Positions 1 through 64,000 of a stretch of DNA of 64,000 nt are shown piece after piece. The translations under genes and the position numbers were made by a program. Numbering within the stretch: the stretch's first letter is position 1; the number at the start of each line of letters is the position of its first letter. The notes under the pieces were generated by a model. That model was not told the DNA's origin. It saw nothing but the letters and a program-made list of their open reading frames with translations, and ran no database searches. This DNA is from a virus (taxonomy: Duplodnaviria > Caudoviricetes), in the IMG/VR virus record IMGVR_UViG_3300009168_000008, positions 456 through 64,455 of that record. One strand, written 5' to 3'.

Positions 1-458
1 CGGTCCGGCTCTTCCCCGGAGAACATCGTCCCGATGCAGCCGCTCGGCCACGTGAGTCTCCGCTTCGACGGCTCATACCGGGGGCGCTTGCCGGGAGGGG
101 CGATGGTCATCAAGCCCGATTCGCCCTCGATCATGACGTCGCGGGTGTCCGCGCCGGTGGCCCCGACGATCGCCATTCTGCCCGTGACGTCACTCATCCG
201 GTGCGTGTACTCGGCCCCCGTGCGCGTCTTGCCCGAGCCGCGCCCGGAGAGCAGCAGCCACGTCAGCCAGTCGTTGTCCGCTGGCGGGTGTTGGTCCTGC
301 CGGGCGTGGTTCCAGGCCCACTCCTCGTGGGGACGCCCGTCGCACGCCGGCCGCGCGCAGTAGAAGGGCCGCCACTCGTTGTCGGCGCGGGCCTTGAGCG
401 CCTCCAACGCCTTCTGTTGGGCTTGCGGGGTCCACGACTTGTAGGCGTCGGTGTTCAC
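1..458 (-). CDS. terL: Terminase large subunit, N-terminal ATPase part (runs off left edge)
   Basis: Not in the ORF track. Manual translation from GTG at 458 gives MNTDAYKSW...WLLLSGRGSGKTRTGAEY...RDVMIEGESG...FSGEEPD, with Walker A GRGSGKT. GTGA overlap with the upstream gene. Confidence 0.9.
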   Translation of the reverse strand, partial: MNTDAYKSWTPQAQQKALEALKARADNEWRPFYCARPACDGRPHEEWAWNHARQDQHPPADNDWLTWLLLSGRGSGKTRTGAEYTHRMSDVTGRMAIVGATGADTRDVMIEGESGLMTIAPPGKRPRYEPSKRRLTWPSGCIGTMFSGEEPD

Positions 459-781
459 AGGAGTAGGCCTCCGCGTAGGAAGTAGGGCAGGTCGCCGGGG
501 TCGAGCTCGGTCATCGCCGCCATCCACGTCCCGAACCCGCGCCGGAACATCGTCTCGGCCCCGATCCCGCGCTCACGGGCCACGTCGCGCACGATCCTCA
601 TCTCGCCGACCGGGACCTTGAGCCCCAAGCGGACATCGGGGGACGCCTCGGCGAGGATGTCGGTCCGGTTCCCGCCCATCGCCCGCGCCCGCCACCGAGC
701 CACCCGCGGCGACGCGTCGAGCGCGGCCAGCGCGGTACGCACGTAGGCCACCACCTCGTCGTCCTCAATCGGCAGTGGCAA
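455..781 (-). CDS. Hypothetical protein in the packaging operon
   Basis: 108-aa ORF overlapping both neighbours. Confidence 0.65.
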   Translation of the reverse strand: MPLPIEDDEVVAYVRTALAALDASPRVARWRARAMGGNRTDILAEASPDVRLGLKVPVGEMRIVRDVARERGIGAETMFRRGFGTWMAAMTELDPGDLPYFLRGGLLL

Positions 782-1229
782 GGTCCACGTCGATCACGTC
801 GGGCTCCATCGCCAAGAGCTCGCCGGCGGTGGAACTGATCATGCTGGCGACCCATGCGTCGATCTCGGCCGTGGTCGGAGAGTGGATGATGACCTCGGCC
901 GGGGCGTCGAGCCCGTAGAGCCGACAGTGCCGGTCGATGAGCTCCTTGGCGACCTTGACGGCGGCCAGTTGCTCTGGGTGGTTCTGATCGGTGGCCTTCT
1001 GCCAGACGCTCCTCAGGAGTCGCTCGATGCGGGCTCCGTTCTCGGCGCGGAGCCGCTGTCGCCCCTCCACGTCGTCCCAGGCCCGCGCGGAGAGCGCATC
1101 CTCGGCCGCGGTACGGGCCGCCATCGCATCGGGCAGCCCCAAGGCGTCGGCCACTTCGTCGTAGCCCGCCCCGGCCAGCCGCAGCGCCAGGGCGGCGTTG
1201 GCCGTGCGCGCCGGGCGCGGCTCAGGCAT
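765..1229 (-). CDS. HTH protein, probable terminase small subunit
   Basis: ALALRLAGAGYDEVADALG HTH plus LIDRHCRLYGLDAP, typical of actinophage TerS-like proteins; upstream of terL. Confidence 0.7.
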   Translation of the reverse strand: MPEPRPARTANAALALRLAGAGYDEVADALGLPDAMAARTAAEDALSARAWDDVEGRQRLRAENGARIERLLRSVWQKATDQNHPEQLAAVKVAKELIDRHCRLYGLDAPAEVIIHSPTTAEIDAWVASMISSTAGELLAMEPDVIDVDLATAD

Positions 1230-1437
1230 CACTCGCCTCGAGCGGAGGCAGGTACTCCTTCGACCCGCCCGTGGCGCGGTCGCGGGTGTTCTTCGGGTCG
1301 ACCTCCTTGGCCACACACCACCCCACGTAGTCGGAGAGGGACCAGTTGCGCCCCTTGGCCCGTTGCGCGGCCTCGCGGTAGTGGTCGAAGGGCAGTCGGA
1401 CCGTCGTGGCGATCCGCGGCCCCTTGTTCATCCGCAT
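1222..1437 (-). CDS. Ribbon-helix-helix DNA-binding protein (leaderless)
   Basis: TTVRLPFDHYREAAQRAKGRNWSLSDYV RHH pattern; TATGGT-N6-ATG. Confidence 0.65.
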   Translation of the reverse strand: MRMNKGPRIATTVRLPFDHYREAAQRAKGRNWSLSDYVGWCVAKEVDPKNTRDRATGGSKEYLPPLEASDA

Positions 1438-1460
1438 GCACTGACCATAGTGCATCACTT

Positions 1461-1826
1461 TCAGCGCCAGGCCCCATCCGCCCCGCGGACCGCCCCGCAC
1501 TTCACGCACTTGCGCATCCCCCCGGCGATCGAGGCCGAGCCGAGGTGCGAGCAGGCGGCGGAAGGCATCGGCACACGAGGTCGCGGCTGGCGGGTGTCCA
1601 CCGGCTCAGGTGTCGTACGCACGTTCGATGCAGGTTGCCGCGGTATCGACTCGCCCGTGCCGTCCGGCTTGGTCGGGCCTACTCCGGTCCAAGCCCGGCA
1701 GACCCAGTTCGCCAGGAAGGCCGAGGCCGACATCGAGAGCGCATCCGCCCGCGCCCGGACCTCACCGTCGACCCCGAGCGGGAGGCGGAGCGGGATCACT
1801 TCGCCCTTGAGCTTGGTGCGTGCCAT
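1461..1826 (-). CDS. Ribbon-helix-helix protein with C-terminal Cys motif (leaderless)
   Basis: IPLRLPLGVDGEVRARADALSMSASAFL RHH pattern; C-terminal CxxC; TAACGT-N7-ATG. Confidence 0.65.
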   Translation of the reverse strand: MARTKLKGEVIPLRLPLGVDGEVRARADALSMSASAFLANWVCRAWTGVGPTKPDGTGESIPRQPASNVRTTPEPVDTRQPRPRVPMPSAACSHLGSASIAGGMRKCVKCGAVRGADGAWR

Positions 1827-1905
1827 CCCGTATACGTTAACACTGAGATGCGGTATCCGTATACGCCTCAGAGTCCTCCTGAGTGCCCTTCCCGTATACG
1901 GGACT
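1827..1905. promoter_or_regulatory. Three CGTATACG palindromes overlapping the leftward promoter (putative operators)
   Basis: CGTATACG at 1829, 1858 and 1893 in a lower-GC intergenic segment. Confidence 0.55.
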
Positions 1906-2073
1906 GGTCGGAATCACCGGACCCGCAGCGGAGCGGAGAGCACCTTCCCCGGATAGGCCGAAACGGCCGCGGGGGACCACCCCTCCGGGGAGCTCACGAC
2001 CGACCGTTTCCCGGGCATTTCCCGGCCATCCGCCGGCCATAACCCCTGGTCACAGGCATATTTCGGAAATACG

Positions 2074-2102
2074 TTGCATTCCGTGAACCGTTCCGCTAGG
2101 TT
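2074..2102 (+). promoter_or_regulatory. SigA-type early promoter
   Basis: TTGCAT-N17-TAGGTT upstream of the first plus-strand gene. Confidence 0.7.
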
Positions 2103-2164
2103 ATCAATCGTCGAAGTCAAGCGATTCCCCGGAACCGGGGAACGGAACGAAAGGAACAACGACG

Positions 2165-2506
2165 ATGGCTACGGAAACTGAGATGAAGGCCCTGATCGCC
2201 CGGGCGGCGAAACTCCCCCGGATTGATCGTCCGGCGGTCGCCGGGAACTGGGATCACCCCGCCGGGGTGTTCGCCGATCCGGCGGCGGATGCGGTACGCA
2301 AGTTCGTCGCCGATGCGACGGCCGCTGGCCTGAAGCCCATCGAGATCATGAATCTCGGCGGCTCGGGTGAGACGGAACTGAAGCTCCACAAGAACGGGAA
2401 GAAGGCCAACCTCCTCCCCGGTCGGGCGTTCCAGTCCGCTGAGGATGTCCGCCGGGCGCTCCGCCCGGTGAAGGTCAAGGCCGAGAAGGTGGCCGCGGCC
2501 GCCTGA
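2165..2506 (+). CDS. Hypothetical early protein
   Basis: GAAAGGAAC RBS; 113 aa. Confidence 0.8.
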   Translation: MATETEMKALIARAAKLPRIDRPAVAGNWDHPAGVFADPAADAVRKFVADATAAGLKPIEIMNLGGSGETELKLHKNGKKANLLPGRAFQSAEDVRRALRPVKVKAEKVAAAA

Positions 2507-2625
2507 CGGTACGGGATGGCGTCCCGGGGATTCGTCCCCGGGCGTCGCCCGCTGGTCCCCGGCTTTCGGTCGGGTGCCGGCGTGCGATGCAGCCTGCGTC
2601 GCGGTTCGTGAAAGGAACCCACATC

Positions 2626-3181
2626 ATGTACACCCATCCCCTCGACGGGGACTTCCCGGAGGACCACGACCCCGTGCCTCCGACGGAGACCTACGACTTC
2701 GCCTTCGGGCTCGCCTGCTGGGTCGGTACGACCATCGTCCTCGACGAGGTGCCGGCGTGAACGACGAGTGCATCCACGGCCTGGGCATGGCCTCGGCCTG
2801 CTCGGTCTGCAATGGCCGGGTGGCGCGAGAGCGTCGCCTGGCGGCCGAGCCGAAGGTGATCCCGTTCTGGCTCTTCGAGCGGAAGCGCCGCTCACCGTGG
2901 CTCGACGTGCCGACCGCTGGTCGGGACCTGCGCCGGGTGGTCCGGTGATGCCGGAGTACCGACTCGGGCGAGGCCCGAGATGTGAGCTCGGCCAGGCTTG
3001 CCACCTGGCGCTGGGCTACCCCAACGGCACGTGGAAGCGGCTGCGTGAGCGGCTGGTGGATGCCGGCTGGACACCGATCGAGGTGCTAGCCGAGATGGAC
3101 GCACGGTCCATCGACCCGAAGTGGCGGTGGGAGACGGGCATCGATGCCCTGCTCGACCCGGAGTCGGGCTACTGGGGCTGA
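2626..3181 (+). CDS. Three coupled small hypothetical genes (2626-2760, 2757-2948, 2948-3181)
   Basis: RBS before the first; GTGA and TGATG overlaps. Confidence 0.65.
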
Positions 3182-3187
3182 GCCCCG

Positions 3188-3252
3188 GGACCTGAGCGCT
3201 GTCGTGGCGCTCAGGTCCACGACCCACGGAGAGTCCGTGGGCAGAAAGGAAC
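3188..3252 (+). ncRNA. Structured intergenic element family A, copy 1
   Basis: 12-bp stem, TGTCGTG loop, ACGAC, second hairpin, CAGAAAGGAAC. Confidence 0.6.
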
Positions 3253-3254
3253 CC

Positions 3255-3608
3255 ATGATCGGGTTGATCGGGCTGGCGCTGCTGGCCCCTGCGATGGACG
3301 TGCCGGCGGTTCCGGCACAGGTGGAGACCTGCGTCCCGAGTGACTACGCACCGTGTCTGGTGCGGATTCCCCGGGAGGACGGGAGCGATCTGATCGTCAT
3401 CCCGGCCAGCTGGGACTCGCCGTTCGATGCGGTCGCTGGCGACCAGATCGTCGTGCGATTCATCGGGAGCGATGGGATCGAGGAGGCCGACTTCCAGGCC
3501 AAGTGCGACGACATGGGCGGGCAGCTGAGCTGGTCGTCGATGTGGACCGGTGGCGAGATGGCCAACGGCGAGTTCGTCTGCGGGATGGAAGGCGGCGTGG
3601 ACTTCTGA
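3255..3608 (+). CDS. Hypothetical secreted/membrane protein
   Basis: Hydrophobic N-terminus MIGLIGLALLAPA; RBS. Confidence 0.7.
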   Translation: MIGLIGLALLAPAMDVPAVPAQVETCVPSDYAPCLVRIPREDGSDLIVIPASWDSPFDAVAGDQIVVRFIGSDGIEEADFQAKCDDMGGQLSWSSMWTGGEMANGEFVCGMEGGVDF

Positions 3609-3643
3609 CGGAACCCGAGCCGGGGCGGACTCCCCGGCAACCC

Positions 3644-3707
3644 GGCCCTCCGGGCGCGAGCTGGTGCTTTCACCGCCAGCGCGTCGGTTCGACTCCGACG
3701 AGGGCCA
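3644..3707 (+). tRNA. tRNA-Glu(UUC)-like element lacking a canonical D-arm
   Basis: Acceptor GGCCCTC/GAGGGCC+A, anticodon loop CTTTCAC, T-arm GTCGG-TTCGACT-CCGAC; only 9 nt where the D-arm should be. Confidence 0.6.
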
Positions 3708-3754
3708 CTGTCCGGCACACCCCGTGCCGGCGACGTGTGAAAGGAACACGCACG

Positions 3755-4353
3755 ATGGCGACAGAGAGGCTGGCCTGCGGGCACAGCGAGGACATCCGGC
3801 CGGGACTCCGGCTGTGGTGCTTCTACGACACCACCTTCGGGGTGGTGACCAGGGTGGGCAGCGACAGCTGGCACACCTTCGACACGGACGGGAGTCCGTA
3901 CAAGACGGCAGGCAACGACGCAGGCCTGTACGACGCAAGCCGACTGGCCTGCGTGCCGTGCGGGATTCGCGAGGTCGATGGCCGGGTCCGTGACCCGCTG
4001 GTCCTGACCGAGAGCTGGGAGCTGGTGCGATGAGCGAGACCAACAACCTCGCCGACACCGGCATCGAGCACTCCGCCACGGAGCGGATCACGCTCGAGTG
4101 GGACGACCCAGCACTGCTGCGGATCATCCGCATCCGGTACGTGGGCGACACGTGGTCCGGTCCGTTCGACCTGAGCTACTGCCTCGGGGTCGACACGCAG
4201 GGCCGGCAGGTGAGGGTCCGCATCCCCACCTACCAGGTGTTCGGTGGGCGGAACATCGTCCGCCAGCTGGTGGCCGACGCCCAGCGCGCAGGCGTGTACC
4301 TGCGGGGGCTGTGCGGAGGCCCGATCGATGACGTGCTCAGCGTCTGCTACTGA
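3755..4353 (+). CDS. Two hypothetical genes (3755-4033, 4030-4353)
   Basis: RBS; ATGA overlap. Confidence 0.7.
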
Positions 4354-4356
4354 GCC

Positions 4357-4421
4357 GGGAGGTGGGGCTGTCGTGGCCCCACAGCCCACGACCCGGCCAC
4401 CCTGGCTGGGCAGAAAGGAAC
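4357..4421 (+). ncRNA. Structured intergenic element family A, copy 2
   Basis: Same architecture as copy 1 with a different but complementary stem sequence. Confidence 0.6.
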
Positions 4422-4427
4422 ACTCCG

Positions 4428-4727
4428 ATGTTCGGAGACAGCCCCGCGGTCGAGATGCGTGAGCTCTCGACCCAAGAGACGTGGGACCTCAGCGAGATGA
4501 CCGAGCTGACCTGCGTCAACCACCCGACTGCGGTGTACCTGACCAAGAACCCCTGGTCACGGAACATCCACTTCATCCGCTTCCCGGCGGAGGCGGCGAG
4601 CCCCGAGTGGCGAGCCGAGCACGGGACCGGCATCGCCAACTGCGAGTGCCGCTGCCCGTTCGCCGACCTGCGGATCGTGGTCCGCCGGCAGCCCCCGACC
4701 GTCATCACCCTCGACGAGGTGCAGTGA
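4428..4727 (+). CDS. Hypothetical Cys-containing protein
   Basis: RBS; CxxH...CxC. Confidence 0.7.
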   Translation: MFGDSPAVEMRELSTQETWDLSEMTELTCVNHPTAVYLTKNPWSRNIHFIRFPAEAASPEWRAEHGTGIANCECRCPFADLRIVVRRQPPTVITLDEVQ

Positions 4728-4969
4728 TGGAGCGGAGGCAGGCCCTGGGCCTGGCGATCACGTCCCACCGGACGGCGCGCGGCATGGCCCGCAAGGTGCT
4801 CGCCGCCGAGGCGGGCATCTCGTACCCGTACCTCAGCGAGATCGAGAGCGGAGCCAAGGTGCCCACGATCGAGACGCTGTGGGCAATCGCCGAGGCGCTC
4901 GGCCGGGTGCCCAGCCAGCTGCTCACGACAGCTGAGCTGCTCGAAGCAGACGAGGACATCCTGCGATGA
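4727..4969 (+). CDS. XRE-family HTH regulator
   Basis: LAAEAGISYPYLSEIESGAKVPTIETLWAIAEALG. Confidence 0.9.
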   Translation: MERRQALGLAITSHRTARGMARKVLAAEAGISYPYLSEIESGAKVPTIETLWAIAEALGRVPSQLLTTAELLEADEDILR

Positions 4970-5546
4970 GCCTCCACTGCCAGTGCAACCAGGTGGCCTT
5001 CGACCACTCGGCCGGGTGCTGCCCCAAGGTGGGCACGATCCACGCCGAGCGAGCCGGAGTCGAGCTGTGGCTGTGCGTGGACTGCATCCTCAGCAGCGAC
5101 GTCAAGCTCGACCCGGAGGACGACGACGAGGAGGACGACGTGGACTGGGAGCTCGAGCGCAGCATCGAGCGATCCGAGATGGAGGCGGAGTGCGCACGAC
5201 TCAACCGGCTGAGGTGACCGAGGTCCGCATCCGCGGCACGGTCACCGTCAGGCCCAAGCGCAGCGTCATCCCCGCACTGCTCCTGCTGGGTGGGGTGGCG
5301 GCCATGCTCGGCTACGTCGTGGCCGGAGTCGAGAGACACCAGCCACCGCCGACGCTGTACGACAAGCTCGCCGCAGAGCAGGCCGAGGAACAGGCCACCG
5401 CCGAGCGCAACGCGCAGCTGTGCGACCACGCCACCGTCGCCGACATGATCGGCACGGAGTTCTACCACCACAACTGCGTCGAGCTCGGGCTCGGCACGAG
5501 CGAGCGAGCAGCCATCGCCCGCCAGATCGACGCCTCGCTGAGGTGA
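4966..5546 (+). CDS. Two hypothetical genes (4966-5217 acidic/Cys; 5214-5546 single TM)
   Basis: Coupled overlaps; hydrophobic segment in the second. Confidence 0.65.
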
Positions 5547-5551
5547 GCCCC

Positions 5552-5569
5552 GGCCCCCGCGCGGGGGCC
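5552..5569. repeat. 18-bp palindrome GGCCCCCGCGCGGGGGCC, copy 1 (intergenic)
   Basis: Exact; extends to a 24-bp palindrome at 5549-5572. Confidence 0.9.
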
Positions 5570-5680
5570 GGGATGGGACGCCTGCGAGGAGGCGCTGTAC
5601 GGCCCGTAGGAGGGCGACAGCGCCCGGGCGCGGGCGCGGGCGCGCCGGTAGCTCCCCGGCGTGCTGACAGGTGCTGACAG

Positions 5681-5749
5681 GGGGCTGGCCTCGGTGGCCG
5701 CGGGTTACGTGTTCCTTACCGCGAGCGGGTTCGATTCCCGCCAGCCCCA
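5681..5749 (+). ncRNA. tRNA-like element with non-canonical anticodon arm
   Basis: Acceptor GGGGCTG/CAGCCCC+A; T-arm GCGGG-TTCGATT-CCCGC; CGCGG/CCGCG stem with a 15-nt loop. Confidence 0.5.
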
Positions 5750-5758
5750 CGACAGGGA

Positions 5759-5808
5759 AATACCTGCGTGCGGTAGCTATCCCAGCTCCGCCCGGGTACC
5801 GTGTCAAT
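5759..5808 (+). promoter_or_regulatory. Promoter family B, copy 1
   Basis: AATACCTGCG box, TAGCTA-N17-TACCGT, then TCAAT. Confidence 0.55.
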
Positions 5809-5850
5809 GGATCGCCGCCAACGGGCAGCGACGAGGTGAAAGGAACACCG

Positions 5851-6188
5851 ATGGACGAGAACTGGGGTCCGAGCATTCGGGCCATCTGCCGGGCGACGAG
5901 CTACGAGGACTACCTCCGGCTCGTCGTCGAGGAGGCGGCTGACGAACTGGTCGCCGAGGTCGAGGCCGAGCTGGCGGCGCAGTGAGCGAGGAGTGGGAGG
6001 TGCTGCGCCAGCTGTGGCGGATCACCTCGTACCGAGACGGCTGCGTCTGGGGCACCGAGGACACCGGAACCCAGGTGTGGGTGCCGATGGGTTGCCACGG
6101 CAGCAAGGAGAGGCACGAGCTGTACGTGACGCTCGGGCCGGAGTGGGAGGACGTGCCCATGAGCAGGAAGATCCGCCGCAAGGCGTGA
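5851..6188 (+). CDS. Two small hypothetical genes (5851-5985, 5982-6188)
   Basis: RBS; GTGA overlap. Confidence 0.65.
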
Positions 6189-6191
6189 CCC

Positions 6192-6254
6192 GGACGGGTG
6201 GGCTGTCGTGGTCTGCCCGCCCACGACCACGGACCATCCGTGGCGGAAAGGAAC
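6192..6254 (+). ncRNA. Structured intergenic element family A, copy 3
   Basis: Same architecture; stem maintained with G-U pairs. Confidence 0.6.
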
Positions 6255-6256
6255 AG

Positions 6257-6726
6257 ATGGACGACGACGAGCTGAAGTGCGAGGTCTGCGACAAGCCGGC
6301 GACCCACGTCCTCAGCGGAACGTGGACCGGCAGCACCGCAGGTCCGCTCACGTACTGCATCGAGCACCTGGTGCCGATGGTCACCGACCTCGCCGAGCAC
6401 GGCGACGACGACTACGGCGACGGAGTGCTGCTGAGCTTCACGGTCGGGCGACTCGGATGAGCGCCGGCGCTGCGCTGCGCAAGCTGTACGCAGACTGGGA
6501 GGCGAACGGTGGTGTGGCCCCGGACACCTACGACGAGAACGTGGCCGTGGCCCTGGACCTCGGGCTCGACCCGCTCGATCGGGACGACCCCGAGCTGACC
6601 CGCATCTGGGAAGCAGCCCAGGACGGGCTGGATGACACCGAGGTGGCGGCGCTCCACGAGAGGGCACTGCGGGCCAAGGACAGTCGCGAGTTCGAGGCTG
6701 GGTGGGACGCGCCACCTGCCGGGTGA
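6257..6726 (+). CDS. Two small hypothetical genes (6257-6460, 6457-6726)
   Basis: RBS; ATGA overlap. Confidence 0.65.
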
Positions 6727-6737
6727 CCGGCCAGATG

Positions 6738-6786
6738 AATACCTGCGGGGAGTAGCTTTCCCAGCTCCCCCGCGCTACGCTTCAAT
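6738..6786 (+). promoter_or_regulatory. Promoter family B, copy 2
   Basis: AATACCTGCG box, TAGCTT-N17-TACGCT, then TCAAT. Confidence 0.55.
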
Positions 6787-6834
6787 TGTTCGCCGGGAAT
6801 TGGCCAGGTGAACGGTTCGTTGAAAGGAACCAGC

Positions 6835-7884
6835 ATGAGCGAATCATCGGGGCAGGGCTCTGCCCCCCGTTCGGAGGTCACGGCGGTCGACGCCTTCCCT
6901 CCCTGTGACATCAACCCGGCCCACGGGGCCGCGGCGTACGACGCCAAGACCACGATGGGCCCGTGGGGCAACCTCTGCCCGACGTGCTTCGAGAACTTCG
7001 GCTACGGCCTCGGCCTCGGGATCGGCCAGCGGCTGGTCCTGCGGGTGAAGCCATGAGCGGCGAGGTGCCGGCGGAGGTGCGGGCTGCGGCCTGCTACCTC
7101 GTCGGGGACTGGAGCGAGGAGCCGGAGTTCCCGGTCGTGGTGATGGGCAACAGCACCATCGGCCCGGGGCCGGAGTGGTCGTTCGGCTACGAGGACACGG
7201 CGTACGTGGCCCGGATGGCGGACGAGCCCGGCACCTACGTCGTCAGTTGGGACGACGAGGACGGGTACCTGGTGACCTGCTACATCAGCGAGGTCGCCAC
7301 CGATACCTACCGCGTGCAGATGCGCGAGGAGGGGGCGATGGTCGAGACGACCCGCTTCCGGATCGACACGCACGACACCGGCTACGTCGTGGTCGAGCTG
7401 CCGAGGGGGCAGTCATGAGCCGCCGCAAGACGGTCGACCTGATGCGGATGGCGAACGACCTGGAGCTGTTGAGCGCCCGGGTCGACGCCGTGTCCTCGGA
7501 CGTGAGGCATCTGACCGAGGACGTGGCCGAGCTGGCCGCCAAGACCGGGGAGTTCGCCCAGCAGGTGACCGACCTGCTCGCCGACATCCGTGAGCAGCAG
7601 CTGAGGGGGCAGCGATGAGCGGGCAGCGGCGCTTGCCGCGCGTCACCTACGGACCGCCCATCGTGTCGATGCCGGTCCTCGAGGTCCAGCCCGGAGACGA
7701 GTGGACCCAGGACGCCGACACCGTGATCGTGCGCCTGGTCGAGCACCTTCACGGCAAGGACGACGAGCCCGCCCGGGTCCGCCTCCACGGGGTCATCGTG
7801 CGCGGCGTGGGCCGCGGGACGAAGGTCCGCACGTGGAGCTTCGTCACCGACCAGCACCTGCAAATCGTGAGGAGGACGAGATGA
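6835..7884 (+). CDS. Four coupled hypothetical genes (6835-7056, 7053-7418, 7415-7618, 7615-7884)
   Basis: RBS, then ATGA overlaps. Confidence 0.7.
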
Positions 7885-8330
7885 GTGAGCTCTACGCCAT
7901 CGACCCCGATGGCGAGATCATCCCCGTGGCGAGCAGCTTCGAGGGCATCAAGGCCGGGTGCGGGGGAGCGACGATCGACTTCATCCGCCCGCACGGAGGG
8001 TGCGGGTTCTACATCGACGACGAGGGGATGCTGACCAACCAGCAGCTGAACGTGGTCGCCTCGATCATGGCAGCGATGGCGCTGTACGGGCCTGCCGTGC
8101 TGACCGGGCCGGACCCGGACGACGAGGGCAACACCCTGCCCCCGAGCGCCGATGCGCTGGCCTTCGCCCAAGAGGTTGGCAAGCGGTGGCGGGCGGTGGT
8201 CAACGACGCCAAGCGCAAGGGCCAGGACCCGTACGTGACGGCCAACGCCGAGACCATCCCGCCGAGCCGGATCATCAGCTTCGATGACCCGGACGAGTTC
8301 ATGCGCCACCTGTTCGGGGAGCGTGAGTGA
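7881..8330 (+). CDS. DUF3846-like protein
   Basis: YIDDEGMLTNQQLNVVAS...LYGPAVLTG..DDEG. Confidence 0.6.
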   Translation: MSELYAIDPDGEIIPVASSFEGIKAGCGGATIDFIRPHGGCGFYIDDEGMLTNQQLNVVASIMAAMALYGPAVLTGPDPDDEGNTLPPSADALAFAQEVGKRWRAVVNDAKRKGQDPYVTANAETIPPSRIISFDDPDEFMRHLFGERE

Positions 8331-8394
8331 TGCCCTGGCAAGGACTCGGCTGCATCGTGTTCCTCATCGTCGCCTTCGTGTCGGTGGTGAGGCG

Positions 8395-8945
8395 ATGAGG
8401 ATGACCCAGGCCGAGGTCACCGAGGTGGCGCGGGGCATCGTCACCGGGGACCTGCTGATCGCCGACCTCTCGATGCCCGAGTGGCAGACGAGCCTGGCCC
8501 TGATCGTCAGCGCCCTGCCCGAGCAAGAGGCGAGGTGGAAGCGCATCGGGCTGATCCTGGTGCCGGTCCGCCCGCACATGAACGGGCGCTGGATCAACGG
8601 CATCGCCCCGGGGTGCACCTTCGAGTGCCGGCTGGTCCACGTCAACGACGTGCAGCGGGTGGGCGAGGCGATGGCCCCGATGTGGGGCGCGCTGTACCCG
8701 GAGGGCCCGACGTGAGCTGGGTGATGGTCGAGCGGGTGACCGCCCGGCAGATGGTCTGGCTCGCATCGCAGCGGGCCAAGGTCAAGCTGCGCGACGGGAA
8801 GTACGCCGTGCTGGTGCGCTGGCCGAGCTCGCACAGCAACAGCCACCGCGGGTGGCAGGTGCGCCTGGAGAACGGGTCCGGGGTGCGCTACTCGCTGCAC
8901 GCCCGGGAGGTCGAGGCGGTCGAGGTCAAGGAGGGGCAGCTGTGA
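8395..8945 (+). CDS. Two hypothetical genes (8395-8715, 8712-8945)
   Basis: Coupled ORFs. Confidence 0.6.
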
Positions 8946-9910
8946 TCCACCCTCTTGACGTGCCGTCCGTGAACGGGCCGCGCGACCTGCCCGCCCTGCG
9001 GCGGTGGATCATGCGGCACTACCGCCAGGACGGCGTGCTCGGGTTCGCCAACGAGGCGCGCTTCATCGACCACGCGATGCCGGGTGCCCCGCTGTGGTGG
9101 GTCGACGGCGAGGCGTGCGACCTGCTCGCCGAGTCGAGCCCGACCCTGCCCGGGGACTACGTGCTGACGAAGGAGGACGTGCCCAGCCCGACCGGGTTCG
9201 TGGTGTTCGAGCATGACCTGGTCGGGACCGACAGCTACCCCAGCGCCGGAGGCCGGGAGGTGATCATCTCGGCGGTGCTCTGGTCGTACGGGCGACTGCC
9301 CGACATGGGCGGCCAGGCGCGCTACGGGATCAGCTTCATGCTGTTCACGAAGATGGACCTCGGCGACGAGACCCACGACATGCACCAGCTGTGGAAGATG
9401 CTCTTCCCGCCCGAGCTGCTGACCGGGCCGATCTGGGCGTTCATCGGGCGGACCGACTGGGTGTTCGACTGGGAGCTGGAGCAGGTCATCCCCGACAACC
9501 CGCACGGGTTCGATCCCATCGCCAACGCCTCGTTCGCCGAGGACCGCCGCCTGATGCTCGGGCTGTGGAAGCTGGCGACCACCCCCATCGTGCGCCACGA
9601 GCGCCGCTCACTCCCCCGCTACATGCGCCGACAGGCCGAGCGCGAGGGAACCAATCCCGATGTCCACGTGCTCTCGTTGCACGGGCCATCGGTCGGCGAG
9701 GCCCCGGATAGCGGATCCTCCGGGCCTCGCCATTACCGCAAGCGGTGGGTGGTCCGGCCGCACTGGGTCAACCAGCCATACGGACCAGGGCGCACCGAGC
9801 GCCGGCTGATACTCCGGGGACCGTTCGTCAAGGGACCCGAAGGTGCCCCGCTCATCGGCGGGGAGCGCGTCTGGCGCATCCAGGCACCCAAGCCAGAGGA
9901 AGGGAACTGA
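8942..9910 (+). CDS. Phage protein with basic C-terminal WVVRPHW...PFVKGP domain
   Basis: 322 aa; GTGA overlap. Confidence 0.7.
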   Translation: MIHPLDVPSVNGPRDLPALRRWIMRHYRQDGVLGFANEARFIDHAMPGAPLWWVDGEACDLLAESSPTLPGDYVLTKEDVPSPTGFVVFEHDLVGTDSYPSAGGREVIISAVLWSYGRLPDMGGQARYGISFMLFTKMDLGDETHDMHQLWKMLFPPELLTGPIWAFIGRTDWVFDWELEQVIPDNPHGFDPIANASFAEDRRLMLGLWKLATTPIVRHERRSLPRYMRRQAEREGTNPDVHVLSLHGPSVGEAPDSGSSGPRHYRKRWVVRPHWVNQPYGPGRTERRLILRGPFVKGPEGAPLIGGERVWRIQAPKPEEGN

Positions 9911-9912
9911 GC

Positions 9913-10777
9913 GTGGAGAGCAACGAGGAGAGGGTCGCCAAGGCCCTCACGAACGAGGCGCTGGCGGATCGACTGGAGCGCATCACGCGCTGGCCGACGA
10001 GCTGGTCAGCAGCCGAGCGGGAGGCCTTCGTGATGGAGGCAGCCAAGCGGCTGAAGGTCGGCGCACTGACCACGAGGAGGGGCTGATGGGGTACGACATG
10101 TACCGCAGGGGCGTCGACCGCAACACCGACGAGGGCTACTTCCGTCTGAACATCTGGGGCATGAGCGATGCCCGCGAGCAGCTGCTCCCGCTCGGGATCG
10201 TGCGGCTCGCCGCCGCGCCGGTGGTGCCGATGACGTCCGACTTCGGCGTCGAGGACAGCTTCGACTGGGACGACGCGCCCGAGGCCAGGAGCCCCGCCGA
10301 GAAGGCCTACGTCGAGGCGCTGCGGGTGTGGCGCGAGGGCAGTGACGGGGAGGGCCCGGGCATCCCCACCTACAAGCTGGGCAGCAACGACGGCTGGGTG
10401 GTGAACATCATCGAGGTCCAGTCGGGGGTGCGCCACGCCGACGAGCACCACCCGGGGTGGCGGACCACGGTGCACGACTTCGTCCGCGAGTTCATCGAGT
10501 GGGCCGAGACCTGCACCGAGGGCTTCGAGGTGTGGTGATGGACGAGACGATCCGGCTGGTCTGTCTGCCCGCCAGCAACCACGCGCCCCACGTTCCGGGG
10601 TCGGTGCGCAAGCCGTGCTACTCCTGCGCCGAGGACGTGTGGGTCAGCCCGGCCTCGATGGCGATCGCCGCCTCGCTGGAGTTCGTCTGCACCACGTGCG
10701 CGCCGTACGCGATGGACGACCCACGCTTCATGCCGCCGACCCCGGAGCAGCTGCGCGAAGTCAGGCGGTACCTGTGA
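9913..10777 (+). CDS. Three hypothetical genes (9913-10086, 10086-10538, 10538-10777)
   Basis: TGATG overlaps. Confidence 0.65.
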
Positions 10778-11358
10778 ATGAGCTCGAGACCGCGCTGGCC
10801 TTGGCCGAGGAATGGCGGCGGTGGTCGAGGGAGGTGGACTTCCCGTTCCGCCCCGACCACTGCATCAACGGCACGCGCGTGGTGACGCGGGCGCTGCACG
10901 CGATGGAGGTGTACGCCCGGCCGGTGAGCGTGGAGTTCTCGCTGTTCAACCAGGTCGCCTATCAGCTGTGGAAGCAGGGGGTGGAGATCGCCGAGTGGCC
11001 GCCCCACGCCTGGTCGCTCGGCGTCAACCGCGGTGCGCCGGCGAGCCGCGACCCGACGAAGTGGAACGGGCACCTGGTCTGCGAGGGGGTCGGATGGACG
11101 CTCGACATCTCGGCCGGGCAGTTCGACCGCAGCCCGCGCATCGTGGTCGACGGGCCGCAGATGTTCGACATGGTGCTGCCAGCCGACGGCGCGCAGCAGT
11201 GGCTGAGCGACGAGCGACAGCAGGTCTGGGTGATGTCGCGCAGCGGCGACAACCGCTGGCGCACCGCACCGGGGTGGAAGCGGATGCACGACACCGAGGT
11301 GCGAGAGATCGTCCGACGGACCCTCCGTCGGTTGAGCAGAAAGGAACATGATGGATGA
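10774..11358 (+). CDS. Putative papain/transglutaminase-fold protein
   Basis: DHC...WNGHLV...LDISAGQF, i.e. Cys-His-Asp order. Confidence 0.45.
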   Translation: MNELETALALAEEWRRWSREVDFPFRPDHCINGTRVVTRALHAMEVYARPVSVEFSLFNQVAYQLWKQGVEIAEWPPHAWSLGVNRGAPASRDPTKWNGHLVCEGVGWTLDISAGQFDRSPRIVVDGPQMFDMVLPADGAQQWLSDERQQVWVMSRSGDNRWRTAPGWKRMHDTEVREIVRRTLRRLSRKEHDG

Positions 11359-11992
11359 CCCCAAGCAGTTCGCCGAGATGCACGGGCAGCTCGCCGACGA
11401 GATGCGCTCTGTGGCGTTCACGCCGACCGGTCTGGCGGAGATGTTCGCCACCGGGGCGAGACGCAACTTCGCCGAGTACGGGAGCCTGGTGCCGATCGTG
11501 GCGCTGCACTCCAAGACGCAGACGGTGATGGTGACGGTCGCCGCCGACACCCCGTACATGGCCGAGCGCTTCGGCTTCCTGGTCGGGATGTTCGTGGCCA
11601 CGGTCGAGCCCGCCTACATCACGATCGTGATGGAGGCGTGGACCAAGGAGTTCCCGGCCGACACCAAGCCTGAGAGGATCAAGCGCGGGCAGCTCGGCGA
11701 GATGGCCGAGACCGGCGACCAGACAGTGCGCACGGCACTGGTGTCGATGACGGTGAGCCGCGACGGCAGAGGCCTGATGATCTACGACCGGGTGGACCCG
11801 GACGGCTTCGACCGCACGGTCAACGAGAATCCGGTCGGTGGCGTACCCGATGCTGTGGCCGAAGGATGGAGGGTCGGCCTCGAGGAGGGCAGGCCAGAGT
11901 TCGGGCTCCAGCGGCTGGTCGAGATGGCCGCCGCGATCGGCTACATCACGTCGGGCACGATCCAGGAGTGGGGCGAAGATGCTCCCTCGTGA
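11348..11992 (+). CDS. Hypothetical protein
   Basis: RBS; 214 aa. Confidence 0.7.
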   Translation: MMDDPKQFAEMHGQLADEMRSVAFTPTGLAEMFATGARRNFAEYGSLVPIVALHSKTQTVMVTVAADTPYMAERFGFLVGMFVATVEPAYITIVMEAWTKEFPADTKPERIKRGQLGEMAETGDQTVRTALVSMTVSRDGRGLMIYDRVDPDGFDRTVNENPVGGVPDAVAEGWRVGLEEGRPEFGLQRLVEMAAAIGYITSGTIQEWGEDAPS

Positions 11993-12006
11993 TTGGCGGG
12001 TATCAA

Positions 12007-12036
12007 TTGACGTGAGCAGGCCCCACGCGGTAGGCT
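12007..12036 (+). promoter_or_regulatory. SigA-type promoter
   Basis: TTGACG-N18-TAGGCT. Confidence 0.65.
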
Positions 12037-12081
12037 ACGGTACCGCCCCGCGGCGGGATGGCCCGATGAAAGGAACCGACG

Positions 12082-12561
12082 ATGAGTGAGAGTGAGCAGG
12101 AGTACTACACCCCGCCGCAAGCGGCGCTCGCCCTCGGCATCTCCAAGCAACGGACCTACCAGCTGATCTCGTTCGGGCAGTTCCCCGGGACGATCCGCAG
12201 GGGGCGGAACTACTACATCCCGAAGGAAGTGATCGAGGACAGACTCGCTGGGAACGAGCGGTTGGAATCGAAGAACTGCGTCAGCGCCCAGGAGGTGGCC
12301 GACTTCTTCGGGACCAACGTGCGCACGGTGCGCGACTGGAACACCGAAGGCCTACTGCCGGCGCAGCGCATCCACGGGCGGCTGTGCTTTGCGCCGACCG
12401 ACGTGATCGCCTTCATCCCAAAGACCTACGGCTCGTCGGGCAGGTACCCCGCCCGCAAGCCGACACGAACTCTCCGGGGCCGGAAGTACCCGGTGCCGGA
12501 GGGCCAACAACAACCACCCAATGAAAGGAACCCACGTGGGAAAGCAGAAGGAGCTTCGTGA
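12082..12561 (+). CDS. Tandem excisionase/MerR-like HTH protein
   Basis: YTPPQAALALGISKQRTYQLI and SAQEVADFFGTNVRTVRDW. Confidence 0.8.
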   Translation: MSESEQEYYTPPQAALALGISKQRTYQLISFGQFPGTIRRGRNYYIPKEVIEDRLAGNERLESKNCVSAQEVADFFGTNVRTVRDWNTEGLLPAQRIHGRLCFAPTDVIAFIPKTYGSSGRYPARKPTRTLRGRKYPVPEGQQQPPNERNPRGKAEGAS

Positions 12562-13987
12562 GGAGATGCTCGATGAGCTCGCCGTCGAAGGCGGGCGATT
12601 GCTCGGAGAGGACGACATCACCTTCGAAGGTGAGAAGTTCGTCATCCCGGCCATCGTCAGCGACCTCAACGAGGCGATCGAATTCCTGACCGAGAGGCGT
12701 GACGACGAGGAGCGGACCACCCGCTACGACCGCACGTTTCCGTACCGCCCGATGGACGGGGCGCGCGCCACTGCCAAGGCGATCACCAAGGGTGCCGGGT
12801 TCACGCTCGGCAAGACGGTGCACAGCTTCTTCGGGTCCAGCCCGCCGGAGTTGCGGACGATCACCACCGGGCCGAATGGCGAGACGGAGCAGGTGCCGTG
12901 GGGGGCGATGATGATCCCCGGCCTCGACCGCACGTCGGTCTATCTCAGCAATACCACCGACCCGGTGCTCGGCGAGGTGTTCCGCATCGTGGTCGAGGGG
13001 CCACGCAAGTATCGGCACCACATCAAGGGGCTGTTCAAGCGCATCGGGGAGTACCTCGCCACCGACAGCCTCTACCGCGGCAAGGCGATGGATGGAGCGA
13101 TGAACTTCATGGACGTCTTCCGCATCAACCGCGACGACTACGTCTATGCCGAGCGGGTCGAGCGCCGGTTGCAGTGCGAGGTGTGGGACCGCATCCGCTA
13201 CGCCGACGAGTTCCTCGCCCTCGGCCAATCACCCAAGCGGGCCTACCTGTTGGAGGGACCGTACGGATCGGGCAAGAGCGCCGCCGCTGACCTCACCGCT
13301 CAGGTGGCTCTGGAGCACGAGTGGACGTTCTTGTTCTGCCGGCCCGAGGACGACATCGCCACGGTGTTGCAGATGGGCCGGATGTACCAGCCATGCGTGA
13401 TCTTCCGGGAGGATGTCGACTCCATCGCCCGGGCCGGTGCCGCCAACATCGAGCGCACGCTCGACCTGATGGACGGGATCGACAACAAGGGCCTGAAGAT
13501 GTTGGTGATCATGACCACCAACCACGCCGAGGAAATCCACAAGGGGATGATCCGGCCGGGCAGGTTGCACGGGATCATCCGCATCGAGGGGCTCGACGAT
13601 CGGGCCATCGAGATGCTCACGCGGCGGGTCGTCGGCGAGGGCCTGGAGAGCAACATCGACTGGCGCTCTGTGTGCGACTCGATGCAGGGCTACATGCCCG
13701 CCTTCGTACGGGAGGCGCTCGACCGTGCGGTCGGGTACTCGGTGTCGTCCCACAACGGGCGGCTCGGGCTGATCGGAACGGACGAGTTGGTCAACGCCGC
13801 CGACAGCCTGCGCGAGCAGTACCAGATGATGGAGGATGCCAACGAGGGCGTCGTCCCCGACTGCATCAGCGAGGCGGTGCGCGACATCGTCGCCGAGGTC
13901 GTCACGGAGAAGGTGCACGGGGCGCACGTGGTCGACGGCGATGGCGACTACCGCTTCGAGCTGGCCGTCCAGCAGAACGGCGGCTGA
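12536..13987 (+). CDS. AAA+ ATPase
   Basis: GPYGSGKS, IFREDVD, MTTN, RPGRL. Confidence 0.9.
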   Translation: MGKQKELREEMLDELAVEGGRLLGEDDITFEGEKFVIPAIVSDLNEAIEFLTERRDDEERTTRYDRTFPYRPMDGARATAKAITKGAGFTLGKTVHSFFGSSPPELRTITTGPNGETEQVPWGAMMIPGLDRTSVYLSNTTDPVLGEVFRIVVEGPRKYRHHIKGLFKRIGEYLATDSLYRGKAMDGAMNFMDVFRINRDDYVYAERVERRLQCEVWDRIRYADEFLALGQSPKRAYLLEGPYGSGKSAAADLTAQVALEHEWTFLFCRPEDDIATVLQMGRMYQPCVIFREDVDSIARAGAANIERTLDLMDGIDNKGLKMLVIMTTNHAEEIHKGMIRPGRLHGIIRIEGLDDRAIEMLTRRVVGEGLESNIDWRSVCDSMQGYMPAFVREALDRAVGYSVSSHNGRLGLIGTDELVNAADSLREQYQMMEDANEGVVPDCISEAVRDIVAEVVTEKVHGAHVVDGDGDYRFELAVQQNGG

Positions 13988-14073
13988 CCGAATGAAAGGT
14001 GGGGGCGCGTTCACCACCGGCGGGAGTGGGATCGCGCCCCCGCCGCCAGTCTCGCAACAGAAAGGACAGATGG

Positions 14074-17000
14074 ATGAGGTATGACCTGGGCGACTTCAAC
14101 GCCGCCCGCGACATCGCACTCGAAGTGGGCGACGGCAACTGGCCGTGGATGGTGATCGGGGTGTTCCCGCCCGAGGGCACGGATGCGCAGGACGGGTGGT
14201 GGAATCGCTTCTGCTACACGACCAAGGCCCCGATGCCGGCTGAGATGTGGGCCCCGTGCTGCTCCATCGAGGGGCGGTGCATGGACTTCAACCTCACGGG
14301 GTCGATCCTCAACCGCCTGACGGCGGGGTACATCTACGGCCCGCTGAACGATGGCGACGACGTGATCGTTCCGCTCGGGATCGCCGAGGACCCGGAGCAC
14401 GACGACGTGGACTCGGTGTGGTGGATCGGCAGCCCCGACACCCGCGAGCGCCGCCAGACGTTCCAGTCGAGCAAGCCCGTCGTGATCCCGGTGCTGTGGA
14501 GCTCGCCGCTGGGCTTCCGCTACGTCACCAAGAGTGGCCGGGTGCTCACCGACGAGGACATCCAGGAGCTCGCCGACGAGGCCGAGGCGGGCTACGACAT
14601 CACGACCCTGGTCGAGAGGCAGCAGTGAGCCGGGCGGTGTACGCCATCATCGTCGACTGCGACGAGGAATCGCTGATGGTTCCCGCCCTGCTCGCTCAGG
14701 TGGTGACGGTGATCGAGGAGCGGGCCTGGCCTGAAGTTCGCGCCGCGGTGGTCAACGCCGTGGTGCCGCTGGCGGGTGACACCGCCAGGCAAGACCCGGA
14801 GAGGACGACAGCGGAGATCACTCTCGTCTTCACCGGTTGACACAGACAGCAATGGAAAGGAACTGAGGACATGAATGTTGGAGAGCTGAAGGCAGCACTG
14901 GACGACTACGGCGATCACGTCGAGGTCTACATCCGGGTGTTCAACGACACCGAGCAAGAGGCCACTTTCGGGAGTCTCGAGGTGGAGTGGGGAACCGTCG
15001 ACGGCGACGGCGCGGTGGTGATCAGCGGATGAGCGGCGGCGACTTGCTCATCGGCCTGGTGATCGGGGTGGTCTGCGGAGGCTTCCTCGGTGTCGCCTGG
15101 GACCGGTGGTCGCGACGCGACGACGACAAGCGACCGGAGTATCTGCGGCGGGTGGTTCACCCGTCGCGGCTGGCCCGGATGCACGTGATCGAGGACGAAG
15201 GACTCCAGGGGAACTGGAAGAGGGAGGACCACCGCTGATGGGAGGCACGACTTTCTACAACGAGGTGCCGGCGCACGGCGAGACGACGACCGTGTCCGCC
15301 GCGTTCCTGCACGCCGTCGAACAGGCGCAGTGGGAACACGGCCACGGCGGCTACACCGGCACGATCGCCGAGAAGCACGGCTACGTCGAGTTCACCATCC
15401 CGGAGGGGCTGAGCGCGCAAGACGTGACCAAGCTGATCCGGGAGTACGAGGAGAACCAGTGGGCAGCCGACGAGGCCAAGGTGCCGGTGGTGATCCCGCC
15501 GGGGCTCGACCTCGCCCGCATGTTCGCCGTGTACGACGACAAGTGGGGACCAGCCGTGGCCTTCAAGAGCGGCAACAGCTGGGTGTTCTGCGGATGGGCC
15601 AGTTGCTGATGGCCGAGGACTACTTCGTAGACGACCGCCACGCGCTGTACGTCGGGTGGGTGGCGGGCATCGCCACCCGCCACGGACTGCGCGTCGCGCC
15701 GGTGATGGTCGACACCGACTACACCGACCGGATCGAGCTCATCTTCACCGACGAGCTGTCGATCACGGTCGTGGTGCCGTACCCGCCCGACGACTGGGAG
15801 TTGACGGCATGAGCGATCCGAACAAGGAGCTGATCGGCAGACTGGCCCGGCGAGGGGAGGTGGTGGAGACACCGCCGCCTCCCCCCGCTTACGTCGCCGA
15901 CTGGAACGCGCCGATCGACACGATCCAGGCCGACTGCCTCTCGCTACGGGCGGTGGTCAACGGCGAGTTCGCCGCCGCCAAGAGTCGAGCCCGGGAGTGG
16001 ATACCCGGGCCGATGCCGCGGGACTGGTGGCCAGCATGAGCGCCTGGATCACAGTCACCGGCTTCGAGACGGGAGCCAAGATCGACGTGCAGATCAGCTG
16101 CATCGCGGCGATCGCCGACCCCGACCCGAGCGGGGCGAAGACGCCGATGATCCAGCTGAGCATGGGCGGGTCCATCTCGATCCGCGAGGACCGAGAGAAG
16201 CTCCGGGCCCTGATCTGGGTGGCGGAGAACCAATGAGGGACCAACCAGTACCGGGCTTCCGGATCAACGAGATCACCGCGTTCACCTGCATCGGGGACGA
16301 CGACGAGGAGGGCTTGGTCGCCTTCCTCGACCCCGGCCTCGGGGTGTGGATGCCGATGGTCTCGGCCGACATCACCCGCCTGTCGATCTTGCGCGACAAG
16401 GCCGACGAGTTCCGCCGTGACGGCACGGTGATCCGCGAGCGGGTGTTCAGGGCGGTGGACGATGGCGCGTAGACCCAACCGATACCTGACCGACCTGCGC
16501 GCGGGTGAAACCAACGTCGACTTCCAGACCTGTCGCACACTGCGCCACGCCTGGGACGTGATCGGCAAGGGCGACCGTCGACCCGAGTTCGGGACGATGA
16601 TCTGCCTGCGCTGCGTACGTTGCTCGACGCTGCGCTACGACCGCTACAGCCGCCTCACGGGAGAGCGGCTCGGTCCGCCCGCCTACGTGTGGCCTGACGG
16701 CTACCGCGATACCGAGGGCCACGACTCCGCCTGGTGGCGGGCACAGTGGGCCGAGGCGATGTACATCCAGGGCCTCTCGGCCGATGCAGAGGACGACGAG
16801 GTGGCAACCAAGCGAAGGAGGAAGCGAGCATGAGCGAGAGCGCGCCGGTGTGTCCGGGGTGCGGGGCGGTGGCGGTGCACCTGCCAGACGGCAACGAGTT
16901 CGTCGAGGGGCCGTGCTGGGAGACGATCCACAAGACGGGCTGCACCTGGATGCACGACCCGGACGCCAAGCCGTACGACGACCACGACACCTTCGTGGTG

Positions 17001-17304
17001 ACCGATGAGTGACGACCCGAACATCGCCAAGCTGCGCTGGATCGACGACCCACACGAGTGGGATGCCGAGCCCGGGTTTCGCACCCGCGACCTGACGAAC
17101 GATGAGGCGTGGGATGCAATGCAGAGAGCCGCCGACGTCGTGGTCCTCAACGCCCTGGGCGGGCGGCGGTTGCTGCTCGAACTCGGGTTCTCCGTCATGC
17201 ACTCGCTGTGCAGGGAGTTGGACGACACCGCTCGGCAGTACTCCGACATCTACGAGGCGGTGCGCCGTCAGCGTCGGCCACCGAAGGAGGAAGCAGGTGA
17301 GTGA
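14074..17304 (+). CDS. Run of coupled small hypothetical genes (14074-14628, 14625-14840, 14871-15032, 15029-15238, 15238-15609, 15609-15812, 15809-16039, 16036-16236, 16233-16472, 16462-16833, 16830-17012, 17005-17304)
   Basis: Near-continuous stop/start overlaps and phage-like composition. Confidence 0.65.
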
Positions 17305-17611
17305 CGACCCGTGGGCCGACCCGCGCGCGCAGCGTTGGCTGAAGCACGTCAAGGACGTGGTGGTCCCGATGGTCGAAGGAGTCAACGCCTTCGTCTCCAT
17401 CGCCCCGCACGGCGAGCCCGACGTGAAGTTCTGCGTCGAGCTGGGCCTCGGGATCATGTACGGCAAGCCGATCATCGTCGTGGCGCGAGAGCGCGCCGAT
17501 GTACCGAGCGGGCTGTGGATGATCGCCGAGGCCGTGCTCATCGGGGACATGACCGACCCGGTGTTCCAGGCCCGCATCGCCGAGACGATCAAGGGGGTGG
17601 CGCGTGACTAA
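17297..17611 (+). CDS. Small nucleoside-deoxyribosyltransferase/TIR-like fold protein (tentative)
   Basis: VELGLGIMYGKPIIVV. Confidence 0.4.
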   Translation: MSDDPWADPRAQRWLKHVKDVVVPMVEGVNAFVSIAPHGEPDVKFCVELGLGIMYGKPIIVVARERADVPSGLWMIAEAVLIGDMTDPVFQARIAETIKGVARD

Positions 17612-19462
17612 GTGCTACGACGACGACAACCTCAACGATGAGCTCGCCGTGGAACTGGAGGCCGAGCGGGCGCTGGCCGACGACCTGATGGACGTGCTCA
17701 GCCACATGGTCGTCGGGTGGGAGAACGTCATCGGGCACGACCTGGCTCAGCACCCCTCGGTGCTGCGGGTGGCGGCGCGGTACCGGGAAGCGCGGGGGCG
17801 ATGAGCGCCGAGTGGGTGATGACATTCGTGATGGTCGCCTGCCAGTTCGTCATCGTGATGTTCTGCTGGCGCAAGCCGAAGTGGATGGCTGTCGCCATCG
17901 GCGGGTGGTTCCTGATGAACATCCTCACCGAGGTGCTCGGCGCGGTCAGCGGGACAAGGGCCACGCCATGAGCATCTTCGACTGGCCGGTGGACAAGCCG
18001 GCCCACGAAGCGATCGGCGAGGCCATCGGAGCGGCGTCGATGTGCTGGATCCCCTCACCGGCCGATGTCCGTTCCCAGATGGTGTTCGACTCGACGCGCG
18101 CGGCGCAGATCGCGCAGGAACTGGAGGACCTGTTGAAGCGGAAGCTATGGGTGGAGCCATGAGGTACGACGACGAGGCCAGCGCGCTGATCATCGACGAC
18201 GACTTCGCCCTGCCGGCCAAGTTCTTCATCAACGAGCACTACGAGTATCCGATCGGCACGTTCCGCGACCCGTCCCGGCAGCTGACCCAGGAGACGCGGG
18301 TGTTCCGCTGCACCTTCGAGAACCGGTGGTCGCTGTCGATCATCTGGGGGTCGATGACCTACTGCGTCAACCACGACCACCCGCACGGCGACTGGCGGGG
18401 CAACACCTCGCCGGAGTTCGTCGAGGAGCCGAACACTGTCGAGGTCGGGATCATCATGCCCGAGACGCGGGTGCGCCCGGCGACCAAGATCGACGTGGAT
18501 GACCTGCCCGGGTGGACGGGGCCGTCCGAGATGCCCGAGCGGGAGTACGAGCTGTGGGGCGATCCCATCGGCTGGGTCGACGCGGCCGGGCTGCGCTTCC
18601 TGGTCGGGGTGGTCTCGCGCTTCGACTCACACACCTGGACCGAGCCAGAGGAAGGTCCGTACCTGGAATGCACCGACGGGGTCTACCGCCTCGTCACCAC
18701 CGACGAAAGGAACGCCCATGAGGAAGGTCTGGAAGTACACGCTGACCCCGGAGATAGCGACGCGGATCGACGGGGGTGACCCGCGGGTGGTCCACGTCGG
18801 GATCGACCCGATCTGGTTGAACTCGCCGCTGCGCAATCGACCGGAGGCCAACGTGCCGACGGTGTGGGTCGAGCTGGAGCCGGAGGTGCCGTCTGATCAC
18901 CTGACCCTGGTGTTCGTCGGGACAGGGCACTCGATCCCGTGGAGCGACTACCAACACGTCGGGTCGTGCATCTCGCCAGCGGGCCTGGTGTGGCACGTCT
19001 ACGACATCGACCGACAGGTGAGGTCGTTCCGTGGCTAGGCGCAAGATCGTCACGCTCCACACGCCGATGATGTTGAAGCTGTTCACGGAGATCCTCGACG
19101 TGGTGTCCGAGAAGTACCCGAACGCCGTGGTCGAGGGCGGCGAGGACTACACCGTGTGGACCGAGCCAGCGTCGCCCCCGCTCAGCGGGACAGGAGTCGT
19201 GCCGTGCTCGACATGAGCCCGTGGGCAGACTTCGCCATCACCCTCGGCGTGGCGGCGCTTCTGCTGTGCGTTGCGCTCGGCATCGGGGCATGGTTAGAGC
19301 AAGGCGGCAAGTCAGACCCGGAGGACTACTCAGATGATGAATAGCGCGGTGCGCGTGTTCCTGTTCCTGCTCGTCGTGGGCGTCACCGCGACCGCCGTGG
19401 CGACCGCCGTGGTGTGGTACATGCGCCAGGAAGTGATCGAGCCCTACCGGGGACCGCGATGA
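17604..19462 (+). CDS. Run of small genes (17604-17804, 17801-17971 TM, 17968-18162, 18159-18779, 18718-19038, 19031-19216, 19213-19344 TM, 19337-19462 TM)
   Basis: Overlapping stops/starts; hydrophobic segments. Confidence 0.6.
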
Positions 19463-19575
19463 GCGCCGCCTCCTACGGCTCTCAGCAGCTTCGTACGGGC
19501 GGGGCGCGGCGCGGGTACCGCCCGGGCTGTTGCGCGCTCCTACGGGGCGTACAGCGGCCCGCCCACGGGGCGACA

Positions 19576-19593
19576 GGCCCCCGCGCGGGGGCC
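19576..19593. repeat. 18-bp palindrome, copy 2, in the promoter of the modification operon
   Basis: Exact; 3 bp upstream of TAGCCT-N6-ATG(19609). Confidence 0.9.
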
Positions 19594-19608
19594 GCGTAGC
19601 CTCCCCCG

Positions 19609-20292
19609 ATGCGCATCTACATCCCCAGCCTCGACAGGCCCGGCAACGTGCCGGAGATGCAGGCACAGGCCGGGATCGCCGAGCTCGTCTGGTTGGTGCC
19701 CGAGGACCAGGAGCAGGCCTACCGGAAGGCCGGAGCCAAGAGCGTGATCACGGGGCCGCGCGACAAGCCGAGCAAGATCAACGCCATCCTCGACGCCTAC
19801 CCGGACCAGTGGCGGGTGTTCTCCGACGACGACTGCCGCCGCCTGACGATCCTCAACGACAGTGGAGCTTCGGTGCGTTGCACGCTCGGGCTGGCGGCCT
19901 CGGAGTACATCGCTGTCGGCAACCGCCGGCGCGACCACCTCGTCGCCATGCCGAACATGAGCAACGCCCACTTCGCCGCCCGGCGGGTGAGCGACTGGGG
20001 CTCGACGGTCGGGTGGTTCTTCGCCGTGGCCCCGGACACCGAGTGCCGGCTGGACCCCGAGATGCCCTACGGGGACGACGTCGACTTCGCCTGCCGGGTG
20101 TTCATGCGCTACGGCCGCATCGCCCGCGTGGGGTGGATCATCGGTGACTACCGATACGGCGACCGGGACAGCCACTTCCGCGTCGAGCACATGGCACAGA
20201 ACGATGTCCACCGTGCGCTGATCGCTCGCTACCCCGGGCTGTTGCAGTGGAAGAACGACGCGGTGCTCGGGTTCCGCAGGGTGAAGGCGTGA
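19609..20292 (+). CDS. TET-associated (TAGT/GREB1-like) glycosyltransferase
   Basis: IYIPSLDR, VPEDQ..Y, SDDD, DDVDF, YPG; GT-A fold; leaderless start. Confidence 0.75.
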   Translation: MRIYIPSLDRPGNVPEMQAQAGIAELVWLVPEDQEQAYRKAGAKSVITGPRDKPSKINAILDAYPDQWRVFSDDDCRRLTILNDSGASVRCTLGLAASEYIAVGNRRRDHLVAMPNMSNAHFAARRVSDWGSTVGWFFAVAPDTECRLDPEMPYGDDVDFACRVFMRYGRIARVGWIIGDYRYGDRDSHFRVEHMAQNDVHRALIARYPGLLQWKNDAVLGFRRVKA

Positions 20293-21269
20293 CCGACCAC
20301 TGGCGCATGTTCAGCGAGTTCGCCCGCTACGAGAAGGCGGTCGGCGGTCCGAGCGCCCACCTGTGCATGGTCGCCGGGATGAGCCGCGGGCTGCCGGTCG
20401 ACGAGCAGGTGTGGCGGGCCGGGTGCTACGCAGCGGTCTACAACACGGGCTCGGGGATGGCGCTGTGGAGTCACCTGAGCCGGGCCGAGGTGCTGGCGAT
20501 GGACGAGGGCGAGTTGAGCAACGGGCTCGCCGACTGCTGGGAGGGCCTGCCGATGCACCGCCACCGCCGCGCCATCCGCACCCCCGAGAAGATGGCGCGC
20601 TACCTCCGCTCGTACGCCCTCGCCTCACGGGACTGGCCCGACCGCGACTGGTGGGTGGGCTCGGCGACCCCGGCCCGCTACGAGGACGCCTGGCGTGAGG
20701 TCAACGCCGTCTACGGGGTCGGGCGCTACATCGCCATCCGCATCCTCGAGCTGTTCTCCCGGTTCGGCGCGGGCACCGCCCTGCACGACATCCGGGCGCG
20801 CGACGCGTGGTCCCCGCGGCGCACGCTGTCGCTGCTCTGGCCGCAGCACACCCGGGTGCTCAGCGATGACCAGTCGTTGCGCGGGGCGGCCACCGCCGAG
20901 TCGATCGCCAACACCACGCTGGCCCGGGTGCACGAGGAGTACGGCGTGTGGCTCAACCACTACGAGTTGCAGGTGTTCACGTGCGAGTACCACCAGTCGA
21001 TCGACAACAAGCGGCAGTTCCCCGGGCGGAGCATCGACGGCGAGGGGCAGGCGCTGCGCAAGGTCGAGCCGTACTGGGGCACGGAGGTCACCGCGGCGGG
21101 GTGGGCGGTGCGGCGCGAACTGTTCCCGGAGGTGTCGCTCGGCGAGGTGAACGGCTGGACCACCCGCGACGAGCTCATGCCGGTGGCCGCCGAGCGGGGC
21201 TACACGTGGAGCGACCTCGTCTACGACTACAACGCCACGACCGACCTGTCTGTTCCGGTGCGGCGATGA
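20289..21269 (+). CDS. aGPT-pyrophosphorylase clade 2 / amino acid:DNA transferase-like (HhH-glycosylase fold)
   Basis: GVGRY, ELQVFTCEY, FPGRSID; genomic context. Confidence 0.7.
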   Translation: MTDHWRMFSEFARYEKAVGGPSAHLCMVAGMSRGLPVDEQVWRAGCYAAVYNTGSGMALWSHLSRAEVLAMDEGELSNGLADCWEGLPMHRHRRAIRTPEKMARYLRSYALASRDWPDRDWWVGSATPARYEDAWREVNAVYGVGRYIAIRILELFSRFGAGTALHDIRARDAWSPRRTLSLLWPQHTRVLSDDQSLRGAATAESIANTTLARVHEEYGVWLNHYELQVFTCEYHQSIDNKRQFPGRSIDGEGQALRKVEPYWGTEVTAAGWAVRRELFPEVSLGEVNGWTTRDELMPVAAERGYTWSDLVYDYNATTDLSVPVRR

Positions 21270-21736
21270 AGACTCTCTACGACGTGGGCGAGGGGCGGGT
21301 GTTCATGGCCGCCGAGATGCTCCGCTTCCCCGCCGCGCCCAAGCAGGCGGCGCTGCGCGAGCGAGGGATCACGATGGTGGTGAACCTGTGGCACGGGCGC
21401 GACGACGAGATCGCCGAGGTCACCGAGTACCTCCACGCGCCGCTGTCGGACGGGAAGCTGAGCGACGGGCACCTCGCCCACCTCGACGCCCTGGCCACCC
21501 TCGCCGCCAGGCATCTCGGCGAGGGCGGGACGGTGCTCTGCCAGTGCCAGGGCGGGCGGAACCGCTCAGGGCTGCTCGCCGGGTTGACGCTGTGCTACTG
21601 GCTCGGGATCAGCGGGAGCGATGCGCTGGAACGGGTGCGCGCCGGGCGCGGGGCGGTGGCCGTGGGCAACCATCACTTCGCCAGGTGGCTCGCCAGCATC
21701 CCGGCGAGCTCGGCAGCGGGCAGCGTCCCGTCGTAG
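21266..21736 (+). CDS. Dual-specificity/PTP-like phosphatase
   Basis: CQGGRNRS (CX5R), PLSDG loop. Confidence 0.85.
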   Translation: MKTLYDVGEGRVFMAAEMLRFPAAPKQAALRERGITMVVNLWHGRDDEIAEVTEYLHAPLSDGKLSDGHLAHLDALATLAARHLGEGGTVLCQCQGGRNRSGLLAGLTLCYWLGISGSDALERVRAGRGAVAVGNHHFARWLASIPASSAAGSVPS

Positions 21737-22197
21737 CGGACGTGCGGCCAGCGGGCGATGAGGTTGTCCACCTTGGTCATCCGCCCCTTCCACCACGGCT
21801 CGTTCTGCAACGGCTTGCCGAGGCGGTCGGCGCGCTCGGCCATGCGCTGGCGAGCGACCTCGACCGGCGTGTCGAGGTAGATCACTGTGAGCTCGGGGAC
21901 AGCGGCGAAGAACTTGCCGTTGGCCAGGCGGTCGCCCTCGCCGAGCACCTCGTCGACCTGCGTGGTGTAGCGGGTGCGCCATATCCACTCGATCACGGTG
22001 GGCTGGATGCTCATGCTCAGCGCGTCGGTCCCGCCAAAGCCGTCGCGCCGCCGACCCAGCGCCACCAGCCAGCCGTAGTCCGTGTGGGCGAAGGGCTTGT
22101 CGCGCTCGACCCCCGACAGCAGCAGGCTGTCCACGGCCCCGTCGGTCATCGTCGTCTTGCCGCAGCCGGGCAGCCCGATCACGTAGGTCAGGCGAAT
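21673..22197 (-). CDS. P-loop nucleotide kinase (Ploopntkinase3-like); start uncertain
   Basis: GLPGCGKTT, GTDALSM, EGDRL, WWKGRMTK. Confidence 0.75.
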   Translation of the reverse strand: MRLTYVIGLPGCGKTTMTDGAVDSLLLSGVERDKPFAHTDYGWLVALGRRRDGFGGTDALSMSIQPTVIEWIWRTRYTTQVDEVLGEGDRLANGKFFAAVPELTVIYLDTPVEVARQRMAERADRLGKPLQNEPWWKGRMTKVDNLIARWPHVRYDGTLPAAELAGMLASHLAK

Positions 22198-23195
22198 CGC
22201 TGGACCTTCTTCTTCACCTTGAACCCGGCAGCCCGGGCGTCCTCAGCTTCCGTCGCGTGCAGCGCGGCGCGCCGGGCCTCCTGGCTGGGGTCGGCGCAGC
22301 ACTTGCGCATCCCGGTCTTGGCGTAGGTGACGAGGCTGTAGCGGAAGCCGCCGGGGTGGGCCATGCGCAGCCCGGTGACGCCGTGGACGACCGACTGCCC
22401 GTCGAAGATGGTGATGCTGCCGTGGGGCACGCCGAGGTAGGTGTCGTAGTCGGCGAGGTGGAGCAGCCCACCCTCGACCTGCCGCCGGCACACGAGCATG
22501 GCCGACCAGCTGGTCGAGATGTTGGCCTGGTCGCGGTGGTACGGGAGGCTCACCGTCTTGTTGATGATCCCGCTCGACCACGGCGTGCCGTTGATCAGCC
22601 AGGCCGGGGCGATGTTGTCGCTGACGCGCTGGGCGGTGAGGTCGTGGACGTCGCTGGCGTGGGTGCGAAAGACGTGCTCGGCAATCTCGCAGAAGCGGCC
22701 GATCTGGTCCATCGCCTTCGGGTACTCGCTGTTGAAGATGCTCCGCGAGCAGCCGTACCGCCGCCGCATCGGGACCGGGGGCTGGTAGCCGAAGGTGCGG
22801 TGCGTCACCGCCATCCCGTTGAGGCGCGACGTGGTGCTGGCGTTGTTGAACACCTGGTCGTCCCACTTCACCTGGCTCAGGGATGCGGCGAGGTCGGTGG
22901 CGAGGTCGGTGGCGCAGACGATGTGCACCGCGACGACCTTGCCCGTCTCGGCGTCCGTGATGGCGACGTTGCCCCGGATGATGCGGCTGTCCGGGCCGGG
23001 GTCGGGGGCGTGCGGCTTGATCAGCCGGTTGCCGCAGTTCGGGCACAGCCGGCGCGGGAAGTACGGCACCATCGCCCCACAGGACAGGATGCGCCGCTCC
23101 CAGCGGTCGGTGACGCCCTCGGTGTACGCGCAGGGGACCAGCGGCTCGCCCCGGGGCAGCGTCAGCCGGGGGATGGCGCTCTGCTCACGCTGCAC
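22188..23195 (-). CDS. TET/JBP-family 2OG-Fe(II) dioxygenase
   Basis: HRD...GGLL...FDG..HGVT...RYSLVTY (HxD/H/R); GTG start overlapping the ParB stop. Confidence 0.8.
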   Translation of the reverse strand: MQREQSAIPRLTLPRGEPLVPCAYTEGVTDRWERRILSCGAMVPYFPRRLCPNCGNRLIKPHAPDPGPDSRIIRGNVAITDAETGKVVAVHIVCATDLATDLAASLSQVKWDDQVFNNASTTSRLNGMAVTHRTFGYQPPVPMRRRYGCSRSIFNSEYPKAMDQIGRFCEIAEHVFRTHASDVHDLTAQRVSDNIAPAWLINGTPWSSGIINKTVSLPYHRDQANISTSWSAMLVCRRQVEGGLLHLADYDTYLGVPHGSITIFDGQSVVHGVTGLRMAHPGGFRYSLVTYAKTGMRKCCADPSQEARRAALHATEAEDARAAGFKVKKKVQRFA

Positions 23196-23854
23196 TACGG
23201 CTCGACGAGCTTCAGCCCGGGCTCTTCGTCGGCATCTTCCAGCGCCTCGACCACCAGCCGCTCCACGACGTCGGCGTTGGTGTCCATGCCCCACAGGGCG
23301 CGCAGGCGAGCGAGCCCTTGGGCGACGGGCTCGTAGCGGGCGAACTCGTACGGCAGGATCAGGCTGCGGATGTCGAGCTCGTTGTAGGCGTCGATGCGAT
23401 CCTCGGGGATCACGCCCTGGCGGATGCCACCGACGATGGCGTCGCTCTCCACCGATTGCAGGAGCAGCTCGTAGGCGGCGCGGTCGTAGCCGGTGCCGTC
23501 GAGGCCCTCGCTCTCGACCAGTCCCTTCAACAGCCCGAACAGTGCCTCGTCGTCGTAGAAGGCGAGGTCGCTGGTGCGGTTGTCGGCCAGCAGGATGCGC
23601 GTCGCCGTCTCGTCGTCAGCGTCGACCCAGAACCCGGGGATCGTGTCGTGCCCCTCTTCGACCATCACCCGGTACCGAGTGTTCCCGGCGATGACGGCTC
23701 CGGTCGAGCGCTGGACGAGGATGGCCCCGAAGAAGCCGTTGCGGGCGATGCTCTCGCCCACGGACTGGTCGTCGCCGCGCCGGGGGTTCTCCGGGTGCTG
23801 GTGAATCTTGTCGACCGGGATGGCCGGGTCGAACTCCTGGTCCACGATGTTCAT
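23195..23854 (-). CDS. ParB/Srx-like protein
   Basis: HPENPRRGD..SI..NGF..ILV..VIAGNTR..LADNRTSD. Confidence 0.85.
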   Translation of the reverse strand: MNIVDQEFDPAIPVDKIHQHPENPRRGDDQSVGESIARNGFFGAILVQRSTGAVIAGNTRYRVMVEEGHDTIPGFWVDADDETATRILLADNRTSDLAFYDDEALFGLLKGLVESEGLDGTGYDRAAYELLLQSVESDAIVGGIRQGVIPEDRIDAYNELDIRSLILPYEFARYEPVAQGLARLRALWGMDTNADVVERLVVEALEDADEEPGLKLVEP

Positions 23855-24105
23855 CGCGCTGCCTTTCTGTTGCGAGCGACCAGCTTCTGCACGGCGTCCT
23901 CGCCAATCGGATCGCCGCCCGCCGCCACCGATGCCCTGGTGAGACGGGCGGCGATCTCGACCTGGGTCATGCCATCACCGTAGAGCTTGACGATCAAGCG
24001 CTTCCGCCTCTCGTCGGCAAGCACACCCTGGGTGACGGTGCGCTGCACGCGCTCGAGGTCACGCTCATCGTTGGTGCGCGGTGGGCGGAGTCCGTTGCTG
24101 CTCAT
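23851..24105 (-). CDS. HTH DNA-binding protein
   Basis: GMTQVEIAARL. Confidence 0.65.
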   Translation of the reverse strand: MSSNGLRPPRTNDERDLERVQRTVTQGVLADERRKRLIVKLYGDGMTQVEIAARLTRASVAAGGDPIGEDAVQKLVARNRKAAR

Positions 24106-24464
24106 GTCTGGCCCCTGATCGATGCGTTGAGAGTGCGGAGAGCGTCGAGATGCGCCCGGAGGGTCAGCAGGTACTCACGCTTGGAGTTGCGTGCCGCCGT
24201 GGCGATCAGGTGCGTCCTGTGCTCATCGGCACAGTAGAGGTCGGCCCGGGCCGCTCGTTCCCCGACCGTCATCTTCTCGCCGTGCTGGATCACCGCCAGC
24301 ATCGCCGTGGCGGCCTGCTTGCGGTAGTCAGCCTCGGCCTCGGCGGCATCGCGGGCGAGGGTGTCGTACTCCTCGGTGTGAATCTCCATCGCGTCGATGA
24401 CGTGGGCGATGCGCTCTTCGACCTCGACCTGCGTCAGCGGCCGGGTGTGGCGGGTGTCGGTCAT
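24102..24464 (-). CDS. Helical phage protein (possibly UvsY-like)
   Basis: Coiled coil; TVGERAARAD...LDALRTLNASIR. Confidence 0.5.
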   Translation of the reverse strand: MTDTRHTRPLTQVEVEERIAHVIDAMEIHTEEYDTLARDAAEAEADYRKQAATAMLAVIQHGEKMTVGERAARADLYCADEHRTHLIATAARNSKREYLLTLRAHLDALRTLNASIRGQT

Positions 24465-25849
24465 GGGTAGGCCCTCGATCCGAGATAGCCACAGTGGACC
24501 TGATGCATGCGTAGACCCTTCGCCGTGATCACCTTCCCGCACTCGCAGCGCCGGTGCTCGCGGTGCTTGATCATCCACTTGCCGTGCATGTAGCCGCTGC
24601 CTCCGCAGTCGGGGCAGGCCAGCTTTCCTCCTGAGTTGGTGCGCGGCCAGAGGCGCGCCGCCTCGGTCATCCACTCGCCGTCGGTCATGGCTGCTCCTGT
24701 GGGGTCATCCCGTCCTTGCGCCAGTCCTTGGCCTGCGGACAGGTGGCGAAGTGTGAGAGGTAGGCGAGCGGCACGTTGCGCGGGATCGCGGCGCGGTTGG
24801 CCGCCACGTTCATCACCGGGGTGCCCGCCTGCCAGTGGTCGACCCACATGTTGCCGTTCTCGGCAGGCTCGGGGTCGATGGGAGCTCGGTTCATCTTCGG
24901 CGCGACGTAGACCCAGCGGACGGGGGCGTGGCAGGAGCGGCAGCGCGACGAGGCGTTCACGGCAACCACTGAATCGAGTTGGCCACGGCGGCGTGGAGTT
25001 GGGCAACGGCCTCGGGGCCCTCGCTCTCGGCCACCGCCTGGATGCGCGGCAACCCGGTGTCGAGCGAGTCCTGCACCTCGGCGCGCGTCGCCGTGCGGCC
25101 CTCGCAGAACCACTGCGCCCCGACGATGTTCGAGAAGCGGATCAGCTGGCCGTTGGGCACCCGCTCCACCCACCAGCGCTTGACGGCGAACAGTCCGGTC
25201 ACGCCGGGGTTGCGCATGATCGCCTCGCCGCCGATGACCCCGGTGTTGTCGGGCAGTCCTGTCTCGCGGCGACCCTTGCTCGGGTTGCTCAGGAACGGGC
25301 AGGCGCGGGCGCTCCACATCGCACAGCCGGGGTGGGCCGGGGGCTCGGCGCTGACGCGGTTGACGAGGCACATCGGCCCGGCGACGAAGGTGTGGGGCTC
25401 GGCGCTCATCACCTCGACCTTGCCGAGGCGCTCCTGTGAGCTCGGCAGCTTGTGGCCGCACACCCAGCACAGCCGGCGCTTGATCGCGGTGCGGTAGTTC
25501 GTCTCGTTCATCACCCGGAAGTCGGGCTTGCCGTCGATCCACTGGACGAAGAACGGCACCGGTCGCCCCACGTCGTCGCGGGGTAACAGCTTCATCGTGG
25601 TGGGCATGTCGGCGGGGAGTTGGATGGTGGGCATCAGGTTCCTTTCAGGGGCTCGATGACTATCTCGTAGCGGATGTGCTTCGTCTCTTTCAGGTGGCGG
25701 TCCTCACTCGCCATCGTGGTGAACTGCTCGCCGCAGGTCTTGCAGATCGTCAGGTACGGGCCTTTGGCGGTGCTGCGGTCCTTCTTGCGCCCCGCCGGCA
25801 CTGCCGCGCCCATCGCCCGGGCCTGGGCCGGGGTCACGTTGACGGGCAT
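24461..25849 (-). CDS. Four Cys/Zn-motif hypothetical genes (24461-24688, 24685-24960, 24957-25634, 25634-25849)
   Basis: CxxC/HxxxC motifs; coupled overlaps; RBS at 25638. Confidence 0.7.
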
Positions 25850-26163
25850 ACCACCCACACGATCGTCCGCCGCCCGCTGTTGGTCTTGGCGCGCTGGCCG
25901 CTGTCGATCACCAGGCCCATGTCGACGAGCTCGCTGCGCCGCGTGCGCAACCCGGAGGGTGACGCCACGGTGGACAGCTTGTGGCCGATCTCCGTGTCGG
26001 TCAGACCTTCGGGGAAGCGCTTCAACAGGTCGAGGATCTTCATCCGGGTCTCGGTGATCTTCACCGCTCGCAGGCTCTTGGCTGCTTCGTGGCTCGTCTC
26101 GGGATCGGTTGGGCGCGCCAGGGTGAACGGGTCAGGAGGGTCGAAGAGGCTGTCTTGGCTCAT
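25834..26163 (-). CDS. Winged-HTH protein
   Basis: ARPTDPETSHEAA...GLTDTEI...RRSELVDMGLV. Confidence 0.75.
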   Translation of the reverse strand: MSQDSLFDPPDPFTLARPTDPETSHEAAKSLRAVKITETRMKILDLLKRFPEGLTDTEIGHKLSTVASPSGLRTRRSELVDMGLVIDSGQRAKTNSGRRTIVWVVCPST

Positions 26164-26203
26164 CAGTTCCTTTCTCGAAGGCCCCCCGGGCCTTCCCCCT
26201 ATT

Positions 26204-26500
26204 CTAGCCGGTGCCGCCGGGTGGCGGGGTACCCGACGAGCGGCGGATGACACCAGCCGCTTCGGCCCCAGCACGGTCCCGCTCATGGGCCCAGGTGTGG
26301 TGGCGCGGGCAGAGCACCAGCAGGTCTTCCAGGCGGTCCTGGCCCCCGTGTGATCTGAGCAGGGCGTGGTGGACGTGCAGCCCCTGCGAGCACCTGATGT
26401 CGGTGGCGAACCCGAGGTACGGAGCCTGGCACCTCTCCCGATCCCGAGACATCACCGCCTCGTACACCTCTTTGGGCATTGGCCCCTGTTTCTTCCGCAC
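26204..26500 (-). CDS. HNH endonuclease (leaderless)
   Basis: RDRERCQ...HVHH...GG...LCPRHH..AH; TACAAT-N6-GTG. Confidence 0.8.
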   Translation of the reverse strand: MRKKQGPMPKEVYEAVMSRDRERCQAPYLGFATDIRCSQGLHVHHALLRSHGGQDRLEDLLVLCPRHHTWAHERDRAGAEAAGVIRRSSGTPPPGGTG

Positions 26501-26506
26501 TCATAC

Positions 26507-26582
26507 ATTGTAATGCAGGGCCAGCGTGGTGGGGCTATTTGATGCCCAGGCTCTCCATAAGCTATACTCTTGGATAGCCCCA
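26507..26582. promoter_or_regulatory. Divergent promoters with flanking inverted repeat
   Basis: Minus-strand TACAAT; plus-strand TTGATG-N18-TATACT bracketed by TGGGGCTAT/ATAGCCCCA. Confidence 0.55.
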
Positions 26583-26663
26583 AAGGCCAGCCGGGACGCG
26601 GAAGCGCCCCGGGAGCTCTGAGGTACCGGGGCGCTTAACCGATCTTGGAAGGAGGTCAGTCTA

Positions 26664-26951
26664 GTGCGATACAACACCACCCCTTGCCCGGGATGTGGGT
26701 TGCCGGTCGTGATCTTGACCCATCGCCTGAACCCGTCGAAGGGAAAGTACCGATCCAATCGGGGAGCTCGCACGGTGCGCGCCCGGGAGGAAACGGTGAT
26801 GCGCCCGAAGGATGGAGGCGACTACAAGATCGACATTGCCGGGGTGCCGCACAAGGTGCGCAAAGGCAATGGTGAGTACGTCCTCCACACCTGTCGGGCC
26901 AAGCCGCAGTTGCCGGGTGGCCGACCGACGATGGGGTTCCGCCTGGATTGA
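26664..26951 (+). CDS. Basic Zn-motif hypothetical protein
   Basis: AAGGAGG RBS; CPGC...HTC. Confidence 0.6.
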   Translation: MRYNTTPCPGCGLPVVILTHRLNPSKGKYRSNRGARTVRAREETVMRPKDGGDYKIDIAGVPHKVRKGNGEYVLHTCRAKPQLPGGRPTMGFRLD

Positions 26952-27313
26952 CCCATCCCAAACACGCGTCACCAACTGAACAACGCGAGGCGGGGGGACA
27001 ACCGCTCAACAAGGGTTCCATTCCGAGTGATCGCTCGGGCCGGTGAAGGCAGACCCGGACGGCCCGCGACGCAGATGAGGCGATCACCTATCCCGGTCCT
27101 GACGCCGCGAGTAATTCCCGCAGCGTGGCTCTCAATGCAGAGCTTCTCCCGTCACAGGGGGGGGCTCTGCCCGGTACCGGGCTGGGCCCCGCGCCGGTAC
27201 CACGGTGCGTGCCGGGGGCTTGCGCGCCCCCGCACCTGCGCCCCGGTAGCGCGTGAGTAACAGAGGCCGCGAGGAACGTGAGTGGCTTGCAATACGCGCG
27301 CGCGGTAGGCCCG

Positions 27314-28996
27314 TCAGCGTGTTGGAGGCAGCAGCAAGACGACGGTGGTGGTCGTGGTCGGGCCAGGTGGGAACGGTCCGTCCGGGTTGGCGCAGGCACT
27401 CGACTCAGGGGGGTAGCTGACGAGCACAGGGCCGGCGGTCGGGTTGACCTCGTAGGTCAGGAAGATGCCTTCACGGAGGAAGGCGTCGCTCGGGTCTTGC
27501 ACCCAGAAGCCGTCGCTGTTGAGGTTCCACCCCGGCACGTTGGCCACGGAGCCGTCGGGATTGACATCCGTGCCGGGGTAGAGCACATCCACCGTCGCGC
27601 CGGGCTGGTACACGACCGACTCGGTGCCGACCACGATGGCGTTGACGTCGCGGAACGTCAGGGTGCCCACCTGCCCGGCCAGGCTCGGGAAGCCGGGCGT
27701 CTGGAAGGTGATGCGGATGGTCGGCACCTCGTTCACGCAGACCGTGCCCGCGGCTCCGAAGGTGAACGTCTCAGGGAGCGTCGTGGAGGTCGACGTGGTC
27801 GTGCTCGAGGTGGTGGTCGTCTGCACCTCGGACGTCGGGCTCACCGTCGTGGAGGTCGTCGTTCCCGGCACCGTCGTGGAGGTCGTTGAGGCCGCCGTGG
27901 TCGTCGTCGCACCCGTCCCCGTAGTAGTGGGTGCGACCGTCGTCGTCGTCGTGGACGGGGCGGTGCTCGTCGTGCTCGTCGAGCTCGTCGAGGTGCTGGT
28001 CGACGTTGGCGGGGACGTGGTCGTGGTGGACGTACCCGGCACCGTCGAGGTGGTCGTGGTCGTCCCGCCGGTCGGGTTGGTCGTGCACGTCTCTCCGATC
28101 GGACACTGCGGCACTGTGGTCGAGGTCGAGCTGCTCGTAGTCGAGGTTGTAGACGAGGTCGTAGGCGCGGTGGTGGAAGTGGTCGTGCTGGGCGCGGTAG
28201 TGGAGGACGTCGTTGGCGATGTCGTGGTTGTACCCGGAACCGTCGTGGTTGTGGTCGACGGGACGCACGGCAGGGTCGTCGTCGTGGGCGACGGATACCA
28301 GTTCAGCGACTCCCACCAGGACGGCTCCTCCGGCACGCACGGCTCGGTGGTCGTGGTCGTCGGCGCGACGGTCGTGGTGGTCGGCGGGGTCAGGAGGCAC
28401 TCGGCGGCGGATGGCTCGGGCTGGCCGGTGTCGAAGGCGATCACCCGGGAGCGGCCCTGGGCGTCGGCGAAGAACGAGCCGATCAGCCCGTCCCAGCCGG
28501 GGATGGCGTTGACCGACACGCTGATCGGGTTCTGCCCGGTCTGCAACCGCTCGTCATCTCCCGGCGTGCCGACGAACTTGCACACGAACACCTTCTTGGG
28601 GGCCGTAGTGGTCGTTGTCGTGCCCGCAGTGGTCGTTGTGGGCCCGCTGGTGGTCGTTGGGGCCGCGGTAGTGGTCGGTGCGGCTGTCGTGGTGGGCGCG
28701 GCCGTGGTGGTCGTGTAGGCGTGCGTGGTGGTCGTGTAGGCCGGGTGCGTCGTGGTCGGCGCGGCGGTTGTCGTCGGGACCGTCTGCGGGTTGGTCACGA
28801 CCACGGTCGTCGTCGGCGCGGCGGTCGTCGGAGCAGCGGTCGTCGGAGCGGGAGTGGTCGGCACCGTCGTCGGGCCGCACTCGCTCTCGAGGTAGTCGTC
28901 CGGAGCGCACGTCCACGCCGTGGTCCTCTCGGCGAGCGTGATCGGCACCGCCATTGCAATGACAGCAGCACCGATAGCGATCAGACGAGATTTCAC
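27314..28996 (-). CDS. Secreted Thr/Pro-rich mucin-like protein
   Basis: Signal peptide, (A)PTTT repeats, two Cys-flanked globular domains, C-terminal LPPTR. Confidence 0.8.
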   Translation of the reverse strand: MKSRLIAIGAAVIAMAVPITLAERTTAWTCAPDDYLESECGPTTVPTTPAPTTAAPTTAAPTTTVVVTNPQTVPTTTAAPTTTHPAYTTTTHAYTTTTAAPTTTAAPTTTAAPTTTSGPTTTTAGTTTTTTAPKKVFVCKFVGTPGDDERLQTGQNPISVSVNAIPGWDGLIGSFFADAQGRSRVIAFDTGQPEPSAAECLLTPPTTTTVAPTTTTTEPCVPEEPSWWESLNWYPSPTTTTLPCVPSTTTTTVPGTTTTSPTTSSTTAPSTTTSTTAPTTSSTTSTTSSSTSTTVPQCPIGETCTTNPTGGTTTTTSTVPGTSTTTTSPPTSTSTSTSSTSTTSTAPSTTTTTVAPTTTGTGATTTTAASTTSTTVPGTTTSTTVSPTSEVQTTTTSSTTTSTSTTLPETFTFGAAGTVCVNEVPTIRITFQTPGFPSLAGQVGTLTFRDVNAIVVGTESVVYQPGATVDVLYPGTDVNPDGSVANVPGWNLNSDGFWVQDPSDAFLREGIFLTYEVNPTAGPVLVSYPPESSACANPDGPFPPGPTTTTTVVLLLPPTR

Positions 28997-29270
28997 GCCG
29001 TCATCTTGGTCGACGGAGCGGGAGTTGCGCGGAAACCGTCATCCGAATGCAACACGCGCGCGAAGGGCGGGCAGGGCCACTCGCCGGCGAAATGAGTGCG
29101 GATGTGGAGGGGCTTGCCGGGGAGAGTCCGCCGGGCCTCGCACTCCTGGCCACAGTGCGGGCAGATCGAGGGAATCCACGGCTGACGGTGCCGCCCATTT
29201 CCTTCCCGTGACCTGGCCATGCACACAAGATATGCACACCACGCCCACAGGCGGGCACCAGATGTAGGGC

Positions 29271-29305
29271 TAGCCGTCCCAGGTGTACCGCGCTAGAATA
29301 GGGGG
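29271..29305 (+). promoter_or_regulatory. Promoter family B, copy 3
   Basis: TAGCCG-TCCCAG...N17-TAGAAT; GCTAGAATAGGGGG also occurs on the minus strand at 26195-26208. Confidence 0.6.
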
Positions 29306-29341
29306 CGAGAGCTTGTTTCCCGCAGGCTTATGAAAGGAAGG

Positions 29342-30085
29342 ATGGAAGAGATGGAAATCCCAAGGTCCGTCGTCGAGACGGATCACCGCTTGGAGGGAGC
29401 CCACGACCGGGCTTCGGAGGAGCTCGCCCAGCACCGCTGGCAGTGCATCCTCAACCCCGACGGGCCGCGCTACCCCATCCGGCAGTACGCCCGGGCTGTG
29501 GGTCGCAACTACGCCACCGTCGCCCGCTACGCCAAGGGGTGGGCGCTGTACGTGGAGCGCCAGGCCAGCGGCCCCCGCGCGGGGGCCGCGTTCACGTTGC
29601 AGGACGCGATCCGTCAGTCGGAGATGAGCGCCGAGAACCAGGAGTTCGCCGAGGCGATTGCCGAGGGGTCGGGCAAGCCCGTCGCCCAGGTGAGCCGCGG
29701 CGACAACCGCCACAAGATGCACGAGATCGTCGGGCACGCCAAGGAGCGTGCGGAGCGCCGGGGGACGAACCCGGTGGACGAGGCTCGCAACATCGCCACC
29801 CACCAGCGCCAGAGCAAGGAGATGGACGAGCGCAACCGCAAGGCCAAGGCCAAGGCGCGCTCGTTGCGTTTCGTGGAGATCGAGGGCGACCTGGCCGCGG
29901 CCAAGCGCCGCCTGCTCCACGCGCTGCGCACGGCCGAGGGGGTCGGGTTCGCCGAGGAAGAGATGGAGCTGATCCGCGACACGATCAGCACCGTCCAGGC
30001 GATCCTGCAACTGCTCGACCTGCGGATGGCCGGCACGCCGGACGTCGACTGGGACGGTGAGCTCCAGAAGTTGAGCGCGCAGTGA
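29342..30085 (+). CDS. HTH/coiled-coil protein containing palindrome copy 3
   Basis: PIRQYARAVGRNYATVARY HTH-like segment; RBS. Confidence 0.75.
   Translation: MEEMEIPRSVVETDHRLEGAHDRASEELAQHRWQCILNPDGPRYPIRQYARAVGRNYATVARYAKGWALYVERQASGPRAGAAFTLQDAIRQSEMSAENQEFAEAIAEGSGKPVAQVSRGDNRHKMHEIVGHAKERAERRGTNPVDEARNIATHQRQSKEMDERNRKAKAKARSLRFVEIEGDLAAAKRRLLHALRTAEGVGFAEEEMELIRDTISTVQAILQLLDLRMAGTPDVDWDGELQKLSAQ
29570..29587. repeat. 18-bp palindrome, copy 3 (intragenic)
   Basis: Exact; 22 bp with flanks. Confidence 0.9.
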
Positions 30086-30501
30086 GCCGGGAGACGCGGC
30101 GTATCGACCTGCTGACGTACGCCATCGCCAACCCCGGCGGGATCACGGTCGACGACATCATGGCCGAGTTCCACTGGGACCACGGGACCGCCAACAAGGC
30201 GATCCACGACCTCCGGCTGTGGCTCGGCGACTTCGACACGATCAACTTCCCCTGCGACCCACAGGGCCCGCGACAGCGCTGGCTCTATCGCCTCGTCGGC
30301 ACGCTCGATGGGGTGCGCGGGTGGGTGGCCAACCGCATCCTCGACGCCGAGAGCCGTATCCGCACGATCCACGCCATGGTGGCGAGCATCGTGTCGGCGA
30401 CGGACGGGCGCAGCAAGGCGGGCAAGAAGGTTCGCACGATGGAGGTGGCCCTGCGCCACCTGATCGAGAACCTGGAGCTGATCGACGCCGAGGACAGCTG
30501 A
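30082..30501 (+). CDS. Winged-HTH-like protein
   Basis: NPGGITVDDIMAEF..ANKAIHDLR; GTGA overlap. Confidence 0.65.
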   Translation: MSRETRRIDLLTYAIANPGGITVDDIMAEFHWDHGTANKAIHDLRLWLGDFDTINFPCDPQGPRQRWLYRLVGTLDGVRGWVANRILDAESRIRTIHAMVASIVSATDGRSKAGKKVRTMEVALRHLIENLELIDAEDS

Positions 30502-30561
30502 CCGGATACAGCGCCCCCCGGGCAACCGGGGGGCACCCACGTTCTTGAAAGGAACCGACAG

Positions 30562-31194
30562 ATGAACACGACGATGATGGAGAGGCTGCGCTACCGCGGC
30601 CCAGAGATAGACGACCTGGGCGTGAAGGTCGAGCGCTTCGAGGTCAAGCCCGAGGACGAGATGGACTTCGGGCAGTGGCTGAGCCACCTGATGCACGAGA
30701 GCGTCGGGCGCGGGTGCCCGCCGGGCATCTACACCGGGCTGCGAGTCGACGACGTGCTGTGGATGAGCGACACGCCCGCTGAGCGCAAGGACCATCTGGA
30801 ACCGGTCGCGGCGAGCGGCATGTTCCCGAACGGGACCGGCCTGGTCAACGGTCTGGGGCTCGGTTGTGTGGTGGGTGCAATGCTCGACTCACTGGAGCAT
30901 GTCGACGTGGTCGAGAAGGACGACCGGATCATCGACACGGTGGGCGAGTGGTACCGCGACACCTACGGCGACCGGATCACCATCCACCACGCTGACGCGC
31001 TCGCCAAGCGCTGGCCGCGGGGACAGTACTGGTCCGTGGTCTGGCACGACATCTGGCCCAAGCTGTCCCCGGAGAACCTGCCCGAGATGGCGACGCTGCA
31101 CCGTCGCTTCGCGCGTCGGTCCGCCTGGCAGGGTTCGTGGGGGCTCGAGTTCTGCCGGTGGATGCGCAAGGTGGAGGCCGACCGTGGCTGGTAG
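30562..31194 (+). CDS. Spermidine-synthase-like class I SAM-dependent transferase
   Basis: WMSDTPAE, LVNGLGLG, DVVEKD, HADA, WHDIW. Confidence 0.75.
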   Translation: MNTTMMERLRYRGPEIDDLGVKVERFEVKPEDEMDFGQWLSHLMHESVGRGCPPGIYTGLRVDDVLWMSDTPAERKDHLEPVAASGMFPNGTGLVNGLGLGCVVGAMLDSLEHVDVVEKDDRIIDTVGEWYRDTYGDRITIHHADALAKRWPRGQYWSVVWHDIWPKLSPENLPEMATLHRRFARRSAWQGSWGLEFCRWMRKVEADRGW

Positions 31195-31689
31195 GCGGGC
31201 GCGGCTGTTCCCCGAGCTCGCAGGTTCCACGTGGAACGTCTGGTGCTCGCATGAACGGGTGCGCAACGGGGCGTGGCGCATCCTGCTCAGCGGGCTGTCG
31301 GCCAAGGTCGCCGTCGACGAGATGACGACGCGGCAGGACCGCGTCCGGCGCACCAAGCAGCCGTGCAAGTTCCGGGCGCTGATCGATGGGGAGGAGCCCT
31401 GAGTGAGAACCGTGACCAACTCGCCCGGATCATCGCCGCCGCTGAGGCAGCCGCCGCGGAGACGCGCCGGCGGGCCCATCCATGCTCTGTCTGCGGCCGC
31501 TCGATGCTCGACTGGCCTGGACGTACCCGACACTTCTCCTGCGAGCCGGGGTCGCTCGCTGGCCTGGTCTGCACCTGTCCCCCCGGGTGCAGCGGGTCGC
31601 ACTGGGGCGATGGTCCGTCCCGGTGCGACCCTGACTGCGCTCCGTGTGCGATCATGCGGGGGAAGGCGCTGCCGAAGCGGAAGCGATAG
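31184..31689 (+). CDS. Two hypothetical genes (31184-31402; Cys-rich 31399-31689 with possible CTG start)
   Basis: Coupled ORFs. Confidence 0.5.
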
Positions 31690-31791
31690 CGTGTGGGCGG
31701 CACCGGGTCGGGCTTTCCTTTCGGACGTTGCTCCCTTCGGGTTGCAGCTTCGTTTGGTTCCTTTCAACCGGCCCGGTGCCCTCCACACGCT
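31688..31791 (+). ncRNA. Long hairpin RNA with two anti-SD strands in an internal loop
   Basis: Outer stem 31688-31711 with 31768-31791; inner stem capped by cUUCGg; bubble strands CTTTCCTTTC and GGTTCCTTTCA. Confidence 0.6.
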
Positions 31792-31841
31792 GGCGCTTCC
31801 GCCTCCTGGCGGCTATGATGGTGGGTACCTGAAAGGAACCG

Positions 31842-32363
31842 ATGATGCCTGATGAACCCGTTGATCGCGCGCCCGCCGGAGTAGCCCTCGGCTGCCTGGT
31901 GGAGTTGCGCTCCGTACCCGACTGGACGACCGGCGACCTGCTCGACCGAGCCGTCGCGCTGTCCCGCTTGAAGGAGGTCGTGGCGCTCTGCAAGGAGGCG
32001 ATGACCGAGCTCGAACTGAGCCTCGCCGAGTCGATGACCGAAGAGACGATGATCACCCCAGTCGGGCTCCTGCGCCGCACCGAGAAGGTCACCTCGACGT
32101 GGAAGTACGACGGGGCCGGTGACCTGTTCCGCGACGACCTCGCCAACGCCGTCGTGATGCGGGTGGCCGTCGACGTCGGCACCGGGGAGATGGACCCGGT
32201 GAAGCGCAACGTCGCCCGCGAGGCGCTGCGCGTTCTCTACGACGTGATCCCGGCCATCTCGACCGTGAAGTCCGGGGCCAAGCGCGCCATCGGCATCGAC
32301 GTCGGGGACTACCGCAGCTTCTCCCGCCACTACGCCGTCGAACTCCAAGGAGGGGAACCATGA
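31842..32363 (+). CDS. Hypothetical protein
   Basis: TATGAT -10 and TGAAAGGAACC RBS upstream. Confidence 0.75.
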   Translation: MMPDEPVDRAPAGVALGCLVELRSVPDWTTGDLLDRAVALSRLKEVVALCKEAMTELELSLAESMTEETMITPVGLLRRTEKVTSTWKYDGAGDLFRDDLANAVVMRVAVDVGTGEMDPVKRNVAREALRVLYDVIPAISTVKSGAKRAIGIDVGDYRSFSRHYAVELQGGEP

Positions 32364-32995
32364 TCGTTGCCAACGAGGGACAGGTGCTCGCTGCGTTCCA
32401 CGCCGCGCTCGCCTCTGTCGAGGGAGTGACCAAGAGCGAGGCCGGTGGAGAGCGGGGCGGGCGAGTCATCTACTACGCCGGACTCAACGCCGTGCTCGCC
32501 GAGTGCGCCCGGGCCTGCGAGATGCACGGGCTCGCCATCGTCCAAGAGCCGACCGTGGTCGACGGGCTGTTCGGCGTGGCCACGTCGCTGATCCATGAGG
32601 ACGGGTCCGTGCTCCACTTCGCCCCGATGTGCCTGCCGCTGCCCAAGGACGCTCAGGCGCTCGGCTCGGCCACGACCTACCTCCGCCGCTACTCGTTGAC
32701 GGCGATCTTCGGCATCCCGGTCGAGGACGACGACGGCAAGGCCGCCACGTTGGGCGCGACGACAGCGCCGGGGCGGCGCACCGAGGCCGAGCGGATCATC
32801 CGTGAGGAAATGGGAGCGATGGACGAGGACGTGCGGCAGCAGTTCATCGACGCCTTCAAGACCGAGTTCCGGTGCAGCCTGAGCGACCTGCCAGCCAGCC
32901 AACACGGACGGGCGCTGACGTGGACCCGGGAGTGGTCGCCGACGCCACCAGTGGACGAGCCAGCAACCATCGCTGACCCGCCGACAGGCGGGTAA
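32360..32995 (+). CDS. erf: ERF-family ssDNA annealing protein
   Basis: QALGSATTYLRRYSLTAIFGIPVEDDDG. Confidence 0.9.
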   Translation: MIVANEGQVLAAFHAALASVEGVTKSEAGGERGGRVIYYAGLNAVLAECARACEMHGLAIVQEPTVVDGLFGVATSLIHEDGSVLHFAPMCLPLPKDAQALGSATTYLRRYSLTAIFGIPVEDDDGKAATLGATTAPGRRTEAERIIREEMGAMDEDVRQQFIDAFKTEFRCSLSDLPASQHGRALTWTREWSPTPPVDEPATIADPPTGG

Positions 32996-33023
32996 CTACC
33001 CTGCGCACCAAGGAAGGAGAGCC

Positions 33024-33362
33024 ATGAGCGTGAGCGAGATACACACCGAGACGTTGCACAGCGCCGAGGATGTGTGTGGCGCGGTCGGGATCACCTACCG
33101 CATCCTCGACTACTGGTTGCGCAAGGGCTACATCGTCATCGAGAACGACGCCCACGGCAGCGGCAGCCACCGGCGCTTCACGGACGACGAGCTCGACGCG
33201 GTGCGCAAGCTGTTCGCCCGCTACGAGGCGATCCAGGCCGACCTGGCCGAGATCGCCGACGGCACGGCCTGGTCGATGATTCGAATGCTCCAACTGAAAG
33301 GAAACGACGATGACGAACCCACTGTCAGAGAGCGACATCCAAGCGCTCGTCGGACGGGCTGA
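33024..33362 (+). CDS. MerR-like HTH protein
   Basis: VGITYRILDYWLRKG...GSGSHRRFTDDE. Confidence 0.85.
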   Translation: MSVSEIHTETLHSAEDVCGAVGITYRILDYWLRKGYIVIENDAHGSGSHRRFTDDELDAVRKLFARYEAIQADLAEIADGTAWSMIRMLQLKGNDDDEPTVRERHPSARRTG

Positions 33363-33803
33363 GGCAGAGGCGCAAGCCGAGCTGCCGGATATGCCAGCGG
33401 CGGTGGTCGAGGTCGACCTGCCGCCCGACCGCGACGAGCGGCCTTACGAGACGGCCCGCAACACCCTCAGCGTTGCCCTCGACCTGACCCGCGAGCGGCT
33501 GGCCGAGCGACGCGCTCACCGCGACGACGTGAACGCCGAGATCAAGCTGCTCGTGGAAGAGGCAGAGTTGCTCGACCGCATGTGGCGGATCGCTGCTGCC
33601 GCCGCCAAGAAGGAGAGCTGATGGACGACTCGATCGCTTCCCCCGCCGACCCGGAGATCGACATGACCATCGCCGGTGGTGTGCCGATCCCGCTGATGGC
33701 GGTGACCCACAACGAGGCGGGCGATCTGGTGATCACGATCCCCAAGGAGACGCGCGCCGGTGACCTCATCATGAGCCTGCTCAACGGGCTACGGACGTCG
33801 TAG
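33310..33803 (+). CDS. Two hypothetical genes (33310-33621, 33621-33803)
   Basis: RBSs; TGATG overlap. Confidence 0.65.
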
Positions 33804-34227
33804 CGCACGGGCAGTAGGCCGTCGTCGGGGGAGCCGTGCCCCCGGGGGCGGTCCCCGTGCTCGGCCCGCCGCCTGGGGCGGTCGTAGAAGCTCCTGGAAG
33901 GCTGCTGGTCGAGGTACCGGCCCCGCCCCCGCCCGCGGTAGTGGACGGCCTCCCAGCGGTCGTAGAGGGGCCGCTCACAGCCGTCGAGGTACCGCCCCCG
34001 CCCCCCGGCGCTGTCGTCGTGGTGTTGCCGTTGCCGTTGCCGTTGTTCCCACCCCCGCCACCGTTGCCGCTGTTGCCGTTGTCGACCGTGGTCGGGGGAA
34101 GCGTGGGGCAGGTGAGCTCGGAGGCAGCGTGAGTCGTGGCGTCATCGACGGCCGTGGCGACAGCGGTGAACGTCAGCCCGGCGCTGATCACGAAGAAGCC
34201 AGCAGCGGCGAGGATGCGGGCGTTCAT
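33781..34227 (-). CDS. Exported Gly/Thr-rich low-complexity protein at the end of the lysis module
   Basis: N-terminal hydrophobic segment; GN/GT repeats. Confidence 0.6.
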   Translation of the reverse strand: MNARILAAAGFFVISAGLTFTAVATAVDDATTHAASELTCPTLPPTTVDNGNSGNGGGGGNNGNGNGNTTTTAPGGGGGTSTAVSGPSTTAGRPSTTAGGGGAGTSTSSLPGASTTAPGGGPSTGTAPGGTAPPTTAYCPCATTSVAR

Positions 34228-34520
34228 CGTCGCCGCCATCCATGCCGACGCTCGTTCACGGCGATCGGGTGGTGGTCGGGCGGGGCCGGGGCCGCAGGTG
34301 TCTCGACGCCGAGGTCGGCCAGCTGCACGCGCAGGTTGGCGGCGTAGCGGCGCAGATCGATGTACGACTGGTCGGATCGGTAGAGGTCGGCGGTGAGCTC
34401 GTCGACTTCCTGGCGAGCAGCGTTGTGCTCACGGTTGCGGAACTCTCGCATGACCAACGCCATGCCGATCGCCGCGGTGAACACTGCGCCGATGCCGGCG
34501 AAGATCGCGGTCGAGTCCAC
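34224..34520 (-). CDS. Membrane protein (TM plus coiled coil), lysis module
   Basis: N-terminal TM. Confidence 0.65.
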   Translation of the reverse strand: MDSTAIFAGIGAVFTAAIGMALVMREFRNREHNAARQEVDELTADLYRSDQSYIDLRRYAANLRVQLADLGVETPAAPAPPDHHPIAVNERRHGWRRR

Positions 34521-34528
34521 CCGTCACG

Positions 34529-34759
34529 TCAGAGCAGGAACAGCGCGAAGGCGATCCCGGCGACGGCGACAGCGAGGATGGCATGGGCGTAGGCGTGCCA
34601 GCCGACGCGCGCTGGTGGGTTGCCCGCTGGGCGCACGCCGGTGGCGAAGGCCGCAGCGGCGAAGAGGGCGAGCACCGTGGCGACGAGGAAGAACACGTCG
34701 GCCCAGTTGTAGTTGGCGTTGGCGATGCCGTCATCGACCGCCAGGAGGATGCTGTTCAT
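34529..34759 (-). CDS. Holin-like 2-TM protein
   Basis: Two TM helices, immediately after the endolysin. Confidence 0.65.
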   Translation of the reverse strand: MNSILLAVDDGIANANYNWADVFFLVATVLALFAAAAFATGVRPAGNPPARVGWHAYAHAILAVAVAGIAFALFLL

Positions 34760-35688
34760 CCCGGCTGCGCCAAGCTCTCGGCGGTCTCGATGCCGAACAC
34801 CTGCTGCCAGTCGTCGCTCACCTTGGGCAGCTTGTTGATGTCGCGCACGACCGGGCGGCTGGCCTGGGTCGGGTCGTGGTAGGTCGGGCCGGTGCCCTGG
34901 CTGAGCGCCTTGGTGAGCTCGTCCGTCTCATCAGCACGGATGCGGCGCGACGAGATGCCGTCGCCGATCACGATGAGGTTCGGGTTCGAGTCGAGGCGAG
35001 AGATGAACAGCATGTTGTCCTCCTCCTCCGTTTCTGGTGGTTGTGGGGTGGGCTCGGGAGGATGGGTGCCGGCGCGCTTGCGGAGCTCGGCTCGGCAGTC
35101 GTCCTGGTTCCAGGTGCCGCTCGAGTTGATGCTCCGGGGCTTCCACGGACCCTGCACGGCCGCCGCGGTGGCTGGGTCGATCTTGCGCCCGGGACACGAA
35201 GGCTCGCACCAGCCGGTGTGGGTCATGATGTCGTCGGGCTGGTTCCCGAACAGCTCGTTCATCACCAGGGTGGCCTTGAAGTACGTGTCGATCTGAACCT
35301 GCGGCCACGGCTCGCCGACGCCGTTGTTCGCCACCTCCCAGGCCCACGTGGTGCTGTTGCCGCTGTCCTGCGGAGCGGTGCCGCGCGAGAACTTGATCGG
35401 CCCGCCCTTGCCCGCCGTGTTCGCTGCGCCGGCGGCGACCATCCACACGGAGCCGTCGCGCATGATCGTGGCGTTGCCGACGGGGGCGTCGTCACAGCCC
35501 TCGGTTTGCCAGGCCGTGTCGTTCTCGGGCGTGGTCTTGCTCGCCGTGTGGTGCCACTGGATGCCGAGCGGGGCGCTGGCGAACCCGCCGGAGCTGCGCG
35601 CCCGGGTCTTCCACCCGTCGCACTCGACCACGGTGATCCCGGCGGCCCGCAGCTTGTCCGCCGCCTCGGTGTAGTACCTGCCCGTCAT
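34756..35688 (-). CDS. Endolysin, N-acetylmuramoyl-L-alanine amidase
   Basis: WHHTAS, WEVANNG, TH...RKIDP. Confidence 0.9.
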   Translation of the reverse strand: MTGRYYTEAADKLRAAGITVVECDGWKTRARSSGGFASAPLGIQWHHTASKTTPENDTAWQTEGCDDAPVGNATIMRDGSVWMVAAGAANTAGKGGPIKFSRGTAPQDSGNSTTWAWEVANNGVGEPWPQVQIDTYFKATLVMNELFGNQPDDIMTHTGWCEPSCPGRKIDPATAAAVQGPWKPRSINSSGTWNQDDCRAELRKRAGTHPPEPTPQPPETEEEDNMLFISRLDSNPNLIVIGDGISSRRIRADETDELTKALSQGTGPTYHDPTQASRPVVRDINKLPKVSDDWQQVFGIETAESLAQPG

Positions 35689-36071
35689 CGCCAGGCCCCC
35701 TCTCGGATCAGCCACTCGGCGAGCACCTTGGCCAGCGCCTCGGCGACGGCCCGGCTGGACTCGTCGAGCTCGGCCCACGTCGGCAGGTCGTCCTGCTCGG
35801 CTCGGGCCTCATGGATCACCCGGGCCAGCTTCGCCCGCTCGCTCGGGTCGTGGCTCGTGACGAAGGCGACGATGTCCTCGCCGACCTGGAGGGCGTGGGT
35901 CTGTTCCTCGTCGGTCATGTCGAAGAAGTCGCCGATGTCGTTCCCGGCCAGGCGGCTGAGGTAGCGACGGATGCGGTGGATGCGGTAGGCGACCTGCTCG
36001 GGGGCGGGGGGCGCGTGGTCGAGCGCGTCGTCCGCTTCGAAGTCCTGGAACGCCGGGTTGGTGAGCGGCAT
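35685..36071 (-). CDS. Hypothetical protein
   Basis: GAGGAG RBS; ATGA overlap. Confidence 0.65.
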   Translation of the reverse strand: MPLTNPAFQDFEADDALDHAPPAPEQVAYRIHRIRRYLSRLAGNDIGDFFDMTDEEQTHALQVGEDIVAFVTSHDPSERAKLARVIHEARAEQDDLPTWAELDESSRAVAEALAKVLAEWLIREGAWR

Positions 36072-36081
36072 CACTCTCCTC

Positions 36082-36708
36082 TCATGGCGCACACGCCAGC
36101 TTGAGCTCGTCGTAGGTGCACAGCGTGACGCGGAACGGGTTGGCCCCCGTGCCGTCGCCGGTCAGCCCGAACCCTGTCGACACCGAGCCCGCCGGGGCCT
36201 GGGTCGGGGGGCCAGGGTAGAACTTGCCGGTGGCGTCCATCGTCAGCACGTCGCCGGGGTTGCCGCCGGTGAAGGTGATGAGCGGGAGCAGGGCGCTGAC
36301 GACGATGGGGTCGAGGGTTGTGCCCGACCCGCTGACGGTGAAGTCGACCTCGGTGGTGTCGGTGAACTGCACCCCGAAGCCGGACGCGCCGACCGCCTGC
36401 ACCTGGAACGGGTCGGCCTCGGTGCCCGCCCCGTCGATCGTCCACTTGATGCTCGGGGTGTCGACGAAGTTGATCAGCGGGTCGAGCTTGGCCACCGCCG
36501 AGAGGATGAACGGGTCGAACTGCGTCCCGCCGCCTTGCAGCGTGATGTCGACAGACGGCGTGTCGTTGACGGTCACCGTGCCGGTGACGGCCATGATCGC
36601 CGAGACGACCCACGGCTTGGCCGACGACCCGTCGCCGGTCACGGTGGTGCCCGAGCCGGCGCGCAGGAAGCAGCCGCACTGCCCCTCGATGCATCGACAC
36701 CGGGCCAT
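36082..36708 (-). CDS. Minor tail protein with repeated GxGT.DP units
   Basis: Repeats DTPS..T..G.GT..DPF. Confidence 0.7.
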   Translation of the reverse strand: MARCRCIEGQCGCFLRAGSGTTVTGDGSSAKPWVVSAIMAVTGTVTVNDTPSVDITLQGGGTQFDPFILSAVAKLDPLINFVDTPSIKWTIDGAGTEADPFQVQAVGASGFGVQFTDTTEVDFTVSGSGTTLDPIVVSALLPLITFTGGNPGDVLTMDATGKFYPGPPTQAPAGSVSTGFGLTGDGTGANPFRVTLCTYDELKLACAP

Positions 36709-37743
36709 CTACGGACCCGTCTCGAGCGCAGCGACCCGCAGGAGGACCTCCTGCAACGTTGCCACGACGATCGGCATCATCCGGCTCACGTCGAGCTGTT
36801 GCAGGTCCGGCCCACCGGGGTCGAACTCGTCGTCGGGTGGGAGCACGGCGTCCTTCTCGCCGGTGACCGCCTCGGGAACGTAGGGCTGGACCTCGTGGGC
36901 GATGAAGCCGTCGAACTCCAAGCCGTCAGCCTTGCCGCGCAGGTGCTTGGGCAGGAGGGCGGCGAGGCGCTCGGCGGCGTTGACCACCGGGCCGAGGTCG
37001 TCCTTGATGCGGTAGTCCGAGGTCGTGTTGTACTTGACGCCTGTCGTGCCGACCTGGGTGATCGAGCCGATCGTGAGGCCGGTCGCGCTGCGCTGGAAGA
37101 GCACGAAGATCGACCCGTCGTTGTCCATCCCGTTGGCGCTGACGTCGACGTGGCGGGCGATGAAGTTGGCGTACGAGTCCTTGTGGCTGGTGGTCGCGGT
37201 GGCCCGGCCGAGCCCGTTGCCAGCGCCGTAGATTTCCCATCCGGCGACCGCCGGGTTGGGGGCGGCCTTGCCGATCGTCACCATCATCGAGGTCGGGTTG
37301 GTGACGGCGATGACCGTGTGGTTGTTGGCCTGGAGGAACAGGTCGTTGTCGCTCTGGACGTAGAAGTCACCGGAGGCGGCGCGGATCATCCCGTGGAGCT
37401 CGCCGTTGCTGTGGTCGTAGAAGGTCACGTGCGGCGTGTTGTTGGCGTTGGTGACGTAGATGCCCTCGTTGGCGTCGGCGATCACGTCGAGGCGGTCGTT
37501 GACCTTGACCTGCGAGTCGAACGTGGCGATGCCGGTGACGTGCGAGGTGCCCTTGACGACGAGGTTCGAGTTCACCGTCAGGCTGCCGGTGACGGTGCCG
37601 CCGGTCGTGTTCAGCTTGCCGACGAGCGAGCTCGTCACGTCGTCGTCGATGGCGTTGGCGAGCGCCATCATGTCCCCGGCGACGTTGATCGGGTCGCTGT
37701 CGAGCGGGTACGGATACGAGCGGGGAGAGGTGCGGCCCGGCAT
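36709..37743 (-). CDS. Tail fibre with C-terminal intramolecular chaperone (peptidase S74)
   Basis: SDYRIKD...GFIAHEVQ..PEAV. Confidence 0.85.
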   Translation of the reverse strand: MPGRTSPRSYPYPLDSDPINVAGDMMALANAIDDDVTSSLVGKLNTTGGTVTGSLTVNSNLVVKGTSHVTGIATFDSQVKVNDRLDVIADANEGIYVTNANNTPHVTFYDHSNGELHGMIRAASGDFYVQSDNDLFLQANNHTVIAVTNPTSMMVTIGKAAPNPAVAGWEIYGAGNGLGRATATTSHKDSYANFIARHVDVSANGMDNDGSIFVLFQRSATGLTIGSITQVGTTGVKYNTTSDYRIKDDLGPVVNAAERLAALLPKHLRGKADGLEFDGFIAHEVQPYVPEAVTGEKDAVLPPDDEFDPGGPDLQQLDVSRMMPIVVATLQEVLLRVAALETGP

Positions 37744-38021
37744 CAGACCACCGACCTTTCGCTATGGAGGTCGTTCTTCATGGCCTGGCGCTCTTGCTCC
37801 TCGGCGTTGATCCACCACTCGGCCACGGCAAGCGTCTGTGGGTCGGTGACGGTGTTGACGCCCTCGGGCTGTTCCTCGGTCCGCTCGCCGCTGCCGATGA
37901 ACAGCGCAAGCTCGCGATCGCAGAGGCACTGCTGGCCGGTGGCGATGCTCGAGCCCTTGCGCAGCTCGCAGTTGCCGCGCTGGGCCGGGACTCCGACCTC
38001 TTGTCCGTATGGGCACTGCAT
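37743..38021 (-). CDS. Small tail-associated protein
   Basis: Coupled ORF. Confidence 0.55.
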   Translation of the reverse strand: MQCPYGQEVGVPAQRGNCELRKGSSIATGQQCLCDRELALFIGSGERTEEQPEGVNTVTDPQTLAVAEWWINAEEQERQAMKNDLHSERSVV

Positions 38022-38797
38022 CAGGCGGTCCTCTTCCACATGTAGACGGAGATGAAGGGTGGGAGCTGTGGCATCGGGGTGCCGCTCCCGGCGCTGCCGG
38101 TGGTGCCCGCGGTGGCCGCGCCCGACGATCCGGTGAACGTCGGGAAGTCGACGGTGTGGGTGTGGTTGACGCTCTGGCCGCCAGAGTTCCCGGAGAAGGC
38201 CGGGAGATTGATCGTGGTGGTGTGCGTGTGCCCGGCCTCGGAGTCCGTGCCGTAGTTCGTCTGGGTGCCGCCGGACGAGCGAGCGAGCAGGCCGTTGGAC
38301 AGCGCCGTCGGGATGTTGCTGGCGGTGACGTTGTGGGTGTGGGCAGCGCTGGTCGAGCTCGTCGTCGCCGCGCTGGCGGCGTGGTCGTGAGCGATCGAGT
38401 GGACGTGGCTGACGTCCGCCCCGCCGGTCGCCCCGGCCGGGTGGTTGTGGTCGATCGGGTGGGTGTGGGCGTACCCGGGATGGGTATGCGCCGGGAGCTC
38501 GGCGATGGTGATGGCGTGGGTCTTCTCGCCGCCAGTGAGCTCGGGGATGGCGATCGGTGGGTCGGCCGAGTCGACGCCGATGAGCATTCGCCCGGTGCCG
38601 AAGGCCACCCACGTTCCGCCGAAGATGCCCGCCGGGTTGGCGGAGAGGACGCTGATGTAGATCGAGCCGACCGGATAGGCAGAGCGCGCCGCGGCACCGT
38701 CGATCGCCGTTGCGAGGCGTTGGATGTCTCCGGCGACGTCGATGGGATCCCCGCCCACCGGATACGGCAGGCCGAGATTGGGTGTGGTCGCTGGCAT
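38021..38797 (-). CDS. Tail fibre/baseplate protein (T4 gp10/gp12-like collar with HxH repeats)
   Basis: YPVGSIY...GGEKTH..ELPAHTH...PPFISVYMWKRTA. Confidence 0.85.
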   Translation of the reverse strand: MPATTPNLGLPYPVGGDPIDVAGDIQRLATAIDGAAARSAYPVGSIYISVLSANPAGIFGGTWVAFGTGRMLIGVDSADPPIAIPELTGGEKTHAITIAELPAHTHPGYAHTHPIDHNHPAGATGGADVSHVHSIAHDHAASAATTSSTSAAHTHNVTASNIPTALSNGLLARSSGGTQTNYGTDSEAGHTHTTTINLPAFSGNSGGQSVNHTHTVDFPTFTGSSGAATAGTTGSAGSGTPMPQLPPFISVYMWKRTA

Positions 38798-38831
38798 CAG
38801 CGAGTCCTCCTGGTCGTGTGAACCATAGTGG

Positions 38832-40271
38832 TCATGGCGTCGCGGCCAGAGCCTTCTGCTCGTCGTAGGTGGCCGGGTAGTCGAACGCCGGAGCCGTCCC
38901 GGCTGGCCCGGTCGGTCCGGTAGGCCCCGCGGGACCGGGCACGGTGGAGGCTGGGCCTGTGGCCCCGACTGCGCCCGGTGCTCCGGTGGGGCCGGTCGGC
39001 CCGGTCGCTCCCGCCGTTCCTGGCGCACCCGTCGCGCCTGCCGTTCCCGGTGCCCCGGTGGGTCCGGTCGGGCCTGCGGGGCCTTGCGCGCCGGCGGTTC
39101 CTGGCGCACCCGTCGCGCCGGTCGGGCCGATCGCGCCAGCGGCCCCGGGTGCTCCGGTCGCTCCTGTGGCTCCCGTCGGGCCGGTTGGTCCGGCGATTCC
39201 CTGAGCCCCCGCCGTACCAGTGGGGCCAGTGGCACCGGTCGGGCCGGGCACCGTCGAAGCGGCACCAGTCGGTCCGGTAGGTCCGGGCACGACCGACGCT
39301 GCTCCGGTCGGCCCCGTGGGGCCTGGGACGGTCGACGCCGCGCCGGTTGGGCCGGTGGGGCCGGGGACCGTGCTCGCCGCGCCCGTGGGACCAGTCGGAC
39401 CCGTCGGGCCGATGCCACCGGCCGCGCCCGGAGCACCCGTGGGCCCGGTGGGTCCGGGGACGACAGAGGCTGCGCCGGTCGCGCCCGTGGGCCCGATCGG
39501 ACCTTGGTCTCCTTGCGCCCCGGTCAGGCCGATGGGTCCGGTCGCGCCGGTCGCCCCGACCACGCCCTGCGGTCCCGTCGCACCGGTCGGGCCGATGCCT
39601 CCGGTGGGTCCAGTCGGGCCGGGGACGATCGAGTCGGCACCGGTCAGGCCGATGGGGCCGGTCGGACCAACGGCACCCGTCGCCCCGGTGAGTCCGGTCG
39701 CGCCCGTCGGACCAGTCGGGCCGGTCGGGCCGCGGATCGCACCGACGTCGACCCAGGCCGTGCCGTTCCACACCCAGCCGTGGCCGGTGTCGTTGGAGAT
39801 CCACATGTCGCCGGGGTTGCCGGTCGGCGGCAGGCCAGCGGGAGCAGCGGGCACCGAGCCGACGATGGTGACACCGGTCCCGGCCGCGCCCGTCTCGCCG
39901 GTCGGGCCGGTCGGTCCCACGGCCCCTGTTGCGCCCGTCGCACCCGTCGCGCCGGTTGGCCCTGCCGGTCCTGCCGGGCCGGTCGGTCCCGGGACGATGG
40001 AAGCGGCACCGGTCGCTCCGGTCGGTCCGGGTACGGTGCTGGCCGCACCCGTGGGGCCGGTCAATCCTGTCGGCCCTGTTGCGCCGGTCGGCCCCACGGG
40101 ACCAGTTGGCCCGGCGGGGCCAGCGCCACCGGTTGCGCCAGTCGCACCCGCCGGACCCGCCACCCCGGTCGCGCCCGTGGGGCCAGCGGCCCCGGTCGGA
40201 CCTGTGGGTCCGGTCGCCCCGCCCGATGCCGGAACCCACTGCCCGTTGACTCTGGCGTACAGGGTTCCCAT
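38832..40271 (-). CDS. Collagen-like fibre protein
   Basis: Long Gly-X-Y (GPT/GAT) tracts. Confidence 0.9.
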
Positions 40272-40302
40272 CAGGCTCTCCCTCGGTCCCGGTCAGTCTT
40301 GC

Positions 40303-40485
40303 TCACGGCTGGTACCACAGCTCGACGTTGGGGTCGGTAGGCGGGGTGGGGCCGATCCACACCTCGTTGACCGAGCCGCCGCCGCCTCCGCCACCGCCCA
40401 TGGCGCGCCGCTCCTGCTGGGTCAGCCGCTTGTCGAAGTCCTTCAACAGCCCGGTCATGGTCTCGCGGTCGACGCCGTTCCTCAT
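40303..40485 (-). CDS. Small tail protein
   Basis: Coiled coil plus WIGPTPP...ELWYQP. Confidence 0.6.
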   Translation of the reverse strand: MRNGVDRETMTGLLKDFDKRLTQQERRAMGGGGGGGGSVNEVWIGPTPPTDPNVELWYQP

Positions 40486-41591
40486 GGCAGAGTCCCCGGC
40501 GGGAGGTCGGCGACCGAGCCCGGCGCAGCCACCGCGGTGAAGTTGACGACCTCGCCCTTCGGTGCCGTCTCTTCGACGCGCACCTCGTGGAGGCGGTGCC
40601 ACTCGCTGACCTTGCGGCACATCCGCGTGGCCACGGCGAGGAACCAGGCTCCGGGGATCATGTCCGGGATGGTCCACGGCGCGCCGGGGAGCAGCGTCGT
40701 GTTGGCCGGGATGACGATGGCCACCGGGGCGGGCGAACGGTCGGCGATGTTGCGCGCCGCCGTCTTGCTCCACGAGGCGATCTCGGCGGCGTCGGGCGCG
40801 GAGAGGTCGGAGTCGTCGAGGTTGGTGATCAGCCAGTCGATGTCGCCGTAGAGGTCGAGCATCGTCTGCGGCGCGCTGGCCGTGCCGGCGTAGCCCTCGG
40901 TGTTGGAGACGAAGCCCTGGGTCGCGGCCTGGTTGCCGTACTCGACGATGCGCGGGAACTGCGACAGGTGATCGTCGTGCAGCGTCGGGATGATCTTCCA
41001 GCGCAGGTGGACGTCCCAGTAGTAGATGTCACGATTGACCACCGTGTAGTCGGTGCCGTTGTCCTCGGCGTACTTGTCGAAGTCCTCCCAGGTGTAGTAC
41101 TGGAACGCCCCCACCTTGCGGGTGGTCGATGGCTCGTCCTCGTGGCGCACCGGGTGGAGGTGCGGGACCATCTTCCACGGGTCGCTGTTGCGGGCGTAGG
41201 TCTGCGAGCGCATCAGCCAGTCCATCCGGTCGAGCACGTTGCCGATGTTCGGGTAGCTCTGGTCGTAGCCCGTCCGCAGCACCGTGCGCTTGGCCACCCA
41301 GAGCATGTCCTCGGCGTAGACCTTCACGTTGTCCCACTCGTACTCGATGCGGGTGATCGGCCCCTGCCAGACCTCCACGCCGTCGCGCTCGATGTGGAGC
41401 TCGTGGAGGATCGTGCGCAGATCGCCGAGCAGGTCGCAGCAGTTCGTCGTGCCGACGGCGACGTAGCCCTCGGAGATGTTGTCGCGGATGCGGTTCCAGC
41501 GCACCGCCGTCGCCGGGGTCAACTCCCCGATCAGCGGCGAGCCACCGCGCCCGTAGACGAAGGCGCGATGCCTCCCGCAGGTGAACGCCAC
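40482..41591 (-). CDS. Minor tail protein (Tal/hub-like)
   Basis: Position; HELHIERDGVEVWQGPI. Confidence 0.75.
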   Translation of the reverse strand: MAFTCGRHRAFVYGRGGSPLIGELTPATAVRWNRIRDNISEGYVAVGTTNCCDLLGDLRTILHELHIERDGVEVWQGPITRIEYEWDNVKVYAEDMLWVAKRTVLRTGYDQSYPNIGNVLDRMDWLMRSQTYARNSDPWKMVPHLHPVRHEDEPSTTRKVGAFQYYTWEDFDKYAEDNGTDYTVVNRDIYYWDVHLRWKIIPTLHDDHLSQFPRIVEYGNQAATQGFVSNTEGYAGTASAPQTMLDLYGDIDWLITNLDDSDLSAPDAAEIASWSKTAARNIADRSPAPVAIVIPANTTLLPGAPWTIPDMIPGAWFLAVATRMCRKVSEWHRLHEVRVEETAPKGEVVNFTAVAAPGSVADLPPGTLP

Positions 41592-41592
41592 G

Positions 41593-41973
41593 TCACGCGC
41601 TCATCGCTTGCAAGGACACCTCGACCATCACGTCGACGGCGAGGGTTGGGTCTTGATCGAGGGTCAGCCGGTAGGTGCCGCGCGGGATCACCAGCGCCTC
41701 CGGCCGACCACCGTCGTAGGACTGGACGTAGTTGTGCAGGCGTCGCGCCTCGCCGTTGGCGTGCCCGGTGACGACGTTGCCCTCGATGTCGAGGAAAGCC
41801 CCGGCCGGGAGGCGTGGGACGATCCACCCGGCGACGAGGCTCTGGCCCTTCCACAGTCCGATCCGCAGTCGCCCCGCGCCGTCGTGGGCGAGCAGGCGGA
41901 TGCGCGGGATCACCTCGTCGAAGATGACCACCCGGTCGGTGTCGATGATCCGCTCGTCGCGCAGCCACCTCAT
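41593..41973 (-). CDS. Minor tail protein
   Basis: Position; ATGA overlap. Confidence 0.6.
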   Translation of the reverse strand: MRWLRDERIIDTDRVVIFDEVIPRIRLLAHDGAGRLRIGLWKGQSLVAGWIVPRLPAGAFLDIEGNVVTGHANGEARRLHNYVQSYDGGRPEALVIPRGTYRLTLDQDPTLAVDVMVEVSLQAMSA

Positions 41974-43139
41974 CCGGGCACCAACTCGGGCAGCGCCCAC
42001 GGGTCGTGGTACGGAGTGGGGACGGGTGGGGGCGGATCGTCGATCAGCATCTCGCCGTGCATCAGCCCGACGTTGGGGATGACGTAGGGCAGTGAGTACT
42101 GCACGGGATCGGCGCAGACGATGGTGAACTCGACCTCGGCCATCGCCCCGCCCGAGTGCATCGCCGGGTGTTGGAGGATCGTCGGGCCCTCGGTGACGCG
42201 CACGTTCTTGAACTGCCGCACGTACGGCACGACGCAGGCCTCGGCGCAACAGGACCACGGCGGCGGGCCACTCTTCAGCGTGTAGTAGTGGTTCGGCCAG
42301 GCGCACCACTCGTCGGACTCGGGTGGTGGCCCGACCTTGATGTCACCGTACGTGACCGGCCAGTAGTCCGGATTGCAGGCCGGCTCCGTTCGCAGCTCCA
42401 GGTAGTTCTCGGCCCAGCACGGTCCGGCCTCGGAGGCGACCCACGGGGGTGGGCCGGTGTCGAGGCGGAAGTACGTCTCGGGCCACATCGACCACTCGCT
42501 GTCGTCGGGTGGTCCCTCCTTGATGTCCCCGTACGTGTCGGGCCAGTAGTCGGGATCGCACGCCGGTTCCAGGCGGAGCTCGCGGTAGTTGACCGCCCAG
42601 CACGGGTTGGGCCGCGGCGAGGTCTCCTGCTGACACACGCACGGGCAGCAGTCGAAGAAGGTCATCGGGTCGCCCTCGCACAGACTGACGAACGTGGCGT
42701 ACTGCGCCCGCAGCCACGTGAGCCCGTACTGCAGAGCGCACTCGTCGAGGGCGATGGCGATGGCGCGCACGACGAGCGTGCGCGGGCCCATGTACGTCGG
42801 GCCGATGACGCCGCCGCCGGTGAGCCCCATCGTCACCGACGCCTGGCGGGTGGAGTTCTCCGCGCCCGTCACCTCGATGCCGATGACGCCGAGGAACCCG
42901 CCGGAGTCGGGGTTGGCCGCGGTGTACCACGGAGCGGGGTCGGCGACCGGGGAGACGAAGCCACCAGCCGAGCCGGGCATGATGATCAGTGCTTCGGGGC
43001 AGGTGTCGCACTCGTTGAGCCAGCAGATGCCGGCGTTCTCGGCGTAGGAGTAGGCGCGCTGGTTGTTGACGATCTCGTGGAGTTGCTGCCCGGCCATGAA
43101 CGGGTCCTCGGTGCCGATGGTGATATAGCCGGGGTACAC
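41970..43139 (-). CDS. Distal-tail-like protein with internal ~60-aa duplication
   Basis: Immediately after the TMP. Confidence 0.7.
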   Translation of the reverse strand: MYPGYITIGTEDPFMAGQQLHEIVNNQRAYSYAENAGICWLNECDTCPEALIIMPGSAGGFVSPVADPAPWYTAANPDSGGFLGVIGIEVTGAENSTRQASVTMGLTGGGVIGPTYMGPRTLVVRAIAIALDECALQYGLTWLRAQYATFVSLCEGDPMTFFDCCPCVCQQETSPRPNPCWAVNYRELRLEPACDPDYWPDTYGDIKEGPPDDSEWSMWPETYFRLDTGPPPWVASEAGPCWAENYLELRTEPACNPDYWPVTYGDIKVGPPPESDEWCAWPNHYYTLKSGPPPWSCCAEACVVPYVRQFKNVRVTEGPTILQHPAMHSGGAMAEVEFTIVCADPVQYSLPYVIPNVGLMHGEMLIDDPPPPVPTPYHDPWALPELVPG

Positions 43140-43147
43140 GGTTCCTC

Positions 43148-46100
43148 CTAGCCGACCATCGCCGCGGCGCGGTTGAGGGTCTGCACGGCAACGGCCTCGG
43201 GGTCGGCGCTCGTCAAGGTGAAGTACTGGTTGATCGGGCGCGGCATCCGCGACACGTTGCCCTCGGTACGCGCCGGGTGCTCGCCGCGCAGCAGTGCCGC
43301 CATCTCGCGGACCTCGGGGCTGACCCGGTTGAGCGGAAGCTGCAACGGGATGATCGCCTCGGCCAGCCCGCGCTCGCCGACGTGGACCATCTGGTCGCCG
43401 GAGACGATGCGCCCGGCCATCGCGTCGACGGTGGAGTTGCGGGTGACGGCATTGGTGGTGATGGTGACCGTGCGGTCGCGTGTCGCCATCAGGTTCGCCT
43501 GCACGTTGTCGATCTGCTGCATCACCAGCGCGTAGCCGTCGAGCTTGACCTTCGGCGAGGCGACCATGCCGCTGAGCCCGAGCATCTCGCGCTGGAGGGT
43601 GTCGAGCTTGGTCTTCACGCCGTCGTAGTCGGTGACGTTGATCGTCGGGTCGACGACCTTGTCGTTGATGGCGTCGAGCTGCTGGCCGACCACTCCGAGC
43701 GCCTGGATCACTGTGACGTAGGTGCTGATCTGGACGATGGGGTCGGCCACCTTCTTGCCGAGGGTGTCGACGTCTCCGCTCACGCCCTCCACCTTGGTCT
43801 TGGCGTCGGCCACCCCCTGAACCTCGACGCCCGGCTTGACCTTCTTGTCGTCGAGGTTGTCGAGGTCAGTGCTCGTCTGCTGCACGGCAGCAGCGGCCGG
43901 GGCAACGCCCTCGGTGCTGACGTAGGGGTTTGCCTCGTCCTCGTCGAGCACCTGCATCTGAGCGTGGATCGCCGCCCCATGTTCCTCCGCCGGGGTGATC
44001 CCGTCGATGAACACGTACGGGCGCGCCTCGACTCCATCCAGCTCGTCGGCGTCCATCTTGGCGGCGCGGAACTTCTCGCTCGCCGCGACGATCTCGGTGG
44101 TGACGACCTGGGGCTCGATGTGCGTGCCGTTGACCTCGTTGATCAGATCGATGAACTCCTGGCTGGTGACGAGCGCCGGATTGAGACCCAGCTGCTCGAA
44201 CTCGGTGATGACCGGATTGCCGGCGTCGTCGTAGAGCACCGTCAGGTCCTCGACGTTGAGCATCGCGTCGAGCAGGCCCGGGTTGCGGACGATCGTCTCC
44301 ATCGACTCCGGCGTGCCGAGCAGGGTGTCGATGTAGTCCGACGCCGCCTCCTCGCTGAGCCCGAAGCCGACGAGGTTGTCCTGCATCTGGTCGCGCATCG
44401 ACTGCATGTTGTTGGTGATCTCGGTGACGCCCAGGCCACCCTCGATGCCCGCTTTGCCGACGCCGATGATCTGGTCGGCCATCTCGAAGGCCACGTCTTG
44501 GAGGGCGCGCCCGGCCTCGTTGGCGAGGTTGAATCCGGTGGCGATGTGGTCGTTGGCGTCGACCACGTTGTTGCTGGCGTCGACGACCCGCTCCGACCAG
44601 CCTTCCATCGTCTCGGAGTTCTCGTCGGCCTTGCCGGTCACCCCGTCCATCAGGTCGATCATCTTGTCGAGCGTTTCCTCGGCGGCGGCGTTCGCCTCCG
44701 GCCAGTTCTGCTGAACGCCGAACAGCGTGTCGTAGACGTCCTGGAAGTCGGAGCCCGCGTCGGCGGCGTCGCGCACCTTGTCGCCGAGGTCGGCGAAGCT
44801 CTCGGTGACGTCGCTGGGGATGCCGAAATCGTTGCGGATGGCGATCCCGGCCGCCCTGCGCAGCTCCTCGGTCAGGCGCTGTTCGGCCTCCCATGCATCC
44901 ATCGCCGCGTCGCGCTCCTCCTTGCGCGCTGCGGCCAGTTCCTCGGCGGCGAGCTCGGCGTTGCTGGACTCGGCGGTGAGGCCGAACATCCCATCGGAGT
45001 ACTTGTTGGTGGCGTCGGCCGCGGCGTCGGTGGAGTCGATGACGCCATCGGTGATGTCCATGTACTCGTCGAACAGAGCGACTGCGCCAACGCCGGTGTC
45101 GATGATCTGGTCGAGCGTCGGCACGAGACCGAGGTTCGTGCGCGCCAGTTCGAGGTTGGCCAGAGAGGCGTCGTTGAGCGTCCTGGCGTGATCGATCGCC
45201 TGCGTGGCGACGGCGGTCATGTCGATCTTGCCCGCCGTCTCCTGGAGGTTCCACATCGACTCGGTCGTGGCGTCGAACTCTTCGCGGGAGATGCCGGCGG
45301 CCGTGGCGGCGTCTCCGAAGGTCGCCCATAGGCGGTCCTGTGTTTCGTCCAGACTCTTGCCCGCGGTGTTCAGGTTGGCGAGTTGGGAGCCGAGGTTGTG
45401 GAAGCCGTCACCGGCGAGGTCGGTCGAACCGCGCAGCTCCTCCATCTTGTCGGCGGCGTCGGAGCTGTCGCCCTGGAAGGCCTCGACGATCGAGCGGGCG
45501 TCGTCCATCGTCTGGTTCAGTGGCTTCATCGCCTCGCGCAACTCGGTCGACTGGTCGCCGGTGTTGGCGAGGGCGTCGTTCCACACCGCCGTCGACGCGG
45601 CGAGATCGCCGACGACGTGGTCGGCCGACTGGAACGTGGTCAACCCCGCTTCCAACGACGAGACCAGGGCGTCGATGTTCTTCTGCCCCTGATCGGTGTC
45701 GCCGGAGAAGTGCTCCCACAGGAACAGCCCGGCCGACAGGGCGATGTTGAGCCCGGCGATCCAGCCGGTACCGATGCCGATGCTCTTCATGGCGTCGTTG
45801 AGCGGACCCATCAGCTTCGTCACCACGATGACCTGACCGGCGAACTCCTTCATCGGGGCGGGCAGATGCTGGAACTGCTCGGACAGGAAGCCGAGCACCT
45901 GCACCGTGTTGGAAATGCCCTGGCCGATGTTCAGGTCGGAGAGCGCGCCGAGGAATTGGGCGATGCCGGGCAGGGCGTCGGCGATCTGCTGCGTCATCGT
46001 GCCGAAGTCGTTGCCCTTGTCGCCGGTGAGGATCTCCCAGGCTTCCTTCAGGCTCTGCACGATCGGGTCGAGGTCGATGATCGCCTGCTGGCCCTTCTCG

Positions 46101-48439
46101 AAGAACTCGGTCAGCGAGTCCTTGCCCTTGCCGCTCTCGAGGAACTCGTTCCACCTGACCATCACGTTGTCGAGCTGGGCGATGAAGTGGTCGCCAGGAC
46201 CCTTGCCCGAGCCGATGACGTCTCCGAGGGCGTCGCCGAAGTGGCCGACCATCTGGCTCCACAGCTTCAGGCTGTCGACGCCTTCCTGGAAGAACGAGGT
46301 CAGCTTGTCCGGGTTCTTGATGACCCAGTTCTTCAGCGCCTCCGCCCCGTCCTCCAACCAGCCGGTGAACTCCTCGGCGGCCGGGCCGGTGGTCTTGAGG
46401 AACGGCCCGAGCGTGCCGGCCAGGGCGACCACCGAGTCACCGGCGTTGTCGAGCGCAGGCTTCAACGCCAGCATCGTCCCGGACCAGTCGGTCTCCTCGG
46501 CGGCCTGGGCGACGCCCTTGAAGAAGCGGTTCATCGAACCGGCGGCGATGACCAGCGCCCCCTCGATGTCGGGCAGGGTCGTCTGGACGAAGGTGTTCAG
46601 CTCGGTGTCGAGCCCCTCGAACAGACCCGCCTGCACCTTCTCGCGGACCTCGGAGAAGCGGTCGCGCACCCCGGCGAAGGCGAGGGCGAACGACTGGGCG
46701 TGCGGCGAGAGATTGTCGAGGGCGTCGGCGACGTCGCCGGTCATCACCCGCATCGGGCGGCCCATCTCCTTCGCGGTGGCGAACTCGGTGTTGATCGCCT
46801 TGAGCGCGGCAGGCACGCCCTGGCTACCGACGAGGACGGCCGCCAGCCCAGCCCCGGCCGCGGCACCGGTCCCGGCGATCGCGCCGAGCGCGCCGCCGAT
46901 GGCGAAGAGGCCGGACGAGGCCACGGCGGTCGCCGCCGACGCCACTCCTTCCAGGCCCTGGGCGATGCCCGGCCCCCAGGTAGCGATGGCCGCCACGGCG
47001 AGCTGGCCGCCGTCCTGGAGGGCGTTGGCGAAGCCCTTGCTGAAGCCGCCCCCGGCCGAGTTGCCGCTGTCGGCGAAGCCCTGCTCCCAGTCCGGCCCGG
47101 AGAACAGCCCCTGGAGCTTGATCTTGGCCAGCGCCCACTTGCCGACCTTGATGTCGGGGACGATCTCGGCCTCGATCTGGCCCATCAGCTTGTTGATGAT
47201 CGCCTTCTTGCGAAGGATCTCGATCGGGTCGACATCGATCTTGGTGTCGAGGCTGATCTGCAACTTGCTGAGCTTGGCCAGCAAGAGCAGCGCCTCGGTC
47301 TCGGCGCGCTTGGTCTTCAGCCCGACAGCGAGCTCGATGTTGTTGGTCTCCTGCTCGATCCGCCAGGCCTCGATCCCAGCGTTGGCGGCGGCGATCTGCG
47401 CTCCGACCTCGATGTTGACCGCGTCCGTCTCCTCCTTGATCCGCCACGCTTCGAGCGCGGCGTTGATCTTGGAGACGTCGGTGCCCAGCCTGATGTTGAG
47501 GAGGCGGGCTTCCTCTGCCGCACGCCATGCGTCGATCCCGGCGTTGGCCCGGGCGATGTCGGCACCGATCGTGATGCTGACCGCATCCGTTTCCTCGGCC
47601 CGCCGCCATGCATCCATGGTGGCGTTGACCTTGGCGACGTCCGCGCCGATGGAGAGGCTGAGGCGATCCGCCTCCTGCTCGTCGCGCCACGTCTTGATGC
47701 GGCTGTTGATCGCCGCCATGTCGGCTTCGAGCTTCAACTCCAGCTTGAGGTCGTCGGCCTCCTGCTTCCTCCGCCACTTGGCGATGTTGGCGTTGGCCTT
47801 GGCGATCTGCACGCCGACCTCGATGTCGACGGCGTCGGTCTCTTCCTTCAACCGCCAGGCCGCCATGTTGGCATTGACCTTGCTGACATCGGCCCGGATG
47901 CCCAGGTTGATCTCGTCGAGCTCCTGCTGCTCGCGCATCGCGTTGATCCGCTCGTTGGCGGCGGCGATGTCCGCGCCAAGGCGGATGTCGATGGCGTCGC
48001 GGTCGTGGTCCTGCTTCCACGCGGCGAGGCGCTCGTTGGCGGCGGTGACGTCGAGGCCGATGGCGAGGTTGAGCGCGTCGGCTTCTTCCTTCTCGCGCAG
48101 CTCCTTCAGCTGCGCCTCCAACTTGGTCAGCACACCGTCGAGGGGCACGTCGATGGAGGTGGCCTCGATCTGCTCCTTCAACTCCCGCGCCCGCGCCCGG
48201 GCCTCGCGGCCGTCGATGCCGAGCACGATGTCGTCGACGGCCTCGAGCTCCCGGTTGATCGCGGCGACCACGTCCGCCATCGCCGCCAGGGTCTTCTTCT
48301 GGTCGAACTTGGCGAGTTCCTTGCCGAGCTCCTTGGCTCCGGCCTTGCCCGCCGTCCGCGCGCCGGCGGTGACCTGTGCCTTCAGCTTGCCGGTATCGGC
48401 ATCGACGGTTACCTCGATGCTGCCGACGTTGCGAGCCAC
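43148..48439 (-). CDS. Tape measure protein
   Basis: 1763 aa, Ala-rich helical, after the tail chaperones. Confidence 0.95.
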   Translation of the reverse strand: MARNVGSIEVTVDADTGKLKAQVTAGARTAGKAGAKELGKELAKFDQKKTLAAMADVVAAINRELEAVDDIVLGIDGREARARARELKEQIEATSIDVPLDGVLTKLEAQLKELREKEEADALNLAIGLDVTAANERLAAWKQDHDRDAIDIRLGADIAAANERINAMREQQELDEINLGIRADVSKVNANMAAWRLKEETDAVDIEVGVQIAKANANIAKWRRKQEADDLKLELKLEADMAAINSRIKTWRDEQEADRLSLSIGADVAKVNATMDAWRRAEETDAVSITIGADIARANAGIDAWRAAEEARLLNIRLGTDVSKINAALEAWRIKEETDAVNIEVGAQIAAANAGIEAWRIEQETNNIELAVGLKTKRAETEALLLLAKLSKLQISLDTKIDVDPIEILRKKAIINKLMGQIEAEIVPDIKVGKWALAKIKLQGLFSGPDWEQGFADSGNSAGGGFSKGFANALQDGGQLAVAAIATWGPGIAQGLEGVASAATAVASSGLFAIGGALGAIAGTGAAAGAGLAAVLVGSQGVPAALKAINTEFATAKEMGRPMRVMTGDVADALDNLSPHAQSFALAFAGVRDRFSEVREKVQAGLFEGLDTELNTFVQTTLPDIEGALVIAAGSMNRFFKGVAQAAEETDWSGTMLALKPALDNAGDSVVALAGTLGPFLKTTGPAAEEFTGWLEDGAEALKNWVIKNPDKLTSFFQEGVDSLKLWSQMVGHFGDALGDVIGSGKGPGDHFIAQLDNVMVRWNEFLESGKGKDSLTEFFEKGQQAIIDLDPIVQSLKEAWEILTGDKGNDFGTMTQQIADALPGIAQFLGALSDLNIGQGISNTVQVLGFLSEQFQHLPAPMKEFAGQVIVVTKLMGPLNDAMKSIGIGTGWIAGLNIALSAGLFLWEHFSGDTDQGQKNIDALVSSLEAGLTTFQSADHVVGDLAASTAVWNDALANTGDQSTELREAMKPLNQTMDDARSIVEAFQGDSSDAADKMEELRGSTDLAGDGFHNLGSQLANLNTAGKSLDETQDRLWATFGDAATAAGISREEFDATTESMWNLQETAGKIDMTAVATQAIDHARTLNDASLANLELARTNLGLVPTLDQIIDTGVGAVALFDEYMDITDGVIDSTDAAADATNKYSDGMFGLTAESSNAELAAEELAAARKEERDAAMDAWEAEQRLTEELRRAAGIAIRNDFGIPSDVTESFADLGDKVRDAADAGSDFQDVYDTLFGVQQNWPEANAAAEETLDKMIDLMDGVTGKADENSETMEGWSERVVDASNNVVDANDHIATGFNLANEAGRALQDVAFEMADQIIGVGKAGIEGGLGVTEITNNMQSMRDQMQDNLVGFGLSEEAASDYIDTLLGTPESMETIVRNPGLLDAMLNVEDLTVLYDDAGNPVITEFEQLGLNPALVTSQEFIDLINEVNGTHIEPQVVTTEIVAASEKFRAAKMDADELDGVEARPYVFIDGITPAEEHGAAIHAQMQVLDEDEANPYVSTEGVAPAAAAVQQTSTDLDNLDDKKVKPGVEVQGVADAKTKVEGVSGDVDTLGKKVADPIVQISTYVTVIQALGVVGQQLDAINDKVVDPTINVTDYDGVKTKLDTLQREMLGLSGMVASPKVKLDGYALVMQQIDNVQANLMATRDRTVTITTNAVTRNSTVDAMAGRIVSGDQMVHVGERGLAEAIIPLQLPLNRVSPEVREMAALLRGEHPARTEGNVSRMPRPINQYFTLTSADPEAVAVQTLNRAAAMVG

Positions 48440-48450
48440 GGCGAGGAATG

Positions 48451-49070
48451 CTAGACGGCGACCTCTTCGTGGTCGGCGACTACCGGCGGTGGCTTCACGC
48501 CGAACGCCGCGGCGAAGGCCATGAACGAGTCGCCCTCGGCCTCCTGCTCGGCCCTGCTCGGCTTGGTCGCGCCGCCGCCGAGCGGGCGCTCCAGCTCAGC
48601 GAGGAACCGCTCCGGGTCCTTCACCCGCTCCATGACCCAGGACTGGATGGCGTTGCAGAAGCGGTCGATGCTCAGTTCGAGGTAGTTGCCGGCACCGTGA
48701 CGGATCGCTTCCCCGTCGATTTGCGCCCAGTACCGTTCACCGTAGGCGACGAGACGGAGGACGGCTTGATAGGGCGGCCGGACCACTCTCCGATCAGGTC
48801 GTTGCTGATCTCGCTCAGCACGTCGATGTCCATGCCGTCGCGCAGGCGAGTCTCGATCTTCCGCCAGGAGGCGTCGTCGAGCACGTCGGCGAAGAACTCC
48901 AACAGGGCGTCGATCGAGCGCAACCCGCCCTTGGCCCCACCGCGGAAGAACAGCGACAGCTGGCCGGTGGTCGGGCACGTCGCCGTCATCTCGTCGTCGC
49001 CGAGCTTGAACTTGATCTTGTGGTCGTTGTTGAACACCGCCCGCCCGGTGGCGACTTCGTACTCTTTCAT
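48451..49070 (-). CDS. Tail assembly chaperones G (48672-49070) and GT via probable -1 frameshift
   Basis: Overlapping -1 frame ending at 48451; CGC CCT ATC near 48770. Confidence 0.7.
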
Positions 49071-49124
49071 GCTTCCCCTTCGGTCGATCCAGCATCGCGC
49101 AGCCGGATCGGGCGAGGTTAGCTA

Positions 49125-49556
49125 TCAGCCCAATCCCTGGGAGCCCATCACCGCAAGGAGCGCGTCGCGGAGGATGTGCTTGCCCTGACGACCACGGGTG
49201 CTGGGGACCGTGCGGCTCTCGCCCCGCCATCCGGTCCACGAGAACCGCTGCTGCTTGAAGCTCGGCTTGCGCCCTTCCTCGACGTACTCGGCGTGGGGCG
49301 CGCCGTTGTAGATCGTCGCCCTCACGCGATGGCCGTTGGAGCCGACCCTGTCCCAGCCCCACGACCTCTTGAACTGCCCGACTTCGCCACCGCGGTGATG
49401 GGCGTTCATCGGGTCGTTGACCGGGCTGGTGACGATCGCCTTGGTGGTCACCCGGTCGCCGATGTCGTCGCGCCAGTTCGACACCGCTCCGCCGGGCGTG
49501 TTCAGCGCCGAGATGATCGCCCGGTCGGAGATGTGGACCTCGACGTCGGCGGCCAT
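49125..49556 (-). CDS. HK97 gp10-like neck protein
   Basis: SPV..GQFKRSW...APHAEYVEEG...HILRDAL. Confidence 0.75.
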   Translation of the reverse strand: MAADVEVHISDRAIISALNTPGGAVSNWRDDIGDRVTTKAIVTSPVNDPMNAHHRGGEVGQFKRSWGWDRVGSNGHRVRATIYNGAPHAEYVEEGRKPSFKQQRFSWTGWRGESRTVPSTRGRQGKHILRDALLAVMGSQGLG

Positions 49557-50065
49557 CAGTCGATCGCCAGGTAGGCCGTCCAGAAGCCACCGACACAGCC
49601 ACCATCGGGGCCGACCGGCTGGTACCGCTCCGCCGCCACCTCGAGCTCGCAGCACCTGATGCCGTCGAGCAACGCCTGGGCATCCAACACCTGGGCCAGG
49701 ACGATCTCGGCCATCGCCACCGGTTCGATGATGTGGCCGTCGCTCGGCTGTGGCACGCAGCGCAATGCCCCGACCTCGATGGAGTAGGCGATCGGCTTGG
49801 CGCAGTGGAAGTCCACCGTCGGCACCGGGAACACCTCGTAGGGGAACACGCCGGTCAGGCGCACGTAGCCCATGCCGCAGGTGCCTGATCCGCACTCGCC
49901 GCAGTATTCCCACGACACCGCCGCGCCGGGGTACAGCCCACACCAACACGTCGGCCCCGCCCCGTTGACGGCGAGTTGGTTGCAGACGCAGTCGGCAAGG
50001 TCGATGAGGGCCGCGGCGATGCGCGGCGGCGCGATGGCGATCGGGTGGGTCGGGTGATCGTTCAT
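49556..50065 (-). CDS. Tail terminator/completion protein (Cys-rich)
   Basis: Position; [11 protein letters not shown]. Confidence 0.6.
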
Positions 50066-51543
50066 GGCTGATACCACAGCTCGAACGTAGCCAGTGGGTC
50101 GAGGGCGTACGGGTCTACGTCGCCGACGAACACCTCCTCGATGCTCGGCCCGGTCGGCCCGATGACGCCCGTTGGGCCGGTCGGTCCGGTGTCCCCGGCG
50201 ATGCCTTGCGCGCCCGCCGGTCCCGTGGCCCCGGTCGGCCCGGTTACACCTGTGACACCTGCGGGGCCGGTCGGCCCGGGGACCGTGGAGTCGAGCCCCG
50301 GTGGACCCGTCGGGCCGGCAGCTCCGACGGGTCCGGTCGCCCCGGGAGGACCGGGGACGATTGAGGCGGGTCCTGCTGGTCCGGTCGCGCCCGCCGGTCC
50401 GGTCGGTCCGACTGCTCCTTGCGCGCCGCTCGCTCCTGACGCGCCCGCTGGCCCGGTCGCGCCGCGCGGCCCCATCGGGCCGGTGGGGCCTGCCGGGCCC
50501 GTGCTCCCGGTCGGGCCTGTCCCGCCGACGATGTTCATGCGCAGCGTCCACGTCGCGTCGTCGGTCTTCTCGTAGACCTTGCCCGTCGAGGTGTCGAGGT
50601 ACCAGTCGCCGGTCGTGCCGGTGGTGCCGCTCGGGTCGCCGATGTCGCTGTGCCACTGCTCGGCCTGTCCGGTCGGGCCGGTGGCCCCGGTCGCCCCCGG
50701 TGGACCGGTGGGGCCGACGAGGGTGGATGCGGCCCCCGTCGGCCCCGGTGGTCCGGTGGTCCCCTGCGGCCCGGTCGGTCCTGGTGGCCCGGGGACGGTC
50801 GATGGCGCGCCGGTCGGCCCCGGCGCGCCGGTCGGCCCGCGGGCTCCCGTGGGTCCGGTGGCTCCGATGGGACCGGCCACTCCCGCCGGTCCGCGCAAGC
50901 CCTGGACGCCCTGCGGTCCTTGTGGCCCGGTCGGGCCGGGGACGGTGCTCGCCGCGCCGCTCGGCCCGGTGTCGCCGACCGCGCCGCGCTGTCCCGTCGG
51001 TCCCGTCGGACCTGGCACGGTGGAGGCGGGTCCAGCCGGTCCGAACCCCCCGGTCGGGCCGGCTGGCCCCGTGTCGCCAACAAGTCCCTGCGGGCCGGTC
51101 GGCCCCGTGACGCCGCGCGGGCCCGTGCTCCCGGTCGGGCCGGGGACCGTGGACACCGCGCCCGTCGGTCCCGTCGGGCCGCGCAGCCCTTGCGCGCCCG
51201 TCGGCCCTGGAGCGCCAGTGGGGCCGGTGGGGCCGGGTACGGTCGATGCTGGTCCGACCGGCCCGGTGGGTCCCGCAGGTCCGGTCGGGCCGGTCGGTCC
51301 GGTCGGGCCACCGATGGACGTGATCACGCCGAGGTCGGGGGGCAGCGTGACCATCGCCGTCGAGCCGTCAGCGCGCGACACGCCGACGCTGGCCCCCGCG
51401 CGGGGGCCGACGAGGACACCGTGCTGTGGCGCGGTGGCGGCGACCGCCCGCGCCGTGGCCGCCCGGGCGACGACGACCTTGCCGTCGGGTGCGTTGACCA
51501 CCCGGACCCCGCGCCCCGGTGGACGGGGGACGGTGACGGTCAT
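50062..51543 (-). CDS. Second collagen-like fibre protein (neck region)
   Basis: Gly-X-Y tracts; [13 protein letters not shown]. Confidence 0.85.
51391..51408. repeat. 18-bp palindrome, copy 4 (intragenic)
   Basis: Exact. Confidence 0.9.
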
Positions 51544-51959
51544 GGCCGGGAGACGTCCCCCTCGACGGTGATCGTGCCGCGGATCAGCGTGGTCACCTCG
51601 CCGTCGAGCGTCATCTCGACGTCGTAGACGTAGGAGGGCTCGACGAGCGATGCCGATGTGGCGGCGTCGAGGACGACCTCGATGATGTGCGTCTGACCGG
51701 CGAGCGGCTCGATGGTGAACTCCGCCGCCGCCGCGACATCAGCGTCGGTGAGGCGTATCTGTGCCGACCAGGTCGCCGCCGAGATGTCGACCGGGGTGGT
51801 CCCGTCCGCCTCGGTCACAGCCACCTGGAAGCGGCCGGTGTCGCCGCGGTAGACCCACAGGTCGGTCACCAGCGGCTCGCTCAGGGGCAGCGGCGCGCCC
51901 GAGCAGGAGCCGGGGGACGAGGCGATCCCGAGGGCGGCGAGGGACAGAGTGACGGTCAT
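51540..51959 (-). CDS. Structural protein (BppU N-terminal-like)
   Basis: YRGDT...PVDIS..AQIR...YVYDVEM...TLIRGTITV. Confidence 0.7.
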
Positions 51960-52720
51960 GGGGTCACCGCGATCTGGGGGGTGAGGTAGCGGTGCTTGGC
52001 CCACGGCACGTCGGGGCTCCACACCATCGGCGGCAGCTTCAAGCCGTTGGGGTTGACCGAGACGAGGTAGGCGTCGACCTCGCGGATGCCGGTCATCCCG
52101 CCGGGGAAGGCGGAGGCCTCCATCGTGAACGACACGCCCTGGCGGACGAGCGACGTGACCGAGCTCGGCAGTCGGCACTTGCTGCCGCTGCACGCCTTGG
52201 AGAACTCGCAGGCGAGCACCCCGGCCGCCCACAGCGCGCCCTCGTCGGGGACGATGCCGGGGATGTAGGTCATCGTCAGGTCGACGCAGGCGGGCCAGCA
52301 CTCGCCGTCGGTGCGGGCGATGCGGTGCCCGTTGATCACCTGGAAGGTCTCCAGCGGCATCGCGCAGCCGCCGACACTGACCTGGAGGATCGCCGCCACC
52401 GGCCCGGGCATGACGATGTCGCAGAGCCGCTCGCAGTTGCACTCCTTGCCGGCGCACGTGCAGTTGTGCCAGTTGCCGTCGCGGATGTACGGCGTCATCC
52501 ACGGCCCCGTCGACCACACCTGGCCCCAGCGCTCGGTGCACGGGTTGCACGGCTGGGCCAGGCACGGCTTGACGACCACCGGGCAGTTGCCGACCTGCCC
52601 GCCGCTCAGCGCCCGCAGCGTCGACCAGGCGAGGGAGTCGGCCCGCTCCTGGAGCTCAGGAGCGAGGCCGTCCCATTCGTCGCAGCAGGCGCGGTCGGGG
52701 TCGAACGGGACACAGCCCAC
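51956..52720 (-). CDS. Head-to-tail adaptor
   Basis: LACEF..C...CRLP..VTSLVRQGVS...TGIREVD. Confidence 0.75.
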   Translation of the reverse strand: MGCVPFDPDRACCDEWDGLAPELQERADSLAWSTLRALSGGQVGNCPVVVKPCLAQPCNPCTERWGQVWSTGPWMTPYIRDGNWHNCTCAGKECNCERLCDIVMPGPVAAILQVSVGGCAMPLETFQVINGHRIARTDGECWPACVDLTMTYIPGIVPDEGALWAAGVLACEFSKACSGSKCRLPSSVTSLVRQGVSFTMEASAFPGGMTGIREVDAYLVSVNPNGLKLPPMVWSPDVPWAKHRYLTPQIAVTP

Positions 52721-52749
52721 GGTCTACCCCTTTCGCGTCGTGATGATCT

Positions 52750-53709
52750 CTACTTGCCCGCCGTGGCGGCCTTGGCCGATGCGGCCTGCGTGGCGAGGGC
52801 TGCCATTCCGGCGACCCATGCCGTGCCGTCCCAGTGCATCTGCCCGGCGGCTCCGGGCGTGGTGCCCTGAACGTACTGCCCGGTGGTCCAGGCCGTGTTC
52901 GGGTTGGCGACGACTCCGGTGCTCGTGGCTCCGGCGGCGTCAGCGGGATGGACCGATCCGGCGGGCGTCCACACACCAGGCGTGCCAGCGGTGGCCCCGG
53001 TGGCGTTGGGAGCGCCGACGGGCGGGACGAGCTCTTCGCAGCCGTCGGTGGCGTCGGGCGGAGGCACCGTGGTGAACACGGCGTAGAGGTGGTCGTCGCC
53101 GTCGAGCGGGTCGGGCAGCGGACCCGCTGCTCCGGTGTCGTCGCCGATGACGTCGTAGGGGCCAGTGCCCCAGCCGTTGCCGTCCTTCGTCGAGGCCCCG
53201 GTGACGGTGAAGGTGATCGCCGCGTTCTCGATCGTGAAGTCGCCGATCACGCCGCCCTGGAGGCAGGGCAGGAGCAGGTAGCCGAAGGCCCCCACGTCGC
53301 CCGAGCAGGCCACGCCGGGCACGCCCATCCAGACCTCGAGAGCGAAGCCGGCGTCACAGACGCTGACCGAGCTGTTCATGCGGAAGCCGATCACGTCGCC
53401 CGCTCCGTTGAGCACCACCGGCTGTCCGGTGACGATCGAGAACAGACACGGCGACACCTCGCAGAAGGTGATCTCGACGCCGTAGCCGAGGAACTCCGAG
53501 CACCCTGGGTCGCGCACGCACGTCTTGCCGTTGGCGTTGACGACGGTGATCTCCTCGGCGTCGTTCATGTTCGCCGTGAGGGCGATCGAGACGAAGCCGT
53601 CGGTGACGACCATGTTGTCCGGACCGTACGCCGGAGCGCAGCAGCCGTCGACGCGGGTCACGCGCATGATCCGGCCACGGACCAGGGGGAAGCTCTTTGG
53701 GTTGGCCAT
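52750..53709 (-). CDS. Major tail protein
   Basis: RGRIMRVTRVDGC; position. Confidence 0.8.
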   Translation of the reverse strand: MANPKSFPLVRGRIMRVTRVDGCCAPAYGPDNMVVTDGFVSIALTANMNDAEEITVVNANGKTCVRDPGCSEFLGYGVEITFCEVSPCLFSIVTGQPVVLNGAGDVIGFRMNSSVSVCDAGFALEVWMGVPGVACSGDVGAFGYLLLPCLQGGVIGDFTIENAAITFTVTGASTKDGNGWGTGPYDVIGDDTGAAGPLPDPLDGDDHLYAVFTTVPPPDATDGCEELVPPVGAPNATGATAGTPGVWTPAGSVHPADAAGATSTGVVANPNTAWTTGQYVQGTTPGAAGQMHWDGTAWVAGMAALATQAASAKAATAGK

Positions 53710-53728
53710 GACTAGCTCCTCTTCGGGA

Positions 53729-54517
53729 TCATGAGCAGGACACTTCGACCTTCGCCACGAGGCAGTCGAACACGGGGACGTAGACACGCTCGGCGAGGGC
53801 ACGCATCGGGGCGAAGGTGCCGTCGTCGAACACTTGCTGGGGCACGGAGATGTTCTTCTCGGGGCCGCGGAACAGGGTGACCGAGCCGGTGACGTACATC
53901 GTCCCGGTGGTGATCGTGACCGGGACCGGGACCGCCGTGGTCAGCGGGGCGACCTTGCTCCCGGCGCAGGTGGACAACGTGCCGTCGAGGTTGGCGTGGA
54001 GTGCCCCGTTGGAGCACCCGCACTGGATGAACAGCCGCGGGATCATCAACGTCGGCTGGCCGCCGTACCACGTGGCGGCGAAGGCCTCGGCCGCGCCGAT
54101 CGCCTGTGGGATGGGGAAGGGCCCGCCGAGGTCGATCACGTCGACCGAGTCGGAGAGGAAGGCGTCGACGTACTGGTCGATGCCGCGCGGCTCGCCGTGG
54201 CCGAGCCGGGCGGTCGCCCGGCGCGCTCCCTCGTCCAGCCGTTGCAGGTCGCAGCTGACCCCGGCGTAGAGCACGAACGGGTCGCCGACGACGTGCTCCT
54301 GGGTGTCCTCGAACACCTTGAGGATCGCCGGGTCGATCGTGCACCACTGCGACCAGATTTCCGCTGACGAGCAGGCGTCGGTCAGCGCTTCGACCCCGAG
54401 CAGGCGATGGTCGCCATCGGCGACGTCGACGACGTTGGCGACGGAGAGCACCCCGCCCCCGAGGGGGACGGGCGCGGGGAGCTCGACCCACGTACGGGCT
54501 CCGGTCATCATCGGCAT
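53729..54517 (-). CDS. Minor capsid/head decoration protein
   Basis: Directly after the MCP; ALAERVY. Confidence 0.6.
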   Translation of the reverse strand: MPMMTGARTWVELPAPVPLGGGVLSVANVVDVADGDHRLLGVEALTDACSSAEIWSQWCTIDPAILKVFEDTQEHVVGDPFVLYAGVSCDLQRLDEGARRATARLGHGEPRGIDQYVDAFLSDSVDVIDLGGPFPIPQAIGAAEAFAATWYGGQPTLMIPRLFIQCGCSNGALHANLDGTLSTCAGSKVAPLTTAVPVPVTITTGTMYVTGSVTLFRGPEKNISVPQQVFDDGTFAPMRALAERVYVPVFDCLVAKVEVSCS

Positions 54518-54553
54518 CGACTCACCTCCTCGGGGTCACTCGTACGGATCGGA

Positions 54554-56227
54554 TCAGGGCGTTGCCGTTGCCGGGGGCCAGACGCAGCCGACGAGGTCGG
54601 CGGCGGCGGAGCGGCCCGAGGCGCAGACCGGAATCTCCACGGCGCACGTGTGCGTGCAGCGCTGCACGGCGAGGATGCCCTCCTCGATGAAGAGCGCCGT
54701 GTTGATGTTCTTCTCGAGCGAGGTCGAGTCGTAGACGGCATCGACGTTGATGACGTCGATCGAGCCCTTGACCCACGTGCCGGCCGGGTACATCAGCACC
54801 TTCACCGGGTCCGGGAAGGTCACGATGCAGGCGTCGACGTCATCGACCACCGGGTCCTGGAAGTCGAACACCCACTGCACGCTCATGTTGCGGGCGGTGA
54901 ACCAGGCATCGACGGCGGCGTCGCTCACGTCGGGCGGGAACTGGCGCATGCCCCAGTCGGCCTTGATGAACTGCTTCAGCCACCACGGGGCGATGACCTC
55001 GATGGTGTGGCTCTCGGCCATGCGGTAGCGGTAGCGCATGCCGGTGGCGGCGAAGGAGAGCGCCTCCATCGAGTGGCTGATCGACTCCATGTCGGCCGCT
55101 GCGCTCGCCGTCCCGGCGGCCAGCTCGATGGTGTTGATGATGTAGGCGTTGACCTTGTGCTGCTGGGCGACCAGCGCGCCCTCCATGTACCGGCGCACGA
55201 GCTCGGGGTAGGTCGCCTGGGTGACCAGGGGGGCCTTCACGCAGAGCCCGATGAGGTCGGCGCGGATTTCCTCGAACGGCGGGCAGTCGACGATGCAGCA
55301 GGTCTTCTCGGCGGTGCCGGCGATGACCTCGGACTCGGTGAACGAGAACCCGCGGTTGGCGTAGATGTCGCCGAAGTCGGGGCCCTGGGTCCAGCGGATG
55401 CCGCCGCGGGGGATGCTGATCTCGGGGATGTCGAGGATGCCCTGGACCGTCTCGTACTGGCAGAGGTCGTAGAGCGTCTCGGACGGGGAACACCACCCCC
55501 CGGCGGCCACGAGAGAACCGCCGGGGAGACGGCGCTCGTCACCCGCTCGCCACACCACGTCGTAGTCGCTGATCTCGCCGCCGGTGGCGACGAGGTTGCC
55601 GAAGCCCTCCTTGCGGATCATCGCCGCGCCGTAGCGGTGACGGACACCGGACTCGCCGCCGATGTGCGTGGTCGGCAGGTTGCGCATCCGGGCGATCACG
55701 GCGGCACAGGCCGCGGAGAGGCCGTCGAGCGGAGCCCCGGTTGGGATACCGGGGACGTCCGCGGCGGCGGTGAGTGCTGCCACAGCTGACCGCTGGCGGG
55801 GAAGGGCCGGGGGCTGGCTGTTGGCGGCGGCTCGGCGCGCCGGGGACTGACGGCCGCTCGCGGCGACCGGCTCTGGCGCGAGCACCTCATCAGGCGTCAC
55901 GACTTCCTCACCTTCTGGGGTTGCGGGAGCGTCGCCTTCTCCGCCCTCGGGGGGCGTCTCGGGCTCCGGCTCGGGAGCGGGCTCTTCCGGGGTCGATGCC
56001 TGGATCAGCGCCTCGGCCCGGGCGGCGTTGGCGACCGAGGTCTCCACGGCGCGCTGGGCGTCACGGGCGGTGTTGATCAGGCCGACGATCCGCTCACCCT
56101 CGGCGAGGGTCGCCTCGTCCGACTCGGCGGTCACCCCCAGGGCACGCAGGGCGTCGAGGCCACCGTCGATCTGGGCTTGCAGTTCCTGAGCCGACAGGTC
56201 GGCAAGGTTCTCTGGCAGTTCGAACAT
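54554..56227 (-). CDS. Major capsid protein with N-terminal scaffold-like domain
   Basis: LVAAGGWCSPSETLYD, RGGIRW. Confidence 0.85.
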   Translation of the reverse strand: MFELPENLADLSAQELQAQIDGGLDALRALGVTAESDEATLAEGERIVGLINTARDAQRAVETSVANAARAEALIQASTPEEPAPEPEPETPPEGGEGDAPATPEGEEVVTPDEVLAPEPVAASGRQSPARRAAANSQPPALPRQRSAVAALTAAADVPGIPTGAPLDGLSAACAAVIARMRNLPTTHIGGESGVRHRYGAAMIRKEGFGNLVATGGEISDYDVVWRAGDERRLPGGSLVAAGGWCSPSETLYDLCQYETVQGILDIPEISIPRGGIRWTQGPDFGDIYANRGFSFTESEVIAGTAEKTCCIVDCPPFEEIRADLIGLCVKAPLVTQATYPELVRRYMEGALVAQQHKVNAYIINTIELAAGTASAAADMESISHSMEALSFAATGMRYRYRMAESHTIEVIAPWWLKQFIKADWGMRQFPPDVSDAAVDAWFTARNMSVQWVFDFQDPVVDDVDACIVTFPDPVKVLMYPAGTWVKGSIDVINVDAVYDSTSLEKNINTALFIEEGILAVQRCTHTCAVEIPVCASGRSAAADLVGCVWPPATATP

Positions 56228-56562
56228 CACGGCCTCCGGCGACTCGATGTAGGACAGGGATGGAAGGGCCCACCACCACACCGCTATGCGGCGTACGTCC
56301 CGGGAGCTGCGCTCTGACCGGACGGGTCGGCTACGGGGGGCAAGGTACACCCCCGGTGTCACGTTGTCGAGGATGCCGCCGTGCCCACGCTCCACGATCC
56401 CCCGGCGCTGGTGGGCCTAGCGCGTGTCCCGGGTATTCATCCGAGTGTCACCGGCGACATCCACTCCTGGAACCGAGAGGTCGTCTCGGAGCCGGTTTGC
56501 GCCTCTCGTTCTACACCCGGGGTGTCATAGGGAGGCGAGCTCCCCGATCCTCGCGGGAAATC

Positions 56563-56703
56563 TCAGACCTTCACCGGCTGGTACTTGCCGCCCTCGCGGC
56601 GGATGATCGCCATCGCCGCCACGAGCGAGTCGACCGTCTCCGTTCGCCCCTCGCGGGTCGTGACGATGTACTTCTTGCGACCGCCGCCGCAGTTGCAGCC
56701 CAT
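56563..56703 (-). CDS. Small MGCNCG protein
   Basis: 46 aa; TGATG overlap. Confidence 0.65.
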   Translation of the reverse strand: MGCNCGGGRKKYIVTTREGRTETVDSLVAAMAIIRREGGKYQPVKV

Positions 56704-57116
56704 CAGCTGACCGTGAAGGCCTTGGCCGTCGAGGTGCCGCCGTCGGGGTTGCGCACGGTGAACTGCTTGGCCCCGGCGCTCGTCGCGTCGTAGCTCGTCG
56801 TCAGCGACGTCGGCGAGACGAAGGTCGTCGTGGCGTCCACGCCGTCGATGCGGATCTTGGCCCCGGAGACGAAGCCGCTGCCGGTGGCGGTGACGGTGAC
56901 CGCGGCGTCGGCGACGAGGGCGGTGGCCGGGCTGATCGAGGTCAGCGTTGGCGGGGTGACGGGGGGCGGTCCGCCGCCGGTCGACGGGGTGTCGGCCATG
57001 CCGCCGTTCTCGCGCTCCGCCCAGTCATGGGTGCCGCGGTCGTGCGACGAGACGAGCGTGGTCGTGGTGCGACCGGTCGCCGGGTCGAAGTCGGTGATGT
57101 TGGTCTGGTCGGGCAT
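56703..57116 (-). CDS. IPT/TIG Ig-like domain protein
   Basis: PTLTSISP...TGSGFVSGA...TTFVSPTSL...VRNPDGGTS. Confidence 0.8.
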   Translation of the reverse strand: MPDQTNITDFDPATGRTTTTLVSSHDRGTHDWAERENGGMADTPSTGGGPPPVTPPTLTSISPATALVADAAVTVTATGSGFVSGAKIRIDGVDATTTFVSPTSLTTSYDATSAGAKQFTVRNPDGGTSTAKAFTVS

Positions 57117-57140
57117 GGGCCTCCAACGTACTCTCGCTCC

Positions 57141-57821
57141 ATGGCCCGGCCGGTGTTGCTCGACCTGTTCTGTGGGGCGGGCGGCGCGGCGATGGGCTAC
57201 GCCCGCTCCGGGTTCCGGGTGATCGGCGTGGACCGCGACCACCAGCCGCACTACCCCTTCGAGTTCCGCCGGGGCAACGCGCTGTGCCCGCCGATCGGTC
57301 TGCGCAACGTCGACGCCATCCACGCCAGCCCGCCGTGCCAGGCGTACTCCATCGCCAACTACATCCACGGCAACGCCCACGCCGATCTCGTCGGGGCGAC
57401 GCGCGAGCTCCTCGAGGCCAGCGGGCTCCCGTACATCATCGAGAACGTGCCCGGCGCGCCGCTGAACGACCCGGTGCTGGTGTGCGGGCGGGCGCTCGGG
57501 CTCGGCGTCAAGCGCCACCGGCTGTTCGAGTCGAACGTGGCGCTCGTCGGCACGGAGTGTCCCCCCGGCCACCCCGGCCACTGGGTCAGCGTCTACGGCA
57601 ACTCGACGATGACGCGGGGCGGGATCGTCGGGCGGGCGAGCAACGGGTCACCGCGCATCGCCCGCGCCCACGTCGGGGCGACGCTCGGCAGACGGGCGAT
57701 GGGGATCGACTGGATGTCGCGCTACGAGCTGTCCCAGGCGATCCCGCCCGCCTACACGCAGTGGCTCGGGGGTCAGCTGCTGGCGGCGGTGAGCGCCTCG
57801 ACGCGCAGCTCGGTCACCTGA
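57141..57821 (+). CDS. C5 cytosine DNA methyltransferase, opposite strand inside the head module
   Basis: DLFCGAGG, SPPCQ, IENV, RHRLFE, AIPPAY. Confidence 0.9.
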   Translation: MARPVLLDLFCGAGGAAMGYARSGFRVIGVDRDHQPHYPFEFRRGNALCPPIGLRNVDAIHASPPCQAYSIANYIHGNAHADLVGATRELLEASGLPYIIENVPGAPLNDPVLVCGRALGLGVKRHRLFESNVALVGTECPPGHPGHWVSVYGNSTMTRGGIVGRASNGSPRIARAHVGATLGRRAMGIDWMSRYELSQAIPPAYTQWLGGQLLAAVSASTRSSVT

Positions 57822-59728
57822 GCGACGAGCTCGGCGGCGCGCACCCGGCGGGCCTTCTCCGCTTCGCGCTCGTCCAGCGCGGCGAGCACGGCGATCGCCA
57901 CGCGGTCGGGGTCGATCCCGGCGTCGATGGTGACGATCCCGGCGGCGACGAGCGACAGCTCGACACCGGCCGACGCCGCCATCTCCATGCGCGGGATCGG
58001 GAAGCCGGGCACGTTCACGGCGAGGGCGGCGACGAGTTCGAGGTTGCCGCCGATCCGCCGCCAGTCGCCGGAGATCGAGCCGGTCGCCTGGAGCACGTAC
58101 ATCTGCTGCTCGGACACCCCGGGACGCATCGCCCCGGCGACCCAGATGCCGATGTCGTCCTCGCCGGCGGCCACGTCGGCCACGCCCGTGCCGGTGTCGT
58201 CGTAGTGGGCCACGGCCGCTGCCGCGGCGGCGTCGCGCCCGGCGTGCCCCGTCTCCATCGTGATCTGCCCGACGGGGACGCGGCTTCCGTCGGCGGTCTC
58301 GACCTCGCCGGTTCGGAAGTAGGCGTAGTCGGTCTTGCTCTTGGGCGGGGTGACGCACTCGCCGCTGATCCCGACGTGGCACGTGTCCCACGTCGCCAGG
58401 TGCCCGACGACTCGGCCGTCGCGGGCGATGGTCAGCGGCGTGGCGGCGGTGAGGCCGGGGTTGGCGAACCACTCGGTCGGTGGGTTGAGCATGTGACTGT
58501 CCTCCAGGGGGACGGCGAAGGCGGCGTCGATCAAGGCTTGCATCTCGGGGGTGGTCTCGTCGGCGATCCCGGCGGCGACGAGCTCGGCCATGCCGTCGGC
58601 GAGCCGGCGGTGGTGCTTCGACTCCGGGTTCCAGTAGCCGAGCGCCTCCTTGTGCATGTTCTGGCACGTGCCCCAGGCGTACGGCCCGACGTACTTGGCC
58701 ATGTGCTTGTGGCAGCGGGTCAGGTCGCCGGGGGTGCCCCAACGGATCTTCGCCGCACCCGGTCCGCGCTCCCAGTAGTTCCGGAGGCGCTGGGTGTCCT
58801 TCGGATTCGTCAGCCAGCCGGGGCCGTCGTGGGTGCCGGGGGCGGCGACGATCACCTCGTCGTCCACTTCCTCGGCCGAGGCCGTCCACGAGTCCGGGAT
58901 GAGCTCGGCGTGTCCGAGGGCGCGGGCGCGCTTGCGGATGTGGCGCTTGGCCGCCGCCGGGTCCTTGGCCCGTCCGATCGCCTGGATGGCGTTGTGCAGG
59001 TCCTCGAGGTTGGCGATGGGGAAGCTGCCGTCGGGCATGGCGTGGCCCTTGTCGGCGAGGCGCTTGCGCTGATCGGTGTCGAAGGCGCGGGCGAGCAGCG
59101 GCTCGTGGGGCTGGGTGAGCACGGGGTCGCTCGTCGTGTTGAACTCGATGGCGTTGGTGGTCAGGGGGGGCGGAGTGTGGTTGTGGCTGATCGAGTGCGT
59201 GTGCATCGGGTTGGGCATCTCGCCTCCGTCCGCGGTGAGGCCGAGGTCGAGGTGGCATCGGCAGTTGATCCAGATGTCCGGCGGGCCGACCGGCTCGCCC
59301 GGGTAGTGCAGGCTGTAGCCGCCGACGTTGAAGGTCTGCCCGGCCGCCACGGTCACGCCGTGCATCGGGATGTGGTGGTCGCGGACGCGGTCGTCGAGCA
59401 TCGTGATCCACGTCTTGGCGGCCTTGGGGGCGGAGTAGTACCGCGCCGCGTTGGCAGCGGCGATCCCGCAGATGTCACTGATCCGGTCGATCTGTGCGTC
59501 CGTGCCGTCGGGGTTGGTCTGGCCCATCGCCCCGTTGATCTGGTTGAGGAAGTCGATGGACGCCTGGTCGACGCCCTTGGGGTCGCCGGGCACCTCGTCG
59601 TAGGCGAGCCGGAAGATCGTGTCGGCGGCGGCGCGCAGCATCGTCATCCGCATCGACTGGTCCGGTTCGGCGAGCGCCGCGGCGATGTCGTCGCGGATCA
59701 TCTCGGAGAGCTCGGCGGCGGTGGTCAT
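57773..59728 (-). CDS. MuF-like head morphogenesis / capsid maturation multidomain protein
   Basis: KTWITMLDDRVRDHH...YPGEP..INCRC; C-terminal GHLATW...SGDWR..ALAVNVPGFP. Confidence 0.8.
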   Translation of the reverse strand: MTTAAELSEMIRDDIAAALAEPDQSMRMTMLRAAADTIFRLAYDEVPGDPKGVDQASIDFLNQINGAMGQTNPDGTDAQIDRISDICGIAAANAARYYSAPKAAKTWITMLDDRVRDHHIPMHGVTVAAGQTFNVGGYSLHYPGEPVGPPDIWINCRCHLDLGLTADGGEMPNPMHTHSISHNHTPPPLTTNAIEFNTTSDPVLTQPHEPLLARAFDTDQRKRLADKGHAMPDGSFPIANLEDLHNAIQAIGRAKDPAAAKRHIRKRARALGHAELIPDSWTASAEEVDDEVIVAAPGTHDGPGWLTNPKDTQRLRNYWERGPGAAKIRWGTPGDLTRCHKHMAKYVGPYAWGTCQNMHKEALGYWNPESKHHRRLADGMAELVAAGIADETTPEMQALIDAAFAVPLEDSHMLNPPTEWFANPGLTAATPLTIARDGRVVGHLATWDTCHVGISGECVTPPKSKTDYAYFRTGEVETADGSRVPVGQITMETGHAGRDAAAAAAVAHYDDTGTGVADVAAGEDDIGIWVAGAMRPGVSEQQMYVLQATGSISGDWRRIGGNLELVAALAVNVPGFPIPRMEMAASAGVELSLVAAGIVTIDAGIDPDRVAIAVLAALDEREAEKARRVRAAELVAQVTELRVEALTAASS

Positions 59729-61536
59729 GCCGGCTCCAGCGCGATCGTCTCGGGGCACGACGCCAGGAGCGTCCCGAGAACGACCGCCGAGTGGGCCCGC
59801 TGTGACCCGAGCAGCCCGCGCACGTAGAAGTCGAGCGTCGAGATGACCGTCGGGGGGTCGTCGGTGTACGGCTGCAACACGTCGTACGCGCAGTCCCACG
59901 CCCCGGCGAGCAGCTTGTCCGGGTCACCGGCGAGCGAGCGGTACACGTCGGTCGCCTGCATCGCCGAGGTGTCGGTGCGCGGGTGGGCGTTGCGGAGCCG
60001 GTTGCCCGCCCGCTCCAAGGCCCGGTACACGAGCACGTCACACGTCGCCGCCAGCCCGGGGCCGCCGCGGTCGATGGCGCGCTGGGTCCGGGCGATCCGC
60101 GCCTCGGCGTCGGCGCGGGTCGGAATCTCGCGGCTCGGCAGGTCGGGGTTGGTATCGGTGCGCATGTCGTCGGGGGGCGGGCGGTTCTCCTTCGACGTCA
60201 TCGCCGGCATCTGGAGGTCGGCCCCGAGCAGGCGCAGCGCGGCGTCGGTCTGCTCCGGGGAGGTCGAGCCGGTGGCGATCTTGCGCAGCAGCCAGCGGAC
60301 GAACTCCTCGGCCGGGGGCGTGTCCTCGGGTTGGAACCCCGTCTCGCGGCGCAGCGCCAGGCCGCTGAGCTCGCCGCGGTCGTACAGCTCGATCGCCTCT
60401 TGCGAGCGGTTGGGGCGCAAGCGGATGGACGACGTGTCGGCGAGGCAGAAGAAGTTCTCGGGGTCGGGGACCAAGCCCTCGATCGCCGGGCGGAGGTAGG
60501 CCGTGGTCGTTGCATAGGAAACGACGCTGAGCCTCGGCTCGAGGTGTGCCTTGACCGCCGACTCCTCGCTCAGCCATGCGTTCCAGTGGTTGGCGTCGGA
60601 AATGCCCAGCAGGACTTCCGGGGGCACGTCCCATCCGAGGGCGAGGCGCTTGATCGCCGCGTCGCGCATCTCGATCACGGCCTTGTCGAGCTCGGTCCAG
60701 AACTTGATGTGCTCGTTCTTGCCCAAGCTCTCCGTCGGGACCATCGCCACGATCGGGACGATCGCGGACGGGTCGGAGCGGTCGGCGATCGGCGTCATCA
60801 TCGACTCGCCGAGTAGGGCCATGAAGATCTGCGCCTGGGACGCTTGCGGGTCCATCCCGGGGGGGACCGGGAACTGCACCTCGTTGGAGAGGAACAGGAT
60901 TCCCGCGCCGGCCAGGCGCGACGTGATCTGGGCGGTGATGTGGGCGTCGTACGACACCACCTGGGCCAGCGTCGACAGCGTGGAGCGGACGGGGCTGTCG
61001 GGGCGGGTCGGGTCACGCGGAGGGGGGGTCCAGATGCGGATGACGAGGTCCTGCGTCGGGTCCATCGGCGTGCGCCCGCCGTCGGTGCCGAAGTCGGCCG
61101 TGATCTTGGGGGCGACCTTGCCCGGCTGCTGGGTGACCTTCCCGGCGGCGAGCACGTTCCAGATGTCGCCCTTGGCGCGGTTGGTGACGTAGCACTCGCC
61201 GGCCACGGTGAGGTGGACGCCGACGTTCTGGAGCATCTCCGACTGGCCCTGGGGGCCTCCGTAGAACTCCTCCATCGCTTCCGCCGCCGGTCCGTTGGCG
61301 AGCGGAATGAGCATCCGGCCTTCCAGATGTGCCGCCGTGAGGCGGGCGCGGCTCATCACGTTGCCGGTCCAGTTGGCGACCTGGCGCAGCTCGCCGACGG
61401 TGTCGTGGTAGTTCCAGGCCGTCGACTGCCACTCCTCGGAGCGCCCCGCTTGGTTGCGGGAGGCGGTCGGCAAGCGGACCGCCGAAGCGAGGAATCCGGT
61501 CGGGGCCTCGGGCTCTTTCGTGCGCGGCCGTGCCAT
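59725..61536 (-). CDS. Portal protein
   Basis: 603 aa downstream of terL; actinophage portal-like motifs (SRLAGAGILF, IKRLALGWDVPPE). Confidence 0.85.
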   Translation of the reverse strand: MARPRTKEPEAPTGFLASAVRLPTASRNQAGRSEEWQSTAWNYHDTVGELRQVANWTGNVMSRARLTAAHLEGRMLIPLANGPAAEAMEEFYGGPQGQSEMLQNVGVHLTVAGECYVTNRAKGDIWNVLAAGKVTQQPGKVAPKITADFGTDGGRTPMDPTQDLVIRIWTPPPRDPTRPDSPVRSTLSTLAQVVSYDAHITAQITSRLAGAGILFLSNEVQFPVPPGMDPQASQAQIFMALLGESMMTPIADRSDPSAIVPIVAMVPTESLGKNEHIKFWTELDKAVIEMRDAAIKRLALGWDVPPEVLLGISDANHWNAWLSEESAVKAHLEPRLSVVSYATTTAYLRPAIEGLVPDPENFFCLADTSSIRLRPNRSQEAIELYDRGELSGLALRRETGFQPEDTPPAEEFVRWLLRKIATGSTSPEQTDAALRLLGADLQMPAMTSKENRPPPDDMRTDTNPDLPSREIPTRADAEARIARTQRAIDRGGPGLAATCDVLVYRALERAGNRLRNAHPRTDTSAMQATDVYRSLAGDPDKLLAGAWDCAYDVLQPYTDDPPTVISTLDFYVRGLLGSQRAHSAVVLGTLLASCPETIALEPA

Positions 61537-61555
61537 CGCCGCGAGAGGTTACGCC

Positions 61556-61894
61556 CTAGCGCTGGTCGGGCGGGATATCCCTCATGCTGATGTAGGCGGC
61601 GAGCCACGAGACGGCGGCCCAGCCGTTGACGATCCACCAGGCCCAATTGTTGACCGTCCAGGTCGGGAATCGCCACATGAGGGCGAACCAGGCGACCGCC
61701 GGGAGCGACACGTACGGCGCAACGCACCACGGGCACTCGATCAGCGGCAGCCACTCGTCGCTGGCCTTGCGGGCGTACAGACGGCGCGCCTTCTCCATCG
61801 GCGGCCATGCGTCATCGACCACGAGACGCACGACCCGCGTCACCGCCAACACGCCGACGATGATCGCCAGGACGAGGACGAACTCGCGGCTCAT
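61556..61894 (-). CDS. DUF1360-like membrane protein
   Basis: RVVRLVVDD...CPWC plus TM segments. Confidence 0.7.
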   Translation of the reverse strand: MSREFVLVLAIIVGVLAVTRVVRLVVDDAWPPMEKARRLYARKASDEWLPLIECPWCVAPYVSLPAVAWFALMWRFPTWTVNNWAWWIVNGWAAVSWLAAYISMRDIPPDQR

Positions 61895-62282
61895 GCGTGC
61901 TCGGCGTTCCACTCGGCCAAGCGGTCCTCGGGGACGTAGACCTCGGCCGGGCGGTCGCCGTTCCACTCGACGCTCCCCGTGGCGACCAAGGTCACGGTCG
62001 GCCCCGGGAAGCGGCAGTAGGCGAGCGGGCGGGCCTCGAACTCGCGCCACTGTCCTTCGAGCGCCGGGTCGCCGGTGAGGCGGAGGACGGCGATCACTGC
62101 GTCAGCTCGGGGGGTAACTGGTCGCTGGCGGCGCGCAACTTGGCGATCTCGGCATCGGTGATCTGGCGGTGGACGCCCTTGGTCGGCACGAACGGCGGGC
62201 CGTCGGCGACCTCTTCCTCGCAGAACGCGCAGAGGATCGTGCCGTCCTCCAAGCGGACCTGGAGCATGTGCTTGCACGTCAT
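61891..62282 (-). CDS. Two small hypothetical genes (61891-62097, 62094-62282)
   Basis: Coupled overlaps. Confidence 0.55.
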
Positions 62283-63202
62283 GCCGCAGCGACGATCTCG
62301 TCGCCGAGGGCGTCGAAGCTCTCGCCCCACGCGCTCTGCTCCGTGGTGTAGAGCGTCTGGTCGGTGCACAGCCCGCCGAAGGCGTAGGCCATCGAGGCCT
62401 CGACCACGTCGCCCCGCGTGAGGTAGAACCTCGCCAGGTCGACCCACGGCTCGCGGCGCTGTGAGCTCTCGCCGATCGCCGCCCACAACCACCGCTCCGG
62501 CTCGTAGTCGATCGCGGCCAGGATGCGCAGAGCCTCGGCCCGCTCCGCGCTCCATCCGTTGGGCAAGGAGAGGAAGTAGGTCATCGCCGCCCGGCAGCGG
62601 TCCCAGTGCCCCGCGTACCAACACTCGCGCCCGTAGTAGAAGGCCATCCGGTGGTCGTTGGGGTACTCGATCGTCGCCTCGCGCAAGGCGTCGAGGTTGC
62701 GGTCGTGGTGGGGCCGGCGCTCCTTCGGGTGGTGGTGAATCTGGATCACCGTCGGGACCACGGGGCCGACCTCGCCGACCAGGACCTCGTGCGTCGGATA
62801 CTTCCAACGGTGGCCCGCTCTCCGGTGGATGTCGTCGCGGGTATGGCTCAGCCACCCGTTGCCGTGGTTGATCACGGTCACCCGATACCGACTGGCGGCG
62901 GGGTGGTAGCAGCTCTCCAATTGCTCGCGCCATCCCTCGCCGAGACGCTCGTCGGCGTCGAGCCGCACGTACACGTCGGCGGCGGGGGCCAGGGCCAGCG
63001 CGGCGTTGCGGGCGTCGTCGAAGCGGAAGGGGTCGAAGAAGGCCTTGGCGTGTTCGATGGAGAGGCCGTGGAGCATGTCGTGGGTCTGATCGGTGCTCCC
63101 CGTGTCGAGCACGAAACAGGCGTCAGCCGCCGCCGTGGTCTCGGCCCAGTCGCTGACGTTGTGCTCCTCGTCGCGCATGATGGCGTAGACGCAGACCTTC
63201 AC
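62279..63202 (-). CDS. GT2 glycosyltransferase with TPR-like C-terminus
   Basis: YAIMRDE, DTGSTD, FDDARN, LDADE, THE. Confidence 0.85.
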   Translation of the reverse strand: MKVCVYAIMRDEEHNVSDWAETTAAADACFVLDTGSTDQTHDMLHGLSIEHAKAFFDPFRFDDARNAALALAPAADVYVRLDADERLGEGWREQLESCYHPAASRYRVTVINHGNGWLSHTRDDIHRRAGHRWKYPTHEVLVGEVGPVVPTVIQIHHHPKERRPHHDRNLDALREATIEYPNDHRMAFYYGRECWYAGHWDRCRAAMTYFLSLPNGWSAERAEALRILAAIDYEPERWLWAAIGESSQRREPWVDLARFYLTRGDVVEASMAYAFGGLCTDQTLYTTEQSAWGESFDALGDEIVAAA

Positions 63203-63408
63203 AGGAACCTCACCAGCGTCAGCCCGTCGTGGCCGTGGACGTGCTCGACAGATGCGATGCCGCCGTCGTGCCAGACGACACTCGTCGGGTACTTGCCGAC
63301 CCATCGGAGGCAGACCGTGCCGTCGGTGAACTCGACGCCCTCGGCGACGATCCCGTCCCCGGAGACGCCGGTCACGTCGACCGAGCGGTCGAGCACGAAC
63401 ATCCTCAT
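63199..63408 (-). CDS. Small phage protein
   Basis: DVTGVSGDGIVAEGVEF..HGHDG. Confidence 0.7.
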   Translation of the reverse strand: MRMFVLDRSVDVTGVSGDGIVAEGVEFTDGTVCLRWVGKYPTSVVWHDGGIASVEHVHGHDGLTLVRFL

Positions 63409-64000
63409 CGACGGACCTCGATCCGCGGGCGCGGCCCCCGCGCGGGGGTCGGTCGGCCGCGCAATTGCGACGGGCTTGCAATAGCGCCGACCTGTGACCT
63501 ACCCAGAAGCTCGGTCGCGGCGTGGACGAGAGCGTCGAGCCGGTTGGGCGAATCGCGGTCCTCGTAGGGCTGCCAACTGGTCAGCTCTTCCTCCAACTCG
63601 TCGAAGGTGCCGACGTGGTGGGCGCGGTGTTGCTCGTAGACGGCGACGATCGGCTCGGCGCGGATCGCCTTGCCACGTCGTGAGTGCACGCCGATGACGC
63701 GCTTGGGGACGCCCGCCTGTCTCAGGTTGCTCGTGACCATCTCGCCGCCGTAGTTCGTCTCGGCGACGACGGCGTCGGCCGAGAACTCCTCGAACGCCGC
63801 GTCGACCGCCATCGCCCACCCGTACGGGCTCATCCGGCCACTCCGGTCGGCCAACGGGTAGATGTCGTTGCCGGATCGCCCGATGACGATGATCCCGGTC
63901 TCGTCGTTCGTGCGCTTGGCTCCGCCGGCGGGGTCGACGCCGATGACCACGCGGTCCATCGGCGGGGCGATCGCCACACGGTCCGGCTCGATCATCTCCC
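63405..64000 (-). CDS. terL: Terminase large subunit, C-terminal nuclease part (enters from the right edge)
   Basis: IGVDPA, DETGI, AETNYGG, GKAIRAEP, SPNRLDA. Confidence 0.92.
   Translation of the reverse strand, partial: EMIEPDRVAIAPPMDRVVIGVDPAGGAKRTNDETGIIVIGRSGNDIYPLADRSGRMSPYGWAMAVDAAFEEFSADAVVAETNYGGEMVTSNLRQAGVPKRVIGVHSRRGKAIRAEPIVAVYEQHRAHHVGTFDELEEELTSWQPYEDRDSPNRLDALVHAATELLGRSQVGAIASPSQLRGRPTPARGPRPRIEVRR
63433..63450. repeat. 18-bp palindrome, copy 5 (one mismatch, end of terL)
   Basis: GGCCCCCGCGCGGGGGTC. Confidence 0.85.

What the first reader, a model, noticed from the sequence alone, without database searches (positions are those of the whole stretch)
3188..6254. Three covarying two-state RNA elements between a stop codon and the next RBS (family A)
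Seen at 3188, 4357 and 6192: a 12-bp stem whose sequence differs in each copy but stays largely complementary (with G-U pairs, a tandem G.A and one A.C mismatch), an invariant TGTCGTG loop, invariant ACGAC, a second variable 7-8-bp hairpin, then C(A/G)GAAAGGAAC and ATG. The invariant parts form GTCGTGG-N9-CCACGAC with exactly 9-nt spacing, an alternative hairpin that excludes the first stem. Each copy begins 3-6 nt after the upstream stop codon. Inference: a translation-coupled riboswitch-like or processing element, or a DNA operator/cassette-shuffling site overlaid on an RNA structure. I do not recognise it as a known family.
Basis: partly seen in the sequence, partly recalled or inferred. 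Interest (0 to 1): 0.78.

Follow-up and report, generated by a model that had tools for sequence, protein, structure and literature searches.

The report
tRNA-like hairpin modules before phage genes
Three structured RNA units between early genes of an uncultured high-GC phage belong to a wider family that resembles the acceptor/T-arm half of a tRNA and probably marks where long phage messages are cut and translated.

Summary
Three copies (3188, 4357, 6192) have a covarying 12-bp stem, a TGTCGTG loop, ACGAC, a second hairpin, GAAAGGAAC and ATG. There is no Rfam match.

A second IMG/VR scan plus covariance models found relatives. There are 39 copies at E<=0.001 in this phage and at least five related uncultured phage records, and none in 706 kb of other loci. 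Covariation is strong: 94% of cells are paired and 20 of 20 pairs change on both sides. G-U outnumbers A-C 33 to 12 on the sense strand.

Family-wide features:
- a hairpin of about 31 nt (12 bp plus a 6-7-nt loop with a U-C-R core)
- first pair G-C
- A-C directly after the stem
- a second hairpin
- the phage's fixed Shine-Dalgarno motif and a start codon

At some equivalent positions the first hairpin is a fuller tRNA-like element with a canonical T-arm.

The GTCGTGG-N9-CCACGAC alternative hairpin occurs only in this phage's 3 copies (3 of 39). That counts against the two-state and DNA-operator readings.

Best reading, inferred and untested: a tRNA-minihelix mimic that acts as a processing signal (RNase P, RNase Z or E), followed by a 5' hairpin and a strong ribosome site.

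The parts
3188..3218 (+). Copy 1, hairpin H1: 12-bp stem plus the 7-nt loop TGTCGTG (31 nt), minihelix-like
   Evidence: R2 80.5 bits for 3185-3257
3219..3223 (+). Copy 1 tail ACGAC. A-C directly after H1 is the family-wide invariant.
   Evidence: A in 38 of 39, C in 39 of 39
3223..3241 (+). Copy 1, hairpin H2 (8 bp, loop GAG)
3244..3257 (+). Copy 1 Shine-Dalgarno/start-associated motif GAAAGGAAC and the ATG of a 117-aa gene
4357..4387 (+). Copy 2, hairpin H1 (12 positions with tandem A.G/G.A, loop TGTCGTG)
   Evidence: 74.2 bits for 4354-4430
4388..4410 (+). Copy 2 tail ACGAC and hairpin H2 (8 bp with one G.U, loop CCC)
4413..4430 (+). Copy 2 GAAAGGAAC and the ATG of a 99-aa gene
6192..6222 (+). 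Copy 3, hairpin H1 (12 positions: one A.C, three G.U; loop TGTCGTG)
   Evidence: 67.3 bits for 6189-6259
6223..6243 (+). Copy 3 tail ACGAC and hairpin H2 (7 bp, loop CCA)
6246..6259 (+). Copy 3 GAAAGGAAC and the ATG of a 67-aa gene
3641..3757 (+). Same module with a fuller tRNA-like element in place of H1. It has an acceptor-like stem and a T-arm (GGTTCGACTCC), then A-C, hairpin 3714-3733, GAAAGGAAC 3739-3747 and ATG 3755.
   Evidence: Rfam tRNA-Sec 20 bits, below threshold; R2 21.2 bits, E 0.015
5680..5753 (+). Second tRNA-like element (acceptor stem plus T-arm GGTTCGATTCC), followed directly by ACGAC (CCACGAC at 5747-5753), as in the three copies
   Evidence: (27.3 bits, below the threshold of 47); ARAGORN calls no tRNA
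11309..11353 (+). Partial module: an H2-like hairpin (CCGACGGA-CCC-TCCGTCGG) plus CAGAAAGGAAC plus ATG, without H1

Best explanation
The three sites belong to a family of sense-strand RNA modules that sit directly in front of a subset of early genes. The family occurs in this phage and in a clade of related, uncultured high-GC phages.

Each module has five parts:
(i) Hairpin H1, about 31 nt (12 bp plus a 6-7-nt loop with a U-C-R core). Its first pair is G-C.
(ii) An invariant A-C right after the stem, often ACGA(C).
(iii) A second 7-8-bp hairpin, H2.
(iv) The phage's fixed Shine-Dalgarno motif GAAAGGAAC.
(v) The start codon.

H1 has the geometry and end features of a tRNA acceptor/T-arm minihelix: 7+5 = 12 bp, a 7-nt loop, G1-C72, A73 and C74. 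At some equivalent positions a fuller tRNA-like element with a canonical T-arm takes its place.

Most likely mechanism (inferred, not shown): host tRNA-maturation nucleases read H1 as a tRNA-like substrate. RNase P would cut at its 5' edge. RNase Z, or the C-preferring actinobacterial RNase E, would cut in the A-C tail. This would punctuate the polycistronic early transcript. H2 would then be the 5'-terminal protective and insulating hairpin that keeps the strong ribosome site open.

The loop-tail complementarity (GUCGUGG/CCACGAC) is a peculiarity of this phage's three copies, not the working principle.

Shown: the family, its covariation, its strand, its geometry, its link to gene starts, and the tRNA-like variants. 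Inferred: which nucleases act, where they cut, and the role of H2.
For: Family: an IMG/VR scan for CACGACC-N16-23-GAAAGGAAC gave 106 loci. Model R1 hit several of them strongly, down to E 1e-12. Model R2 finds 39 copies at E<=0.001 in the window plus 4 related phage records and locus L318 (a fifth record, G001, was left out as a near-copy of G003). It finds 5-14 copies per record, 42 of 43 co-oriented within their record, clustered within 5-13 kb. It finds 0 in 706 kb of other phage and metagenome loci.

The records are true relatives. They share early-region proteins with the window at 27-74% identity.

Structure: 94.2% of 722 cells are paired, 20 of 20 pairs change on both sides (246 cells), and 0 of 500 shuffles reach the observed covariation score, share of paired cells or count of doubly changed cells.

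Strand: G.U/U.G 33 against A.C/C.A 12. All three window copies fold better on the + strand.

Geometry: H1 is 31 nt in 16 of 39 copies and 29-31 nt in 25 of 39. The first pair is G-C in 33 of 39. The next bases are A in 38 of 39 and C in 39 of 39. The loop reads N-U(23 of 31)-C(22 of 31)-R(29 of 31).

tRNA link: the T-arm motif GGTTCRANYCC occurs 8 times in the family loci against 1.27 expected. Five of these are sense-oriented between genes, counting once the site that two overlapping loci share. At least four of the five sit in an H1 position or are followed by ACGAC (window 3686 and 5728, L261:106, L278:1547). CCACGAC directly after the acceptor-like stem at 5747 is a motif with 0.28 copies per kb.

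Starts: 38 of 39 copies end in ATG or GTG.

Background from papers (passages read):
- RNase P cleaves acceptor/T stem-loop model hairpins. The 12-bp stack is thought to be its measuring device. G+1/C+72, N73 and C74 are contacts (PMC11143913; PMC11221534).
- tRNA-like t-elements and acceptor-like stem-loops mark mRNA ends in plant mitochondria (PMC1920247).
- Mycobacterial RNase E cuts 5' of cytidines, and cleavage sites are enriched between genes (PMC10641625, abstract and section headings).
Against: There are no RNA-end data. The one RNA library laid gave contigs only at 2120-2339 and 6421-6602, not at the elements.

None of the elements is a tRNA by ARAGORN or by Rfam thresholds.

The three window loops (UGUCGUG, closing pair C-G) are poor T-loops: there is no U54/A58 equivalent.

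The tail is A-C-G/U, not A-C-C-A, so only part of the RCCA contact could form. The base before H1 is mostly C, not the U that E. coli and B. subtilis RNase P prefer (recalled).

The length peak, the A-C tail and the U-C-R loop are partly favoured by how the copies were found: a seed pattern containing CACGACC, then models built from 12+7 hairpins. Copies within a genome and across relatives are also not independent.

The invariance of the whole loop within this phage is not explained by the processing model.
Confidence: 0.42

Rival explanations
1. The hairpins are passive mRNA structure. H1 (with the weak upstream hairpin H0) would block 3' exonucleases or pause or weakly terminate RNA polymerase. 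H2 would keep the ribosome site free. No tRNA-type endonuclease would be involved.
For: The stems are GC-rich and stable: -17.7 to -25.8 kcal/mol for H1. Many other intergenic gaps of the same operon also carry hairpins just before GAAAGGAAC. A small hairpin ends within 4 nt of H1 in 27 of 39 copies.
Against: It does not explain the near-invariant G-C first pair, the A-C after the stem, the U-C-R loop core, the narrow length peak, or the replacement of H1 by T-arm-bearing elements. No U-tract follows any copy. The H0 excess is weak: 27 of 39 against 198 of 400 at random positions.
Confidence: 0.2
2. The module is a binding site for a phage or host RNA-binding factor, or for RNA polymerase itself. 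It would act like lambda nut or HK022 put (processive antitermination), or as a translational operator for the downstream gene.
For: There are two adjacent hairpins of about 55-65 nt with covarying stems and fixed unpaired bases, in early operons. This is like the roughly 70-nt two-stem put RNAs (PMC9378689, passages read). The loop is lineage-specific: UGUCGUG here, CUCGUAC in G003, GUCGAA in G005, as expected for co-evolving partners. Each window copy precedes a strongly structured gap.
Against: There are 5-14 copies per record within 5-13 kb, far more than a processive antiterminator needs. Copies are tied to gene starts, not to promoters. No RNA-binding protein was recognised among the neighbouring genes. 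There is no Rfam match.
Confidence: 0.18
3. It is a DNA operator. GTCGTGG-N9-CCACGAC would be a dimer-binding site, like ESAS in Cluster K phages or stoperators in L5. The binding protein could be the XRE-type protein encoded at 4727-4969. The site would overlie an unrelated hairpin.
For: The three window copies carry a perfect 7-bp inverted repeat with fixed spacing. An HTH_3 protein is encoded between copies 2 and 3 (E 3e-13). The authors of the ESAS paper favoured DNA-binding sites for ESAS (PMC3203893, passage read).
Against: The inverted repeat is absent from the 36 homologues, while the hairpin, the A-C tail and the motif persist. The fixed 9-nt spacing follows automatically from the 12-bp stem. 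Stems covary and favour G.U on the sense strand. Half-site centres are 16 bp apart, on opposite helix faces (inference). Better operator candidates exist: three CGTATACG palindromes lie beside the early promoter.
Confidence: 0.07
4. It is a translation-coupled two-state switch. A ribosome stopping 3-6 nt upstream would melt stem 1, so that the alternative hairpin forms and changes processing or expression.
For: The alternative 7-bp hairpin is real in all 3 window copies (-9.8 to -11.2 kcal/mol). The stop codons lie 3-6 nt upstream.
Against: The alternative helix is not conserved: 3 of 39 copies have 7 loop-tail pairs and 19 of 39 have none. The gap from stop codon to H1 ranges from 1 to 53 nt. 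The ribosome site is unpaired in both states. Stem 1 is 8-15 kcal/mol more stable than the alternative.
Confidence: 0.05
5. It is a mobile or recombination site that marks the boundaries of gene cassettes.
For: Gene order around the elements is mosaic among relatives. The elements sit between small genes of unknown function.
Against: No recombinase or integrase was recognised in the genes scanned. Only an Erf-like annealing protein was found. Stems differ between copies, so there is no shared crossover sequence. None of the listed contig break points or loose ends in related populations falls at an element (88 loose ends were not shown).
Confidence: 0.03

Closest known systems
Start-associated sequences (SAS) and extended SAS (ESAS) of Cluster K mycobacteriophages, and the SAS/ESAS-like motifs of Microbacterium Cluster EF phages (PMC3203893, PMC7302621; passages read)
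   Same: There is a very well conserved motif containing the ribosome site a few bases before the start codon of a subset of non-structural genes. Here it is GAAAGGAAC: 18 copies, 17 with a start codon. The Cluster EF consensus GGGAAAGGACCCC is similar in kind. Part of these sites carry an extra inverted-repeat element immediately upstream. The consensus is lineage-specific. The element tends to stay with the downstream gene family. Function is unknown in the literature.
   Different: ESAS arms are 17 bp, conserved in sequence, and their departures do not support RNA pairing, so the authors favour DNA sites. Here the arms vary in sequence, covary strongly, prefer G.U on the sense strand, have a fixed 12-bp plus 7-nt geometry and are followed by A-C. 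There is no sequence similarity to the Cluster K consensus.
t-elements and acceptor-like stem-loops of plant mitochondria, and the tRNA punctuation principle (PMC1920247; abstract and passages read)
   Same: These are tRNA-like structures with the GGTTCRANYCC T-arm motif, or bare acceptor-like stem-loops, lying between coding regions and coinciding with mRNA ends. They are proposed signals for RNase P and RNase Z.
   Different: That system is organellar and its ends were mapped by experiment. Here the setting is a bacterial virus, no ends are mapped, most copies are bare minihelices, and each is coupled to a second hairpin and a fixed ribosome site.
RNase P minihelix (acceptor/T stem-loop) model substrates (PMC11143913, PMC11221534; passages read)
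   Same: A 12-bp helix is capped by a 7-nt loop, with a G+1/C+72 first pair, a purine at 73 and C74.
   Different: The natural tail is A-C-G/U-A, not A-C-C-A. The loops are only partly T-loop-like. Cleavage is untested.
HK022 put RNAs (PMC9378689; passages read)
   Same: These are cis-acting early-operon RNAs of about 70 nt made of two stem-loops. The copies are related in sequence but keep the fold.
   Different: There are two put copies per phage, just downstream of promoters, and their stems carry bulges and a triplex. Here there are many copies tied to gene starts, and no similarity was detected.

Membership tests
tRNA gene | Full cloverleaf with D arm and anticodon arm, recognised by tRNA finders | tested here: not met
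   ARAGORN finds 0 genes in the window and 0 in 10 related loci. Rfam tRNA-clan matches at 5680-5749 and 3644-3706 score 27.3 and 20 bits against a gathering score of 47.
tRNA-like minihelix / t-element (RNase P or Z signal) | Helix of 12 stacked pairs capped by a 7-nt loop | tested here: met
   3 of 3 window copies have it. H1 is 31 nt in 16 of 39 family copies and 29-31 nt in 25 of 39. The search models favour this length.
tRNA-like minihelix / t-element (RNase P or Z signal) | G1-C72 first pair and an unpaired purine at 73 | tested here: met
   G-C in 33 of 39; A after the stem in 38 of 39
tRNA-like minihelix / t-element (RNase P or Z signal) | T-loop (T-arm motif GGTTCRANYCC) | tested here: inconclusive
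   The motif is present in the fuller tRNA-like variants (8 matches against 1.27 expected). The bare hairpins keep only a U-C-R core. The window loops UGUCGUG do not fit.
tRNA-like minihelix / t-element (RNase P or Z signal) | 3' CCA after the discriminator base | tested here: not met
   C74 is present in 39 of 39, but position 75 is G in 23 of 39 or otherwise not C
tRNA-like minihelix / t-element (RNase P or Z signal) | Cleavage by RNase P or RNase Z at the helix ends | not testable with these tools
   Only contigs of one RNA library could be laid, and they do not cover the elements
SAS/ESAS of actinobacteriophages | Highly conserved motif overlapping the ribosome site before a subset of starts | tested here: met
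   There are 18 exact GAAAGGAAC in the window, 17 with a start codon within 12 nt. Across the family loci the counts are 58 exact and 57 with a start.
SAS/ESAS of actinobacteriophages | Upstream inverted repeat with conserved arms and a variable spacer, not supporting RNA pairing | tested here: not met
   The arms vary and covary. The conserved 7-bp repeat is confined to this phage.
Two-state riboswitch-like element | Conserved, mutually exclusive alternative pairing | tested here: not met
   3 of 39 copies have the 7-pair alternative helix; 19 of 39 have no loop-tail pair
Intrinsic terminator | GC-rich hairpin followed by a U-tract | tested here: not met
   ACGACC follows H1 and GAAAGG follows H2. 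The terminator scan lists none at the elements.
Any Rfam 15 family (including ribozymes and put-like RNAs) | Covariance-model match | tested here: not met
   No hit at gathering scores in the window. Nothing at the elements but one chance-level antisense match at E up to 10 in 2000-7000: sX13, 18.8 bits against a gathering score of 50, E 2.7, on the - strand over copy 1. No hit at E<=0.1 in three related loci.

The most novel reading that the evidence does not exclude
A clade of soil and sediment actinophages punctuates its early polycistronic transcripts with tRNA-minihelix mimics and degenerate tRNA-like elements. Host RNase P and RNase Z (or RNase E) would excise these. Each cistron would be released with a 5' hairpin and an optimised ribosome site. 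This would be a natural counterpart of mitochondrial tRNA punctuation and of synthetic tRNA or ribozyme insulators. It might also explain the puzzling SAS/ESAS-type repeats of actinobacteriophages.
Probability: 0.35. Interest if true: 0.8.

Novelty: new variant of a known kind. Interest (0 to 1): 0.62.

Why it matters
Repeats associated with gene starts have been described in actinobacteriophages since 2011, and in the papers read here their function is still given as unknown. This family is a version with clear RNA covariation and a concrete, testable mechanism.

If host tRNA-processing enzymes cut these modules, that would show a phage using the tRNA-maturation machinery to shape operon expression. 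It would extend tRNA punctuation from organelles to viruses of bacteria. It would also provide compact natural insulator parts (processing signal, 5' hairpin, strong ribosome site) for high-GC hosts.

At the least, this is a candidate new RNA family, with 39 or more members and a working covariance model.

Tried and rejected
Searches that found no relatives or no known family:
- Megablast and blastn of 2000-8000 against 50,697 phage records gave no match.
- Blastn of two relatives' loci gave only short protein-level traces or nothing.
- An exact IMG/VR scan for TGTCGTGG-N9-CCACGAC gave 51 loci. None had the 12-bp stem (best 9 of 12 pairs), so all are chance matches.
- The genome-contig scan for CTGTCGTGG-N9-CCACGACC gave 107 loci. 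The best had 10 of 12 pairs in a single case, consistent with chance.
- Protein-based searches for relatives with the 322-aa, 117-aa and 99-aa proteins found none in IMG/VR.
- An alignment of 13 homologues brought in 87 loci with at most 38% identity. They carry no element. Some have repeats of their own.

Other checks:
- The PHROG label 'Rnase E' for the 155-aa protein at 765-1232(-) was rejected as a lead to a phage ribonuclease. It has no Pfam, NCBIfam or PDB support. Its ESM-Atlas neighbours are small-terminase-like or HTH proteins.
- An H-type pseudoknot between the loop and the adjacent tail was rejected on geometry: there is no linker across a 12-bp helix (inference).
- The sigma-70 promoter scan found nothing at the elements, and they contain no TANNNT.

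Sequencing runs and laid contigs:
- One soil run holds a 5168-nt contig spanning 2932-6900 with 19 differences. None of the 40 listed differences lies in an element (8 were not shown), so this gave no orthologous variation.
- The RNA library gave contigs at 2120-2339 and 6421-6602 only. This shows neither transcription of the elements nor its absence.
- Runs with small shares were not used.

Full report
**Setting.** The window is almost all of a 64,455-bp IMG/VR virus record with direct terminal repeats and 69% G+C. It has a tailed-phage structural arm on the minus strand, including tail fibre and tail proteins. A long arm of small plus-strand genes starts after a promoter-like TTGCAT-17 nt-TAGGTT at 2074-2102. 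Most neighbouring proteins have no family. One is an XRE-type HTH protein at 4727-4969.

The pattern GTCGTGG-N9-CCACGAC is found exactly three times, and 0 of 100 shuffles reach the observed count at up to 2 mismatches. A covariance model of the three copies (R1), run with filters off, finds only these three in the window: 81-96 bits, with the next hit at 16.9 bits. Among the three copies, 9 of 20 pairs change on both sides. The plus strand folds better than the minus strand in 3 of 3 copies.

One correction is needed. GAAAGGAAC is not part of the element proper. It is a general, hyper-conserved ribosome-site motif of this phage, with 18 exact copies, 17 of them followed by a start codon within 12 nt. 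It pairs with the usual actinobacterial 16S 3' end over GAAAGGA only (the 16S end is recalled, not taken from a call).

**No known family.** Rfam gives nothing at gathering scores. At E up to 10 in 2000-7000, the only match overlapping an element is a chance-level antisense one to sX13 (18.8 bits against a gathering score of 50, E 2.7). Two sub-threshold tRNA-clan matches also appeared, at 5680-5749 and 3644-3706. ARAGORN calls no tRNA.

**Finding relatives.** Exact scans for the loop-plus-tail pattern in IMG/VR (51 loci) and in 185,579 species genomes (107 loci) gave only chance matches without the stem. Relatives found through a 322-aa protein were at most 38% identical and carry no element.

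The breakthrough was a scan for the tail plus the ribosome motif, CACGACC-N16-23-GAAAGGAAC. It returned 106 loci. Model R1 then hit several of them at E down to 1e-12, with multiple copies per contig. A second model (R2, from 24 copies) finds 9, 14, 8, 7 and 5 copies in five virus records. Of these 43 copies, 42 are co-oriented within their record, and they cluster within 5-13 kb. Pooling the window and the non-redundant loci gives 39 copies at E<=0.001. I left out record G001 as a near-copy of G003. One or two of the 39 are doubtful; L261:7513 has no motif and no start codon. R2 finds nothing at E<=0.01 in 706 kb of the other high-GC loci.

These records are real relatives of the window phage. 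They share early-region proteins with the window at 27-74% identity, for example the AAA ATPase at 43-53%. None resembles a cultured phage at the DNA level.

**What is conserved.**
- On the 39-copy alignment, 94.2% of 722 cells pair. All 20 pairs show changes on both sides (246 cells). None of 500 shuffles reaches the observed covariation score, share of paired cells or count of doubly changed cells, and sliding the partners destroys the signal. The alignment was fitted to the model, which favours it.
- G.U outnumbers A.C 33 to 12 on the sense strand.
- H1 is 31 nt in 16 of 39 copies and 29-31 nt in 25 of 39.
- The first pair of H1 is G-C in 33 of 39.
- The two bases after the stem are A (38 of 39) and C (39 of 39), followed by G-A in 23-24 of 39.
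- The loop reads N-U-C-R-N-N, with U in 23, C in 22 and R in 29 of the 31 copies that have letters there.
- The motif GAAAGGAAC and a start codon follow.
- The loop sequence is lineage-specific: UGUCGUG here and once in L261, CUCGUAC in G003, and GUCGAA, UUCGCC or CUCGAUA in G005.

The module travels with the downstream gene. It precedes the AAA-ATPase orthologue in two relatives, and it follows the orthologue of the 107-aa gene in G004, as copy 2 does here.

**What is not conserved.**
- The 7-bp alternative hairpin exists only in the three window copies. Nineteen of 39 copies have no loop-tail pair at all. L261:2721 keeps the UGUCGUG loop but has the tail ACU.
- The distance from the upstream stop codon ranges from 1 to 53 nt in the 22 of 39 copies that could be scored.

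Both the two-state reading and the DNA-operator reading rest on features peculiar to one phage.

**The tRNA connection.** Twelve pairs, a 7-nt loop, a G-C first pair, then A and C: this is the layout of the acceptor/T-arm half of a tRNA (7+5 pairs, T-loop, G1-C72, A73, C74). The same module occurs with a fuller tRNA-like element in the place of H1.
- In the window, 3641-3757 has an acceptor-like stem, a T-arm GGTTCGACTCC, then A-C, a hairpin, the motif and ATG (R2 21 bits).
- Also in the window, 5680-5749 has a T-arm GGTTCGATTCC whose acceptor-like stem is followed directly by ACGAC. CCACGAC occurs at only 0.28 per kb.
- Relatives have the same arrangement at L278:1535, L305:342 and L261:96.
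- The T-arm consensus GGTTCRANYCC is found 8 times in the family loci against 1.27 expected.
- Several bare hairpins read GGG-NUCGNNN-CCC, close to a T-arm. The window's own loops are the least T-loop-like.

**Mechanism.** I take the module to be a processing-and-translation unit. The review passages I read state three things: RNase P cleaves acceptor/T stem-loop hairpins, the 12-bp stack is thought to act as its measuring device, and G+1/C+72, N73 and C74 are contact points (PMC11143913; PMC11221534). In plant mitochondria, tRNA-like t-elements and acceptor-like stem-loops coincide with mRNA ends and are proposed RNase P and RNase Z signals (PMC1920247). [quoted passage not shown]

Cutting at the 5' edge of H1, in the A-C tail, or both would split the early polycistronic RNA. 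H2 would then sit at the new 5' end, directly before an unpaired strong ribosome site. All of this is inference; no RNA ends are available. Points against it are the lack of CCA, the weak T-loop likeness of the window loops, the C rather than U before H1, and the ascertainment bias of the seed pattern and the models. A small upstream hairpin is only weakly enriched: 27 of 39 against 198 of 400 controls.

**Comparison with what is known.** The nearest described things are the SAS and ESAS repeats of Cluster K mycobacteriophages and Cluster EF Microbacterium phages. The SAS part matches in kind. The ESAS part differs, because ESAS arms are conserved in sequence and do not support RNA pairing. 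My searches of the open literature found no functional study of ESAS and no paper on tRNA-like intercistronic elements in phages. These are searches of the held library only, and supplementary files were not seen.

**Verdict.** This is a real, new RNA family with a plausible and testable tRNA-mimicry mechanism. I rate it a new variant of known kinds, with interest 0.62.

Noticed in passing
window 1829-1900 and 2074-2102: Three copies of the palindrome CGTATACG (1829-1836, 1858-1865, 1893-1900) lie in the divergent gap upstream of a promoter-like TTGCAT-17 nt-TAGGTT. They are likely operators of the early promoter.
   Followed up: no
window 5756-5789 and 6737-6768: A second intergenic repeat (AATACCTGCG..GTAGCTwTCCCAGCTCC) occurs twice, each time upstream of a GAAAGGAAC start. 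Model R2 aligns the 6742-6837 copy weakly (18.6 bits) as a diverged H1.
   Followed up: partly
window 20553-21269, 22188-22928(-), 23195-23854(-): There is an amino acid:DNA transferase-like protein (Pfam ADDT, just below the cut-off), a Tet/JBP-type dioxygenase (a PHROG labels it queuine tRNA-ribosyltransferase) and a ParB-like protein. Together they suggest DNA hypermodification.
   Followed up: no
window 27779-28872: This is a long, imperfectly repeated stretch rich in GTCGTGG/GTCGTC units, with open frames on both strands. It holds at least 3 further TGTCGTG matches, at 28220, 28616 and 28685; GTCGTGG positions were not listed.
   Followed up: no
window 765-1232 (-): A 155-aa protein matches PHROG 645, labelled 'Rnase E'. 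It looks instead like a small terminase or HTH protein, so the label appears unreliable.
   Followed up: yes
L078 3560-4060: An unrelated metagenome contig carries a CRISPR-like array: a repeat of about 28 nt (GTCCGCCCCCCAGGCGCAGGGACGACGG) with a period of about 61 nt and at least 8 units.
   Followed up: no
L061 300, 3561, 5193, 8755 and 3330-3500: A distant relative (36% identity in the 322-aa protein) has its own intergenic repeat, the palindrome TATCCAACTTGGATA. In three of its four copies it follows a TGA within a few bases. It also has five direct ATAGAACCG repeats within about 170 nt.
   Followed up: no
L261 (four copies, e.g. 571, 887, 1430, 3670): In this relative a third small hairpin, GGGCC-N3-5-GGCCC, directly precedes H1, which makes a three-hairpin module. 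Across the whole family this upstream hairpin is only weakly enriched.
   Followed up: partly
window 2120-2339 and 6421-6602: Contigs from one soil RNA-seq library match two early genes at 99-100% identity. One contig begins 18 nt downstream of the predicted -10 element. DNA carry-over cannot be excluded.
   Followed up: no

Follow-up and report, generated by a model that had tools for sequence, protein, structure and literature searches.

A conserved hairpin in an uncultured actinophage displays the complement of its early gene start motif and is probably an antisense RNA

Why would a phage that marks the starts of its early genes with one short motif carry the only copies of that motif without a gene start in antisense, inside a single long hairpin? 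The stretch of DNA analyzed here, called the window below, covers 64,000 bases of a complete phage-like genome that is 64,455 bases long, has 69% G+C, and belongs to an uncultured actinophage. It contains 21 copies of GAAAGGAA, 19 of them located 1-8 nt upstream of an ORF start (18 ATG and 1 GTG; each of these ORFs has 44 codons or more and scores positively for coding) and the other two in antisense inside the hairpin. All 19 start-linked copies are found in the non-structural part, from 2 to 34 kb, and none in the structural region, from 34 to 64 kb, whose minus-strand genes have GGAGG-type ribosome sites. The 11-nt form TGAAAGGAACC occurs in eight exact copies, on the plus strand at 2609, 6821, 12067, 12522, 30546, and 31830 and on the minus strand at 25637 and 31756, as first listed, and in none of the dinucleotide shuffles. 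The original prediction interpreted the hairpin either as the center of an RNA regulon acting on these sites or as a cis attenuator of the next gene, an interpretation which our analysis partly supports.

A motif of this kind, the start-associated sequence (SAS), is known from Cluster K mycobacteriophages. According to the cited passages of Pope et al. 2011 (PMC3203893), it is asymmetric, overlaps the Shine-Dalgarno sequence, stands 3-7 bp before the mostly ATG starts of 11-19 non-structural genes, is conserved past what 16S rRNA can pair with, and occurs in each K1 phage in one reversed copy without a gene start. The window motif behaves similarly, since its 19 copies, 18 of them before ATG, sit at early ORF starts and the only exceptions are the antisense copies in the hairpin; it is also asymmetric, overlaps the Shine-Dalgarno sequence, and stands in one orientation near the starts of a subset of non-structural genes, in the early region only. 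Nevertheless, its extended form, (T/C)GAAAGGAAC(C), does not match the Cluster K consensus GGGATAGGAGCCC, and the two phage groups are unrelated. The window motif class is thus an analog of the Cluster K SAS and not a member of it, and we refer to its sites as SAS-type and to their complement as anti-SAS. Of the motif, GAAAGGA can pair with the actinobacterial 16S rRNA at its 3' tail and the conserved AC(C) after it cannot; the complement carried by the hairpin does span these additional bases, as initially claimed. Because every intergenic gap in the early region precedes an SAS gene, the position of the hairpin next to such a gene is not informative by itself.

The whole element is a long imperfect hairpin at 31674-31805 on the plus strand, longer than first described, with inverted-repeat arms (31674-31711 and 31768-31805) of 38 nt each that are 84% complementary. 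The part initially recognized, 31688-31791, has a minimum free energy (MFE) of -62.7 kcal/mol, compared to -37.5 +/- 3.4 kcal/mol for shuffled sequences (z -7.47; 0/200 shuffles as stable), in line with the fold that had been proposed, and the hairpin ranks second by GC-adjusted MFE among 8,520 windows of 110 nt on both strands. Two strands of a central bubble, described from the start as anti-Shine-Dalgarno strands, are indeed unpaired in both the MFE and the centroid structure. The 5' strand, CUUUCCUUUC (CTTTCCTTTC; 31713-31722, plus strand), is the first anti-SAS copy and the complement of GAAAGGAAAG; it opens at a cost of 3.1 kcal/mol and its predicted duplex with SAS has an energy of -15.4 kcal/mol. 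The 3' strand, GGUUCCUUUCA (GGTTCCTTTCA; 31756-31766, plus strand), is the second copy and the exact complement of TGAAAGGAACC; it stops 1 nt short of the 3' strand of the outer stem, with an opening energy of 2.0 kcal/mol and a duplex energy of -19.9 kcal/mol. Between the two strands lies an inner stem-loop (31723-31752, plus strand). Its CUUCGG, CTTCGG in the DNA at 31735-31740, is present as reported, but RNAfold places a 3-nt loop there, so that the cUUCGg tetraloop is possible without being the predicted optimum.

Several features support a plus-strand RNA structure, more specifically the five G-U pairs in the plus-strand fold against none in the minus-strand fold, the argument on which the strand was originally assigned, and the fold energy of 31660-31870, which is -111.7 kcal/mol for the plus strand and -93.6 kcal/mol for the minus strand. 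The reversed copies do not serve the minus strand either. The copy at 31765(-) has no ATG, GTG, or TTG within 16 nt, and the copy at 31722(-) is followed 11 nt on by a GTG that opens an ORF (31287-31703, minus strand) with a coding score of -49, antisense to a conserved plus-strand gene. There is therefore no usable minus-strand gene behind the hairpin copies, in agreement with the original prediction. No Rfam family reaches its gathering score in the window, ARAGORN detects no tRNA in it, and the window element has no T-arm.

The element is embedded between two genes on the same strand. Upstream, a gene at 31363-31689 (plus strand; candidate starts GTG 31363 or GTG 31273) encodes a Cys-rich, zinc-ribbon-like protein and ends with a TAG (31687-31689) that is part of the hairpin's 5' arm. 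Its codon score is weak, Pfam and PHROGs give no match, and Atlas gives no usable family (best score 0.88); the last 96 codons share 38-51% identity with homologs at five loci, including 8 invariant Cys plus His. Downstream, a -10-like hexamer, TATGAT (31814-31819, plus strand), suggests a promoter between the hairpin and the SAS-type ribosome-binding site TGAAAGGAACC (31830-31840, plus strand), which serves the ATG at 31842. The gene starting there (31842-32363, plus strand; coding score 81.9) encodes a 173-aa protein with homologs in G001, G002, and G003, for which Atlas leads weakly to nuclease or Gam-like folds. It was initially named erf; that name belongs to the second gene of the pair, the Erf-like gene at 32360-32995 (assigned by PHROGs), whose start overlaps the stop of the first.

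The 3' bubble strand and this ribosome site are exactly complementary over 11 nt (31756-31766 with 31830-31840), and with G-U pairs the match extends to 13 bp (31830-31842), whereas 0/2000 shuffles reach 11 Watson-Crick pairs. This arrangement could mean that the element is a silencer acting in cis only, in which the strand displayed on read-through transcripts blocks the 173-aa/Erf site 63 nt downstream and transcripts initiated at TATGAT escape. A precedent exists in T4, where, in the cited passages (PMC2988022, section 12), an upstream complement blocks the ribosome site of e, soc, 49, I-TevI, and others on long transcripts, and a promoter in between provides translatable ones. The T4 element resembles ours in that an upstream complementary segment faces a ribosome site, but the T4 segments form the hairpin itself. 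In the MFE structure of 31660-31870, the anti-site and the site are not the two arms of one hairpin; the anti-site stays in the bubble of a separate and very stable upstream hairpin, the Shine-Dalgarno region folds locally, and pairing with the downstream site would have to form a pseudoknot that is absent from this structure. A sigma-70 consensus scan of 29000-34500 also finds no promoter, either at TATGAT or for the hairpin itself. The element shares the logic of T4 sequestration and not its architecture.

We searched for relatives of the region in order to see which of its parts are conserved. In the GenBank phage collection, megablast, blastn, and tblastn of the 173-aa protein gave no relative of the region, nor did initial IMG/VR searches with the 173-aa or Erf protein. 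The portal protein, the sole route that reached relatives, led to 28 IMG/VR contigs with 35-78% identity, its closest match in the phage collection being 38% identical. Arthrobacter phage Tank and Microbacterium phage Dismas do not have the GAAAGGAAC class, so that no cultured member of the group was found. Six more distinct loci in which the genes follow the same order emerged from later searches with the 173-aa and Cys-rich proteins (G001, G003, G008, G009, L067, and L074; L067 is identical to L073 and was counted once). The layout is common to all seven loci, the window among them: where the Cys-rich gene ends, at its stop codon or overlapping it, a strong hairpin starts, and behind it come a TANNNT box and the ribosome site of the 173-aa homolog, in this order.

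In five of the six relatives (G001, L067, L074, G008, and G009), the loop exposes GUUCCUUUC at its 3' edge, with 0-2 nt left before the stem; the hairpin of G003 has a shifted complement of its own downstream start region instead. The stems share no sequence between lineages and the loop is fixed. Within the closest set, G001, L067, and L074, the 13-nt loop is invariant, 5 of the 20 stem pairs vary, all 60 cells are paired, and two pairs are changed on both sides. The comparison shows an invariant loop on stems that stay paired, but as evidence of covariation it is statistically weak, since it relies on three close sequences and 70/500 shuffles do equally well. The plus strand folds better by 6-12 kcal/mol at six of the seven loci, with 2-5 G-U pairs against none on the minus strand, the exception being G008. 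The anti-site core is also accessible: opening it costs 0.06-3.6 kcal/mol in nine of the ten phage elements, L088 being the highest at 6.0 kcal/mol.

Conservation across related phages, which the original prediction had made a test, extends beyond these loci. Nine related contigs, including the window, each have exactly one antisense 9-mer in a structured intergenic RNA, and G003, the tenth, has its shifted version. The motif marks gene starts across the group, and the copies without a start are only the reversed ones inside these structures. Counted by majority and opposite orientation, the 9-mer occurs 8/1 times in G001, 11/0 in G003, 9/2 in G004, 9/2 in G005, 17/0 in G006, and 8/1 in G007, while G008 has about 25 copies of GAAAGGAA. 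The antisense copy was not found in the examined fragments of G006 and G007, and G002 (0/0) has neither the motif, nor the Cys-rich gene, nor the hairpin. A scan of viral contigs for double anti-sites gave 20 matches, approximately the chance number, all at 25-52% GC and without a related structure.

The location of the hairpin could also point to a terminator, or to a hairpin protecting the 3' end of the upstream operon, with a pyrimidine loop kept for another purpose such as the binding of a protein (ribosomal protein S1, a host factor, or the Cys-rich protein). A hairpin at or over the stop codon at 7/7 loci, with a promoter-like box behind it, occupies the usual place of an operon end, and the rank of the window hairpin (second of 8,520) and its company are consistent with such a role, as hairpin and Cys-rich gene accompany each other at 7 loci and are both absent, like the motif, from G002. 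Nevertheless, none of the stems is followed by a T-run; in the window, the stem is followed by CTGGCGGCTATGATGG, so that the G+C-rich stem and T-run of a Rho-independent terminator are not both present, and a consensus scan finds no terminator-like site in 29000-34500. A plain terminator also leaves unexplained why an exact complement of the start motif is invariant while stems and scaffolds change, and the loop exists without the Cys-rich gene in G004, G005, and G016. We consider this explanation improbable.

Two loci, G003 and G009, bear on a role restricted to the downstream gene. G003 has 13 copies of GAAAGGAA and no exact anti-SAS, and its hairpin strand pairs with a different downstream site, AAGGAGAACCAACAAUG, over 10 Watson-Crick bp, or 12 bp with G-U up to the AUG (3/2000 shuffles reach 10 pairs). 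In G009, the site GAAAGGGAC retains 10 bp of pairing through one G-U. Both are expected if the element silences its neighbor in cis, as is the TANNNT box between the anti-site and the site at all seven loci linked to the Cys-rich gene. However, two other members of the class, at 19762 and 22099, offer the G003 strand 10 bp of pairing as well, and for this reason we do not retain it as clean proof of gene-specific pairing.

Further carriers of the same loop are found beside unrelated genes. G004, G005, and G016 present the same 9-mer at the position of the anticodon loop of a tRNA-like fold. The Cys-rich gene and the 173-aa gene are both missing from G004 and G005; there, the fold starts at an unrelated gene's stop codon and comprises an acceptor stem of 6-7 bp and a GGGTTCGAnTCCC T-arm, and each genome has one reversed 9-mer that does not serve as a ribosome site. 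G016 (locus L088), a third case identified by pattern scan on a contig with 62% G+C whose genes have GAAAGG-type sites, also shows the acceptor stem and GGGTTCGAnTCCC T-arm. These are tRNA-like rather than tRNAs: their loops measure 8-17 nt and a tRNA requires an anticodon loop of 7 nt, ARAGORN calls no tRNA at the L082 or L084 element, and the Rfam tRNA model has no match at E<=10 in L087. Other Rfam matches in the relatives are at chance level. By blastn, the tRNA-like region of G004 shares a 28-nt T-arm match alone, with 12 Microbacterium phages, and a scan for an anti-site with a T-arm gave six matches, three of which are ordinary class II tRNA variable arms, on contigs of lower GC (34-58%). 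Overall, the same loop is kept on three kinds of carrier.

These additional elements argue against an action limited to the neighboring gene, since the gene after the element has no SAS in G016, and in G004 the next SAS is 65 nt away with no -10-like box in between. Together with the separate, stable hairpin, whose pairing downstream would be a pseudoknot, and the lack of a sigma-70 promoter, they make the cis-only reading rather unlikely to us, despite the exact match in the window and the T4 precedent. The T4 plan also differs from ours in that here one anti-site recurs unchanged in many genomes, sits on a hairpin of its own or on a tRNA-like fold, and in two cases has no matching site behind it.

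The element might instead function as DNA: as an operator bound by a protein, as a site of replication or recombination, or as an attP that includes part of a tRNA gene. A long inverted repeat in an intergenic gap adjoining recombination genes would fit such a site, and the T-arm-like sequence in G004, G005, and G016 could be the copied 3' half of a tRNA. G-U pairs on one strand only at 6/7 loci and compensatory substitutions in the stems are features of an RNA, the tRNA-like folds have the 5' acceptor strand as well, and a search for tyrosine integrases, which gave a match in 14/14 control genomes, gave none in 5/5 genomes (G000, G001, G004, G005, and G016). This makes an attP with a copied tRNA half unlikely, and a DNA-level site of any of these kinds very improbable.

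A similar element is present in Cluster K. In Anaya, a hairpin between gp96 and gp97 carries the single reversed SAS as its apical loop of 10 nt, CCUCCUAUCC, and gp97 is not preceded by an SAS, which is again difficult to reconcile with silencing in cis only. The hairpin region is conserved in 135 Cluster K records; in an alignment of 10 of these, six share the identical loop, two have a pyrimidine-rich one, and the other two a different one, and RNAalifold retains the two helices, the outer of which contains two pairs changed on both sides. In Adephagia, the counterpart lies in the gp92-gp93 gap, in which late transcription appears to initiate according to the RNA-seq in the cited part of PMC11373665 (section 19); in a wider circuit of the kind hypothesized below, the anti-SAS could ride on the late transcript and shut off early proteins. 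The role of SAS is still termed unknown in the cited parts of papers from 2024 and 2025, and the cited passages of PMC3203893, PMC11373665, and PMC12699233 give no function for SAS and mention no hairpin around the reversed copy. Our literature search found no paper on an anti-SAS hairpin or a tRNA-like anti-Shine-Dalgarno RNA in phages.

The predicted pairing energies are consistent with selectivity. The anti-SAS/SAS duplex has an energy of -19.9 kcal/mol, compared to -9.6 kcal/mol for SAS with the 16S tail motif and -10.2 kcal/mol for the anti-SAS with a GGAGG-type late site, so that genes led by GGAGG are the poorer predicted targets, as originally proposed. The likeness to the 16S tail could be taken to mean another function, in which the loop UUCCUUUC would mimic the 3' tail of 16S rRNA and serve as a decoy for a factor that recognizes it, for example a host endoribonuclease of the MazF kind. 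Enzymes of this kind in mycobacteria have UUCCU or CUCCU specificities. The loop shares CCUUUC with the tail, and the Anaya loop contains CUCCU, which is all that favors a decoy. Where the phage motif and rRNA differ, the loop follows the phage motif (GGUU, against ACCU), and the complement of any Shine-Dalgarno-like motif inevitably resembles the tail. We regard such a decoy as a very unlikely explanation.

Among known RNAs, the element is, by analogy, most like the c4 RNA of P1 and P7 in its working, and it is not a member of Rfam C4, which has no match in the window at gathering score and none at E<=1 in eight related loci. As described in the cited parts of PMC5320573 and PMC12197685, c4 RNA lies on the same strand as its target and is cut by RNase P from a longer transcript; it pairs with the target through its loops, one of which covers the ribosome site. 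Our element is likewise on the same strand, lies upstream of a target, and carries in a loop a complement of the target's ribosome-binding region (11 nt, exact, unpaired, and cheap to open), and in three relatives the scaffold is tRNA-like. The target of c4 RNA is downstream in the same operon. The two differ in that c4 controls one operon (icd-ant) in immunity, whereas the motif here is common to 19 genes and the host is an actinobacterium. A tRNA-like scaffold would suit an RNA that is cut out and kept, as the c4 RNA of P1 is by RNase P (PMC5320573, cited part), and we conjecture from this analogy that RNase P may cleave the tRNA-like folds. Host RNAs also display loops of this kind: in RNAIII and RsaE of S. 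aureus and the actinobacterial 6C RNA, C/U-rich hairpin loops seed on the G-rich ribosome sites of several targets. These seeds are short (UCCC), whereas the complement in our phage RNA is exact over 9-11 nt and matches a start motif specific to the phage.

The hairpin is thus probably an antisense RNA which blocks the starts of SAS-led early genes. The reading we favor, from sequence comparison and predicted folds, is that a same-strand antisense RNA occludes SAS-type ribosome sites in the manner of c4 and is able to act in trans, to which we assign a probability of roughly 0.45; action in trans is favored over silencing of the downstream gene in cis only. A structured plus-strand RNA would arise as the 3' part of the Cys-rich gene transcript, and its very stable scaffold would display the complement of the start motif GAAAGGAAC in an open loop. 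At SAS-type sites, the displayed strand would form 9-13 bp, a stronger pairing than the 16S rRNA tail can offer, and so keep 30S subunits off them. The nearest target would be the 173-aa/Erf operon, on read-through transcripts, and a stable RNA, excised or ending at the hairpin, may in addition reach the 18 remaining SAS-led early genes in trans, with the GGAGG-led late genes largely spared. The sequence data show the fold, its complementarity and accessibility, a loop kept over changing stems and scaffolds, and the strand bias; accumulation of the RNA, pairing in vivo, and repression by this pairing are what we infer.

Action in trans is suggested by the display of the loop on stable carriers, including tRNA-like ones, by the presence of one element per genome, and by the Cluster K analog. 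Other observations count against the favored reading. A gene-specific role fits G003 better, since it has no exact anti-SAS and its best pairing is with its own start region; the G006 and G007 fragments contribute no antisense copy, and the covariation comes from three close sequences. The element has no promoter of its own that we found, and ARAGORN and Rfam assign no tRNA. RNA libraries also show no pile-up on the hairpin. In four soil RNA-seq libraries, the region appears as 151-nt contigs at a depth of 2-3, scattered over 30.6-32.1 kb, which may be carried-over DNA and reveal neither RNA ends nor strand, and 31257-31739 has no cover. One contig, 31740-31890, runs without any difference from the 3' half of the hairpin into the next gene, and it too may be carried-over DNA. 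If it is RNA, it reads through, so that the hairpin is not an efficient end point, which would favor silencing of the downstream gene in cis and count against a terminator.

The element is real and conserved, and probably represents a form of antisense control of ribosome sites. It is not of a wholly undescribed kind, as first suggested, since the c4 RNA of P1 and P7 follows the same plan and the lone reversed SAS of K1 phages had been noted by Pope et al. in 2011. If the favored reading is correct, one small RNA would switch a whole class of phage genes at translation, and tRNA-like folds would be reused as carriers of antisense loops. More tentatively, and with some doubt, we hypothesize that SAS and anti-SAS form a general RNA control circuit of actinophages, in which each lineage that marks early genes in this way encodes one RNA, displays the exact complement of its motif in the loop of a hairpin or tRNA-like scaffold, and so controls the class in trans; two independent cases would then be the Cluster K mycobacteriophages and the group described here. 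A class of start motifs known since 2011 is now linked to a conserved RNA carrying its exact complement, and as the same arrangement exists in an unrelated and cultivable group, Cluster K on M. smegmatis, it can be tested with reporters, loop mutants, and existing RNA-seq. Such a circuit, if general, would provide a concrete and testable answer to the SAS puzzle, open since 2011.

Three copies of the arrangement GCTGTCGTGG-N9-CCACGACC occur in the window (3198-3224, 4367-4393 and 6202-6228), against 0 expected from shuffling. All three form hairpins with a conserved GUCGUGG loop, which is complementary to the CCACGAC found immediately 3' of the stem in each copy, so that a pseudoknot between these two segments is possible, judging from their complementarity. 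Each copy is followed by a small hairpin and then by a gene led by the SAS, the start-associated motif overlapping the Shine-Dalgarno sequence, a layout that recalls the extended SAS of the Cluster K mycobacteriophages.

Another repeat, TAGAATAGGGGG, is present at 26195-26206 on the minus strand and at 29294-29305 on the plus strand, in both cases about 25-35 nt upstream of a SAS-led gene on the same strand as the copy. The pair look like diverging promoters around 26.2-29.3 kb of the window; their count is no higher than chance, two matches at ≤2 mismatches being obtained in 19 of 100 shuffles. In addition, GGGGTAGAATAG lies ahead of the 173-aa gene in the related contig G001 and at the homologous locus L074.

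A leftward block of early genes contains, on the minus strand, a gene for a protein with a ParB N-terminal domain (23195-23854, E 6.1e-6). On the plus strand, the ORF at 20247-21269 has a borderline Pfam match to the amino acid:DNA transferase ADDT (E 1.1e-5; 25.8 bits, below the cut-off of 26.2), making it a possible DNA hypermodification gene. A tyrosine integrase was looked for in the genome of the window phage and none was found. The Cys-rich gene (ending at 31689, with its start at either 31363 or 31273), whose reading frame overlaps the 3' end of the preceding ORF (31259-31402, with very high GC3), includes within its coding region a second strong hairpin at 31594-31631, with 16-nt arms that are 88% complementary. 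The 110-nt segment around it ranked 4th in the fold scan (both strands, n=8,520).

In the related contig G003, a second copy of GAACCAACAA, the complement of the G003 hairpin strand, is located at 27291-27300, 5 nt into the coding region of a SAS-led gene; this could be another target or a chance occurrence. In G004, the tRNA-like anti-SAS element is immediately preceded by a mini-helix resembling a second T-arm and acceptor (L087:1087-1128), which carries ACCUCC in its linker and of which 28 nt match 12 Microbacterium phages at an unannotated site near the right end. In the Microbacterium phage Dismas, an unannotated fold resembling a tRNA lies upstream of its tRNA-Gln, at about 41043-41132.

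In Cluster K1 phages, the lone reversed SAS forms the apical loop, CCUCCUAUCC, of a conserved hairpin. This hairpin lies at L076:39849-39899 in Anaya (JF704106 59848-59898), and its region has matches in 135 Cluster K records; some annotations run an ORF through it (Validus gp103, Amgine gp95). The Adephagia counterpart (L093, NC_051610 58601-58742) falls within the gp92-gp93 gap, which PMC11373665 presents as the apparent place where late transcription initiates.
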